A stretch of 64,000 nucleotides of DNA, from the NCBI GenBank assembly GCA_951406725.2, contig OX597815.1, positions 155,992,001 to 156,056,000 of the forward strand. Reading direction: 5' to 3'. Source of the stretch: Octopus vulgaris (Eukaryota). The notes beneath the pieces are model-generated. The model was not told where the DNA came from and did no database searches. It was given only the letters and a program-made list of their open reading frames with translations. This document shows positions 1-64,000 of the stretch, piece after piece (within the stretch, counting starts at the first letter, position 1; each line of letters opens with the position of its first letter). The position numbers were made by a program, and so were the translations under genes.

Positions 1-1074
1 AAAGTAATATGTTACTATGACAAAAATATATTTTAAAAAAACACAAAATTTTATTTGGTTTAAATAGGGTTTCCTTTGAGAGGTAGAAATATGAAGGACA
101 TTGATTCTGTCGTAGTAACTATTGGAGTAAAGGCATTCGAATTATTCACAATGGCAGCAAAAACATTTCGAAAACTTTCTCTATTACAGGTAAAGAGTAA
201 AACTAGAAGCATAATAAAGAGAGAAAGCCAATATCATCAACAGACTCATGCAATACACACATGTATGCAGCCATTATGCACGTTATGTGCTCATAGGCAA
301 ATTCAAAACCTGTTGATAGCAACCCGGTGTGGCATGGTAAAGTGAACAAACAAATCATGATGCTAAAATAAAACTGATCTGTTTGAATTCAAAGATCGGA
401 GAAAGAAAACAATGTCCTTTTAAAATCATCCCACTGAACAATAAAAAAAAAAATGAATGGCAAAACTGTTTCTATAAGACAAACAATTCTACATTAAATC
501 TATTTATAAAAGTTGATATTTACAACTACAATAAAATGTTTATAAGGACGAAAATATTTCAGTTAGAAAAAAATCGAAAACAGAAATTAGAGAAGAAATA
601 GAGCTTTATAGAAATCTAAAAGGCAGTTTGGGATACAGAGAAAAAAGAAACAAAACAAAGAGAGAGAGAGGGGGGGGGGGGAGATTTCAGACGATAAGGA
701 AGTAAAATTAGAAGTAAATGGAATATTCAGTTCAGATGTATTGTTTTTGTTTAAAGTAAAATAATCTGTTGAAACCTATATATACATGAGGTCAATTCAG
801 AATTGACTGAGAAATAGTAGTAAAAACTAATTCAGTACACTTTCAAGTGCTTTTAGTGGATTAACTCTCACTCTACGCGTACAACCAGTCACACATACAC
901 GTGTATGCGAGGGCGTATGTGTGTTATATGTTATACGATAAGGAATTTAATTAGATTATTGACTAGAGTAATTATATAGAGGTTATCATGTTTATTTAAG
1001 CTACCACCCACTCAAATACATAATCATACATAGATATATTATGTTTGTGTGTGTGTGTATGTGTGTGGTGTGAG

Positions 1075-1124
<50 letters not shown>

Positions 1125-1160
1125 CAAAAGTGGGACAAGAACGCAAAACATCCAGACTTG

Positions 1161-1229
<69 letters not shown>

Positions 1230-1276
1230 GAGCGTGTCTATATCTACTTAGCAATAAGACTTATATATATATATAT

Positions 1277-2060
1277 CGAGTATAACCAGCCGAAATTGCA
1301 AAGATAATCTGGAACTCGACCGAGGAAAGAAGAACTCCAAATGACCCGTCTTTATTTTCTTTGTATCGTCTATCTGGATGTTTTGTTGTCCCTTTATTGT
1401 ATCACCTGTCTGGATGTTTTGCATACTTGTCCTATTTTGAATATTTTATATATAAAACATATAGCGGCGTACGTATACTTTGGTCTCTTATATGTAAGCA
1501 TGTATTTATCTAAATTTTGTACGACTCTATTCTTTCTATTATTTTTTCCTTCTTTCAATCAGCTCTTCCACGCTTAATTCGTTCATTCCACTCTTCGTTC
1601 TTTCGTTCCCCCTCTCTCACATTTCCTTGCCTTCTCTTCATGCTGAATTTCTCTCCTCTTTTCACTTCACTGTGTCCCTGTCATTTTCTCGCCCCTCCTT
1701 AATTCTGTCCCTCTGCCTCTACCTCTCTCTCTTCTCTCCTAATGTGACCGGTATTCTACCAAGGCTGACCAAGGAATCTAATGCTCTTAGCTTAGTTTTT
1801 CCTTCGGGCCGGCCAGATTGGAGCATTCTCGAGTATAACCAGCCGAAATTGCAAAGATAATCTGGAAGACGTCAGGGGAAAGAAAACTTCGAATGACCTG
1901 CCCTTGTTTTCTTTTTATCGTCTATATGGATGTTTTGTTGTCCCTTTTTTGTATCACCTAACTGTCTGGATGCTTTGCGTTCTTGTCCCATTTTGTATTT
2001 TTTCTATATATAAAATATATAGCGGCGTACGTACACTTTGGTCTCTCATATATATACGTC
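1277..2060 (+). mobile_element. Direct-repeat-flanked element (pLTR-like repeats of about 220 bp around a CT-rich body), probable PLE remnant
   Basis: cgagtataaccagccgaaattgcaaagataatctggaa...tagcggcgtacgta(t/c)actttggtctct occurs at about 1277-1495 and 1830-2052; TA-rich flanks. Related reverse fragment at 1121-1165. Confidence 0.6.
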
Positions 2061-2324
2061 AAGCTAGAGATAGAAGTGATGAGCTCCATTACAAATGCTA
2101 TATACAGACAAACTGTGTCGATAGCCAGCTAGACAAGATGTTTTCTTGGGGCTAAAATAACAGTAACATCGTCCTTTATAGGACTGTCACGTTATGTTAG
2201 CATATAACATTACTATATTTATATCTATCTATCTACCTATGTATGTATGTATGTATGTATGTATGTATGTATGTATGTATGTATGTATGTATGTATCTAT
2301 CTATCTATCTAGCTAGCTAGCTAG

Positions 2325-2357
<33 letters not shown>

Positions 2358-2405
2358 AATCTATATATATATATATATATATTAGACTGAGGTAAAACCG
2401 ACTTA

Positions 2406-2464
2406 TGGGACTAGGTTTCACGTCCGTAAAGGGCATAGCTTTATGACGTTATCTTCAGATCCCA
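2406..2464 (-). ncRNA. Hammerhead fold (slightly degenerate) in a short PLE-like terminus between TA tracts
   Basis: Minus strand: tgggat CTGAAGA ta acgtc...gacgt GAAA cc TA gtccca. Confidence 0.55.
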
Positions 2465-2495
2465 AAATCTGTTGGCTAAAGGCCTCTCTAGCGAG

Positions 2496-2540
<45 letters not shown>

Positions 2541-3138
2541 GTACAGAGCGAGTGAGTGAGAGAGAGAGAGAGAGAGAGAGTGATCCATGTAGAAATAAAT
2601 AGCAGTTATATAACTGTCTTTATATTCATATACCTACGCGAACATGAATATGCACGCTCGTGTGTGTGGTTTTCCATGTGATTACACGCATATATAAGCA
2701 TGCATGCATAAAAAGAAAGCATATACTCGTATGTCAAAGCGATAAGCGCACATATTACACGAGCGGAAACGCATTCATACACCTACACACATCCAAATAT
2801 ACTTCCACATAACGCGTATTCACGTATTCAGAAATCCCTGAAATTGTTATGAATGAAAAAGGGGATTTTTTCTTACTAACCAGCTTCAATAATGCGCCAC
2901 TGAATATATTGAGAGAGCGCACGAACACACACATACATAATTTGAATCTGAGATCTTAGCTGTTCGGTGATTTTTAATCGAATAAACAGAGACGCGTTTC
3001 CGCATTCTCGTGTGGATGATTTTGAAAGACTTAGGAATATTTGAAGAATCTTCAATCAAATACAATACTCAAAATATGAAGTTTCGGGTTATGGAATAGT
3101 AATTGATTTTAGGTAATTGAAGAGCATTATAAAACGGC

Positions 3139-3328
<190 letters not shown>

Positions 3329-3339
3329 CATAATGGATT

Positions 3340-3635
3340 GTGGGTAAGTCCAGAACAATGCGAAGTAAATGCAAGACAAATCACAAGAAAACAAAATATA
3401 TAAATTAATGTAGACATCTTGCGTTCAATATTTCGGGGTTATGACCCCATTTTGAAGAAATTAACGAATGTTGCCGATGTGCGTGTGTGAGTTTACACAT
3501 TGGCAACATTCCTTAATTTCTTGAAAATGGGGTCATAACCCCGAAATATTGAATGTAAGGTAAGTCTACATTAATTCATATATTTGTCTTCTGATTTGGT
3601 TTGCAATTCATTTGCATTATTCTTGCCGTATCCAC
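3340..3635. mobile_element. Diverged fold-back (about 140-bp arms) next to (TA)n, probable PLE terminus
   Basis: ttcaatatttcggggttatgaccccattttgaagaaattaa vs ttaatttcttgaaaatggggtcataaccccgaaatattgaa, with flanking arms also complementary. Confidence 0.8.
3511..3560 (+). ncRNA. Minimal hammerhead-like fold with U3-A8 core
   Basis: ccttaatttc TTGAAAA t ggggt-cata-acccc GAA atat T gaatgtaagg. Stem I ttc/gaa plus cctta/taagg. Confidence 0.55.
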
Positions 3636-4038
3636 GAATCTTATATGCTAAAGAAATTTGAAACCATGGTATAACCGCAAAAAAAAAATAATAATAATAA
3701 CAAGGTAAACGTTTTTATTTTTCATCTCCTTCGAAAATTGCTATTAAATCGTGGTTTTGGCCGTTTTGGCTGCTTCTTCTAGCATGTAAAAATTACCTGT
3801 TAAAGGGTAGTTTTCTCTTGTGTTTAAATGTACGCTATTTCAAAATAAGAATATGTTGTCTATTGACTATTTATACATGCTAGGCCACTGGTGGTGATAT
3901 TTCTAACGAATATTCGCTACCCTATATATGTATCTATACACACACACACACACAAACACATATACATACATACATACATACATACATACATACATACATA
4001 CATACATACATGCATACATACACACATATATATATATT

Positions 4039-4375
4039 GTTCAATTTAAAAGTTGACTCGATTGATTAACTGTCAAAATATTGGCTCGATATGCTAAAAT
4101 GATTTCAGCCTTTCTACAAGTGTAACGCATTCATTCGAGATTTCTTCTGGAGTCGTGATGATGTTATCAGTGTAGCAACGTTCATTTATTGTGGAATGTT
4201 ATTTTAGATCAGGACTTTTTATTAATGGACTATGGATTTACTCCTTTGACAATTATGTTACCGATTTTTAGAGCGAATACGCAATTGTGCCGCCGCCAAC
4301 AAAGCAGGCAATTAATGTTCTGATTAAAAAGTTTAAGACGGACTCAGTTGAAAACAAGAAACATGTTCACCGATG
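4039..4375 (+). mobile_element. Possible Tc1/mariner 5' remnant
   Basis: Translation VPPPTKQAINVLIKKFK resembles the N-terminal HTH of Tc1/mariner transposases. Confidence 0.35.
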
Positions 4376-5110
4376 TACCCGTATATAATGTATATACGTA
4401 TACATTATATATATATTCACACGTATACACACACACACGCACACACACACACACACATACACACACACTCAAGAGGGATACATAATCCAGTGGATTCTGC
4501 GGTGGGTCTCAGTTATGTTCCAGGTTACGGCTAAACGCACTGGTTAGTATTTAACGTCTATGACAACTATAGCTTAGGGTCTATCACCCACGGTAAGTTA
4601 AATGTGGACATGGACACCAAACCAATAATATCTCAATCCTCGTACATACATGATTGGTTATCCATTATCTCTCCAAATTTTATATGCCCTATAACGGGCT
4701 TTGGTGAACATGTTGCACAGTGTGCAAAATCCATTCTACTCACCTAGCAACCTGAGGGTGTTGCTTGTTTAATCGTTGACTGCTCGACTTTGCAACAAGT
4801 AATATTCAAGAACGACCTGACATATACTTATGCATGTATACACATGCATATATACGTGTATATATATATATATACTTACACTCACACACGTATAAACATT
4901 TACAGATATACATATGCATATACACGTATGTATACACACACATACACACACACACAGACATATATATACATATACACGCACTTACACGTGTGTATGTGTG
5001 TATTAGATTGTCATAGAGAATTTCAGATGCGTATATGTTGCTATTACTAAAATGAATGGAAAACATTGCAAAAAATGGTGGGCGTCGTGAAATATAGATA
5101 CGTGTATATT

Positions 5111-5870
5111 TAGAAGAAGAAGAAGAAGAAGAAGAAGTAGGAGGAAGGAGGAGGAGGAGGAGGAGGAGAAGAAGAAGAAGAAGAAGAAGGAGAAGAAGAA
5201 GGAGAAAGAGAAGGAGGAGAAGGGGAAGGAGGAGTAGAAGGAGAAGGAGAAGGAGGAAGAGTGGGAGGTAGAGAAGGAGAAGGAGAATAAGGAGGAGTAG
5301 AAGGAGAAGAAGGAGGAGTAGAAGAAGGAGGAGAAAATACAAAGAGAAGAAGAAGAAGAAGAAGAAGAAGAAGGTGGAGGAGAAGAAGAAGAAGGAGAAA
5401 GAGAAGAAGAAGAAGAAGGAGAAGAAGAAGGAGAAAGAGAAGGAGGAGAAGGGGAAGGAGGAGTAGAAGGAGAAGGAGGAAGAGTGGGAGGTAGAGAAGG
5501 AGAAGGAGAAGAAGGAGGAGTAGAAGGAGAAGAAGGAGGAGTAGAAGAAGGAGGAGTAGAAGAAGGAGGAGTAGAAGAAGGAGGAGAAAATACAAAGAGA
5601 AGAAGAAGAAGAAGAAGAAGAAGAAGAAGAAGGTGGAGGAGAAGAAGAAGAAGGAGAAAGAGAAGAAGAAGAAGAAGAAGAAGAAGAAGAAGAAAAGGAG
5701 AAGAAGGAGGAGGAGAAGGAGAAGAAAAGGAGAAAAAGGATAGGAAAAAATGTAGAAGAAGAAGAAGAAGAAGAAGAAGAAGAAGAAGAAGAAGAAGAAG
5801 AAGAAGAAGAAGGAGAAGATGAAGGAGAGAGCGAAGAAGAAGGAGAAGAAGTAGAGAGAGAATAAGAGAG
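5111..5870 (+). repeat. Polypurine (GAA/GGA) compound repeat with internal block duplication
   Basis: Almost purely A/G. The block ending gaaggaggagaaaatacaaagagaaga occurs at about 5325-5350 and 5577-5602. Confidence 0.95.
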
Positions 5871-6392
5871 AAATTGTGAAGTGAGAAAAAGAGTGATAAC
5901 AACAATGAATGGAGAAGGCTGAAGAAAGAATGCGTTCAGAATTTTGAAGATATTCATGCATGATTATTATAATTAATGATTCTTTGAAGATTACTGTAAA
6001 ACAAGTGATTATGTAATTATTTGGACATCTTGAATGCCTGATTCATTGCACACAAATAAATTAGATTTAAGACGAGAAAAAAAAATTCAATAAAATAAAA
6101 ATTTATGTTCGATATGTCAACATCGCTGTGAATGAAGTAAGTGTGTGATTGCAAATTATTAGAGAATCAAACTTATTAAAATAGGAAATTCGTGTCTTGA
6201 AATAAAAGTGAGAAAATGTAACTTTTATTTGATAGAGATAAATATGCAGATGAAGAATATGAATCCATTCTTTACTACTGTATAAACATAATTCATATTC
6301 GCTAAAATTATCCACAGACATCGATATCAGATATGTCAAAAGGTTACTGTGAATTTGTACGTAACAGAAGTTGTGAATGGGAAACGAACAAG

Positions 6393-6977
6393 CGGATTTT
6401 TACCTTTTGACCGACAAACTTGAAAAATAATTTTTTGTAACTAAACACTTTCAAACTTCGAACACTAGTAGAATGTGTCATATAAAACATGTTTTACTCT
6501 TAGCGTTTTTGAGAAAAACTTATATTTACGAAGTTATTTCACGTTGAAGTTCTCGTATTTCGGTAATTTCAACCAATCAATGTATTCAGCGGAATAAAAA
6601 GGTGTATTCAACTGAATAAAATTACTGTCGTTGTTTGTCAACAACTATCGGCGGTGTATTTTTTGTTTGTCACTGTTATTTATGACATTGTTCGTGCGTT
6701 TGTACTGGTTTTAAGGTTTTAAGGTTAGGGTTTTAGGGTTAGAGTTAGGGTTTTAGGGTTAGGGTTTTAATGTTAGGGTGTTAGGGTTAGGGTTTTAGGG
6801 TTAGGGCTTTAGGGTTAGGTTTTAGGGTTAGAGTTATGGTTTTAGGGTTAGGGTTAGGGTTAAGGTCTTAGGGTTAGGGTTAGGGTTTTAGGGTTAGGGT
6901 TGTCATAAATAACAGTGACGAACGAAATATTACAAAAGATTATTTTTTAAATCTGTAGGTCAAAAGAGATAGATCCG
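6393..6977. mobile_element. Non-autonomous TIR element (MITE-like) with internal TTAGGG/TTTTAGGG repeats and 6-bp TSD
   Basis: TSD AACAAG at 6387-6392 and 6978-6983. Imperfect TIRs cggatttttaccttttgacc...tgtaa / ttaca...ggtcaaaagagatagatccg. Inner IR gtcactgttatttatgaca / tgtcataaataacagtgac. Confidence 0.8.
6710..6901 (+). repeat. Interstitial telomere-like array (TTAGGG mixed with TTTTAGGG)
   Basis: Direct reading. Confidence 0.95.
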
Positions 6978-9900
6978 AACAAGCCATGGATGTTTCTTAC
7001 ACCTGCCAGAAATAGCAGCCAAGCCTTTTTGAAATTGCACTATGTTGTTTATAAAGAGGAAGACGCCTTTAAATAAGGTATTGAATACACCTACACCAGA
7101 GAAGAAAAAGAAAAAAAAAAGACATTATGTTCAGTTCTGGGATGTGTTTTGATCTCATGTCGTTTCGATCATCGCTGACATGGAGTGAAGCAGTAGTGAA
7201 AGGCAACATATAAACATGTCTGTTTGATTAAGTGTCATCTTCGCAACAACGTGCTTTCGGATCCAGTCTCATTGCGTGACATCGTAGGATGGCATCTTAT
7301 ACAATAGCCCTTAGCCAACCAATGCCTTGTGACTGAAATTGTTTGAGTGAAAATGTGTGAAAGCCCGTTGTGTGTGTGTGTGTGTGTGTATGTTTGAAGA
7401 TAAGCGGTTTATAGAAAAGTGTAAGTAATCTGAATTTTTAACATAAGCATAAATTGGTGTGGGGTTGGGAGTTAATCGATTATATTCAGTGCACTACTTG
7501 ACTGGTACTTATTTTATGGATTCTAAGTAGCTGATTGGTAGATTAGTGAGATTCAAACACGCAACATAAAGATTTGCAGCTAATTCCTACAAGATATTTC
7601 GTCTGCCAATCTACACATTCTGACAACCCATGGCGTTTATCGAACTTACAATGAATTATAAAAATAATGGCGAGGACGTTGATGACGACCTTAAACGTCA
7701 TAATGATTATGCTGCTGCTGCTTATGATGATGATGATGGTGATGATGACGATGACGACGATGTTGTCAGCTATAGTGATGTTTGTTTGCGAAGTGATCCA
7801 AGACGATTCTAAGGAGAACTATGAAGGCTACTACATCCACTCCCATGTCGGTGAGACGTTTACTTGATGTCGGTCCTAAAGATTGCTGAGCAAATGTTTT
7901 AGCATCGTGTTACTTTTGCTTTGAGTTGAGGGGGTTATTGCGTTACTTCGTCATAACAACAGAGCCTGCACCACCACACGGTCTGTTAGAAGTAGTAACA
8001 AAACCTCCCCAACCTGATCCCCTCAAAAATCACTCACTGCTATCAGGACACATTGGATTGAGTTGACAGGGTACATTATTCGTGAAGAAAATACAGCCTG
8101 GTTTTAGTTGAAATTGCTTATGATCACGTCTAACTACTCTATCAGCATTGACTTGGTGTTAAACAACAAGAACTTAATAAATCATCTTTAGACTAGTTAT
8201 CGCACTAGTTTAAATCATTCAGTTTCAGGTAGCCTTGTTTTTTTAAAAAATGTTCACGATTTATTCAATTATTTGTTATATCGGCGATTCCAAGCTTCAA
8301 CGATTATGAAATTAATTGTTTAAAAAGAATTAGACAATTATTAATTCCTTGATTGCTTCAGTTTGTTACTGCAAGAATTGACTAATGGTTTACTGGGCAC
8401 CGGATTAATTTGAAACATGGCATACAACCAGTGATATTCTAATTACTTTCGCTTCTTGATAATGTCCTTGACTGATTTAATCAGGATACTGCTTAGAAAC
8501 CCTTAATTAAATCTGCTTGTTTAAAGATTGGAGCTTGTATTAAAGACTAATGATTATTTTACTCTGTTTAATGTTTCGAACATCTAACAGGCACTGGGCC
8601 TTGCACATGGCTTTTTAATACATCATTTACTGTTCGATATTTTGATTTATGTTCTTGTATTTTACTTTAATTTCTGTTTTTGTTGTCTTTTTTTTGGTTG
8701 TCGTAAAATATCAGTAGTTATATTTACTTGTTTAATCAGCGAAGCCTCCTTTCTACTATAAATCATTTCAATTTTCCAGCCCAGCTAGAAGAGCGTTTTT
8801 TGGCTGTAAACCCATTGCTCCATTGATCGCTTGCTGGGTTTTTAGGAGCTCCTGATATGATATTAATTAGAAAGTTAAGACAGGATATTTGTGAGAACAA
8901 ACCTATAATATAATACAAATTTATATAATATATAAGCGCTAACGCATGAAACTTTCGGACCTTGAGTCACTCTGTTGCTTCTGCTAAATACTAGTAAAAA
9001 TATAATATATAATACAAATTTATATAATGTTAAAATAATAAAATGTATTATAACATATGATAATTACCTATATTCTATACAGTCAAAAAGTGTGGCCTGC
9101 TGAGAATATATAAAATTATATACAATCATATACGATAAAATAAACCGTGGGTCAGATGATCAAGCAACTTAAGGGATATTCCAGTCATATCTAACCATCT
9201 TTTAGTACTATATTGTTCAAAGAATCTCGTACTTTTTAAAGACGGAAATCTATAATTAGAGAGAAATTATAGTTGATCGAACAACCATGTATACGTGCTC
9301 TTGAAGGTTTCTACTTAAATTGTAATGATTTAGCAAGAGCTAAAGAACTTAGTACTTGAAGTCAGTGTCCTTCAAATGAAATGTTACTACACGCTGCGTT
9401 ACTGGTGAGATAGTGATTGATTTCTAGAGATGGCATTTAGAAACAATGAAGTGTTAATAGGTGTAAAGACTACCTACTGAGGTGTTGGATACAACTGATG
9501 TTACTGCACATATGTTGCATTCAGGATTTATTGAACAGAAAAGTTTTCATCAACCATATCTGTGACAACATAGCTACGATATCATATACTACAATGATTT
9601 CAAAAGTTGATGGCTGTGTCCATTCATTTATTATATTTACTACAAACAATTGAAATATAATTCCGGAGAAATCAACTGCGCATGCAATCACTGTTTATGC
9701 CATAAGCTTTTATGAGAAAATTGTTGCTGTCGTTGCTTAGCCCTAGTAAGGCCTAATAAAGTAGAGTCATGATCAAAGTTCGTGACCATTCCGTATTTTT
9801 TCTATATCAATGATTCTGTCAATTGTATCCTTTGTCATTGAATTGTAGACCCCAGGGCACCTTTGATCAAGTAGTTCGATGCTCAACGATATTCTAGTCA

Positions 9901-10914
9901 ATTTTTTCTAAGCATACTGTATTTAAGGCTGCGTTGTTTAATGTACCCGTTAGGAAAGGACAATATGGTGCAATTTATAGGATATTTAGCAGCAATTACT
10001 AGCATGCTGATCGACCGCATACAAGCTACTTCGTTAATACTCTAAGTATCCTACGTTAGAGATGTTATCAAGGGGAACTGAATAAGCGTTTAAGGAAACT
10101 TAAGAGTTCTTCTTCGTACAAATCTATAGAATTGGTTAGAAATGACAGCTTGAAGGGAATCAAATCTCTTCTAAAAGAAACAGGAAATAACCTGGATAAC
10201 ATTTCTTAAATCACAGCAATGAGATATGACTCACTAGTTTAGGAATAAAAAAGACAGCAAAACAAAATTTATACTCGATGCAGTATTCAAATATTTCCCA
10301 GCATAGAAAAGAACAAATCATGTACACTCATCAACTAAAATGATTTTCGATACAATTTCCACTTTAACATGTCCAAAGTACAATATGATTCAAGTTAAAG
10401 ATCGATAGGACGGTTTTGCTGGAAAGCTAAAGAAATGGAGTTTGGTACAATTAAGAATTTGTACGCGAACATCCAAACACAAGCATGCGCACATACACAT
10501 GAAAAAATACATACGTACATACGTATGTATGTGTATAAATATATATATATATATACACACATACACACTCACACATATATATACATATATATATATACAT
10601 ACACACAAACACACACACACACGCACATATATATATATATATATATATATATACGTACGAGCTATATACCCACACACATACATTTGTATATACTGTGATG
10701 CGTACATATGTAGACACGTGCGTGATATATATCTATACACATTAGATTGTAGACCTATGAACATATATATATATATATACATACATACATACATGTATAC
10801 ATATATACATACATACATACATACATACACACATACATACATACATACATACATATATAAATATATATATATAAGCATATGTGCATATATATATATGTAT
10901 GTGTGTATATATAT

Positions 10915-10968
<54 letters not shown>

Positions 10969-11514
10969 TTACTTATATACATACATATATACTTACATAA
11001 ATATATACTTACATATATACATACATATGTATATAAGATTCCCAATTTCACCGTACTTAACTGATATTTCTCCTATCGATCGCATGGGGATGGATAGCAA
11101 AGTCAATTCTGTTCTTATTTGAATTCAGAAACACTAAAGTAACCAGTGCACTCTTTACAACCACCGCCATCTTAACAACAGCCATAGCATGTAAACAGAA
11201 TCGATTTCTTACACCTACCTTCAAGCCGATATATATCGAGAAAGGGTGATGAGACGATACTATGGCCATAACTGTGTATAATACCGCCTCCTCCCCCCAC
11301 CTTATGCCCCTGAAAACTACACCCACTAAAGAATAATCAGGAATTTTTGATTCATGGACAAACCTGTGGGCTATTGACTCTTGCCTGCTTTTATTATTTC
11401 GACTGGTTTCTATTTTTCTGATTTTTTTTTTGTTGACTTACACGAGTTTATACTTGAGCGCTTCCTACTTTCCTCCAGTTACGGAGGTTCCTGAAAAAGA
11501 GCTCTGCCCTTCCT

Positions 11515-11855
11515 CCACTCTTTTACTCTTCTACTTGTTTCAGTCATTTGACGGCGACCATGCTGGAGCACCGCCTTTAGTCGAGCAAATCGACCCCAGG
11601 ACTTATTCTTTGTATTCTATCGGTATTTTTTTGCCGAACCGCTAAGTTACGGTGACGTAAACACACCAGCATCGGTTGTCAAGCGATGTTGTGGGGAGAC
11701 AAACACACACACACACATATATATATATACATACATATATACGACAGGATTCTTTCAGTTTCCGTCTACCAAATTCATTCACAAGGCTTTGATCGGCCCG
11801 AGGCTGTAGTAGAAGTCAGTTGCCCAAGGTGCCACGCAGCGGGACTGAACCCGGT
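11515..11855 (-). mobile_element. SINE family A, head truncated
   Basis: cttgtttcagtcatttgacggcgaccatgctggagcaccgcc...gggactgaacccgg. Confidence 0.88.
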
Positions 11856-11879
11856 GTCACTGTCTATTAAAAAAACTTC

Positions 11880-12031
11880 ATACTACCACCACTACCACCA
11901 CCACCGCTGCCACCGCGACCGCCGCCGCTGCTGCTACTACTACTACTTTGCTGCTGCTTCTTGTCCTCCCCTTCGTCGTCGTCGTATTCGTCGTCGTCGT
12001 CGTCGTCGTCCTCCTCCTCCTCCTCCTCCTC

Positions 12032-12062
<31 letters not shown>

Positions 12063-12206
12063 ACCACCACTACTACTACTAAGACTGCTGCTGCTCTCAC
12101 TACTTCTGCTGCTGCTGCTGCCTCTCCTCCTTCTCCTCCTCCTCCTTCTACTACTACTGCAGCTGCTGCTGCTGCTACTACTACTACTACTACTACAATA
12201 ATAATA
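11880..12206. repeat. Compound trinucleotide microsatellite (CAC/CGC/TGC/TAC/CGT/CCT/AAT)
   Basis: Direct reading. Confidence 0.95.
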
Positions 12207-12494
12207 AGAACAACTTATATTTGCAATAAGGGTTATCAGATAACGGGAACATTACAAGGGCAGTTTATAATATGTGTATGTGAGGTGGCGGTCGGAAGAC
12301 GTGGATGACATAAAGTGTGAGAAAGAAAGAGAACTATACGATCATAAATTTTGAGAAGCGTTGCAGTCGACAGAAATCGATCAAGAACTTGGGATCTATT
12401 TCTCTATCGACTCCGGAAAATCTAAAGTGGAACTTAGCGGAATTAAATACCACTATCACCACCACCACCACCACCACCATTCTACTACTAATTT

Positions 12495-12531
<37 letters not shown>

Positions 12532-12857
12532 CAGCAGCAACAGCAGCAGTGGTTAAGTGAGATGCCATTGCAGTGTTTAATGAAATCCTATGAGCGAGTA
12601 CACCAGTCCTGGAGCTGACCTCATGTTCTATGGCGCTTGTCAATGAAGAAAGCAAGGTTATCCAGATAGCTTGCTCCGTGTCAAGGAACAAGGAACAAAG
12701 CCGTTTCTTTTTCTCACACACACACACACACACACTCACGCACACACACACACACACACACGCACACACACACGCACACACACACATGTCAGGATATTTA
12801 TGCCGAAAATAAAATCTCTATGACGAATGGTCAATACTATAATTAAAGCTTTGTGTA

Positions 12858-12888
<31 letters not shown>

Positions 12889-13200
12889 GTGTTTTTGTGT
12901 GTGTGTATGTGTGTGTTTTGTGTGTGTGTATGAGTGTCTACTTGCGTATATATGAATGTATATATGCAGATGTATAGTTATATGTATCTATGTAGGAATA
13001 TATATACATACATACATACATACATACGTACATATATATATATATATATATATTGGATAAATATATTTACGGCCGTTCGGTGAGGTTATCCAAGGTTTGA
13101 CACCCATAGAGCATTTAACTTTACAGTGTAGATATGAATGTACGTACATCATATTTTATATCTATGTGTGTTGTGTGTGTGAGTGTGTGTGTATACAATA

Positions 13201-13261
<61 letters not shown>

Positions 13262-13461
13262 ATATACATTATATATATGTACACACAGGGGCATGTATGT
13301 GTATAGACTATTATACGAACGTAACTTCTCACATTTTATCAATGAAGATTAGTAAACCAAAACAGTATTATAAATAAATAAATAAATAAATAAACAAATA
13401 AATATCATGTGGCTGTTTATTTTTATCGTTTGAAGCATTAAATACAAACAGATGTACTCAC

Positions 13462-13708
13462 GTTTCCGGTCGAATAGATCGACTCTTCCACCAAGCTTAT
13501 GAAGCAGACCCATGTAAACTAAAATTCGCGCAGCGTTGTATTTCACGTATTTGGCATACTTGGTGCTGTGGTTGGTATAGTACCATTCATCGGAAGGCAG
13601 AAGAAGCTGCATTAGCATATCTGCGATATCCGCTTCGCTGAGAACTGGATGATAGTTTGGGTTCATAGCAATACATGCCAGGGCTTGTAACAAGAGACAC
13701 AGCAAGTG
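13462..13708 (-). CDS. Internal coding exon of a host gene (82 codons + 1 nt); tentatively resembles the N-terminal region of invertebrate phospholipase C epsilon-like proteins
   Basis: Minus strand reads ccgtttttatAG|CAC TTG CTG...CGG AAA C|GTgagt, with canonical acceptor and donor. The peptide is complex and non-repetitive: HLLCLLLQALACIAMNPNYHPVLSEADIADMLMQLLLPSDEWYYTNHSTKYAKYVKYNAARILVYMGLLHKLGGRVDLFDRK. The exon call is strong; the product identity is from memory only. Confidence 0.8.
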
Positions 13709-13779
13709 CTATAAAAACGGAAAAGAGATACGTAAATGTATTTGTGTAAAAAAGGGAAATGCAATCAGTTGTTTAGATA

Positions 13780-14135
13780 ATGATTATGTTGATGTGGATG
13801 ATGATGACGATCATGATGAGGCTCGCAATGATGATGATGATGATGATGACAACGATGATGATGCTTGCAGTGAAAATGATGATGCTTACAACGATGATGA
13901 TGGTGATATTGATCTTTACAATAAAGATGATGATGATGATGATGACGGTGATGATGATGATGATGATGACGGTGATGATGATGATGATGATGATGATGTT
14001 GATGATGATGATGAAAATGGCGACAGCGATGATAATGATGATGAGGAGGAGGAAGAGGGGGAAGACGGTGGTATTGCAGGCAGTGATGAGGATGGGGATG
14101 CTTACAGAGAAGACAATGACGACGATGATGATAAT
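13780..14135. repeat. Degenerate (GAT)n repeat just inside the intron upstream of the exon
   Basis: Direct reading. Confidence 0.9.
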
Positions 14136-14369
14136 TTCTAGTTATAAGATGAAAATCAACTAATCAGGAAAGAAGTGAAAATGCGTAAAATTAATTAATA
14201 TTATTGTATTAAAGCATTCTTTGATTTTGAGAACAATGTTAATTACAATAGATAGAAAAGAAGCAAAAATACTGATAATTATTATATTTTAGTCATAATA
14301 CATCTTATATAATCTCCAAGAAGTTCTTCCTTCATTCCATCTGAACGAAGCAATCTCTATATGATATGA

Positions 14370-14580
14370 TCCTTTCGCTTGTTTCAGTCTTTGGCCCCCG
14401 GCCATGCTCGAACCGTACATTGAAAAGTTCTAATTGAAAACTAAACCCCACTGCCTACTTTACTTTTAAGTGTAGTAATCATTCTAATGTTTTTACTTTT
14501 GTCGAACTGCTAGGTTACGGAGACATAAAAAAAAAACACCAGCTGTCAAGCGGTCGGAGCGAGTCAAACAAACACCACAC
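14370..14580 (-). mobile_element. SINE family A 3' half, diverged
   Basis: cttgtttcagtc...ggccatgct...gaactgctaggttacggagac. Confidence 0.55.
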
Positions 14581-14587
14581 ACACACA

Positions 14588-14621
<34 letters not shown>

Positions 14622-14647
14622 CACACGTACACACACACACGTATAGA

Positions 14648-14912
14648 CACGAGGGCATGTTGAAATATTCCTCGCTGCGGGTAAAAGAAAACAAAAGAGG
14701 ATCAGTTAATTATGATTTTATTCAACATATACCCCTCTCAGATTCACCACATATACCCCTCTCAGATTCACCACATATACCCCCTCTCAGATTTTATTCA
14801 ACAGCGGTCCTTCAGTTTTTCTAAATCCTGTAAAAGAAATCAGAAGGTTGGGCCTCCAGCCAGGCCTTTTGCGATACCCTTAAAGCAAGAAACTTTTCAA
14901 CACCCCCTCGTA
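14648..14912. mobile_element. Mariner-type MITE
   Basis: Ends cacgagggcatgttgaaa / tttcaacaccccctcgta. Internal triple 24-bp repeat acatatacccctctcagattcacc. Confidence 0.6.
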
Positions 14913-15029
14913 TGTGTGTGAGTGTGTGTGTGTGGGAGGGGGCGCAGTGAATATATTGTTGTCTAAATTATGCAAAAATATATTTACCAAAATTACATAA
15001 AAATATCTTGAAATACTATAAAGAGTAAA

Positions 15030-15510
15030 TTTATTCAATGAAATCGCCATTGGCTTCAACCATTGCCTCCAGACGACGACTTCGGAATCTCCTGCAACTC
15101 TTCTGGACAGTCTCCTAGTTTTAATTGGTGAATGCTGCCATAATCCTTGTCTTCAGTTCATCTTTGGTATTACAAGAAGTTTTGTTGTCTCTCGCTCAAC
15201 TGCGCCCCACACATAATAACCAAAGGGGTTGCAGTCTAGGAAGTTAGGTGGCCAGATGTTAGGGATGATGTGGTTGCAGAAATTGTCTGACAGCTATGAC
15301 TGGGTTCTCTTCTTGTGTGGCATGGTGCAGAGTCCTGTTACCAGATATAGGATCTTCCAGCATCCACACCCGTGACTCAAGGCCGCACTACCTTCTTCTA
15401 GGCATTTGATGTAGGCCTCTTTGTTGAGTCTGAGGCCGTGTGGGAAGATGAATAGACGCATAACGTCCCATCACTATTGATCACTCCAAACATCATGACA
15501 TTGACCGGAT
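15030..15510 (-). pseudogene. Tc1/mariner (maT/DD37D-like) transposase C-terminal remnant
   Basis: Minus-strand translation LSDNFCNHIIPNIWPPNFLDCNPFGYYVWGAVE...KDELKTRIMAAF...VQKSCRRF...LEAMVEANGDFIE, with stops and frameshifts. Confidence 0.8.
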
Positions 15511-15691
15511 TTTTGATATTCGCAGTACATGGTTTGGAAACATAGCAAAACAACGGCTGCTCTGTGGGTCACCATCTGTTCGTATTGGAGCTCCCGGCGC
15601 GAATGCCAAACAGTACAGTATTTACCAATCGCAGCCTCTCTCTCACTCTCTCTCTCTCTCTCACTCAATATATATATATATATATACACAC

Positions 15692-15742
<51 letters not shown>

Positions 15743-16004
15743 ATAAGGTATTCTAGCGATAAATAGATATTATGATATATTAAATACGTTATGATATAGA
15801 TGGTTAAAGAAATTAAAAACCAAAATGGTAGAATACATAAACAAGGGTGCAAAATAGCACCTACACTTGCTAGGAATGAGCATTAAAAAATATAACTCAA
15901 ATAGCCACACAACATCTCATAAGGTTAACGACTTTGTGTGGCTATTCCAGTTATAACTTTTAGCTCTTATTCTAGCTATTGTTGGTGCTATTTTGCACAC
16001 ACAA

Positions 16005-16064
<60 letters not shown>

Positions 16065-16068
<4 letters not shown>

Positions 16069-16333
16069 TGTGACCGACCGGTCACAATGCGCTTCGCATT
16101 GTTTTAGCCTTCAAATGATGCCACCACGCTGCCTAAGCGAGCAGACCAACAGAAGAAAGAGTGAGAGAAAGTTGTGGCGAAGGAGTACAGCAGGGATCTC
16201 CACTGCCCCCTGCCGGAGCCTCGTGGAGCTTTAGGTGTTTCTCTCAATAAACATTCAAAACGTCTGGTCTGGGAATCGAAACCGCGATCCTACGACCGCG
16301 AGTCCGCTGTCCTAACAACTGGGCCATTGCGCT
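16065..16333 (-). mobile_element. SINE family B head with a different 3' part
   Basis: gagtgagagaaagttgtgg...ggaatcgaaaccgcgatcctacgaccgcgagtccgctg...gggccattgcgc matches 49375-49550. Confidence 0.8.
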
Positions 16334-16348
16334 TACACACACACACAA

Positions 16349-16397
<49 letters not shown>

Positions 16398-17021
16398 TAT
16401 TTATACACACCATAAGCTTCCACACAGTCTTTGTCTGTCAAATTCACTTACAAAGCATTAATCGACCCGAAGCTATAGATGACACCAGCCTTTCACGATG
16501 TCAAGCAGTGCGACTGAACCCGAAATCACAGAGTTTCAAAGCAAGCTTTTTAACCACACAACCACTTCTTCATCACTTTCAGCAAATTCTTCCCCATTTT
16601 ATCAAAAAAAAAAAAAATGGGGAAAAAATCAAAAGAAAATCAGAGGACTGTATACCATACTTGTATCCAGAAACGGGAGAGCATGCAACATATCCGGAAA
16701 TAAAGATGCCGCTAGGGAAAACAGTTAACAATACCAACCGAATGATGCATTCCTTTGGCTACATCGGGGATGGAGAACTTTAATCGAAAAGTCTGTGTTA
16801 TGTTGGTCATTGAGCTTGTAGCAAACATTTGCACTAAGTTTTTGCTATCAGCATTATGCTTTCAGCATTTCCAGAGTGTGAAAACAAATCATCTGCGTAG
16901 GTAGGCTTAACATCCGGGTGTTAGACCGTCTTGTGTGTGTGTGTGTGTGTGTGTGTGTAAGTGTGTGTATGTGTATGTGAGTGTGTGTGGGCATATATGC
17001 ATGCCTGTTCGCTTGTGCTAG

Positions 17022-17064
<43 letters not shown>

Positions 17065-20000
17065 GAGAGAGGAATCGGACGAATCGTCAGAAAGGCGTGG
17101 TATTTACACATGACCCTTGAATCAAACATCCACTACAGTCCCACTTATTTTTAACACCGGCAAAAAGACAAGAAATCATATGAGTTTCTTGGCAATACTG
17201 CAAATTATTTACACTGATATGGTTTTAGTTCGTATTTCATTTCTGTAAGCTCTGGGTCAGCTCTGATCCAGCTAAAGCAACAAAGATACCCCAGCGATGA
17301 CTATCATGCTTTCTCTTTCTGTAAATATTGTACTACTTTTTTTCAACGTGTCTTTCTTTTTATAAAACAGTAGTATCTATTTGCGATAGATTTGACCGCT
17401 ATTTTTAGGAGATGAAGTAACCCCGTCAATGTTACCTTATTGATTCGGAAAATTCAATGTATGTACTAAGGTTTTAACAGTTGACTATTAAACCCTGTAT
17501 TTTAGAAAGATATCGAAATGTTTCCCAGTGAATATTTTAAGGTTTGAAGTTCAGGATGTTATGAGGTTCAACAATATGGACCTGAACGGCTGGAGTTTGA
17601 TGTAAAATTAACGGGTGAATAAAATATCGAAATTATAGTGTCTGGACGGAAATCATGAAAATGCATTAATACAGTGATTGGTGTTACATAGTAGGTGCCA
17701 AGGTTTCTCAAAAAAAATACTTTATGCTTAAATATCTGTCAACTCTTGCCTTTGGGTCCAAGATTTAACACATTACCTAACTTAATGCCACCAACCGATA
17801 CTTGGATTCATTTATATGAGTTGACTGCTGCAGGCATTTTGGACCAGTACCACGTTTAATGCCCTATCCATCCATTATATTTTATCCCACTCTAACCATC
17901 GCAATATTTATTCTAAGTATCTGTCGCATCAATGTCGCTAGATAGCAAGATCTTGAAAGCTGATAACCACTCCTCTCTTTCTCTATCTCTATCTGTTACA
18001 CATTTATGTGAAAATGTGATCTGCAATATTCGTCGAGGAATTTGTGGTATACAGATGAGTTCACTTTGGCTATAAAGGAGAGAAACTATAACGTGACCTT
18101 TTTGCAAAGAGACATTCCACTCCTCATAGCAATTCGACATTCGGCGAACTCACTCCTTTTGATAGCTTTCGATCGTCACCAGTTTCTCGGATTCCGGACA
18201 TTACGCCATCAAATATTTATTTTTACAACATCTAGCAATACAGACACCCATTCTCAATGTACATGCACACGCTTCGTATTTTGTTTCTGCACAGAAACAA
18301 GGTTACATTTTTCGCAAATATACGCTGAAAATATAATATTCCTTTGTTACTAAAGCGTATCTCTCACAGACATTTCGACTGTTATTCCAACACATATTAA
18401 TTATTTATCTTCAATGCACCTAATATCCATTAATCTTTTACAATAATATATCAATTATCATTCAGTTTACACGTTTTAGAATCCCCATATCGCAAATTTA
18501 TAGTTTGGTACAGGAATTGTTGGTAAATACCTCATTTTATCGTTGGTTAATACCTCACTATAAAGTTCCACCAGAAAAGAGAAACGTTTTATAGTTGATT
18601 CAATCAATCCTACTAGTTAACAGATAATAGCTTCAAACAGACTAGTCTAAATTGTGGATATTTATTCGTCGGGAAAGACATTAATAGGGAAAGACACAAT
18701 TGTATACATTCGCTACAACTATCAAAGAACGGTCGAGAGTTCGTTTCTTATCACTAGTGTTATTTGTTTTAAGTGGTGCAGCTTCCGTTGGCTCTCTTCG
18801 TTGCATGCAGCTGTGCGAAACGTATATTTAGATTTTTGGTTTATTATGTATATTTGATCTGTTAGTAATATGCATAAGACTATTTTCATATACACGGTGT
18901 TCTGAATCAAGATGAGAATTTCCCATTGGCTTTAGTAAAGAGATGATAATTGAGTGATGAGCGTTTCTTTAACTTCAATTTTTGAGTATGTATTCTAAAA
19001 CTCTAATGGGAACCCGAGAAAATGATATGCATAATGACACTGAATCACGTTTGAATCGAAATATGGAAGTTGTGTTCGATTACAATTTATGACATTATTA
19101 CCACATTATTATGAAACATTGCTCATGGACCTCTTATGTGCTTGAAGATTGGGTAGGCAGGAGGGATCAGAATAGCATCATGTAGTGAGTTGAACTGTTC
19201 AGTTCAGACTACAAATAATTGAAGATCAAATAAGATAAAATTTAGATGTGGGAAGATGGGATTAAATTATTGAACGAGTTTCAGGCGAAGGGCTGGTTGC
19301 CTTGCCTAATGCTTTTAGTGGAGATAGAATTTACAATCTCAGAGATTGATTTATTAGTGCTATTAAGTTCGACATGGCCTGGGTCAATAATAGCCAAAAC
19401 CTATTAGAGTTATATATTGCATTTGTTTAATAACGGTAGATAAAAGTTTTCATAGGAGAACTCATTTAAGAAATATCTTTCTACGAATTTCTATAATGAA
19501 AAATTTAAATTCCATATGAACAAGGGTCTTACAGAGATCAGTGCTTAGCTCGAAGTTTATTAAATTTGCATGACGGTCCGAGCATTTACCATTGCTTGAA
19601 GATCTGTTTATTATCAACAGTTAAGTAGAAGTGTCCAGAATTAAAATTTCTGTCCGTTCACAGCTGAGCACTTGCATTGGGTTTGCAGAGAGAATCTATG
19701 AACTGACAGTCCAATATAATATATATTAAGCAATTTTCCTTATTATACGAGGCACTAAAAGGATGTAATTCGAAGAACGATTTGTTTATGCAGATAGCAA
19801 GAAATGTAGATCGTAAAGTTCCGACAACACTTTTATGTTTTTCATTTTTACACAGCTTTCAGATTTTCGTGCAGTACAACATAGCCAAGTGTGTTCTCCT
19901 ATGAGTTGAAGTCAATCTATCAGCAATAACGTCTCGAAGTTTCTTAGAAATACTATCTTCAATAATGTATTTATCCGCGTGATACACCCATTATGTTCTT

Positions 20001-20774
20001 TAGTGAGTGTTAAATAGTGTATTAATGGCTTAGATTTCAATTTAAAGGGGTTATATTGCAATTTATGCTTGGTCTGTCTGCGAAATCCACACCAAACGAG
20101 AACTTAGTAACAAAAGAAAAATAGATATCGGACCGAAAGATTGTGTGTGCTTTGTATGTGTGTGTGTGTGTGTGCTGTGTGTCTGTGTTGTGTGTGGTTG
20201 TGTGTGTTTGTGTGTGTGTGTGCAGGCGCGCGAGGAGTGTCTCATGAAAGGAGAGAGGAGGGAATAAAACTGAAAGGGAGACCAAACAAAACAAATAAAC
20301 GATGGAAAAACATACACTCGAACATCTCAGTTTATTAGTAAATAATGAAACAACTATATCACACATAACAAAAATGATTGCAGAAATAGAAAAACAAATA
20401 TTCAGATTTAACAATCAAAAGAATTATATTTATCTAACCTTATATATATTATTAAAGACGCCAGATTGGAGGATGAGAGATGTATATATTTAACACGGTT
20501 AAAGTGTCGATTAGAAGTTTCGAAATTAAGATATTAAGGCAAGTATATATATGAAAATTTAGTAGAGTGATTCAGCTAGGGTGAGAAAAGTCTTGGAAAA
20601 ATCTCCCCATCGGTATATCCATTGAAGGTGATAGAAAGATAAGAAAGACAATTTCAAAATTGTCACATTATATGTATGTATGTATGTATGTATATATGTA
20701 TGTATGTATGTATGCATGTATGTATGTGTGTGTGAGTATATGAATGTGTGTATGTGCATCCCAAGTCCTTTATT

Positions 20775-21100
20775 TGCTACAGCCGTGCACTGCGGCCATA
20801 CTGGAGCATCGCCTTCAAGAGTTTAGTCGAACGAATTGACACAGTACTCGTGCTTGTTTCAAGTTTGATACTTATTCTATCGGTATCTCTTGCCGAATAG
20901 CTAGATAATGAGAACTCAACAAAACAACAGTGCGGTCAAATGGTGATGGTGGTGCTGGTGGTGCTGGTGATAGGACAAACACACACACGTATAAATATTC
21001 ATATGTTTAGACGCGACCGGCTTCCGGCTGCCAAATTCATTCATAACAAGAATTTTGGTTGGCTCCAGTATATAATAGAAGACACTTGCTCGAGGTGCTA
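20775..21100 (-). mobile_element. SINE family A, older diverged copy
   Basis: actgcggccatactggagcatcgcc...tacttattctatcggt...agaagacacttgc. Confidence 0.65.
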
Positions 21101-21202
21101 CGGTGCATGTGTGTGCATATATATATGTATGTATGAATATATATATATACATATACATATATATATATATACATATACATACATGCATACATACATATAT
21201 AT

Positions 21203-21233
<31 letters not shown>

Positions 21234-21542
21234 TACATAGATAGATATGGGGTATCATTGGGTAGGTAGTGATATCACCTGCATGGAATGCATGTCTTGG
21301 AAATAAACAACGCTGATTTTAATACACATATTTCAGTTTTACATAAGACACAGTTGCAAAGAGGATAAATTAACGCCTACTTGAAGGAAACATTGCACTT
21401 GTCGCAATCCTTCAGCTTGCAGTAAACGGAGTGTAAATCATATAAACTCTTCAGATTTAATCAGTCTTTTCTCATTCACTGTTGCCGCTGGTTGTATCAA
21501 CACTTCTATAATACACCATGACATACGTGCATACATATACTT

Positions 21543-21627
<85 letters not shown>

Positions 21628-21877
21628 CGTAGGAATGGCTGTGTGGTAAGTAACTTGCTTAGAAACCACATGGTTCCAGGTTCAGTCCCACATACATACA
21701 TACATACATATATATATTTCCGTCTACCAAATCCACTCACAAGGCTTCGATCGACCCAGACCTATAGTAGAAGACAATTGCCCAAGGTTCCACACATATA
21801 GGCGTAGGAATGACTGTGTGGTACGTAACTTGCTTAGAAACCACATGGTTCCAGGTTCAGTCCCATATATATATATA

Positions 21878-22024
21878 TAGGCGTAGGAATGGCTGTGTGG
21901 TAATTAACTTGCTTAGAAACCACATGGTTCCAGGTTCAGTCCCCCAGTGTGGCACCTTGGGCAAGTGTCTTCTACTATAGGTCTGGGTCGATTAAAGCCT
22001 TGTGAGTGGATTTAGTAGACGGAA

Positions 22025-22057
<33 letters not shown>

Positions 22058-22265
22058 TGTGTTTGTGTGTCTGTGTTTGTCCCCCCCAACATGACATGAC
22101 AACCGATGCTGGTGTGTTTACGTCCCTGTAACTTAGCGGTTCGGCAAAAGAGACCGATAGAATAAGTACTAAGCTTACAAAGAATAAGTCCTAGGGTCGA
22201 TTTACTCGACTAAAGGCGGTGCTCCAGCATGACCACAGTCACACGACTGAAACAAGTAAAAGAAA
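21878..22265 (+). mobile_element. SINE family A, full length
   Basis: Same head, body and tail. Confidence 0.9.
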
Positions 22266-22266
22266 G

Positions 22267-22333
<67 letters not shown>

Positions 22334-22426
22334 ATCCAAACAAGAAAACACAGAAAAAAACACAGCAACGCAAGGATGTGGAACACTTAAAGTATTATTT
22401 GACGCTCAGGAAAGAAGGGAAGGAGG

Positions 22427-22461
22427 GTTTAACGTTTCGAGTGGAGCTCTTCGTCGGAAAC
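22427..22461 (-). ncRNA. Minimal hammerhead-like fold (U4C variant) in a PLE-like terminus at about 22330-22500
   Basis: Minus strand: gttt CCGACGA agagctccactc GAA acgt T aaac. Directly follows a (TA)n tract. Confidence 0.5.
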
Positions 22462-25400
22462 AAAGGAGAAGGAAAGATCCCGAGAAGGGAAGACAGAGGA
22501 AAAAAATTTTTTTGGTGGTGGTGCTCAAGAGATCACATATATATATACTTATTCCAGATAATTACAAATAAATAGTAGTTACGAGTATGTTGATGTTCAG
22601 TTGAATATAAATACCAAGCGCACAAACGAATATTACAGGAACACACATTCACACACATACACATACACACTCATACACACACATATAATTACATGTATTT
22701 ACGCATAGTCATGTACACAAGGTAGAATTAAACGCTAACTACATTACATACTACCACCTTGTATAGCCAATGACGTGGTCTCTACTCGGTTATTCGATCT
22801 GCTAGATATAGGAGACTCATTTTCTTGAGTCTCTCTCTACTATCATGAAACAGGAGGTCACACTGGATAATGAGGTTACAGAAGCTACCCTATATCGGAA
22901 TAACATTAAGATTATCTCCGGTGGGGGAAAAGGTGCTCAATCAGACATGACCTGGTTCTAAATAATAACATCAAACCCTTTGATGTAACCAGTAAGAATA
23001 ATTATGTTGATGATAATTCGCATCAGTTACTAAAGCCTTAGTCTTGTGCTATCGTATCGTTGTGCTTATCTAAATTTCACAGTAGCAACATTAAGGGTCG
23101 TTTGTTTTAACTGAAAACTGCCTGATCGCCGGAGTTAAGTTTACAGGGAATTACAAATTTCTGTAGGCAGCTCGATTTTCAGCCGCACGGTTTCGGATTC
23201 AGTCTCACTGCGTCTTCTATAGCTCCAGGCCGATTAGTGCTTTGTGAGTGAATTTAGTAGACGTTAACGTAAAAAGCCCATCGTGCGCACACACGCGCGT
23301 GTACGTGTGTGTATGTATGTGTATGGCCTTTGTGCTTGTTTGCGCCCCCACAATTTGATAGCTGATGTTTGTTTGCGTCATCGAAATCTAACAGCTGGAC
23401 AAGAATGGCCGACAAAATACGTGCCAAACTAAAAGAAATGTGTACTAAGATTGAGCTGATGGACATAATTCTTCAAACTTCCAGTCCAAAGGCTGAAACG
23501 AATAAAAATAAGTGAATTACTTCTTCCTGACCAGCAATAGATTTTAACCCTGGCTATTTTATTGATTCCCTTACAGCATTTACCATTTGGTATTGTTGAA
23601 CCTAATTTTTTTGGAACGGTCACATATGTGTCAGTTAAAGTGTTGCAAGTTTAGAAGCACATTTGATATTAATTAGTTTACTACCTTAGCCACTGTACCT
23701 ATGGGAGCTTTTTCCTTGGCCCTATTACTATAGGAAGGAGACATTCACTCACCAATTTCTAATAAATTTTTTAGTAAATGATAAGTTCCAAAAATGAATA
23801 AGTCCCTTTCCCTGAAGAATTTAGGTTTAATCCAACTATTGTCGATGCATTTTAGATTTCCTATATGCATCCTATTTCTATGTCAGGATATATATGTTGA
23901 ACGTGATGCTGGAAACATTGGGTAAGGACTTCACAATATTTATGCCAACGCTGAAGCGGACTGGATGCTTCCCAGCATATGGTCCCTTGGGATCCAAAAG
24001 TTTCTGAAAAGAGTACATCCCAATGAGCATTGTTCGTCAGTAACCCAACACTGAAACATGTCCCTCTCTGTAGGTAGCACAAAGTTGAGGATTGTCCTCT
24101 CGGTTTTAAATGCACAGAAACCCCAACGAAATATCATAGAAGTAAACCGTCTTCTCTAACTCATACAAAAAAAAATTACTTGATTCGCTACTCACCCCTC
24201 TACTTGACTTCTATTCTTCACCTAACCCTCACATATATTGTAAAAACCGTATTCCAATATTAACCATTCAAAATGGCAATTGCTTCACGTCTTTTACACT
24301 ACCAACTCTTCGAAGTTCTCTTCGAACGCTAATTTCATTGACCAAACCTGCTTGGAAACCACTGCAAAATTAACAGCTGTCCGTTTTCACCCAGGCTAAC
24401 TTAAACGTAATAATATAACAATAATATATATGTACATACATACAAGGTATTTATGTTATTATTTAATCAAATTGATTGTAATAATTTTTTCTTAATCCGA
24501 TCATTTTATAATTATATTGGATAGTTTGTATAGAGTAGAAAGAGCTTTAAACATTTCTTGTTCCTTTCAGACTGCTTAGCCAACTTTCCATTATAGCTGT
24601 ATTGTTCCTGAGATTCTATTTTGTAAATTGATTTTTCTTAATATTTTTTATACTGCTTGTGTAATAAATGGACAAAAAGCCAAACAAAAAAAAACTACAA
24701 CAACGATAATGATAATAACAATAATAAAATACTTTTCTCCAGAGAGAAAAAAAATGAAGAAAATGTGTATGTTAAAAACTCAAGTACAAAAATGCTTTCG
24801 CTGAAAAGAATATTAAAAAAGAAAATTAATGAAGCAAAATGATATTGCATGATTACAATAACTGGAAGGCACTAATGGACAAAATTATTCAAATACTGCT
24901 AATATAGTAAAACAAAATGATATAACATTCAAAAATTCTGTTAGTAAAACTTTTTTTTGCAATTTAAAACCATTGGTTGATTTATGTAAGGAAAGAAGCA
25001 ATTAACAATGTTGACTTATTTCAAATTATAGGAGAAATAAAAGAATGGAATTTACCGAGGCTTATCCTTCAAAAGTTAAAAACAATTGCATTTAAAAAAT
25101 AATGGATTTTCTGGAGGCTAAATTTTATTTTTACAGCTTAGACATTCTATAACCATGTTAAGATTCGGATTGTTTTGGTTCACAAAAAAATTATTACGGT
25201 ATCGAAAACATCATTACAATATATGCAGATGTTTATTCATATTTGATCCATTGAATAAATTAAACATAGATAGGAAGATGAACTAATTACATTTATCATT
25301 AATTTTAATCATTATTTATATTTTGAACATCATTTACATATTAAGATGATGAAATGGAAGGGTTGTTAGTTCTGACTAATGTGTAATGGTATGAATTCTG

Positions 25401-28174
25401 GCTATTTGCTAAGTTTAAATCCCACTGAGGGATATGTAATGGTTATATGTTAGATCGATAATTTGAACCAAATTTCCGATTTAACGCGGAAGATTGGCGG
25501 AATTATTAGAGGGTCGGGCAAGATCTGTTTCAGTATCTGTTCCAGATCTTTACATTCTGAGAGCAATGCCTGTAACAACACTGCTGTCAAGTTGTATTGG
25601 TCCAAATCATTGGGCTTTCTCTTGAATACGCATCGGCGGTGTGGAGAGGGAAAACAACATCCATACATGAGCAACTGTCACTCTTTATCAAAAATCTTAC
25701 ACAGACGTGCACATGCATGTGCAGATGAACGGTTACCCTTTTCCCAGCCAATGCATTCTGTTAATACATACATACACATACAGAAAACTGAGGTGTGCCC
25801 TTGACTTTCGAGACTAGAAAAGAAGGAGTTAGATTTAGATTGAAGACTTGATTTAAATGCTTGTCATAGAATAGATTGCACTAATGGTCTCATTGGCTAG
25901 GCAGCAAAGTTAAACCGGGTGGCACATAGAGAGTACCACTCAAATTATCTACCACTAAATTATATCAGCCACCCAAAGTCTAACATGCAATTAGAAGTCA
26001 TTGACGCGAATTTAGGGTATCATAAAAGATTCAGAGTATTCATTTATGGCTAATAAGAAATACACGAGAAAAATAGAATAGAGATGACGACGTGGTTTCT
26101 GGTTCTAGAAGTAAGTCCTATGTGTCAAACATAGGAAGAAAGTTTTAAAACATACCTCATGCTTTGCGGCATACAAACTTATAGTTTCATTCCATTTGCA
26201 AAATAGAAGTATATATTCGCTTTATATGCGCGTCATCGACTTTGATACTTAACCGAATGCACACACATCTAATCGAAGGCTTTTCAGCCTTGTATAACTA
26301 CAACGTGTAATATCTTCTTTCCTTCTTTGCAAATTGTTGATTATTTGTAGATTTCTAGTCTAACAAGTGCTCAAGCAGAGGCTTTCTCAATTATTCAATT
26401 GCAGTAACATTTCTATCCTGGAGTGTAAACGATAAATTAACCCAGCCTTTATTTAATAGACTCTGTGCAATGCTAAGAACTTTTTTTTAAACACATCTAA
26501 ACATAAATCTTGTGAATAATTTCTAACTTCGAATTGCTACCATTATTGTCATTTTTCACAGCGGCTATTTGCTGAGAAAAAACATTTCCATATTTGTTAA
26601 ATTTAAAAAGTCACAAAACGTTTAAATTGTCAAATTTGAAGATTTAGATTATTTAAATGCAGGAACTCCAATATGATGCTCGCTTCAATATTATTTAGTT
26701 GCTTCAGTAAATTTTGTGTAAATATAAGAATATGATGTATTTTTATATTGAATTTGGAAATGTATTATATTACAACTGATATTTAAAACGTTTCTTCTGT
26801 ATTTGATATATATACATCTCCATTACATCATCTTAACGTAGTATCTCAGTTATTTAAGTCCATGCCTTTTATTTATTCTTTCATTTCTTTCTAATATCTC
26901 TCATTTCTTATACATTGAGTCAATCGAACAAACATTTATACTACAATGTTTTGTGTGGCCGACATTTTTTCTCATAATCAAATATTGACTTATTTATCTC
27001 TAATGTAACACAGCCTCATCAAATCTTTCCAGTAGCTGTTTTAGTGGCATTACTTAGTTGTTTGGCATAATATTATACATGATAAGATATGGCTACGATT
27101 AATAATTTCCATCCTTTCTTTTTGTTTATATCGATTTCTCTTCTTATTGAATTTTAGAAGTGTCGTAAATAGTGAATCTAATATCAGAAATTTCCATATG
27201 TATGATAGAAGTGAAAATAGAACATATTCCATATTTAAGGGCTTATTAGATTTGAACACTCGGAGCTAGTGTCTGAAATACTCGTTTTCATCGATTTCTG
27301 TTTCTATCAATATGTATTTCATATATAAGAACAGGACAAAGATTCAAAAACTGGCATTTAGGATTGTTAAAATATACAGAAAAGTTTTACTTCAGGTAAA
27401 AATATAGTTGTTCCGTTGATATTGTTCATAATAAAGCATCGATAATATAAATCAACCCTTTATTTTGTTCATTAAAAGAACAAGCTGTTAAGTCTTCGCA
27501 TTGCTTATGAATATACCCAAACCCTTCCATGATTGATTACCTCATATATCTGTGTGTCAGTTTTGATATCCGGGAATTACTTCCCTTAATAACTTTACTA
27601 CTCAGATTATGGTTTTCTTATTTATTGTCTTTTGTTTTCAAATAAACTTTATCTCTGCGTGTAAAAGCTATTTACTATAACGAATTATTTTGCTCACATG
27701 AATTTCCTATAATGGGAAATATTTCGAATGATAGTCTAAAGCTTTCAAAAGGCATATTTTTTAAAAACCTAACTATATTTCGTTACATGCACGAATATAC
27801 ATCACATTAACTGTTAGGACATCGAAATAATTATAAATTCTATTCATCATTATACTCATATTTTATGTATTCTTATATTTGAATATGTTAGGCGCCTGCA
27901 GATTATAGATGTCGAGTAATATATGGTTGAACTTTGTAGTTTTTAAAAATTGCATTTTCGCATAATTTATATTCTGAGCTGTAAGTGTTTTGAGAATAAG
28001 ACATATGCACAGATTTTATTAAAGAAAAACATATAATCATTATATACACATACAAATATATACAAGAGTATACATACAAATTTATAGACATATATAAGCA
28101 TATATACGTGTATGTATGTATATATAAATATATATATATACATCCTGTGCCTATATTATATATATTTTATCTTT

Positions 28175-28334
28175 TATCTTTTACTTGTTTCAGTCATTTG
28201 ACTGCGGCCATGCTGGAGCACCACTATTAGTCAAACAAATCAACCCCAGGGCTTATTCTGTGTAAGCTTGGTACTTATCCTATCGCTAGGTTAAAGGGAT
28301 GTAAACACACCAGCATCGGTTGCTAACGGACACA

Positions 28335-28340
<6 letters not shown>
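28175..28340 (-). mobile_element. SINE family A 3' fragment
   Basis: cttgtttcagtcatttgactgcggccatgctggagcacc. Confidence 0.8.
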
Positions 28341-28419
<79 letters not shown>

Positions 28420-28425
<6 letters not shown>

Positions 28426-28550
28426 AGAGGCTTCCAAATAGGAAAGCGTTGAGTTGGTTAATGTTTTTAATTTTCATTCCTTTCGTGAATTTATCCTTTT
28501 TTGTGTTCTAGCACAACGCTTTCCTATCTGGAAGCCTCTTATTGTATTTC
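28420..28550. repeat. Short fold-back adjacent to (TA)n
   Basis: aataagaggcttccaaataggaaagcgttg vs caacgctttcctatctggaagcctcttatt. Confidence 0.85.
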
Positions 28551-28740
28551 TATACAAAAAATATATAGTCTAATGACTAATTCGTTTTTTGTGCTAGGCC
28601 ACTGGTAATAATAATTTATTATTACCCTATTTTATTATGTTTAGATATATATATATATACAATTGCAGCGTGGGAGGTGTTTATAAGCCATTTAAGAAAC
28701 ACACAAAAGCCGTTCGATTCACTCCAACATTTAAGTTTAA

Positions 28741-28790
28741 TTTGTCAAAATATTTTCGTCGCTAAAATCCGCGACCTGTTCACTGACAAA
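28741..28790 (-). ncRNA. Mirror copy of the G3-C8 hammerhead-like fold
   Basis: Reverse complement of 33849-33898. Confidence 0.65.
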
Positions 28791-29750
28791 GTCCGTGCTG
28801 CATCTAAGAAAGTAACAGTTAGTTCGTCATATATATGTATGTACGTATGTATGTGTGTATGTATGCATACATGTGTGTATGTATGTACGTATTCATGTCC
28901 GCACATACGCCTGTGTATGCATGTATGTATGTATGTATATATGTATGTGTGTGTATAAGCACGCACATACACTCTATAAAACATAAAGTTATAAACCTGT
29001 AGCGATGGATGGATGTAGAGTGACCACTCATCACAACGCTATCAAATTTCAACTCCCTACGGCCGAGGCTAGAAAGTGAATTTATGACGCTTGCTCACAA
29101 GAACTATACCCTAAAATCTATTATCAGATTTCTATCTCTATATCACAGAACTAATGTTTTACTATTGTTCGTAAGTATGTATGTATGTGCGTATGTATGT
29201 ATGTATGTATGTATGTATGTATGTATGTATGTATGTATGTATGTACATACGTACGCATGTGCGTATGTATGTATACGCGCCCGTATGCATGTGCCCATGT
29301 ATGTGTGTGTGTACATGTACGTGCGTATGTACGTGTGTATGCCCATACGTAGGTATGTATGTATGTTTGTATTCATGTGCTACGTATGTATGTGAGTGTC
29401 TAGGAGAATGGGCAGATGTGTCCGTGAGAGTGTGTACATGTGTATGTGTATGTGAACGTATGTCCGTGTACTGGCATGTGTCCGTCCAAGTTGTGTACAT
29501 GACTGTTACTTAGCTGAAGGTTGTATACATATTTACATATATGTTTGTATAGACGCACACACATATATATATATGTGTGTGGGTGTGTGTTTGTTCCTCT
29601 CATCGTCGTCTAACCGTGAATGGGTACAACGCCTAGGTGCGACTGTTCGTATCAAACAACGTCTGCTCATACCGTTGTATATAACTGCACATACGCATTG
29701 CAACCTGTATGTAAGGACTACAGGTGAAAGGGAGAGAGAGAGAGGGGTGG

Positions 29751-31319
29751 TTATAGAATAGTCCTTCTGAATGGGATCTGGATGTTATTCCATTCGGACT
29801 TTCGGTTGAGAGTAGGTTTGTATTCTTGTATACAAACAGCTTCTGTGACCTGTCTCAACATTGCATCGGTGGGATGTGTAGATAGGATGTTCAACTTAAG
29901 CTCCCCTAAGGATCCCTTGTGGCAGTCTACAGCATGTTGGTAGAAGATGGAGTTTGGCTTCCTTTCAATGTAGTTGTCCAGGTGTTCTTTGAACCTATCA
30001 TTGATGCTTCTAGAGGTCTCACCTATGTATGACTCCGGGTTAGCCGCGCAAGCTCCCTCCTGGCACTTAATCTGGTATACAGTGCCCTTGGTTTTACAAT
30101 TTACGTGTGGATTTGTCGAACACACTGCACAATTACTCTGACAGGTGATTCTATCAAATGGATATGATCTGCATAATGCCGATTTGATAGTCCTACCTGT
30201 CTTTTCTACAACTTTAACTTTTAGGCCCGTAGTGCGCAGGACTTTCTTGAATGCCTTACTTAGCTCGTTCATAGGTGTGGCGTCAACGAACATCACTCCG
30301 TGAAATCTCCTGTTATCGTACCAAGTAACGTTTCTCATCTTTTTGTTGGTGTCCCTCTCTAACCTATTCCAGAACTTGTTGCGGTACAGGGGGCATATAC
30401 CGTTTTCGTCGTTCCCTAGAATGCGTTCGAATCTAGCTTTCGCTCCTTTGTACACCCTGACTCTATCATCTTGTGTGTATCCGGAACGTTGCATTCGGAA
30501 TATGTAGTGCTGGATGTGTTGTTGTCGTTCTTGTGGTTGGCATAGTGGTGATACATTCCTCATTACTCTAACTAAGTCTGCCACTAGGATGTTGAGTTTG
30601 GCAGTATCCGACACAGCTGAGTCACTACGGATTACTAGTGGATTAGCCATCGGTTTCTGATAGTGTGAGTGGAGTATACATGGTTTAATGGTACCATTAA
30701 CTATAGCGTCTTCCATCCATAGCTCAGTATCTAGGACGGGTAATCGTTTACTGGGGTGTCTAGAGGGGTAGTCTATGGTAAGTTTTATACTGCTGTGGAT
30801 AGAGTCAGCTATGTGTTGTATAGATGTCATCACCTGTTCTTCACTTGGTAGAGGGCCCATAACTGTGTCTGTATTACATTTCACAACAAGGTTAATGTCG
30901 TCGACGTAACGAGAGTACATAGCCAATTGGATGTTACGGTTTGCTAGGCACTGTTTAAAACGCTTGTCCCACCATACCATGAAGAGGTTAGCAACGTCAC
31001 CGGCGATCCCCACTCCAATAGCACCGCCTTTCGTTTGCTTATACAGTTTGTTGTCAAATTTAAAAATATGTGTTTTTAGCGTAAATCTCAGGCTGACACC
31101 GATGGCATGTGCGATGGTGGTTCTAATATCGTGTGCACTTGAGGGTGGGTAGTCCGGCTTTGTCCATCCCTGCCAACGCTCACAGTGAGTCTTCCTGTAA
31201 GCCGAGGTAATGGTAGGTGGTCTACCGCGTTTGTTACGGGTGGGACAAGCATATAGAAGGTTATTGCGCGACAGGTATTCATTGGTACACGTCAGGGCCA
31301 GGAAGAGCCCTAGTTCATA
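29751..31319 (-). CDS. PLE reverse transcriptase + GIY-YIG endonuclease, 5'-truncated, frame open from the palindrome axis to the stop (about 522 aa)
   Basis: YELGLFLAL...FKFDNKLYKQTKGGAIGVGIAGDVANLFM (RT motif B'), SRYVDDI (motif C), LPVLD, HYQKPM, Cys-rich linker CQSNCAVC, then GTVYQIKC...YIGETSR...RFKEH...RQVTEAVCI...LNRKSEW (GIY-YIG). Confidence 0.93.
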   Translation of the reverse strand, partial: YELGLFLALTCTNEYLSRNNLLYACPTRNKRGRPPTITSAYRKTHCERWQGWTKPDYPPSSAHDIRTTIAHAIGVSLRFTLKTHIFKFDNKLYKQTKGGAIGVGIAGDVANLFMVWWDKRFKQCLANRNIQLAMYSRYVDDINLVVKCNTDTVMGPLPSEEQVMTSIQHIADSIHSSIKLTIDYPSRHPSKRLPVLDTELWMEDAIVNGTIKPCILHSHYQKPMANPLVIRSDSAVSDTAKLNILVADLVRVMRNVSPLCQPQERQQHIQHYIFRMQRSGYTQDDRVRVYKGAKARFERILGNDENGICPLYRNKFWNRLERDTNKKMRNVTWYDNRRFHGVMFVDATPMNELSKAFKKVLRTTGLKVKVVEKTGRTIKSALCRSYPFDRITCQSNCAVCSTNPHVNCKTKGTVYQIKCQEGACAANPESYIGETSRSINDRFKEHLDNYIERKPNSIFYQHAVDCHKGSLGELKLNILSTHPTDAMLRQVTEAVCIQEYKPTLNRKSEWNNIQIPFRRTIL

Positions 31320-32888
31320 TATGAACTAGGGCTCTTCCTGGCCCTGACGTGTACCAATGAATACCTGTCGCGCAATAACCTTCTATATGCTTGTCCCACC
31401 CGTAACAAACGCGGTAGACCACCTACCATTACCTCGGCTTACAGGAAGACTCACTGTGAGCGTTGGCAGGGATGGACAAAGCCGGACTACCCACCCTCAA
31501 GTGCACACGATATTAGAACCACCATCGCACATGCCATCGGTGTCAGCCTGAGATTTACGCTAAAAACACATATTTTTAAATTTGACAACAAACTGTATAA
31601 GCAAACGAAAGGCGGTGCTATTGGAGTGGGGATCGCCGGTGACGTTGCTAACCTCTTCATGGTATGGTGGGACAAGCGTTTTAAACAGTGCCTAGCAAAC
31701 CGTAACATCCCAATTGGCTATGTACTCTCGTTACGTCGACGACATTAACCTTGTTGTGAAATGTAATACAGACACAGTTATGGGCCCTCTACCAAGTGAA
31801 GAACAGGTGATGACATCTATACAACACATAGCTGACTCTATCCACAGCAGTATAAAACTTACCATAGACTACCCCTCTAGACACCCCAGTAAACGATTAC
31901 CCGTCCTAGATACTGAGCTATGGATGGAAGACGCTATAGTTAATGGTACCATTAAACCATGTATACTCCACTCACACTATCAGAAACCGATGGCTAATCC
32001 ACTAGTAATCCGTAGTGACTCAGCTGTGTCGGATACTGCCAAACTCAACATCCTAGTGGCAGACTTAGTTAGAGTAATGAGGAATGTATCACCACTATGC
32101 CAACCACAAGAACGACAACAACACATCCAGCACTACATATTCCGAATGCAACGTTCCGGATACACACAAGATGATAGAGTCAGGGTGTACAAAGGAGCGA
32201 AAGCTAGATTCGAACGCATTCTAGGGAACGACGAAAACGGTATATGCCCCCTGTACCGCAACAAGTTCTGGAATAGGTTAGAGAGGGACACCAACAAAAA
32301 GATGAGAAACGTTACTTGGTACGATAACAGGAGATTTCACGGAGTGATGTTCGTTGACGCCACACCTATGAACGAGCTAAGTAAGGCATTCAAGAAAGTC
32401 CTGCGCACTACGGGCCTAAAAGTTAAAGTTGTAGAAAAGACAGGTAGGACTATCAAATCGGCATTATGCAGATCATATCCATTTGATAGAATCACCTGTC
32501 AGAGTAATTGTGCAGTGTGTTCGACAAATCCACACGTAAATTGTAAAACCAAGGGCACTGTATACCAGATTAAGTGCCAGGAGGGAGCTTGCGCGCTAAC
32601 CCGGAGTCATACATAGGTGAGACCTCTAGAAGCATCAATGATAGGTTCAAAGAACACCTGGACAACTACATTGAAAGGAAGCCAAACTCCATCTTCTACC
32701 AACATGCTGTAGACTGCCACAAGGGATCCTTAGGGGAGCTTAAGTTGAACATCCTATCTACACATCCCACCGATGCAATGTTGAGACAGGTCACAGAAGC
32801 TGTTTGTATACAAGAATACAAACCTACTCTCAACCGAAAGTCCGAATGGAATAACATCCAGATCCCATTCAGAAGGACTATTCTATAA
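31320..32888 (+). pseudogene. Mirror copy of the PLE RT/GIY-YIG ORF with two frameshifts
   Basis: Same protein as the left arm, with +1 C near 31710 (aacatcccaattgg vs aacatccaattgg) and -1 G near 32595 (gcgcgctaacc vs gcgcggctaacc). This gives the split ORFs 31714-32616 and 32574-32888. Confidence 0.9.
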
Positions 32889-33848
32889 CCACCCCTCTCT
32901 CTCTCTCCCTTTCACCTGTAGTCCTTACATACAGGTTGCAATGCGTATGTGCAGTTATATACAACGGTATGAGCAGACGTTGTTTGATACGAACAGTCGC
33001 ACCTAGGCGTTGTACCCATTCACGGTTAGACGACGATGAGAGGAACAAACACACACCCACACACATATATATATATGTGTGTGCGTCTATACAAACATAT
33101 ATGTAAATATGTATACAACCTTCAGCTAAGTAACAGTCATGTACACAACTTGGACGGACACATGCCAGTACACGGACATACGTTCACATACACATACACA
33201 TGTACACACTCTCACGGACACATCTGCCCATTCTCCTAGACACTCACATACATACGTAGCACATGAATACAAACATACATACATACCTACGTATGGGCAT
33301 ACACACGTACATACGCACGTACATGTACACACACACATACATGGGCACATGCATACAGGCGCGTATACATACATACGCACATGCGTACGTATGTACATAC
33401 ATACATACATACATACATACATACATACATACATACATACATACATACGCACATACATACATACTTACGAACAATAGTAAAACATTAGTTCTGTGATATA
33501 GAGATAGAAATCTGATAATAGATTTTAGGGTATAGTTCTTGTGAGCAAGCGTCATAAATTCACTTTCTAGCCTCGGCCGTAGGGAGTTGAAATTTGATAG
33601 CGTTGTGATGAGTGGTCACTCTACATCCATCCATCGCTACAGGTTTATAACTTTATGTTTTATAGAGTGTATGTGCGTGCTTATACACACACATACATAT
33701 ATACATACATACATACATGCATACACAGGCGTATGTGCGGACATGAATACGTACATACATACACACATGTATGCATACATACACACATACATACGTACAT
33801 ACATATATATGACGAACTAACTGTTACTTTCTTAGATGCAGCACGGAC

Positions 33849-33898
33849 TTTGTCAGTGAACAGGTCGCGGATTTTAGCGACGAAAATATTTTGACAAA
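33849..33898 (+). ncRNA. Minimal type-I hammerhead-like fold with variant G3-C8 core in the PLE 3' pLTR
   Basis: Stem I tttgtca/tgacaaa; core GTGAACA; extra G; stem II gtcgc/gcgac; GAA; palindromic stem III AATATT; UUU triplet. Confidence 0.65.
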
Positions 33899-34079
33899 TT
33901 AAACTTAAATGTTGGAGTGAATCGAACGGCTTTTGTGTGTTTCTTAAATGGCTTATAAACACCTCCCACGCTGCAATTGTTTTCGTTTCAGCACACGATC
34001 TCAGATCAAATTACTTGCTATGCGAGTACATCTCCGTAATATATATATATATATATACATATACGACGGGTTTCTTCCA

Positions 34080-35053
34080 GTTTCGGCTGGGGGTTTGGGT
34101 AGATTGGGGTTTGTGTGTAGGCAGAGGGTGGGGGTAGAGGTGGGGTATGTGGGGGAGGGTGGGGGATAGGATGGGGAGATGGGAAGGATAGGAAGGTGGA
34201 GTAGGGATGTGTAGGGGAGGGTGGGTTTATGAGGGGAAGGGAAGGTGAGTATGTGAGGAGAGAGAGGAGTAGAGAAGTGAGAAAGAGAATAAGAGAGGAG
34301 AGAGAAAGACAGTAAGAGAGAAGAGAGAAGAGAGAAGAGAGAAAGAGAGAAGAGAGTAAGAGAGTAAGAGGGAAGAGGGAAGGAGGGGAGAGAGAGAAAG
34401 CGAGTAAGAGAGAAGAGGGAAAGAGAGTAGGCGTGAAGGGAAGTCGCAGTGAAGATAAGTAGGAGTGAAGAGAAGTAGGAGTCGGGGCAAGACTACCACT
34501 ACGTTCTCAAAATTTCATTCACATCACAAGACCCTTTTGAATGAACAGCACATGGAATCTACGTCTCCACACTGATGACAAAATATGATCTCATATTGGA
34601 ATTTACATACTACGAACAGGAAACATTTGTACCACTTCTACACACCTCTTTCCTTGGATAATGAAACTGCATCTATAACATCTTTATACATTTTTATTTT
34701 TATTCTACATTCATCCTCCTATTTCCCTATATACTCCTTATTTGCTTCCTTTTCCAAATTAACTCCTTATATTGGATTCTAATATTTCCTTCTATTTAAC
34801 CATTTCACATCGTCTCTGACGAAAGGACATCCCTAATATCCCAGAAACAGCTGTAAAACTAACTTTCTCTTTATAAATGACCTGGAAATTCCACACCATT
34901 TTGGGTTTGTTGTCTCATTTCATTTACCTGCTCATACACGACCCACATTAGACTCCTCACTCGTATCATTATCGTACCGAGAGTTTAACTGCGGTCCTTC
35001 CATAGCACTTACATAGCGTTACCTGCCACCTTGGGTTTTCTGGATACATAAGC

Positions 35054-35055
<2 letters not shown>
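34080..35055. mobile_element. Degraded PLE remnant (purine-rich segment plus pLTR-like end)
   Basis: G/GA-rich segment 34100-34500 resembles 40300-40500 of the other PLE remnant and is followed by a hammerhead-bearing end and (TA)n. Confidence 0.5.
34812..34860 (+). ncRNA. Degenerate hammerhead in a PLE 3' remnant
   Basis: gtct CTGACGA aaggacat...atccca GAAA cagctg TA aaact. Palindromic stem III; stems I and II partly decayed. Confidence 0.5.
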
Positions 35056-35104
<49 letters not shown>

Positions 35105-35118
<14 letters not shown>

Positions 35119-35360
35119 GAAAGAATGGAGTCGAACGACGATTTAACAAAATTTTAGATGACTGCCCGTGTGGGCAGTCATCTAAAAATTTTTGTTCGTC
35201 ATGATGCTGACATAAGTTCCTTGTCTTTCCTGATGAGAAGGCGGCATAATGCACCCCTTATTCCTTCGGAATTAGGAATATGCAGTCTTCGAAACATATG
35301 TCGAGAATAAAGGAATTTTGTTAAATCGTCGTTCGACTCCATTCTTTCATTTATTTATAT
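35105..35360. mobile_element. Fold-back PLE terminus next to (TA)n
   Basis: Arms ataaataaatgaaagaatggagtcgaacgacgatttaacaaaatt (about 35105-35154) and its reverse complement (about 35314-35360). Internal small hairpin tagatgactgccc/gggcagtcatcta. Confidence 0.8.
35217..35315 (+). ncRNA. Type-I hammerhead ribozyme fold
   Basis: ttccttgtctttc CTGATGA gaaggc...gtcttc GAAA catatg TC gagaataaaggaa. Palindromic stem III, GUC triplet, stem I with internal loop. Confidence 0.8.
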
Positions 35361-35500
35361 TAAAAAAAACACACAAATTTCCACACGAAAGCACGTGATC
35401 TCTGCCCTTGGCATGTAGCTTCAACCGTGTTTTCTGACGTGAATTTGCTACCCAGGTATCGGTTAACCGAATTATCCATACTAGGAATTAGCCAACTACT

Positions 35501-35536
<36 letters not shown>

Positions 35537-35540
<4 letters not shown>

Positions 35541-35710
35541 CACAGGAATGACTGTGTGGTAAGAAGATTGCATCCCAACCGCATGGTTCGAGGTTCAGTC
35601 TCACTGCCTAGCACCTTGGGCAAGTGTCTTCTACTATAGCTTCAGACTGACTAAAGCTTTATGAGTGGATTTGGTAGACGGACGGAAACTGAAGGAATAA
35701 TCCCGTCGTG
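35537..35710 (+). mobile_element. SINE family A 5' half
   Basis: aggaatgactgtgtggtaag...ggttcagtctcactg...gtggatttggtagacgg. Confidence 0.8.
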
Positions 35711-36959
35711 CGTATATATATATATATATATATACGTATACACACACACACACATACATATATATATATACATACATACACACACGCACACACACATATA
35801 TATATAAATCTATTTTATTATTACATTTACAATGCTTACCTTCCAGTTTTAAAGTTACTACTCCAAAATTGTTTTAATCGTTGATAAGAGAATAATTACG
35901 CATGAATATTCTAACAGTACTCAATTTTATGTATGCTGGGAAAATCATATTATAGAAAACTATATATTTAAAAATACTTTGAAATTAAACAGATAACGAG
36001 TCTTAGGATATTTTGATGATAAGTAACACAGTATGTTTTTGTTAATTCATAGATTTTTCTCAGATGTTTTAGTGATCGATACAAGTGTCACAAATACTCT
36101 GGAAAATAGGTAATGTAAATATTTTCTCAGCAGAGAAGCTTATATTCCTGGAATCATTAAATCAATAATGTGTTAAATCAAGAAATAAATGGATATTGCA
36201 AAAGTTTTTCACGATATTCGCTGTCGACCACGTAATAGAAATGGAATAGTTTAAGGAACTCGATTTCATTATAGCTAACCGTATATTGCTGCTAGTAGTG
36301 AATAGCTTATATAAATAATTCCTACACAAATAAACAGCTAACATTGCGAAATCATTGTTCGTTATTAGAATAATATTTCCATCATAATATCAGCTTTCAG
36401 GACGAATAAAGAGTCGTCAATATTTGGCACACAGTACACTTATGACGAATACACAAATCAGATATTAATCAATCAGTATTTGTATGTTTCATACAAGTTA
36501 ATGTTAATTGCTTCAGTTTTTTTTAATCAGACATACCCATCAATCAATAATAATTAATATTGTAAATCTATAAAATATTGGTCTTTTATGAAGTTACTCT
36601 GCGTTACATGCAGCGTTGTAGCTTCGGCATGACCCTGTGTCTACTAGTAAACCCTTTAACTGAATACGAGCGCCACGATGCAAACTTCCAAAAATGTCAT
36701 CTTAAACCAGTATTTTATCCACTGTTAGGAGACTAAAAACAAGTAACTCTAAAACTGTTGAACATGAACAAAAATAATAGTATTTGTCTGTTATCATTCT
36801 GTGGTTTACTGCACTTTCTGTTGATAAATAAATACTGAATATTTTTGGAATAAATAATTCAGTTATTTACACCTTATCTTAGAAGCATAATAATAATTAT
36901 TGATATTAAGATACTGTTTATGACTATTAAAGAATAGTGTAAGAGATAAAAACCAATCC

Positions 36960-37160
36960 TATTTTATCTTTTACTTGTTTCAGTCATTAGACTACAACCA
37001 GGCTGGGACATCGCTTTAATTGCTTTAGTCGAATAAATCGACCTCAGTATTTATTCTACAACATCCTGGTACTTATTCTATCAGTGCCTTCTGTCGAACT
37101 GCAAAATTATGGGGATGTAAACGAACCAACACCCGTTGTCAGGCCATGGTGGAGGGAGAC
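36960..37160 (-). mobile_element. SINE family A 3' half, diverged
   Basis: ttttacttgtttcagtcattagact...tacttattctatcag. Confidence 0.7.
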
Positions 37161-39740
37161 ACACACAGACCCAAATACTCACACAACGAGTCACCGGGAG
37201 TTGAAGCTGCGGCCCTACGACTGTGAGCCGAAACCCTAAACGCTATTCTACGCACCTTAATACACATACATACATACATACATAATACATACATACATAC
37301 ATACATACATACATACATACATACATTAATACATACATATACGCTTGTTTACATAAGATACCGGGCTGTGGCCATATATCCAAATTTATATCAGATTAAA
37401 TTTACCTTTAAAAGATCTCTATAGACACAATATTAATGAAGTGTTTTCACTAAGGAATGGAAGTTTTTACAGCGATATTTATTTTCTCTTAGATCACCGA
37501 GGTTATGCACAATCATATCAAGATAATATGTAGCTGATATTTTCATATGTAAATGGCGTCAGATAATTTTCCTCCTGGATATATTATAAACACAGGTATA
37601 CTAATGTTAACCTCTTAGCCTCATTCGTCTCTTAGCTGGTGAGATTGAAGCGAGAATAAACTATTTCACTAAAGAAAAAAATAATGGAAAGTGCAATATG
37701 AACTCGTGACCCATGTGTCAGTCTTTTGATGTTGATGTTAACTCATCGACACAGTTATGACGTCTCTGAGTGCAAAAAATACACCCCTCTTTGTTCAGTG
37801 GAAATAAATATTCCCACTATTCTGGCAGGAAGAAGCAGCATGCAAAGTTATTTTGAAGACATCCAATGACATGATGCAAACAGCTATAGTCAGATCGATA
37901 AATGTCATATATCGATCGCTTTCTGGCGTTTTCCAAAACTTATAGCCGACTATGAACTACATCCATTATACCATACCCTGATCTAGAACGGGCCTAAGAG
38001 GATTCTATTGATCATGTTGTAAACGCCGCAGGTTATCTTTTTTGCTACCGATAAAAGGGTTATTTTCCTGTAGTTGCCATAGCTTGCTTTTTATATTTAT
38101 TTTTCCAAATACATTAAGTTCACAATCTGTTGAACTGAATGATGACAACATCGAACAGCTATGCAATTACATGATCATTAACATATCTCTTGTTTCAATA
38201 TGGCAACTTGCCATGTAAGATAGGGCTTACAGTATATTTGCACTAATAAACTATTCAATTGTTATACAAGGCGGAACAGGTAGCTTTTATTTAAGAAGTT
38301 GTTTGTTTATAAGATAAAGCAGTAAATTGGCAGTGTCTTTTGTTGGTCGGATAGAAAGAATGCCTTGCGGTATTTGTGCCGGTTGTCTGCACACTGAGTT
38401 CAAATTCCACAGAAGACAACTTTGCTTTTCATTCCTTCAGATTTGATAACTATACTCTCTCTCTCTGTCACCTCTCTCCCCCTCCCCCTCTCTCCTCATC
38501 GACTCAGCAATGTTTTGTGGTGAGAAACGACGTGAATGATCGTTCTCTGAAAATAGAGACGAGTAATGGGGGTGGGTTAGCAACCTCGTCTCATAGAAGA
38601 GAACAATTCATTTCTACTTGAACTGTCGATAAGATTCCATGAATAAATATTTCCATTTATAAAGTATGTCCGGATAATATCTTGGACAATGCCATCTATG
38701 TATTTGGACATATAAACACTTCACCAACAACCCAGTGAATACTAGCGCCTGGATGCGAACTTTCTAGATTTTAATCATAGAGCTACATTTTATGTACTTG
38801 AAATGTTCAGAGACTATTAATGTATATAAAAACAAATAATTATAAATTAGGATCTAACAAATAATTAGAAATTAGGAACATTCCCCGTCTTTATTACCTC
38901 ACCAAGCAGTACAGCTCAGAAAGAAAATAATGATCAAGAAGCTTATAAGATACATAAAATTTGACCACTTTCATGTGAAGCGTCATGATTTGAAAGCTAT
39001 AAGTTACTACTCACTACACAAAAAGCATTAAAAAAACTGGAATTTTCAATTCACGATTCTTTATGTATTTTTAATTATTTATAAAGTAATAAATATTACA
39101 CTAAAAACTCGTGGCTCGTGGTGTAGCCAACCAATGTTTTTACGTTTTTGCAACAAGGTGAAAATACATACACATAAAAAATATATTACTTTACGTTTCT
39201 AATTATGTAGTGCAATGTATTATTAGTTGATTAATTAATTAATTGAACATGTTTGCATACACCGTTAGGCAAATTAAGAGGAGGAGTTCGAGCTTGTACT
39301 CATGCTTCCTCTGATAAACGACTAAGAAGATAAAAACAAAAAAGTTCAGACGCATTCCACTCTTTCTTCCCACGCAGACCAAAAGCAAAATATAAATAAA
39401 AACTGATATAACAATTTAGTTTACTTTTCATAGAGAGGCTGTAATTGTCTTTATCAAAATCATGTACATTTCCAAGGCACTCTGACATAGGTGCGTGTGT
39501 AGAGAATATCGTTGATGTCGGTGCATGGTGGAGAGAGATTTATAGGAACATTCGTTTGAGTGTGCGTACACATATTTCAGCACTTTCGTTATCAACAAAA
39601 TTAAAGAATCATAGTAAATTAAATGGTAGATAAACTAACAACTGCTCAGGGTGAAGTTGAGGCAACCTCGAAAGTAAGATAAATTGGATTTTGTCTCAGA
39701 ATGTAACAGTTTAGTACATGTTTTCGTGTTCATATATCTA

Positions 39741-39810
<70 letters not shown>

Positions 39811-39849
39811 GTAGGTGAGTGTGTGTGTGTATACTTGAAATTTTCAGAA

Positions 39850-41090
39850 AAACAAAGACAGATGTACGAATAGCAAGCAGGTGTATTAGTTTGTTGCTCA
39901 GGAAGGTGAGAAAGTCTTTTCTGTTTCGAGTCTACGCTCTTCAACAGAAAGGGACCTGAGGAAATAAACAGAGGGAGAATAAAGAGAAAGGTTTTAGAGT
40001 TAACGGTCAATGATGGCAACTGGATAGACAGAGGTATTTAAACAGGAGAGCTAGGAGGAAGGGAAGATAATAAAGTTTTGGTGATCCCAAAATGAAGGTG
40101 CGTATGCATGTATGTGAGAGTGTGTAAGTCTGTGCGTATGGATAGAAGCTGGTGATTTGAAGTGTGGATGTGTGGATGTGTAAGTGTGTGAGTCTGTAAT
40201 GTGATGGTATAGATGCTGGAAAGTGGTCAGTGCTAGTGTGTTTGGGTGGTGTGATGTGGTGTGGTGTGATGGTGTTGGGGTGTGGGGATGTGAGGATAGG
40301 GTGTGGGTTAGGGGTGAGGATCTGGGGGTAGTGGTAGGGTATATGAGAGTAGGGGATGGGTATGTGGGAGTGGGATATGTGGGGGAGGGGTGGATGGAAG
40401 GAGTATCACTGAAGGGAGTAGCTGGGCAGGCGTGAAGAGAGGAAGTAGGAGTCAGCTGAAGAGAGGAGAGGAGGGGAGTCAGATGAAGAGGGGAGGGGAG
40501 TTGGCCCAAACGGCGCAAAGGACCGAAGAGAGAAGATTAATTCTTGTTCACGGCGAAGGCGGGAATCCAGATGGACCCTGTGCAACAACAATCCGAACAT
40601 AGAGAGGTGTTGTAATGAATGACTGGTAGAGCGGAGATGGCGCGATACCAGCAGCGTGAGCGGGAGCAGGGGAACGAAGCAGGTTGGGAAATGGGGTTAA
40701 GGAAGAAACTGTAGACTAGGAGTTCACGTAGGTTGTGGGCTCGTTTGAAAGAGGGGAGAATTTGAAGGCAGTATTGAAGGATTGGACAAAAGAGAGGAAG
40801 GAGTCTAGTTGTTCGTGAGAGAGCGAAGTCGCACCGATAGTATCATCAGTATAACGACCGTATATTTCGGGAGTCGATTCAGTGAATCTTGCAAATATTT
40901 TTGCCTCAACGTAGCCAACGAACAGGTACGCATAATTAGGGCCCATTCTCGTTCCTATGGCCAACCTGAGAGCTGTTGGTAAAGCTCCCCCGCGAACGAG
41001 AAGCAGTTGGGGGAGAGAACAAATTCGGCCAGAAGTGTGGACGTATCAGCCTGAGGGTTGGGTCGAAGGTCAAGGAAGTGTTTGAGACTT
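39850..41090 (-). mobile_element. Degraded Penelope-like element of a second family (RT fragment + pLTR)
   Basis: ORF 40716-40964 reads MAIGTRMGPNYAYLFVGYVE...YGRYTDDTIG (PLE RT motifs B' and C). Decayed hammerhead at 39914-39952 on minus (cttt CTGTTGA agagcgtagactc GAAA). Confidence 0.8.
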
Positions 41091-41179
41091 ATTTTATATA
41101 TATATATATACACATATATATATATAAAAGTCAAGACAACTCTTAGCTACGATACTTTCTCAGCCTCTCTCTCTTTATA

Positions 41180-41413
41180 TAGTGACCTGATCTGAGATCG
41201 TGTGCTGGAACGAAAACAATTGCAGCGTGGAAGCTGTTTATACGCCATTTAAGAAACACACAAAAACAGTTAGATTCACTTCAACATTTAAATTTAATTT
41301 CTCAAAAATATTTTCGTCGCTTTGAGACCGCGACCTGTTCACTGACAAAATTCCGTGTGCTTTTGTGCGTTTCTTAAATAGCGTATAAACACCTTCTACT
41401 CTGCAATTGTTTT
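41180..41413 (-). mobile_element. Short PLE terminus related to the palindromic element, with short inverted arm and G3-C8 hammerhead (41298-41349)
   Basis: Homologous to 33840-34015 (gatctgagatcgtgtgctggaacgaaaacaattgcagcgtgg...ttttcgtcgc...gcgacctgttcactgacaaa). Inverted copy at about 41359-41413. Confidence 0.85.
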
Positions 41414-41447
41414 ATTATATTATTTTATATATATATATATATGTGTG

Positions 41448-41497
<50 letters not shown>

Positions 41498-42079
41498 ATA
41501 TATATATATATATGTGTGTATATATATATATATATACACATACATACATATATGCATATATATATATATACATTTACATATACGTACACCCACATACGCA
41601 TATTTATACACATATATTTGTGTGTGTATATTTCCTTTCGTGATAAACTTCAGTAAAATGCCAGTATTATTCTTTCTCTTTCGATATCGATACAATTTTT
41701 AAGTTCACCACTATCTATATTTTAGTTGTTCTTTCGTTCCATTCAGAATTATTATTTCCTTTCTTTTATATATATTATTTTCATTTTGATCGTTTATATC
41801 CTAAAATTTTCACATTTACCATTTTAAACAAGTATTTAAATTTTATTTGTATTTTTCTTCATGTCGTCCTTCTATTCTCTCTGCGTTGATGCTGAAAATA
41901 GATTACACATCCTCGCATTTACTATCCTTCTTTGTGGATATGAAATTCGTAATGTCTGTGCATGTTGGAGGAAGACGGCAGACATCAAGAAGCCTTGTTT
42001 TATATAAGCATATTCTTTCAAATTGTGGATTTCAACGATCACTTGATCGAAATCAGTCTATCAACCGTGTCTGCCTGTA

Positions 42080-42134
<55 letters not shown>

Positions 42135-42138
42135 TATA

Positions 42139-42187
<49 letters not shown>

Positions 42188-42387
42188 ACATATGTATATA
42201 TATATATATGTGTATATATATACATATGTATATATATGTATATATATATATATATATATGTATGTATATGTATATATTTGTATAATTATCAATAATGAAG
42301 GGTGAAACTAATTAATTTAGAAATAATCATTAATTTCACCAAGTAGAGTTCGGCATGTAGAAGCCCCATTCAAAGAAGGTTTAAGTA

Positions 42388-42845
42388 ATACTAAGTAATT
42401 AAGGGTTTAGCAACGATTTGCCTCACCACACACCGAATTTAGAAATAGCAGTCAAAAAATTTTGGCTATTCTTTCTACTTAAAAGGGAGATCCCAGCAAA
42501 ACCACAGCACTTAAAAAGCAAACGACGCAGGCAAAAAAGAAAGAAATGGCGACAATCATTCTATATTAAGTCACCTACGGACGTACGTTTCGGAATTAAG
42601 TCATAGCAGAGCATAAAAATTAAATAATTATGTCTTACCTAACTATTTTCCTCTTCAGCGTAGGACTCTTCAATTATAAATAATTGCGTCTCAATTATTA
42701 ATAATTGTGTATTAAATTTGAAGGCATTAGAAGACATCACGATCTTGCTTTTAAGTAGAAAGAATAGCCAAAACTTTTTGACAGCTATTTCTAAATTCGG
42801 TGTGTGGTGAGGCAAATCGTTGCTAAACCCTTAATTACTTAGTAT
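42388..42845. mobile_element. Fold-back PLE terminus: about 100-bp inverted arms enclosing a hammerhead
   Basis: Arms about 42388-42491 (aagtaattaagggtttagcaacgatttgcctcaccacacaccgaatttagaaatagc...) and about 42741-42845 (near-exact reverse complement), in TA-rich microsatellite context. Confidence 0.85.
42574..42664 (-). ncRNA. Canonical type-I hammerhead ribozyme fold
   Basis: Minus strand: cctacg CTGAAGA ggaa...(long loop)...ttcc GAAA cgtacg TC cgtagg. 6-bp stem I, palindromic stem III, GUC triplet. Confidence 0.85.
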
Positions 42846-42901
42846 ATATTTGTATATATATATATGAATATATATATATGTATATACATACATACATACA
42901 T

Positions 42902-42944
<43 letters not shown>

Positions 42945-43489
42945 TATTATATATATAATGTCCACGACTATCTAGACAATAAGCCTATCCTTTTCCTTAA
43001 TGACATGATAACTATAGCAAGTTCTTTTAGATTCTCTCACTTCCTTATATGTAGCCGTTTGGTAATTGTCACACATCATTTAGAGGGGAAGATAATTTTA
43101 ATAAATCAAAAACTTATTTTGTATGGTATTTCATATACCTATGTGTGCGTGAGTATGTGTGTGTGCTTATTTAATGATTATTTCTACTTTCGAACATGCA
43201 TTCTGTTGTTATTCTGGTATTTGGGCAAAGCGATCTTTAACAGACTCCTTCCACAATTGAGGAATCTATCAACAAAGCTTGCTGTCACTACTAGAGAACC
43301 ATCACCGTGATGTAACAATTGCTGATCACTCAAGTGCACGAGGAATAGATGTTAGTGCTTTTCACGAAAAATATGAATATGGCTATGGAAAGATAGAACT
43401 AATATAGACCACCCCTCCACATACACATGTATACGCACACATACACACGCACACGTGTATGTGTGTGTATATATGCATGCATATATAAT

Positions 43490-43872
43490 ATGAGAGATAG
43501 AAAATGGAATTCCTGTAACACCTTATTCAGAACCACTACAATCGTTTCGACTCCTCATGCCCTCTTACCTTACAGATGAGATACTGAACAATCAACTATC
43601 ATGCATTGTAGGTGCAGACTCCTTGGGTGAACTATGGAGTGTGAGAATATGCTACTCTAACTAAAACGTATTGTTATAGAAATAACCGACACAACAAGTA
43701 TAATGCAAGGTTATACTTTTTGTAAATTCACCTGAGGAGATGCATCTGTACCTATTATGCATGACAATTGGGTGTACAGCATTTCATCAGTAAACTATGT
43801 ATGCATGATGAGACGAAGCGATTGCAGAAGTTCTGAATAAAGACTATATAGTATTCTATTTTCTATCTCTCA
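43490..43872. mobile_element. Old diverged fold-back with decayed hammerhead motifs, probable PLE terminus
   Basis: gagagatagaaaat...ttattcagaac...aatcgtttcgactc vs gagacgaagcgatt...gttctgaataa...attttctatctctc. The cacCTGAGGA motif is near 43730. Confidence 0.55.
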
Positions 43873-44739
43873 TTTTCCTATTTAACCTCTACGGACAAAA
43901 AGGAATACCTGAAGTGAATCCATGGCATACACCTCCATACTGCATATTGTTGTTTATATGAGGCAGCTAAATACTGTGGACGCGTTTTAAACATCGTACT
44001 ACGAGATGTATACTCGAATATAAACCTATATAACATTCACACAAGATGAGATTGAGATTTTATTGTCGTGTTGTCGATTTATTCGGCAATATTCCGACCA
44101 TGAAGCAGATGTTACTGGTTTACATAATTACGAACTGCAGATTATTTTTGATCTCATCTGATGTAACTTAATATAGATGTGTAATATACCTCATAGGCTT
44201 AGACACTCAGCGAAACGCCTGCAGCGCAGTTTAACACATCGCAACAGCCGAACCCGAAGTCTTGTCCACTCGGACACTTCGCTTCTGCTACAATAACAGT
44301 AATAATTTATACAATAATATATTATAACCCATTCAATATATCCATTAGCTATGAATAGAATAAGTTAGAGGAACTAAGAATATATAAAAATTCGATTGGA
44401 GAATAGTGTAGAGAGTAGGATGAATATTTTTGATGATACGCCACAGGAAACATTTTACAATAATCTATAAATATTACGGAAGTGCAATAATTAATAGATC
44501 AATAAAGCTATATGATTCAATATACATACATCCACGCGCAAATGTGAATGCATAAACACACTCAAATTTATAATGTGTGTGTATGTGTGTAAGTATGCAC
44601 ACACATATATGTATATGAGTAAATAAAAGTGTGTTTATAAATACGTCTGTGTACATACACGTGCATATTCAAGTCTATATACACCCCTGCATAGATATAT
44701 GTGCATATGCATCTGTATATATACCTGTATATATATATA

Positions 44740-44816
<77 letters not shown>

Positions 44817-46387
44817 ATGGGACTGTCCAGTAAATATTTCCAATCTCCAAAATACAATTAACTCGGAAATTTATGATTATATCAATCACTTATATCAAAA
44901 ATATCGTTATATATTTTAGACATTAAAATATTTTTTAGCACATTATTGATATAATCCACTGACTTTATGACAATTTCAATATACACTCATAACATTTATA
45001 TATATATGAAATGACGAAAATGCCTGTGTGTTCATCGTTTATTGAGTGATCAAGCCAATAATGGTTTTAACTTGTTCTATTTTGGTTTAATTTCTTCGTC
45101 ACTCATCCTTTTCTAAATAACTGTTTTCGGAGATTACTTGAGTTCTAATTTCGCCGAGGTCCACTTTGCCTTTCATCCTTTCGGGGTCGGTGAAATAAGT
45201 ACTAGTAGAATACTAGGGTCGATGTTATCAATTAACCTCATCATCCAAAAATGGAAAATTCCAAGCCTTTTGCTTATAGTTAAAAGAATTTTTTTAGAAA
45301 TTCTAAACTCGGCTAACGACGAACATGCCAGTTGTTGGTTTCAATCAAATTAGCCATGATTGAGCAGTTTTATGCCAACATAATAGCTGCAGTTACCGCC
45401 CTGTTCTATTTTTAAATGTAACGTGGAACCAATGATCTAACGTGTTCTTTCTTTGTTCAAGATAGTAAGGTGTGATTTGAGAGAAATTTTAGAGCTAATT
45501 TTCGACAGTCGTGTGATTACATACAGGCTAACTTAGTGCAAAGTCGTTAGTGAATAAATATCATTGATGACAGAGCAGTGTGCAACTGTTGGAATGTGAA
45601 CTGTGTCCAACACAATATTGATGTAGTTCTCTCTAGCAATTATAATACAGTCGTTGCTATCTATTTATTACATGTATGTCTGTGAGTTACTGTTAATTTA
45701 TATCTGAAGATCATTAGGCATGTTAAAATTTGGCAGCAGCTACTCTTATGGTACACCATTGTCTATTTTAACTGATTCAGTTGGTTGTGACCCAAATAAT
45801 CTTGATAATATCGCAAATGCATTTTTAATGTTTTTGATACATTCCTTGCATTCATATACTAATAATCTCTATATTTTTCATGTCAGTGATTTATATTCTT
45901 AAGACTTATCTTTGAAAATATTATTTTATCTACTTGTCTTCTACAATAATTTTTTTATTTATAATTTTATACATATTGGGTATTGGATTCTGAACGATTA
46001 TTTATTCTTTATTTTATTCTTCACGTTAATTTATTTTTGTTTTGCGTATTTCCCTGATACTTAAGGGAAATATTTCGACCTGTTATATTTCCATAACTTT
46101 ATCTGACGAAATGGTTTTGTAAATATATAATTTTGTAAATATAAAATTATAGAAATTATAAAAAACGATTGTAATATCAATATTTTGGTTTCTGTTACTA
46201 TTTTTATTTTATGGGATTCTCTACCTTCGTTATAGCCTAATTTCAAAAATAGACAGGTTCTTGTATTGTTTAGTGTGCAAGATCGGAATATATCGGTTTA
46301 AGATGAATTGGGTATTGATCACTATTTCTCATGTGTCATACATTTGAAGCACATCAACAACTGCGCGTGTCTGTCTGTCTGTATGTC

Positions 46388-46437
<50 letters not shown>

Positions 46438-47629
46438 CACGTTAGTATCGAACAAGGAGAATGTATGCGCAATATTGTACTGGTGGATAAAAATTCTGTA
46501 TTTATAGGTTAAGGCTACCGTTCGTTTCATGTTAAGAGAGAAATTCCTTCACAATTATCAAACTTGCCTTATGGAACATCGCTGTTCGTCTCCATATCTA
46601 TATAAATATTTACCATTCATTACTCTAAGATACTGATACCATAGATAGTAAAATCGATTGAGAGTCAGTTAGGATTTTGTATAATTTAGCTTTTCACTAA
46701 AAAAATTTATTTGGGTCGAGCTCCATAGAGATAAAATTATGAGAAGGAATGACGTAAGAAAATATTTAATACAACATATAGGAAGATGGCCCAACAAGAG
46801 TGAAGTTGAGTTAATCTAGTGGAGTCTAGTGTGAACGATACGGGGTTATCACATCGATAGCCGTAGACTACATTCTGGACAGAGTTAAAAGTGGAGACAT
46901 CGCTCAATCCTACATGAAATATCGTAGCGCTACTGATAACGGTATCCTTGCACAGCCATATCTTTTCAACAGCGCACAACTTCCTTTAGTCTACAGACGC
47001 ACCATTTTATCTCTATTCATACACTCCTAAAGTAAGGGAGGTGCTTCTTGTCGTCCGAAGCTGCATATGACGTATCACCACTGTCAAAGTTCATTCAAAA
47101 CACGTGTGTCATCAGCATTCGTGATCTCTACACTCGGTTTTACAACGATAGCCATCTACTAAATGTGTTTTCCTAATTCCTCTCTGAAATCCTGTCATAT
47201 TTTCTCAGAGACGTCATTCTACTTTAGTTCACGTTGACCTTCATAGTAAAGTATTCAACCCGCGTGGGTACGGATACCACACCCTTTTCATCTACAATAT
47301 AATACTTATTTGCCAATGAGGAAAATTCTTCTTCATCACAGTTCATACACTCTACAGTGTTAATAAATGACAGGCACACTGGGCAATGTCATGGGCATGT
47401 AAAAGAGAGAGTGGTCAAGCTGGAAGTACTTTTCATCATAGACCTGTCTGCTCAAACAAGGTTAATTTGGGGCTGAACAACAAGCATAAAACGTATTTAG
47501 TTTAGCCTCTCCCCTTTATCTATACATTTATACTGTCTCAACCATCTGACATGAAACTACGGTCTATTAATCAGGAAACCAATAAAGTAGAAAGTGATTT
47601 TATCGATCGATTAATATATGATGCAGTTC

Positions 47630-47812
47630 ATACATAGGGTAGCTTGTAAAATATTATAAGAGAGTAGCTTTTATAATTATATAAATACGGCAGCTTGTGC
47701 AATTATAGAAAAGGGAAGCTTTTAATGAAGCAATTTGCATAATTATATAGTGCGGCCTGTATCCATATTTAAGTATGGCAGCTAGATTGTATCATTATGT
47801 AAACAGGGTAGT

Positions 47813-47870
<58 letters not shown>

Positions 47871-49640
47871 GTGTGTATAATGCGTATTGACTTCTGTAAT
47901 TATATAAACTAAGAGAAACACCGACCTCAGGCAAATTTTCTTTTAATTTTATGTAATATACGATCTCGTCTTCTGTTTCTGTATAAAGATATATAAATAC
48001 ATTCTCAAATGCGTGGGTTTTTTGCCAAATTTAAAACGGTAAGTCGTAATCATGATTTGAGGAAAATCTGGCTACTATGTTTTGCTAGTCCAGTGACCGC
48101 ACATACACGTTATGTCATTGGCTCCGCGTACACTTGCCTGTTGTTGCTTAACTCTGGATTGAACCGGTTAAAAATAGTTTTTCCATCATCACTCGGTCAT
48201 CACTAATCAACAGAAGCACCATTTCTTGTTTGTGCTACTTCAGCCATATGAGAACAGCGACTGGTCAAGTAAAGGAGCAAACTTCATGTAAGCCGACAAC
48301 TAGATTGTTCAATATATCCTTCATTTAAGGTAACAGTTTGTGATGCATCGTCGATGTGGTTACTATTTCCAGCAAGTCGGCAAGTAATATAAACGCTCCT
48401 TAGTTGAAATTCTGGACTGGCCAATATACATCAACATATTGTTAGACAGTGACACAAGCACAAAACATTTCTCCCTTTGTCTCTTTCCCCACCTTTCTTC
48501 CTTGATTTGTTTCACTACTTCAGAAAAAATGGTTGATGAAAATGGCGGTTCGAGGTACGATTTACTTAGAGGGGAGGTAATGAGTGGTAGAGAAGGATTG
48601 CTATTATTTCAGTTACACATAATGCATGAGCTCCATATTAATAAGAAGAGCGTGCATAACTTGTATAATTAAACTGGGTATATTGCATAATTATATAAAT
48701 AATCTAGCTGTGTAATTATACACGCAATACAGTTTATATAATTATATAAATATAATAGCTTCAATAATTACAGAAATAGTGTAGCTTCTATAATTATATA
48801 GAGAAGTGATGCTGTATTTCACGGTTTGGTTCAGTCGATCGCAGCTGACATATCTGTGTGTCTGTCTGTCTGTCTCTCTTTCTCTCTTACGCTTTTCTTT
48901 CATTCCTTCTGAAAGTAGGTTGGTGTACAACACTGTATGAGTTATGAGCTACTTTTGTTTCATTATTTTAGAGAATTACTTCAGAGAAATGTTAAGTGTA
49001 AGAAGCGGTGCAAGATATGGGATATTAAGAAAGTTGTGATATACGGTGAGAGCAAGGGCTGCCAGTCTTTTAGTTACACATGCATAAATAGTTTCATAAG
49101 GCCCATTTTAATTAGGATAGAAAAGATCGTATAATTACATAAATAGGATACCTTATATAATTACACAAATGGGAACCACTCCGTCGGTTACGACGATGAG
49201 GGTTCCGGTTGATCCGAATCAACGGAACAGCCTGCTCGTGAAATTAACGTGTAAGTGGCTGAGCACTCCACAGACACGTGCACCCTTAACGTAGTTCTCG
49301 GGGATATTCAGCGTGACACAGAGAGTGACAAGGCCGGCCCCTTGAAATACAGGTACAACAGAAACAGGAAGTAAGAGTGAGAGAAAGTTGTGGTGAAAGA
49401 GTACAGCAGGGATCACCACCATCCCCTGCCGGAGCCTCGTGGAGGTTTTAGGTGTTTTCGCTCAATAAACACTCACAACGCCCGGTCTGGAAATCGAAAC
49501 CGCGATCCTATGACCGCGAGTCCGCTGCCCTAACCACTGGGCCATTGCGCCTCCAATTACACAAATAGTGTAGCTATGTAAGTATGCAAGTAGTATGGCT
49601 TATCTAATCACACACGTATATTAACTTCTACAATTATTTG
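47630..49640. repeat. Patchy decayed minisatellite of about 24-26 bp (ataattatataaatagggtagcttgt-like)
   Basis: Units at 47630-47815, 48650-48805, 49130-49170 and 49555-49600. Confidence 0.5.
49171..49554 (-). mobile_element. tRNA-derived SINE family B with 12-bp TSD
   Basis: Minus-strand head ggaggcgcaatggcccagtggttagggcagcggactcgcggtcataggatcgcggtttcgatt. TSD aattacacaaat at 49159-49170 and 49555-49566. Confidence 0.9.
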
Positions 49641-49884
49641 AATAGAACCACTTCTAAAAATATATAAATTGTGTAATGAGACGGCAATATAGCGTTTGGC
49701 ACAGTTGGCCGTTTGTGATGCATGTTTTGCAGTTGCCGAGATAGGTAACTTGTAGTAAGAATACATGAACTGTGTCCGGTTGAACGAAACCTTGACATGC
49801 CGTAACAAGGGTTTCTATAATAGGTTCTACAATCATAGAGAGTGGATAACTTCTACAAAATTATCGAAATACTTTACTTTTTTT

Positions 49885-50284
49885 TTTTTTACTTTTTTAC
49901 TTGTTTCAGTCATTTGACTGCGGCCATGCTGGAGCACCGCCTTTAGTCAAGCAATTCGAGCCCCAGGACTTATTCTTTGTAAGCCCAGTACTTATTCTAT
50001 CGGTCTCTTTTGCCGAACCGCTAAGTGACGGGGACGTAAACACACCAGCATCGGTTGTCAAGCAATGCTAGGGGGACAAACATACACTCACACATACATA
50101 TATATATATATATACATACATATATACGACGGGCTTCTTTCAGTTTCCGTCTACCAAATCCACTCACAAGGCTTTGGTTGGCCCGAGGCTATAGTAGAAG
50201 ACACTTGCCCAAGATGCCACGCAGTGGGACTGAACCCGGAACCATGTGGTTGGTTAGCAAGCTACTTACCACACAGCCACTCCT
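49885..50284 (-). mobile_element. SINE family A, full length
   Basis: Near-identical to 59925-60337. Confidence 0.9.
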
Positions 50285-51357
50285 GAAACGAGGTAACTCC
50301 TATAATCCAATAATTCGCTATGGAATGGAAGCTGAGCCGTGTGCTAGGTGTTGCTCAATAAATAGTAAACGACATCCGTTTTGTTTATCACCACATCAAA
50401 ATGGCTGTTCTGTAGGAATCGACGTTACTACCGTTTTTAACCCCAGGAGGAGCCTCCTCCAGCTAGTTCTCGATGCAATCTGCACCCGATGTATATTGCA
50501 TATAGGGGAGGGAACCCCTACCATCTTATAGCAGATGACGAGATTAACAGACTGTACGGTTTCGGGTTATATGTGCCCATCGTCAGTGGTGAATATCCGT
50601 CCGCTAGAGATAGCAGTAGTTCGCTCCAGTTCGCAATACATAGAAAACTAAGCGACAATCAGTTACTGATCCCGCAACAAAGTAGGTAGTGAGAAAGTCT
50701 TTTTAATACATTCAGTGGTTAGTGTACTACGTACGTGTTTCAAAAATACGTGTATCTAAATTATTATATCGTTTAAGTAGCATATAGCATGAGTAGAGGA
50801 AATGTTTAACTTGTTACAGCAATTATGAGGATCCATTTTTAAAGGATAACGAACATACTTACATTGCGATTATTTATTCCATATGGATTCAAGAGTGGTT
50901 GGTAGTATTTAGAAATTGAGGTTGTCTAAATCTAAATACTATCCTCGACTTAGTACTGTGTGTGTACATTTATTCTTATTATCATAGTTTGATTTGGCAG
51001 TCACTGTTTCAGACACTGTTTCTGTGTAAAGTAACAAAGTGTTTAAAACGTATTCGCGCAGATTGTCATAGAATGAGTATATATACAGATATAAATATAT
51101 GTATGTGTGTGCTGTTGAATAAACAGGGAAATAAATCTCGCTATATGAATGGTTAACAAAGAGAGAGAGGGAGGGAGAGAGAGAGAGAGAGGGGGAGGTA
51201 GAGAGAGAGGGGGAAGGAGGAGAGAGAGAGATAATTTTAAGTCTGATACAGTCACAATATTTGGATAAAATATTTTCTTCAAATTTGGTAACAAAATGTC
51301 TGTAAAGATCTTTTTAGATGAATATTAATGTAAGAAAATTAGTCTTCACTAATCTGC

Positions 51358-51395
<38 letters not shown>

Positions 51396-54061
51396 GAGAG
51401 AGAGAGAGAGTGAGAGAGAGAGAGTGTGTGTGTAGGGTGGTGGGTGAGTGAGTGTGTGTAACACGTAGAGCTACTTCTACATCATGGTTTTGTATTATTG
51501 CCCAGGAAATTGAACAAGACAGACCGCCACGGACTCTCCTGTTGAAACAAAAGCGAAGATGGCGGTGTGTCAAGCGATATGTAGCATCACCGGCGCTCGT
51601 CTTGCTTTGTAAAAGTTTAGGAAAAAATTCATACTTTGTGTACATTACTTGCATTATTCTTTTCACGGTTGGTGTGGGTAGGTTCATGATGTTATCTTTC
51701 TCAAAAAGAAATTACACCGCTTTGAACTAATATTGCCTGAGGTGAATCTGTGCAAGATAGGCATGCAATGTCGATAAATTCACCATTTGCCAAGTATCTT
51801 TAACAGTGATGTGATGCTTTGTGACTACGTATGAAAGAGCACGGCTCTTAAACAAGTTTTCTGCTAAACCGATATGAGACAGTGTGTTATCATTATTTAG
51901 AGTTGTCATGGCGCGATAGAAGATGTTGCTATCTATGTAGTGATTATCCAAGCGTCATAACTCAGTGTGTCGACTGTCACAGCGTTGCTTTATATCGTTT
52001 GGAGGATTATGAGTTTGTGCAACAAACTTATTATTATTTTTATTATTTCATAAAAGAGATTCTAGAACAACTGGCTGTTCTATACATCATTTTGAATAAT
52101 ATCTAAAACATGCTACCTTAGCAGAAATATGTTGAAGAGAGAAAATAATTATTTTTGCCACGAAGGATTGTTGGATTGCATCGAATCGTATTCCTCTTGT
52201 TGGGACCTGTTTTGTTATTTGTTGTGAATTATATGATAATATATTTTAGAAATCTTAGCAGAAAGATCGCCTTCCAGAAGGTTATTATGCTAGTTGCTAA
52301 ATGATATTTACATATTTTATTTTCAATTTGTGCAACTTTTCTGATATCATAGGTCTAAGTTCCATTTTATTGTCTCGTAGAGCTCATTGATTCAGTAAGT
52401 TTAGGACATAACTACACAAATATGCCCCACCGTCTTTATTTCGCTAAAACTTTCTGAAATGTGGATATTTATCAATGAAAGTTTCTACAGACAAGTTTAA
52501 GATGGTGTAGATTATGATTACATTGAAGTTTGGAGTGAAAACCTTCTTTTGGAAAGCAGTTTCGGATAATTCACACGCATCAATTTTGTTTCCGCATTGC
52601 TTTCAGAAAAAATGATTTTTTTTTTCAATGGAATTTTCTACAAATGAGTTTTAGATCGTTTAGTTTACGATTATATACGAAAAGTGAAATTGGCGAGATG
52701 GATATTTCATGCATATCGACTTTGTTGCCTCATAAGTTTTGAAGATGTAGATCACGATTATGTTGAAAAATATCTTTGAGACTGACGTGATGTCTACAAT
52801 TTCTATCTTACTAAACGATCACGTAGAGGACAGATGACTTTTGAGTTTGTGTAAAAGGGAAAGACTACGATTGTAATAAAGTAAAGAAAGAAATATACAT
52901 TCAATAATCAGTGCTAGCATTCTATTCGCCTTTCAACAAAAACTTCATTCAGTGAAGTTTCGAGTACTTGCCTACTTGACCAGGAGTGTATGATAATCTC
53001 CGCTGGCTGTGAAGTAGAAGTCACAACAGCGTTTCAAGGAAACCTAACTGAAAAGAAAAATTACATCAGAGAAGGGGATTTCAAAACAGGTTATGCAAAT
53101 CATCTGTCTTCTTTCCAGTACATTGACAAAAGTAAAGTCACAAAGTAGGCTAGCAACTGCAAACCACTTACAATCAAGTAGTGAATCACTGAGAAATCCA
53201 TACAATATATAAATGGATCTAAGAAATGCAACCTATGCGTAGCTGAAAGATCGCACTCTCATTTTAGATTTTAGAACTTCACCGCACTAACTACAAATCC
53301 GAAATTTGTAGCAAATGCAAACATTTGGACAAATTTCCTTTGTTCAACTGGAGGACACTACCCTCTTGGTATTGAACAGCTGTCTCGCAGATTCTGTATC
53401 TCCCTCTGTTGAATTATTCTATAACTGTTCTATTTCTGGCTTTTACAATCAAAGAGAGCATAACTATTTTTCTTTTCTTTTCCCGTTTTTATTTCTTCTA
53501 ATTATTTCATCAAACTTCCCGCTTTTTTTCTCGTGATTTTCTCGTGATTTCTTATGTACCACTTTGAAATAGAACAAACCTCAGAGACTTCCTAGTCTAA
53601 ATGAGTTTCTATAACACGTCTTGTATTATAAAAACTTGTCTAGACATATGTCTCGAAAGTAAGAAACAATTAGTAGCTGGTATCTTTATACAGTGTACAT
53701 TAAATAACGCACACACACATATTTATTGAGAGAGGGAAGAAAGAGAAAGAAGAAAGAGAGGGAAGAAAGGGAAAAACAGGATGACACATGCAATTATATA
53801 AATGGGGAAGCATTTATAATTCTACATGTAGGTAATAATAGAGCTTGCGAATGATGATTGATTAGAGTGAATGCTTCTGGTTATTCACAGTAATAATTAA
53901 ACTTATAAGCAGTCTTTTCAGTCATGAATTATTTCCATTTGCATAATTTAGTCGAGCGTAAAGTTTGCGAGCGACGGATTTTACAATAAGCCCCCTTCAC
54001 GCACAAGTTTAATATACTGATGAATGTTGGAATTTAGCGAAGAGTTATAACAGAATCCAAT

Positions 54062-54095
<34 letters not shown>

Positions 54096-54102
54096 CTATA
54101 TA

Positions 54103-54139
<37 letters not shown>

Positions 54140-55358
54140 CTATATACATTATTATATAGTTATTATATATATATGTATATATATATATATGTGTGTGTAA
54201 TCAGATCACATTGTAAGGACAAAATAATTTTTTAAAGTACATTAAATATGTATCCAATTTGAAAATATGGTATCAATATATTCGCCTAATTTCAAATAAA
54301 AAAATAGTTTTTACTCAGATTCTTTTTTCTACTGGTTTCAACATCAACTGTTGTAACTCGAAGATTATTAATTGATTTTTCTAACTTCATGAAATCCTTT
54401 TTTAATGATTTGAAGCACGAAATAAAACAAACGTAGTCAAAGATGAGGTCATTTTTCAAAAATATAAACACGTTAACCACAAGAGACACATTCAAGTCAA
54501 GTTAGAAATAAGGCCATTATGACATTACAAAGTAGAGAATTTACAGCAGTTCACCCAAACCTATCTGCTTTACTTCGAGAGCAAAAGGAGGGAAAAGACA
54601 TTCAAACGCATCATTTAAAGTAAAATGAAAGCAGGGTGTTTTAAAAAGATAGTTAGCAACTAACTAAAGATATAAAAGTCAGTAAAATGTAACTACCTAA
54701 GCTATGAACTATATAGATTTTTATTACAAAGTTCGGAATTCTATTTCTAAGAAGCTTTTTTCAAAATTGAAAGTAAATGCTTGTGTTCTCCACAATGTTA
54801 ATATATATTTTGAAATGCAAAAGCTGGTTTCCAAGAATGCTATACTGTACTGCATACTATCGTGACAATGCGCTGTCAGTATATTAAACTGCCAAACACA
54901 ATTAAATTCCACCGATCCAACATAAAGATAACTTGCTGTATTTTATTACTCTCTTTAAAAGTGCAGCGTTATGGCAACGGAAGAATAAGAAAAAAATCAA
55001 TCTGCAAATATCGTCTGGAATCAGATGCAATGTATATTAATCCATGTAACTTTCTTGCATCCCTTGAATGACTAAATTACTAAGTTGTGCACGTTGAAAT
55101 AACTTAAATACGTCACATGTTACTACCGTGTTTACATTCACAACAACTCGTCTATTAATGTTATGGTAAAAATCTCGGACAAGTTTTGTCTTATAGTGAT
55201 TTTTACGATTTCTTGTTATTTGAAAGCAAATTATTTAAGGATTATGCAGATAATGAATTAGAAGTGAAACCGGTCGGAAGAAGTCTATGGGAGAATCGTT
55301 GCTAACATTATGTTTTTTAATAATGTAATACTGCGAAAATAGATAAAACTGAAACAGT

Positions 55359-55405
55359 ATTTTGGAATTTTTATATTTTTACCCTGTGTCTCGCATCACT
55401 TCTCA

Positions 55406-55461
<56 letters not shown>

Positions 55462-55711
55462 GGAGCTTCTACAGGACTAGAACTGTTTCATTCAAGAGAA
55501 ATCTTCAGGAAGCTTCCTGAAGATTTCTCTTGAATGAAACAGTTCTAGTCCTGTAGAAGCTCCTTCTATATAATAAATTAATTTTACTCTGCTATGTATT
55601 GAGTACCTTATTTACTGTGGTTAACCCCGAATCAACCCGGGACCTACATATATATATATATCGTGAGAAGTGGTGAGAGACATAGGGTAAAAATACAAAA
55701 ATTCCAAAATA
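55359..55711. repeat. Outer inverted repeat enclosing the 120-bp palindrome
   Basis: ttttggaatttttatatttttaccctgtgtctcgcatcacttctcacgata (about 55359-55410) vs tatcgtgagaagtggtgagagacatagggtaaaaatacaaaaattccaaaa (about 55659-55711). Confidence 0.8.
55453..55572. repeat. Perfect 120-bp palindrome encoding a hammerhead fold on both strands
   Basis: Axis 55512/55513 (ggaag|cttcc). Plus strand: agcttc CTGAAGA tttctcttgaat GAAA cag..ctg TA gaagct (55511-55561). Confidence 0.88.
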
Positions 55712-56694
55712 TATATGCCTATATAGGTACACGACATCACAAACTGTGTAAACAACATGAAGTACGAAAACAACGAGTAAAATATGCAAACAACGAGAGA
55801 AAAAAGGAAAATAAGACAAGTAATATGGAGAGCGATCCTTCATAGGTTGTCGGCTGTCAACTCTTCATTTCGATACATACATATATATATATATATATAT
55901 AATGAAAAACCAAAGCAAGAATGGAGATTTATTCACATACATACATGCATCTATATACATACATTCACATGTGCACACACATATTAGTGAAAATTTGCCC
56001 TACTACAATTCGTTTTGAAAATCATCTAGAAACGATATCAATATTATCTCAGTTTAAGTAAACATTCGGTCACTGTTATTTCAATGATGACAGCAACCAA
56101 ATCTATACCTTGGACCTATAGTTCATTATTTAGCACAAACCACCCAAGTATTAATAAACAATATGTTCAAACATCATGTAGCTTCTTTGCTTTGGACACT
56201 TTTTGAGTAACAGTGTATATTTGTTTCTTGCTCAACTCAACAACGAGATTGATAATAAGAGGAAATAATCAATATCTTATTCTGCAATCAACAAAATGAT
56301 GAAGGAAGAGGATATATGATATTTTATTGCAAAGAAGGAAGCATATGTATATGCATATTAATAGATATATGCATAACTGTTTGCGCAAATGTATGTGCAC
56401 GTGTGTCCACATATAAAATTTATGAGTGTGCGAAAATCTGTTAATACGTGAATATATATATATGTGTGTGTATAAACTTGCATACATATCTGTATATCTA
56501 TGCTTACACACAAACACACATGCATACGAATATGTATGTGTGTGTGTAACAAATATATAAAAATATATTTGTGTATATATGTGTGTATAAATATACACAC
56601 ATATATACATGCACATTTATGTATGTACATATATATGCATATATGTATGCATATATATATAAATCATTATTATTATTGTTATTATTATTATCTT

Positions 56695-57440
56695 TTTTTT
56701 CTTCTTCTTTCAAATTTGCTTCCATTTCTTGCCAAGTGTCTTCCCGACTCCTAGGGCAAAGAAACTCATAGTATACATTGGTAGGCCATTAAACTAAACT
56801 CACTTGTTCGTTCATTTTTTTTTTAAGTTAAATTAAAATACATGTGTAGTAATAGTTCTCACATCGACAATGCTCTTCTCAATACGTGTGATGTACCAGT
56901 TAAGATAACCTTCTGAACTTCTTACAGGGATGGTAAGCCGGGGATCATTCTCATATAATTTTCGGTTCCCTTCTTGATCATTCCTAGTGCTCCTACGATC
57001 ACTGGTATTGTAACCGCCTTGAGATGCCACATTTTCTCAATATCAATGAGCAGGTCTTTATATTTTCTGAGCTTGTCAAACTCTTTCGCCGAGATATTAT
57101 GATCACAGGGGATGCTCATGTCGATCAATAAGCAAACTTTATTGTTTTGGTCTTTCAGAACAATATCCGGTTTATTGGCTTTGATTGTTCGGTCTGTATG
57201 TACTAGAAAGTCCCACAGAATCGTTACATTTTCTCCTTTAGTTACAGCTTCAGGGTGGTGATTATACCACTTGTCGGCAGTTTTGATGTTGTAATGCCGA
57301 CTTATTAGCCAGTGTAGATATTGGCCAACTCTGTCATGTCTTAATTTATACTCCACTGGTGCTAAGACTTTACATCCAGAGATTAGGTGGTCCAATGTTT
57401 CAATCATGTCGTTGCAGAATCGGCATTTTGGGTCTGCTCC
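56695..57440 (-). mobile_element. Second, divergent R4/Dong-type 3' fragment (Zn knuckle + REL endonuclease + 3' UTR)
   Basis: DPKCRFCNDMIETLDHLISGC...RHDRVG...ILWDF...NKPDIV..LIDMSIP..KLRKYKDL. Flanked on both sides by (TTA)n. Confidence 0.88.
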
Positions 57441-57455
57441 ATTATTATTATTGTT

Positions 57456-57503
<48 letters not shown>

Positions 57504-57525
57504 GTTATTATTATCATTATTATTC

Positions 57526-59660
57526 AGTAGTTTTATTTTTATAACGTGCTTTCACTTCACTACCGAGCGCAGCTCTCTGTTCCTTGGGTATGTGCTGTGA
57601 TTTGTCGTGATGCTCTGATGGTTATTGTATGGAAAGTGTTCTGCGTAGGATGTGTGCAGTGCCTAGTAGTGCAATTTTCTGTATGTTATATGTGTTTGTA
57701 AGTCCTGGTGTTTTTGTTATGTATTTGTCTGAATATTTTTTTATCATGCCTAATGCACCTACTATGATAGGGATTGTTTCTGTTTTTAGATTCCACATTC
57801 TGGTTACCTCTATTTCCAGGTCTTTGTATTTTGAAAGTTTCTCCATTTCTTTTAGAGAAACGTTGACATCTGCCGGTATTGATACATCAATTAGAAAGCA
57901 ATTTTTTACTTTATGCTCTCTGACAACTATATCTGGTCTGTTGGCCTTAATTTCTCTATCTGTGTGTATCGGCATATCCCAGAGTATGGTTGCTTTCTCG
58001 TTTTCTGTGACCTTTTCTGGTGAGTGCCTATACCATCTTTTTTCTGTTGTTATTCCATAATGTTGGCATAGCTTCCAGTGTATGTAGGTTCCAACTCTGT
58101 CATGTCTGTGAATATATTCCTTCTTAGCCAGGACTGGGCAGCTAGAGATAATATGATTTATTGTTTCTTGTCCATCTCCACATATTCAGCAGTTACTTGT
58201 TATATTTCTTTTCATTACATGTTTTTGGGAATTTCTGGTCAGGAGGCTTTGGTCTTGTGCTGCAATTAAAAATCCCTCTGTCTCTGCTTTGAGACCTGAG
58301 CTTCTCAACCATTGCTGGGATTTTTCTTTGTCTATTTCTTTTGCATTTAGTTTAGTCCAGTATTTACCATGAAGGGGCTTTTTTGCCATCGTTTTATCAT
58401 GGTTCTTTGCTGTTCTAGTTTTAGTTTGGATTTCATTTGTTTTATAGCTTTTGTTGTTTCATCATCTTCTTCTTCTTCTTCTTCTTCTTCTTCTTCTTCT
58501 TCTTCTTCTTCTTCTTCTTCTTCTTCTTCTTCATATTTGTTAGGTGGTATGATTTCTTGTTTGTATTTGTCAGCTTCCTTAAATACTGAGAACAGTTTTT
58601 TGTTTTGCTCGTGTTTTGCCGCTATTTGTATCAGTTTTCCTTCCTTCTGAAGTAGATATTTTTGCAGTGGTTATTTTATAGTAGTTTTCCAGCTGTATAA
58701 GGCCTCTACCACCTTCTATACGTTGTATATATAGTCTTTCTATGTCAGATTTTGGGTGATGCATCCTAGATCCTGTCATTATTTTTCTTATTTTCCTATC
58801 TATTTTGGTCAGTTCATTTAGTGTCCAGTTAAGGATATTGTAGCTGTAACTTATAACTGGGACAGCTAAAGTGTTAATACCTATTATCTTGTTTTTAGCA
58901 TTGAGCTCTGTTTTTAGTATTAATCTAACTCGTCTATAATATTCTTTTTTATTTCCTCTTTCATTTGTGTGTGTTGTGTCTTATCTAGTTCATGGATTCC
59001 TAAGTATTTGTAAGTTTGGCTTTGGTCTAATTCTTTTATTTCATTGGTTTTATCTAGTGTGATGTTGCTACTCTTAATTAGTTTTCCTCTTTTCAGGGTT
59101 ACTTTGGCACATTTTTCTAACCCAAATTTCATATCTATTTCTTTGGTAAATCCATGAACTGTCGTTAATAGTGTTTCCAGCTGTTTGTCATTTGCAGCGT
59201 ATAGTTTTAGGTCATCCATATATAAAAGGTGGCTGATCGTTTTGCCGTAACATTTATATCCGCATCCAGTTCTATTTGGCATATCTGATAGAGGTGACAG
59301 TGCCAAGCAGAAAAGGAGTGGAGAGAGCGTGTCTCCCTGGAATATTCCTCTTCTAATGGGGATGTCTTTGGTTTTCATGAGTCCCTCTTTTGTTTGGAGG
59401 TGTAGGACTGTTTGCCATTTATTCACAGAGTGTCCTATGAATTTTATAATTGTTATTGCTACTTTGTTAATGGCTAGTGATTCGAGGATCCATGTGTGTG
59501 TGTGTGTGGGGGGGGGTGCTATCAAACGCCTTTTTGTAGCCGATCCAGGCCATACTGAGGCCTTTCTTCTTTCTGTGGCTGTCTTTAGTTATGTCTTTAT
59601 TAATCATTAGTTGATCTTTACAGCCATATGAGCCTTTGCGGCATCGTTTCTGCTCTTCTG
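57526..59660 (-). mobile_element. 5'-truncated R4/Dong-type non-LTR retrotransposon (RT + REL endonuclease), disrupted
   Basis: YKKAFDS, RRGIFQGDTLSPLLFCLAL, HLLYMDDLKLY, FGLEKC, YKYLG, ERLYIQRIEGGRGL, ETEGFLIAAQDQ, RHDRVG, NRPDIVV..LIDVSIP..KLSKYKDL. The 3' end abuts (TAA)n. Confidence 0.9.
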
Positions 59661-59924
59661 GAAACCCCCATATAGCAACCCCCATATAAAATGCAACATA
59701 ATAGCTGAGGACAGCAAATACAGAGTAAGAGCTAGCAAATGTGACAACTGTATTACCGAAAAAAACTAAATATCGTAACATCAACAGTGAACGTTTCAAA
59801 CATCAAGGAGTAAAAATTCTCTGCCTCCATGCGCAAACAATTCAATCTTCAAAATTTCAAACACGATCCCCCACTCACCAACCTGAATAAGTTGTTCTAT
59901 GGACATCGATTATTTTCATCATGT

Positions 59925-60337
59925 ACTCCTTTACTCTTTTACTTGTTTCAGTCATTTGACTGCGGCCATGCTGGAGCACCGCCTTTAGTCGAGTAAATCG
60001 ACCCCAGGACTTTTTTTTGTAAGCCTAGTACTTATTCAATCGGTCTCTTTTAGCTGAACCGCTAAGTTACAGGGACATAAACAGACCAGCATCGATTTTC
60101 AAGTGATGTTGGGGGGATAAACACAGACACAAAAACATATACACACATACGTATATATATATACATATATACGACGGTCTCCTTTCAGTTTCCGTCTACC
60201 AAATCCATTCACAAGGCTTTGGTCGGCCCAAGGCTATAGTAGAAGACACTTGCCCAAGGTGCCACGCAGCAGGACTGAACCCGGAACCATGCGGTTCGTA
60301 AGTAAGCTACTTACCACACAGCCACTCCTACGCCTAT
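59925..60337 (-). mobile_element. tRNA-derived SINE family A, full length
   Basis: Head taggcgtaggagtggctgtgtggtaag...ggttccgggttcagtcc (A/B-box-like), internal microsatellite, tail ggcggtgctccagcatggccgcagtcaaatgactgaaacaagtaaaagag. Many copies in the window. Confidence 0.9.
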
Positions 60338-61119
60338 GTGAACATTATTCATGTACGGCACACGTCATATAAACGTATGATGAATTCCCTCATGACACAG
60401 ATATATGTTCATTGTACACAGTCGTGATATCTAACAATTACCAGAAAATATATATATGCAGAAACTTTTAAATCTACTACGCCATGGACAACCTTTGCTG
60501 TCAAAATCCATGAAACTCCACAATTATGTACACATGCACATACACGAACAAACGTAAACTGCAGGCATGTTTCTGTGTGCGTGTGTGTAGGTGTGTGTGT
60601 GTGTGTATATAAGTGTGTGCGTTTGTGTGTGAATATGTGTGTGCCTGTTTAGTATTGTGCGCACATATTTTGTATGAATATGAATGTGCAAATACGCCTA
60701 CATTTACATCTATAAATTTGGTCGTGCATGAGCGTTCTCACATAAAATAGTAATAAATTAAAATAGGGTGAACGCAGTTCATTACAAAGATACCATGGCT
60801 AACGAAAGGGGAACAAAAATTACGATTTTCCTATACATTACCTCCCATGATCGGTACATTTATTTATCCCTTCATTCCTGACAATCGCGTGTAGCCTCGT
60901 GTATTTAAAGGATTGAAATGAGTACCAACGCTTCCCAAATGGCAGGCTTAATAATTGTTGAGAGATTTCTATCTCTATGAAACCATTGTTAGCCTTGCTA
61001 AACCCACAAATAAAGAATATTTATCCACTAATGAGATGCTGAACACTCATTCTCACTCTTCAAAATTAGAGACATGTATGCCTATATGTATGTGTGTATA
61101 CGCATATACATAATATACA

Positions 61120-61635
61120 TATATGGTAGCTGCCCCCTCGTTATCAAGTATGGCCATTGCACGAAGCTTAATCAATGTTGTTATTGTGCAATGCCTGTGC
61201 AAGAAGATTTTTTTTTAACGTGAGGAAAGGCTGTGCACTGAGTCAATCCCACTCACTAAGCAACAGCAGCCATAATCCGAAAAGAAGAACAAGTCAACAT
61301 CATCGGTAACCATTGAGCCGCAGGTTTTATGTCGGAGTTATCCTAGTTACCTGAGTTACCTTCTCCTAGAAGGATGCCCTAACAAAGGCTAGGTGTCCTT
61401 CACTCCCAATGGTTTAACCACGTGATCGGGTATTCAGTCCGATTATTTCTATGTCCCCGCGCATGATACAGCCTTAAGACATTTATTGGATGGCCGTTGA
61501 TTCTCAAGGGTTCCTCTGCCCCTTGACTGGTTTTGTTTTTCATCCCGCAGGGTGTCCAATAAGCACCCTCCTCATCAAGCAAGCTTGGTGGGGTTGCCGG
61601 TTTAGTCGCCGACAACCCGACCATGCAACAGGTCA
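61120..61635. mobile_element. Interspersed repeat, possibly RTE-related
   Basis: GC-richer non-coding block, part of which recurs inverted at 62050-62217. Family assignment tentative. Confidence 0.45.
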
Positions 61636-62049
61636 CTTTCGAGTGCTACTGGTAACATGTAATACATACATATATACATACATACATACATGGAAACACA
61701 CGTGTGTGTATGGCAGGAAGTGTAAAGCATATACATAACTACATTTGATGGTACATATCAAATAAGATATCACCAGCGTAGCATCCAAGTAACTCTCGTT
61801 AGTCCCTAATAAATATTCGGTTATACACATATTCAGTCAGTTGCCGAATTTTCTATGTATTTTAGTACACACACACGCGCGCGCACACACACTCACACAT
61901 ATATAAACATCGTTTTTTGTTATTTTAAGTCCGTGAGCCTTCTCTCCCAATTAAGTGTATGAGTATACATAATTACATATATGCATAAATATATGTATAT
62001 GTGCGTGTGTATGTATGTATATGAACACATAGATGTACTCAGATACTCT

Positions 62050-62217
62050 CAACCCCACCAAGCTTGCTTGATGAGGAGGGTGCTTATTGGACACCCTGCG
62101 GGATGAAAAACAAAACCAGTCAAAGGGCGGAGGAACTCTTGAGAGTCAACGGCCATCCAATAAATGTCTTAAGGCTGTATCATGCGCGGGGACATAGAAA
62201 TAATCGGACTGAATACC
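62050..62217. repeat. Inverted copy of 61429-61597
   Basis: About 168 bp reverse complement with a few mismatches. Confidence 0.9.
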
Positions 62218-62978
62218 AGCTACGATAAAGGCTCTACTTATATTTTATTACCTACTTGTATTGACGTTTAATATTTTGGCAAAATCATCATAGATAAAGA
62301 AACAAGATTTTGAGTGAGACAGCGAATGCAACCCAATTAAGATACCAACCTGAAGCAGTGCCTTTCATTTATACTGAGTTATACCTTATTAGACACATCC
62401 CACTTTCTCTACTCCTCTAAAACTCATAATTTTTGTATTATGTGTCCACTAGAAAAGAATTTAGTTTTAGATGATTTAATGAAAAGTTAATTCTGCCTTA
62501 TTTCCTTAATTTAACTTTTTTTGTTATTTTGGCTATTATATTCGTGATTATATTTGCTTCGTATTTCACGTCATCCATAAACAGAAAGCTAATTTGGTGC
62601 CAGCGTTCAATAACAGAAGCTGAGGTGTTCCTAATGGATTGCATTTACGCATTTTATTATATCCTTTTATAACCTGAATCGAAATCCTCTTGGAATCATC
62701 TTCACCTTTGTTCAATCTGCTATAGATTTATTCGACTTTAACACTAACATGAAAATGCATAGGCGTATGTCAATGCAAGAAATCAAAATAATTATATCAT
62801 TAGCTTTCGTATTAATTATTGTTGTTGTCGTTGTTGTTTTTGATGTTATTGTTATAGTTATTATCGTATTACTCTTTTATTGTTAGAGTATATTCAAATA
62901 GTATTTGCCTCACTGCATTCTAAAATACAGTCTCTAACACTGTCATATGACGAAATGGAAGATACATGTGTGTATTTG

Positions 62979-63015
<37 letters not shown>

Positions 63016-63344
63016 GTGTGCAGTTTTTTTAAATGGTATAGATTGTTATTATATTGTGTTGATCCGTATTCTCATTCATGAAATGGAAATGACAATAGTA
63101 AAAATCTTAGAACATGATGACAAAAAAATGAAACAAATTGGAACTTGATGAAAAAGAAAACAATTTATATATATATATATATATGAAATTTAAATGATGA
63201 AAATTATTTAATTATTCTAAAGAAAAGCAGAATACAGAAAAAGAAAAAAGGTAATACGGTTAATTAACATACCCAAGAGAATTAAGCATACAAGGTATAT
63301 ACTTAACTCTGATTATAAATTAATAGAAAAAATAAATATTTTGC

Positions 63345-63670
63345 TAGGAACTGTAAATGTAGGACAAGATACTGTGATAGCCTGGGCTTCCGAGGCCCAC
63401 AGCTCTTCAATATCCTCCCGAAGAACCTAAGAGACCTGCATGGGGTGGATGCAGATGTCTTTAAAATGAAACTGGATCTCTTCTTGTCAGGTATCCCAGA
63501 TGAACCAACTTCACGGCAGGAGGTGCAGATGAGGGCAGCTGCATCGAACTCTCTCATGCACCAAATGGCAGTTGCCAAAAAGTATTCGTGAAGTAAAACC
63601 ATGTAGCAACACCAAATGGCGGTGCCCCAGCATGGCCACAGCTCGTGAGCTGAAACTAGAATCAATCAAT
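63345..63670 (+). mobile_element. 3' end of a CR1/L2-group LINE
   Basis: RTRYCDSLGFRGPQLFNILPKNLRDLHGVDADVFKMKLDLFLSGIPDEP, then tail ggcggtgccccagcatggccacagctc...tgaaactagaatcaatcaatc. Confidence 0.7.
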
Positions 63671-64000
63671 CTGAATTTGTGAATTCCTATATTTATCGAT
63701 TTACCAACACAGTCATCATAGAAAAACATACATTATAAAAGTGACATTATGTTTTGTTCAACAGTTTTTAGATTATATGGCAGGCAAATACAGGATTACA
63801 CAGGTGTATTTTGAAAAAAGCAATTGAATAAATGTAAGACATATTACTTACCGGATCGTTGTTAGGATCCAAGGCTTCGACCAAGGTCTTTACGTGGCCA
63901 TCAGCGACAACTCTATGTTGGACGTTAGCTCCATGACACATTACGACAAGAATTCGCGCACTTAAAATTTGTAGGCAGTGATGTGTACATTGCCGTCGCC

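What the first reader, a model, noticed from the sequence alone, without database searches (positions are those of the whole stretch)
28659..33980. Spacer-less 5.3-kb palindrome built from a young Penelope-like retroelement
Seen: the two 2.66-kb arms differ, as far as I could see, at only three sites (+1 C near 31710, -1 G near 32595, a substitution near 33357). The RT-GIY-YIG frame is open right up to the axis, so both copies are truncated at the same nucleotide. Known: PLEs often insert with an inverted 5' segment, while long perfect palindromes are generally unstable. Inference: a single insertion in which the truncated cDNA folded back or self-primed and was copied over nearly its full length. 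Read-through transcription would give about 2.6 kb of near-perfect dsRNA, a substrate for siRNA or ADAR pathways.
Basis: partly seen in the sequence, partly recalled or inferred. Interest (0 to 1): 0.85.

Follow-up and report, generated by a model that had tools for sequence, protein, structure and literature searches.

The report
Penelope retroelement inserted as perfect palindrome
This is a broken, likely very recent copy of a Penelope-like jumping gene that sits in the assembly as a 5.3-kb mirror-image pair, likely because its DNA copy folded back on itself during insertion; that habit is already known for these elements, but the family also carries an unusually long, telomerase-sized insert in its reverse transcriptase and may be an unnamed lineage.

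Summary
Observation confirmed: 28659-33980 is a zero-spacer palindrome, axis 31319|31320, three differences. It is two 5'-truncated copies of a Penelope-like element (PLE), joined head-to-head, 3' ends outward in (TA)n, with a ~58-nt tail on one arm only. That anatomy, and self-priming as its cause, are in print (PMC8557442, PMC3846280). For a real insertion: the flanks are two halves of one SINE-like repeat; a second family copy and a 120-bp zero-spacer palindrome in the window share the anatomy; contigs of two other runs hold another head-to-head junction with a 4-nt overlap, and the natural template has a self-complementary TATA on the axis. The axis itself was not seen in other runs (inconclusive), so a fold-back read at the centre stays possible (~20%). 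Both right-arm frameshifts are likely consensus errors. The dsRNA claim is untested. Side finding: relatives pair a C-terminal, Nematis-type endonuclease with a ~70-residue insert at the telomerase IFD position (123-159 aa between RT motifs A and B in 84 of 85 measurable), which the eight named clades are not described with.

The parts
28659..31319 (-). Left (inverted) arm: 5'-truncated PLE copy without tail
   Evidence: outer end at CAATTG (28660-28665) next to (TA)n
29751..31319 (-). Intact partial ORF (P0001, 522 aa): end of the fingers insert, RT motifs B-E (YVDD at aa 138), thumb, CX3CxxC-x7-C linker, GIY-YIG with CCHH; lacks RT motifs up to A, so it is predicted to be catalytically dead
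   Evidence: starts at about aa 357-367 of 800-890-aa relatives
31318..31321 (.). Axis: natural self-complementary TATA of the template; the two arms overlap by these 4 nt
   Evidence: X9 loose end at 31318 and X2 record 9 aligned from 31318; reading frame checked by hand against relatives
31320..33980 (+). Right (direct) arm: same truncated copy, two frameshifts (31709, 32595) that are likely consensus errors
   Evidence: (table 4)
33849..33904 (+). Minimal type-I hammerhead-like motif in the 3' pseudo-LTR, G3/C8 swapped core, extra base before stem II, palindromic helix III (mirror copy at about 28735-28790)
   Evidence: no Rfam hit; activity untested
33981..34038 (+). One-sided tail, about 58 nt
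   Evidence: its first 28 nt recur in the second family copy
28645..28659 (.). (TA)n target, left side
34039..34057 (.). (TA)n target, right side
28165..28422 (+). 5' half of a SINE-like repeat up to its internal (CA)n(TA)n: left host flank
34060..34084 (+). Head of the 3' half of the same SINE-like repeat, same strand: right host flank
   Evidence: 23 of 25 nt
28422..28644 (+). Older insert in the same microsatellite: 37-nt inverted arms, 48-nt spacer, 101-nt extension
   Evidence: family not identified
41188..41413 (-). Second, older copy of the same family (89%): 55-nt inverted piece joined head-to-head (2-nt overlap) to a 173-nt 3' end with tail
55453..55647 (+). Second zero-spacer palindrome (60-nt arms) with an 80-nt one-sided extension between (TA)n runs; different sequence family, PLE origin inferred from anatomy only

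Best explanation
This is likely one real, recent insertion of a Penelope-like retroelement into a (TA)n run, in which the newly made cDNA likely folded back at a natural 4-nt self-complementary word and was copied a second time, giving two head-to-head arms with no spacer. Steps: (1, inferred from PMC11167929) the GIY-YIG endonuclease cuts the (TA)n inside a SINE-like repeat and the RT starts at the tail end of the RNA; (2, shown as anatomy) synthesis stops 2.7 kb in, inside the RT fingers region, at TATA; (3, inferred) the cDNA 3' end primes on itself, with TATA as the hairpin loop, and is extended back over almost the whole cDNA; (4, inferred) the fold-back strand is resolved just short of the tail, at the CAATTG boundary, and joined to the other target end. 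Other copies of the family show the same reaction with unequal arms. The copy is predicted to be dead (no RT motif A). Function: none for the host is indicated; it is a transposition by-product.
For: Layout equals the published PLE layout: inverted 5'-truncated copy, one-sided tail, (TA)n target (PMC8557442). Flanks colinear: the 25-nt head of the SINE 3' half occurs 4 times in the window; 3 follow their own 5' half, the fourth (34060) pairs with the 5' half at 28165-28422 on the same strand across the palindrome. A simple fold-back read would mirror the left flank, not add a tail and a new flank. Same anatomy twice more in the window, both too short to be long-read artefacts: 41188-41413 (inverted arm ends within 3 nt of the same boundary) and a zero-spacer 120-bp palindrome at 55453-55572. 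Independent contigs: runs X1 and X5 (2 of 4 laid; organisms A and B) each hold one contig joining antisense 32934-32958 to sense 31350 with a TGTA overlap, and X1 has an opposite-strand joint 31952/32120. The natural template carries TATA centred on the axis; 4-nt self-complementary words cover 5.5% of ORF positions. Both arms share the window's base at 40 of 40 listed variant sites, 14 of them sites where the majority differs in at least 2 of 3 DNA runs, so both came from one template.
Against: The axis has no independent support: no joint at 31319|31320 is listed in 4 contig sets (165 loose ends and 1516 pieces not shown; contigs drop rare variants, so this is inconclusive). If the two indels are errors the arms are identical at 2660 of 2661 sites, which a fold-back read also gives; such reads make up about 0.6% of ONT genomic reads (PMC12870357). 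The SINE match on the right is only 25 nt, and orphan SINE halves are not rare in the window. Fold-back alone does not explain the near-fixed outer end of the inverted arm; an extra cut or a second start site is needed. The TATA coincidence is modest (p about 0.055). Long perfect palindromes are generally unstable (own knowledge).
Confidence: 0.5

Rival explanations
1. Real insertion by dual priming: a PLE dimer cuts both target strands, each end primes its own cDNA from one of the two RT start sites (with and without tail), and the two cDNA 3' ends anneal through a short overlap, here the self-complementary TATA.
For: In vitro a Poseidon protein cuts and extends both strands, is predicted to be a dimer, and starts at two sites that bracket the tail (PMC11167929). 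This explains the one-sided tail and the near-fixed outer end, and fits the unequal-arm junctions with 4- and 2-nt overlaps.
Against: Two independent cDNAs should rarely join at the same position (the arm holds 30 TATA words), yet two zero-spacer palindromes lie in one 64-kb window. Both arms share 40 of 40 listed variants in a varied family, which needs two RNAs from one source.
Confidence: 0.2
2. The insertion and both outer junctions are real, but the centre is an artefact: a fold-back long read closed the interior at 31319|31320 and the true locus has longer or unequal arms or a spacer.
For: Axis not listed in any of 4 contig sets (inconclusive); both right-arm indels sit within 4 nt of sites where the family differs (31713; 32595), chance about 0.008 if about 16 majority sites count, 0.11 if all 59 do, which shows read mixing in the consensus; fold-back reads with no spacer are documented (PMC12870357).
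Against: The axis falls on a natural TATA; a natural zero-spacer palindrome of the same layout lies 24 kb away; the consensus would have to follow a rare read.
Confidence: 0.17
3. Real insertion by RNA self-priming on an antisense transcript, as proposed for rotifer Penelope elements.
For: Proposed in PMC3846280 for head-to-head repeats with palindromes at the junction.
Against: No antisense promoter or transcript was shown here; in vitro priming used cut DNA and sense RNA (PMC11167929); cDNA fold-back gives head-to-head arms from a sense template without it (inference).
Confidence: 0.08
4. Full misassembly: a fold-back read joined two different loci through two family copies.
For: High-copy, near-identical family; such structures trouble assemblers (PMC8557442).
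Against: Flanks are the two halves of one SINE-like repeat in the right order and strand; tail asymmetry is the biological pattern.
Confidence: 0.05

Closest known systems
Canonical EN+ Penelope-like element insertions with an inverted 5'-truncated copy and a 30-40-bp tail (PMC8557442, Fig. 2 legend and text)
   Same: Head-to-head inverted copy, tail on one end only, (TA)n target, hammerhead in the pseudo-LTR, C-terminal GIY-YIG with CCHH.
   Different: Arms of equal length (2.66 kb) with no spacer; tail about 58 nt.
Adineta vaga Penelope families Pen2/Pen3a (PMC3846280)
   Same: Palindromes at the inverted junction, arms that overlap by a few bases, self-priming proposed; Pen3/Pen5a also carry a short insert between RT motifs 3 and 4.
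   Different: Those palindromes are 18-38 bp at the pseudo-LTR; here the turn is mid-ORF and the palindrome is 5.3 kb. Those elements lack the Cys linker and group with Penelope/Poseidon.
Nematis clade of PLEs
   Same: C-terminal EN with the short linker CX2-5CxxC-x7-C (7 residues in the three Nematis rows of Fig. S2, counted by hand; 7 in P0001 and in 40 of 46 relatives).
   Different: RT motif A to B distance about 129 aa against about 60 in the C. remanei row; DKS instead of DKG.
Naiad and Chlamys PLEs, and telomerase RT (IFD-bearing RTs)
   Same: Long insert between RT motifs A and B; (TA)n targets (Naiad); telomerases are the top 7 Foldseek hits for the model.
   Different: Endonuclease is C-terminal and a hammerhead-like motif is present; insert is longer than in Naiad (about 84 aa A-to-B) and near human TERT (115 aa). 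Homology of the insert to TERT IFD was not shown.
Fold-back artefacts of long reads (PMC12870357)
   Same: Near-perfect zero-spacer mirror image.
   Different: An artefact read mirrors the flank too; here the flanks differ, are colinear, and one arm has a tail.

Membership tests
Penelope-like elements, EN+ | Telomerase-like RT | tested here: met
   Model of relative P0028 (pLDDT 90.6): ranks 1-7 in Foldseek are telomerases; VIA Z 10.7, rmsd 3.7, 395 aligned to human TERT. YVDD in P0001.
Penelope-like elements, EN+ | GIY-YIG endonuclease with CCHH motif in the same ORF | tested here: met
   Motifs at aa 414-467 of P0001; model matches I-TevI catalytic domain, Z 11.0, rmsd 2.1, 88 aligned; Pfam GIY-YIG in P0028 only at E 5.7e-4, below cut-off; P0001 has no Pfam hit.
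Penelope-like elements, EN+ | Pseudo-LTR with hammerhead motif | tested here: met
   Own descriptor finds the motif only in the two arms; 0-1 cores in each of 10 shuffles; fold z -3.27 on 64 nt but -1.33 on 81 nt; no Rfam hammerhead hit. Non-canonical G3/C8 core; cleavage untested.
Penelope-like elements, EN+ | Inverted 5'-truncated copy and one-sided tail | tested here: met
Penelope-like elements, EN+ | Target-site duplication | tested here: inconclusive
   Both ends lie in (TA)n, which hides a duplication.
Nematis clade | Short CX2-5CxxC linker before a C-terminal EN | tested here: met
Nematis clade | No insert between RT motifs A and B | tested here: not met
   127-130 aa in 38 of 39 measurable among 121 proteins (one at 88), 123-159 aa in 46 of 46 measurable among 143, against about 57-60 in Penelope, Nematis and Neptune rows (hand count).
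Nematis clade | Placement in the RT tree | not testable with these tools
   No reference clade sequences were available as tool sequences; no tree was built.
Neptune group | Long Cys linker (about 25 residues between CxxC and the next Cys) | tested here: not met
   7 residues here against 25 in Neptune-1_Ac (hand count).
Penelope/Poseidon clade | No Cys linker between RT and EN | tested here: not met
   CQSNCAVC at aa 393-400, invariant Cys in 20 aligned proteins.
Naiad/Chlamys | N-terminal endonuclease | tested here: not met
   EN is C-terminal in P0001, P0028 and 6 of 6 distant relatives where both parts were matched.
Hydra clade | CCHH absent, CxCX5C linker, DKT motif, no IFD | tested here: not met
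   CCHH present; DKS in 21 of 23 relatives with the motif; definition from PMC8557442 section 11.

The most novel reading that the evidence does not exclude
The element belongs to an unnamed, deep lineage of Penelope-like elements (relatives down to about 30% identity in octopus, sea cucumber and jellyfish records) that joins a C-terminal Nematis-type endonuclease to an RT with a telomerase-sized insertion in the fingers; and its young insertions record cDNA fold-back at 2-4-nt microhomologies, up to real multi-kilobase perfect palindromes. A census of these junctions in one genome would then decide between fold-back and dual priming, the open question of how PLE inverted copies form.
Probability: 0.35. 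Interest if true: 0.62.

Novelty: new variant of a known kind. Interest (0 to 1): 0.4.

Why it matters
The palindrome is an extreme case of a known PLE by-product, so it does not surprise a specialist. It is useful because the family is young and abundant and its junctions keep base-level traces (overlaps of 2-4 nt, a near-fixed tail boundary), which makes the mechanism of PLE inverted-copy formation testable; PMC8557442 names that mechanism as unresolved. If the lineage with a C-terminal endonuclease and a long fingers insert is unnamed, it bears on whether the telomerase IFD was inherited or gained several times among PLEs. If the locus is real and transcribed it would be a ready source of long dsRNA, but nothing here shows that.

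Tried and rejected
Own genome not held, so no census of copies or axes. Run search: no RNA holder listed; all 24 runs are contigs, no raw or long reads. X9 is only guessed to be RNA; it covers 30 of 30 bins, which does not show transcription. No joint at the axis listed: inconclusive. Rfam scan of the 3' region gave only microsatellite-driven hits. A hammerhead-like motif seen by eye in the 55453 palindrome was not found by my descriptor and folds no better than shuffles (z -0.09), so it is not counted. Pfam on 38 of the window's other long open frames (repeat-derived and arm frames left out) gave three weak hits below cut-off and no host gene; short exons would be missed, so read-through is neither supported nor excluded. 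Sequence search of solved structures found only weak RT hits. Three look-ups of earlier findings returned nothing. Motif searches in the supplement of PMC8557442 found no sequence of this family (long runs are cut, and reference clades appear only as figure excerpts). Ten paper searches showed no paper on kilobase PLE palindromes or on a C-terminal-EN clade with a long fingers insert; Arkhipova 2006, Evgen'ev and Arkhipova 2005, Repbase and Dfam could not be consulted, so this is no proof of absence. Passages of PMC6431247, PMC12910113, PMC9977147 and PMC12602865 held nothing relevant. Rejected: DNA transposon with long TIRs (arms are the whole element, RT-EN coding, one-sided tail); LINE-type twin priming (recalled: it inverts non-overlapping parts, here the arms duplicate each other); two independent insertions (arms share 40 of 40 variants).
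Full report
Observation. The palindrome is there as described: one inverted match, 28659-33980, 99.89%, zero spacer at 31319|31320, three differences: +C at 31709 and -G at 32595 in the right arm, and G/A at 29282/33357. The coding frames run outward from the axis, so the arms are joined by their truncated 5' ends. The left arm holds an intact 522-aa frame (P0001); the right arm is split by the two indels. The left arm ends at CAATTG and (TA)n; the right arm goes on for about 58 nt before its (TA)n.

What it is. P0001 has YVDD, a CX3CxxC linker and a GIY-YIG with CCHH. It has 139 relatives at E <= 0.001, the named ones from Octopus vulgaris (55%), a sea cucumber and a jellyfish. It begins at about residue 357-367 of full-length relatives, past RT motif A, so the copy is predicted to be dead. 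A model of relative P0028 (pLDDT 90.6) matches telomerase RTs best (ranks 1-7; Z 10.7, rmsd 3.7, 395 aligned) and I-TevI at its C-terminus (Z 11.0, rmsd 2.1, 88 aligned). The 3' region folds as a minimal hammerhead with a G3/C8 swapped core; a C3G/G8C double change partly restores cleavage in another PLE ribozyme (PMC11167929). This is a Penelope-like element. That the host is an octopus is my recall of the look of its repeats plus the best named hit; no call establishes it.

Is the locus real? Four lines say yes. First, the flanks are halves of one SINE-like repeat: the 5' half up to its internal microsatellite lies at 28165-28422, and the 25-nt head of the 3' half at 34060, same strand; the other 3 of 4 such heads in the window follow their own 5' halves directly. 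The match is short and orphan halves exist elsewhere, so this is good but not final. Second, the window repeats the layout: an 89%-alike family copy at 41188-41413 has a 55-nt inverted piece ending within 3 nt of the same boundary, a 2-nt overlap and a tail, and an unrelated 120-bp zero-spacer palindrome with a one-sided 80-nt extension sits between (TA)n runs at 55453-55647. Third, contigs of 4 of the 24 listed runs were laid on 31300-32890: X1 and X5 each hold one contig in which antisense 32934-32958 joins sense 31350 over a shared TGTA, and X1 has one opposite-strand joint at 31952/32120 whose orientation is not given. So the family makes head-to-head junctions in other data sets. Fourth, the natural sequence upstream of the truncation (one X9 contig; X2 record 9) agrees with the window from 31318, which puts a natural TATA on the axis; read by hand in frame it matches the relatives. 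Such words cover 5.5% of ORF positions.

Against. No joint at the axis is listed in any of the four runs; 165 loose ends and 1516 pieces were not shown and contigs drop rare variants, so this is inconclusive. The extra C is listed as left out in 4 of 4 runs and the missing G as put in in 3 of 4; both indels lie within 4 nt of sites where the family differs from the window (chance 0.008 to 0.11), so they are likely consensus errors. The arms may then differ at 1 of 2661 sites, which fits a very young insertion (0.05-0.16 My at the rate quoted in PMC13282606 for another octopus; rough) and equally a fold-back read at the centre. Such reads are about 0.55-0.6% of ONT genomic reads and nearly absent from HiFi (PMC12870357). 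I put the zero-spacer centre at about 80% real.

Mechanism. Of 40 listed variant sites (19 more not shown) 28 are synonymous against 22% expected, so the family descends from active copies; both arms carry the window's base at all 40, including 14 where the majority differs in at least 2 of 3 DNA runs. Both arms therefore come from one template. The simplest route is target-primed cDNA synthesis from the tail end, a stop at TATA, fold-back of the cDNA 3' end, and copying back to the tail boundary. With a distant 4-nt match the same reaction gives the unequal-arm junction at 31350/32934. These steps are inferred. The main rival is dual priming from the two RT start sites shown in vitro (PMC11167929), which explains the tail better and the symmetry worse.

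Comparison with what is known. PMC8557442 describes an inverted 5'-truncated copy next to the 5' end, a 30-40-bp tail on one side and (TA)n targets as typical. PMC3846280 reports palindromes at the inverted, mostly head-to-head junction and reads them as self-priming, on an antisense template. No host gene was found in 38 long frames and no RNA holder is on record, so the dsRNA step is untested.

Side finding. Between RT motifs A and B the relatives have 127-130 aa in 38 of 39 measurable proteins of 121 and 123-159 aa in 46 of 46 measurable of 143 more distant ones (one protein may occur in both sets only if listed twice, ids do not overlap). Hand counts from Fig. S1 of PMC8557442 give about 57-60 for Penelope, Nematis and Neptune, about 84 for a Naiad and 115 for human TERT. 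That paper says canonical C-terminal-EN PLEs lack the IFD, and a 2026 preprint still lists eight clades. This lineage has a C-terminal EN, the 7-residue Nematis-type linker (40 of 46), DKS for DKG, and the long insert. It fails one defining feature of each named clade that I could test; no tree was possible, and Repbase and Dfam were not seen, so it may already be catalogued.

Papers seen. PMC3846280: parts 1-4 of 5. PMC8557442: passages, section 11, supplement part 54 and supplement searches; figures not seen. PMC11167929: parts 1-2 of 4. PMC4209133: parts 1-2 of 4. 10.64898/2026.07.22.740005: part 1 of 5 and passages; its supplements are closed and could bear on the clade question. PMC13282606 and PMC12870357: passages. 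Arkhipova 2006 was not seen.

Verdict. Real in the sequence, likely real in the genome, a striking but explained by-product of PLE insertion; the possible unnamed lineage lifts it somewhat. Novelty: new variant of a known kind. Interest 0.4.

Noticed in passing
window 55453-55647: Zero-spacer 120-bp palindrome with an 80-nt one-sided extension between (TA)n runs, itself inside a short inverted repeat (about 55400-55408 and 55660-55680); a hammerhead-like motif by eye only.
   Followed up: partly
window 41188-41413: Older miniature copy of the same family with inverted piece, 2-nt overlap and tail; its arms have diverged from each other.
   Followed up: yes
window 28422-28644: Another insert with 37-nt inverted arms and a 101-nt extension in the same microsatellite as the big element: nested use of one (TA)n target.
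   Followed up: partly
proteins P0002-P0287: Large, diverse PLE lineage with a C-terminal endonuclease, Nematis-type linker, DKS motif and a ~70-aa insert at the IFD position; 322 clusters at E <= 1e-30 for P0028.
   Followed up: partly
window 33849-33904: Hammerhead-like motif with a natural G3/C8 core swap, kept in the 41188 copy.
   Followed up: partly
window 61429-61596 and 62050-62217: 168-nt inverted repeats, 98% complementary, 453 nt apart; MITE-like or another inverted insertion.
   Followed up: no
window 42388-42492 and 42741-42845: 105-nt inverted repeats, 96% complementary, 248 nt apart.
   Followed up: no
window 21611-22052: SINE-like copy whose 3' part is locally duplicated in direct and inverted pieces.
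   Followed up: no
window 31940-31955: Natural 16-nt palindrome inside the ORF, next to the opposite-strand joint at 31952 seen in run X1; several family variants fall in it.
   Followed up: no
run X2 record 10 and X1 loose end at 31658: Short loose ends resembling the antisense of about 31543-31556 in a diverged subfamily; possibly further short-spacer inversions.
   Followed up: no
window 56922-57551: Weak zf-RVT match (E 0.006, below cut-off), likely a LINE remnant.
   Followed up: no
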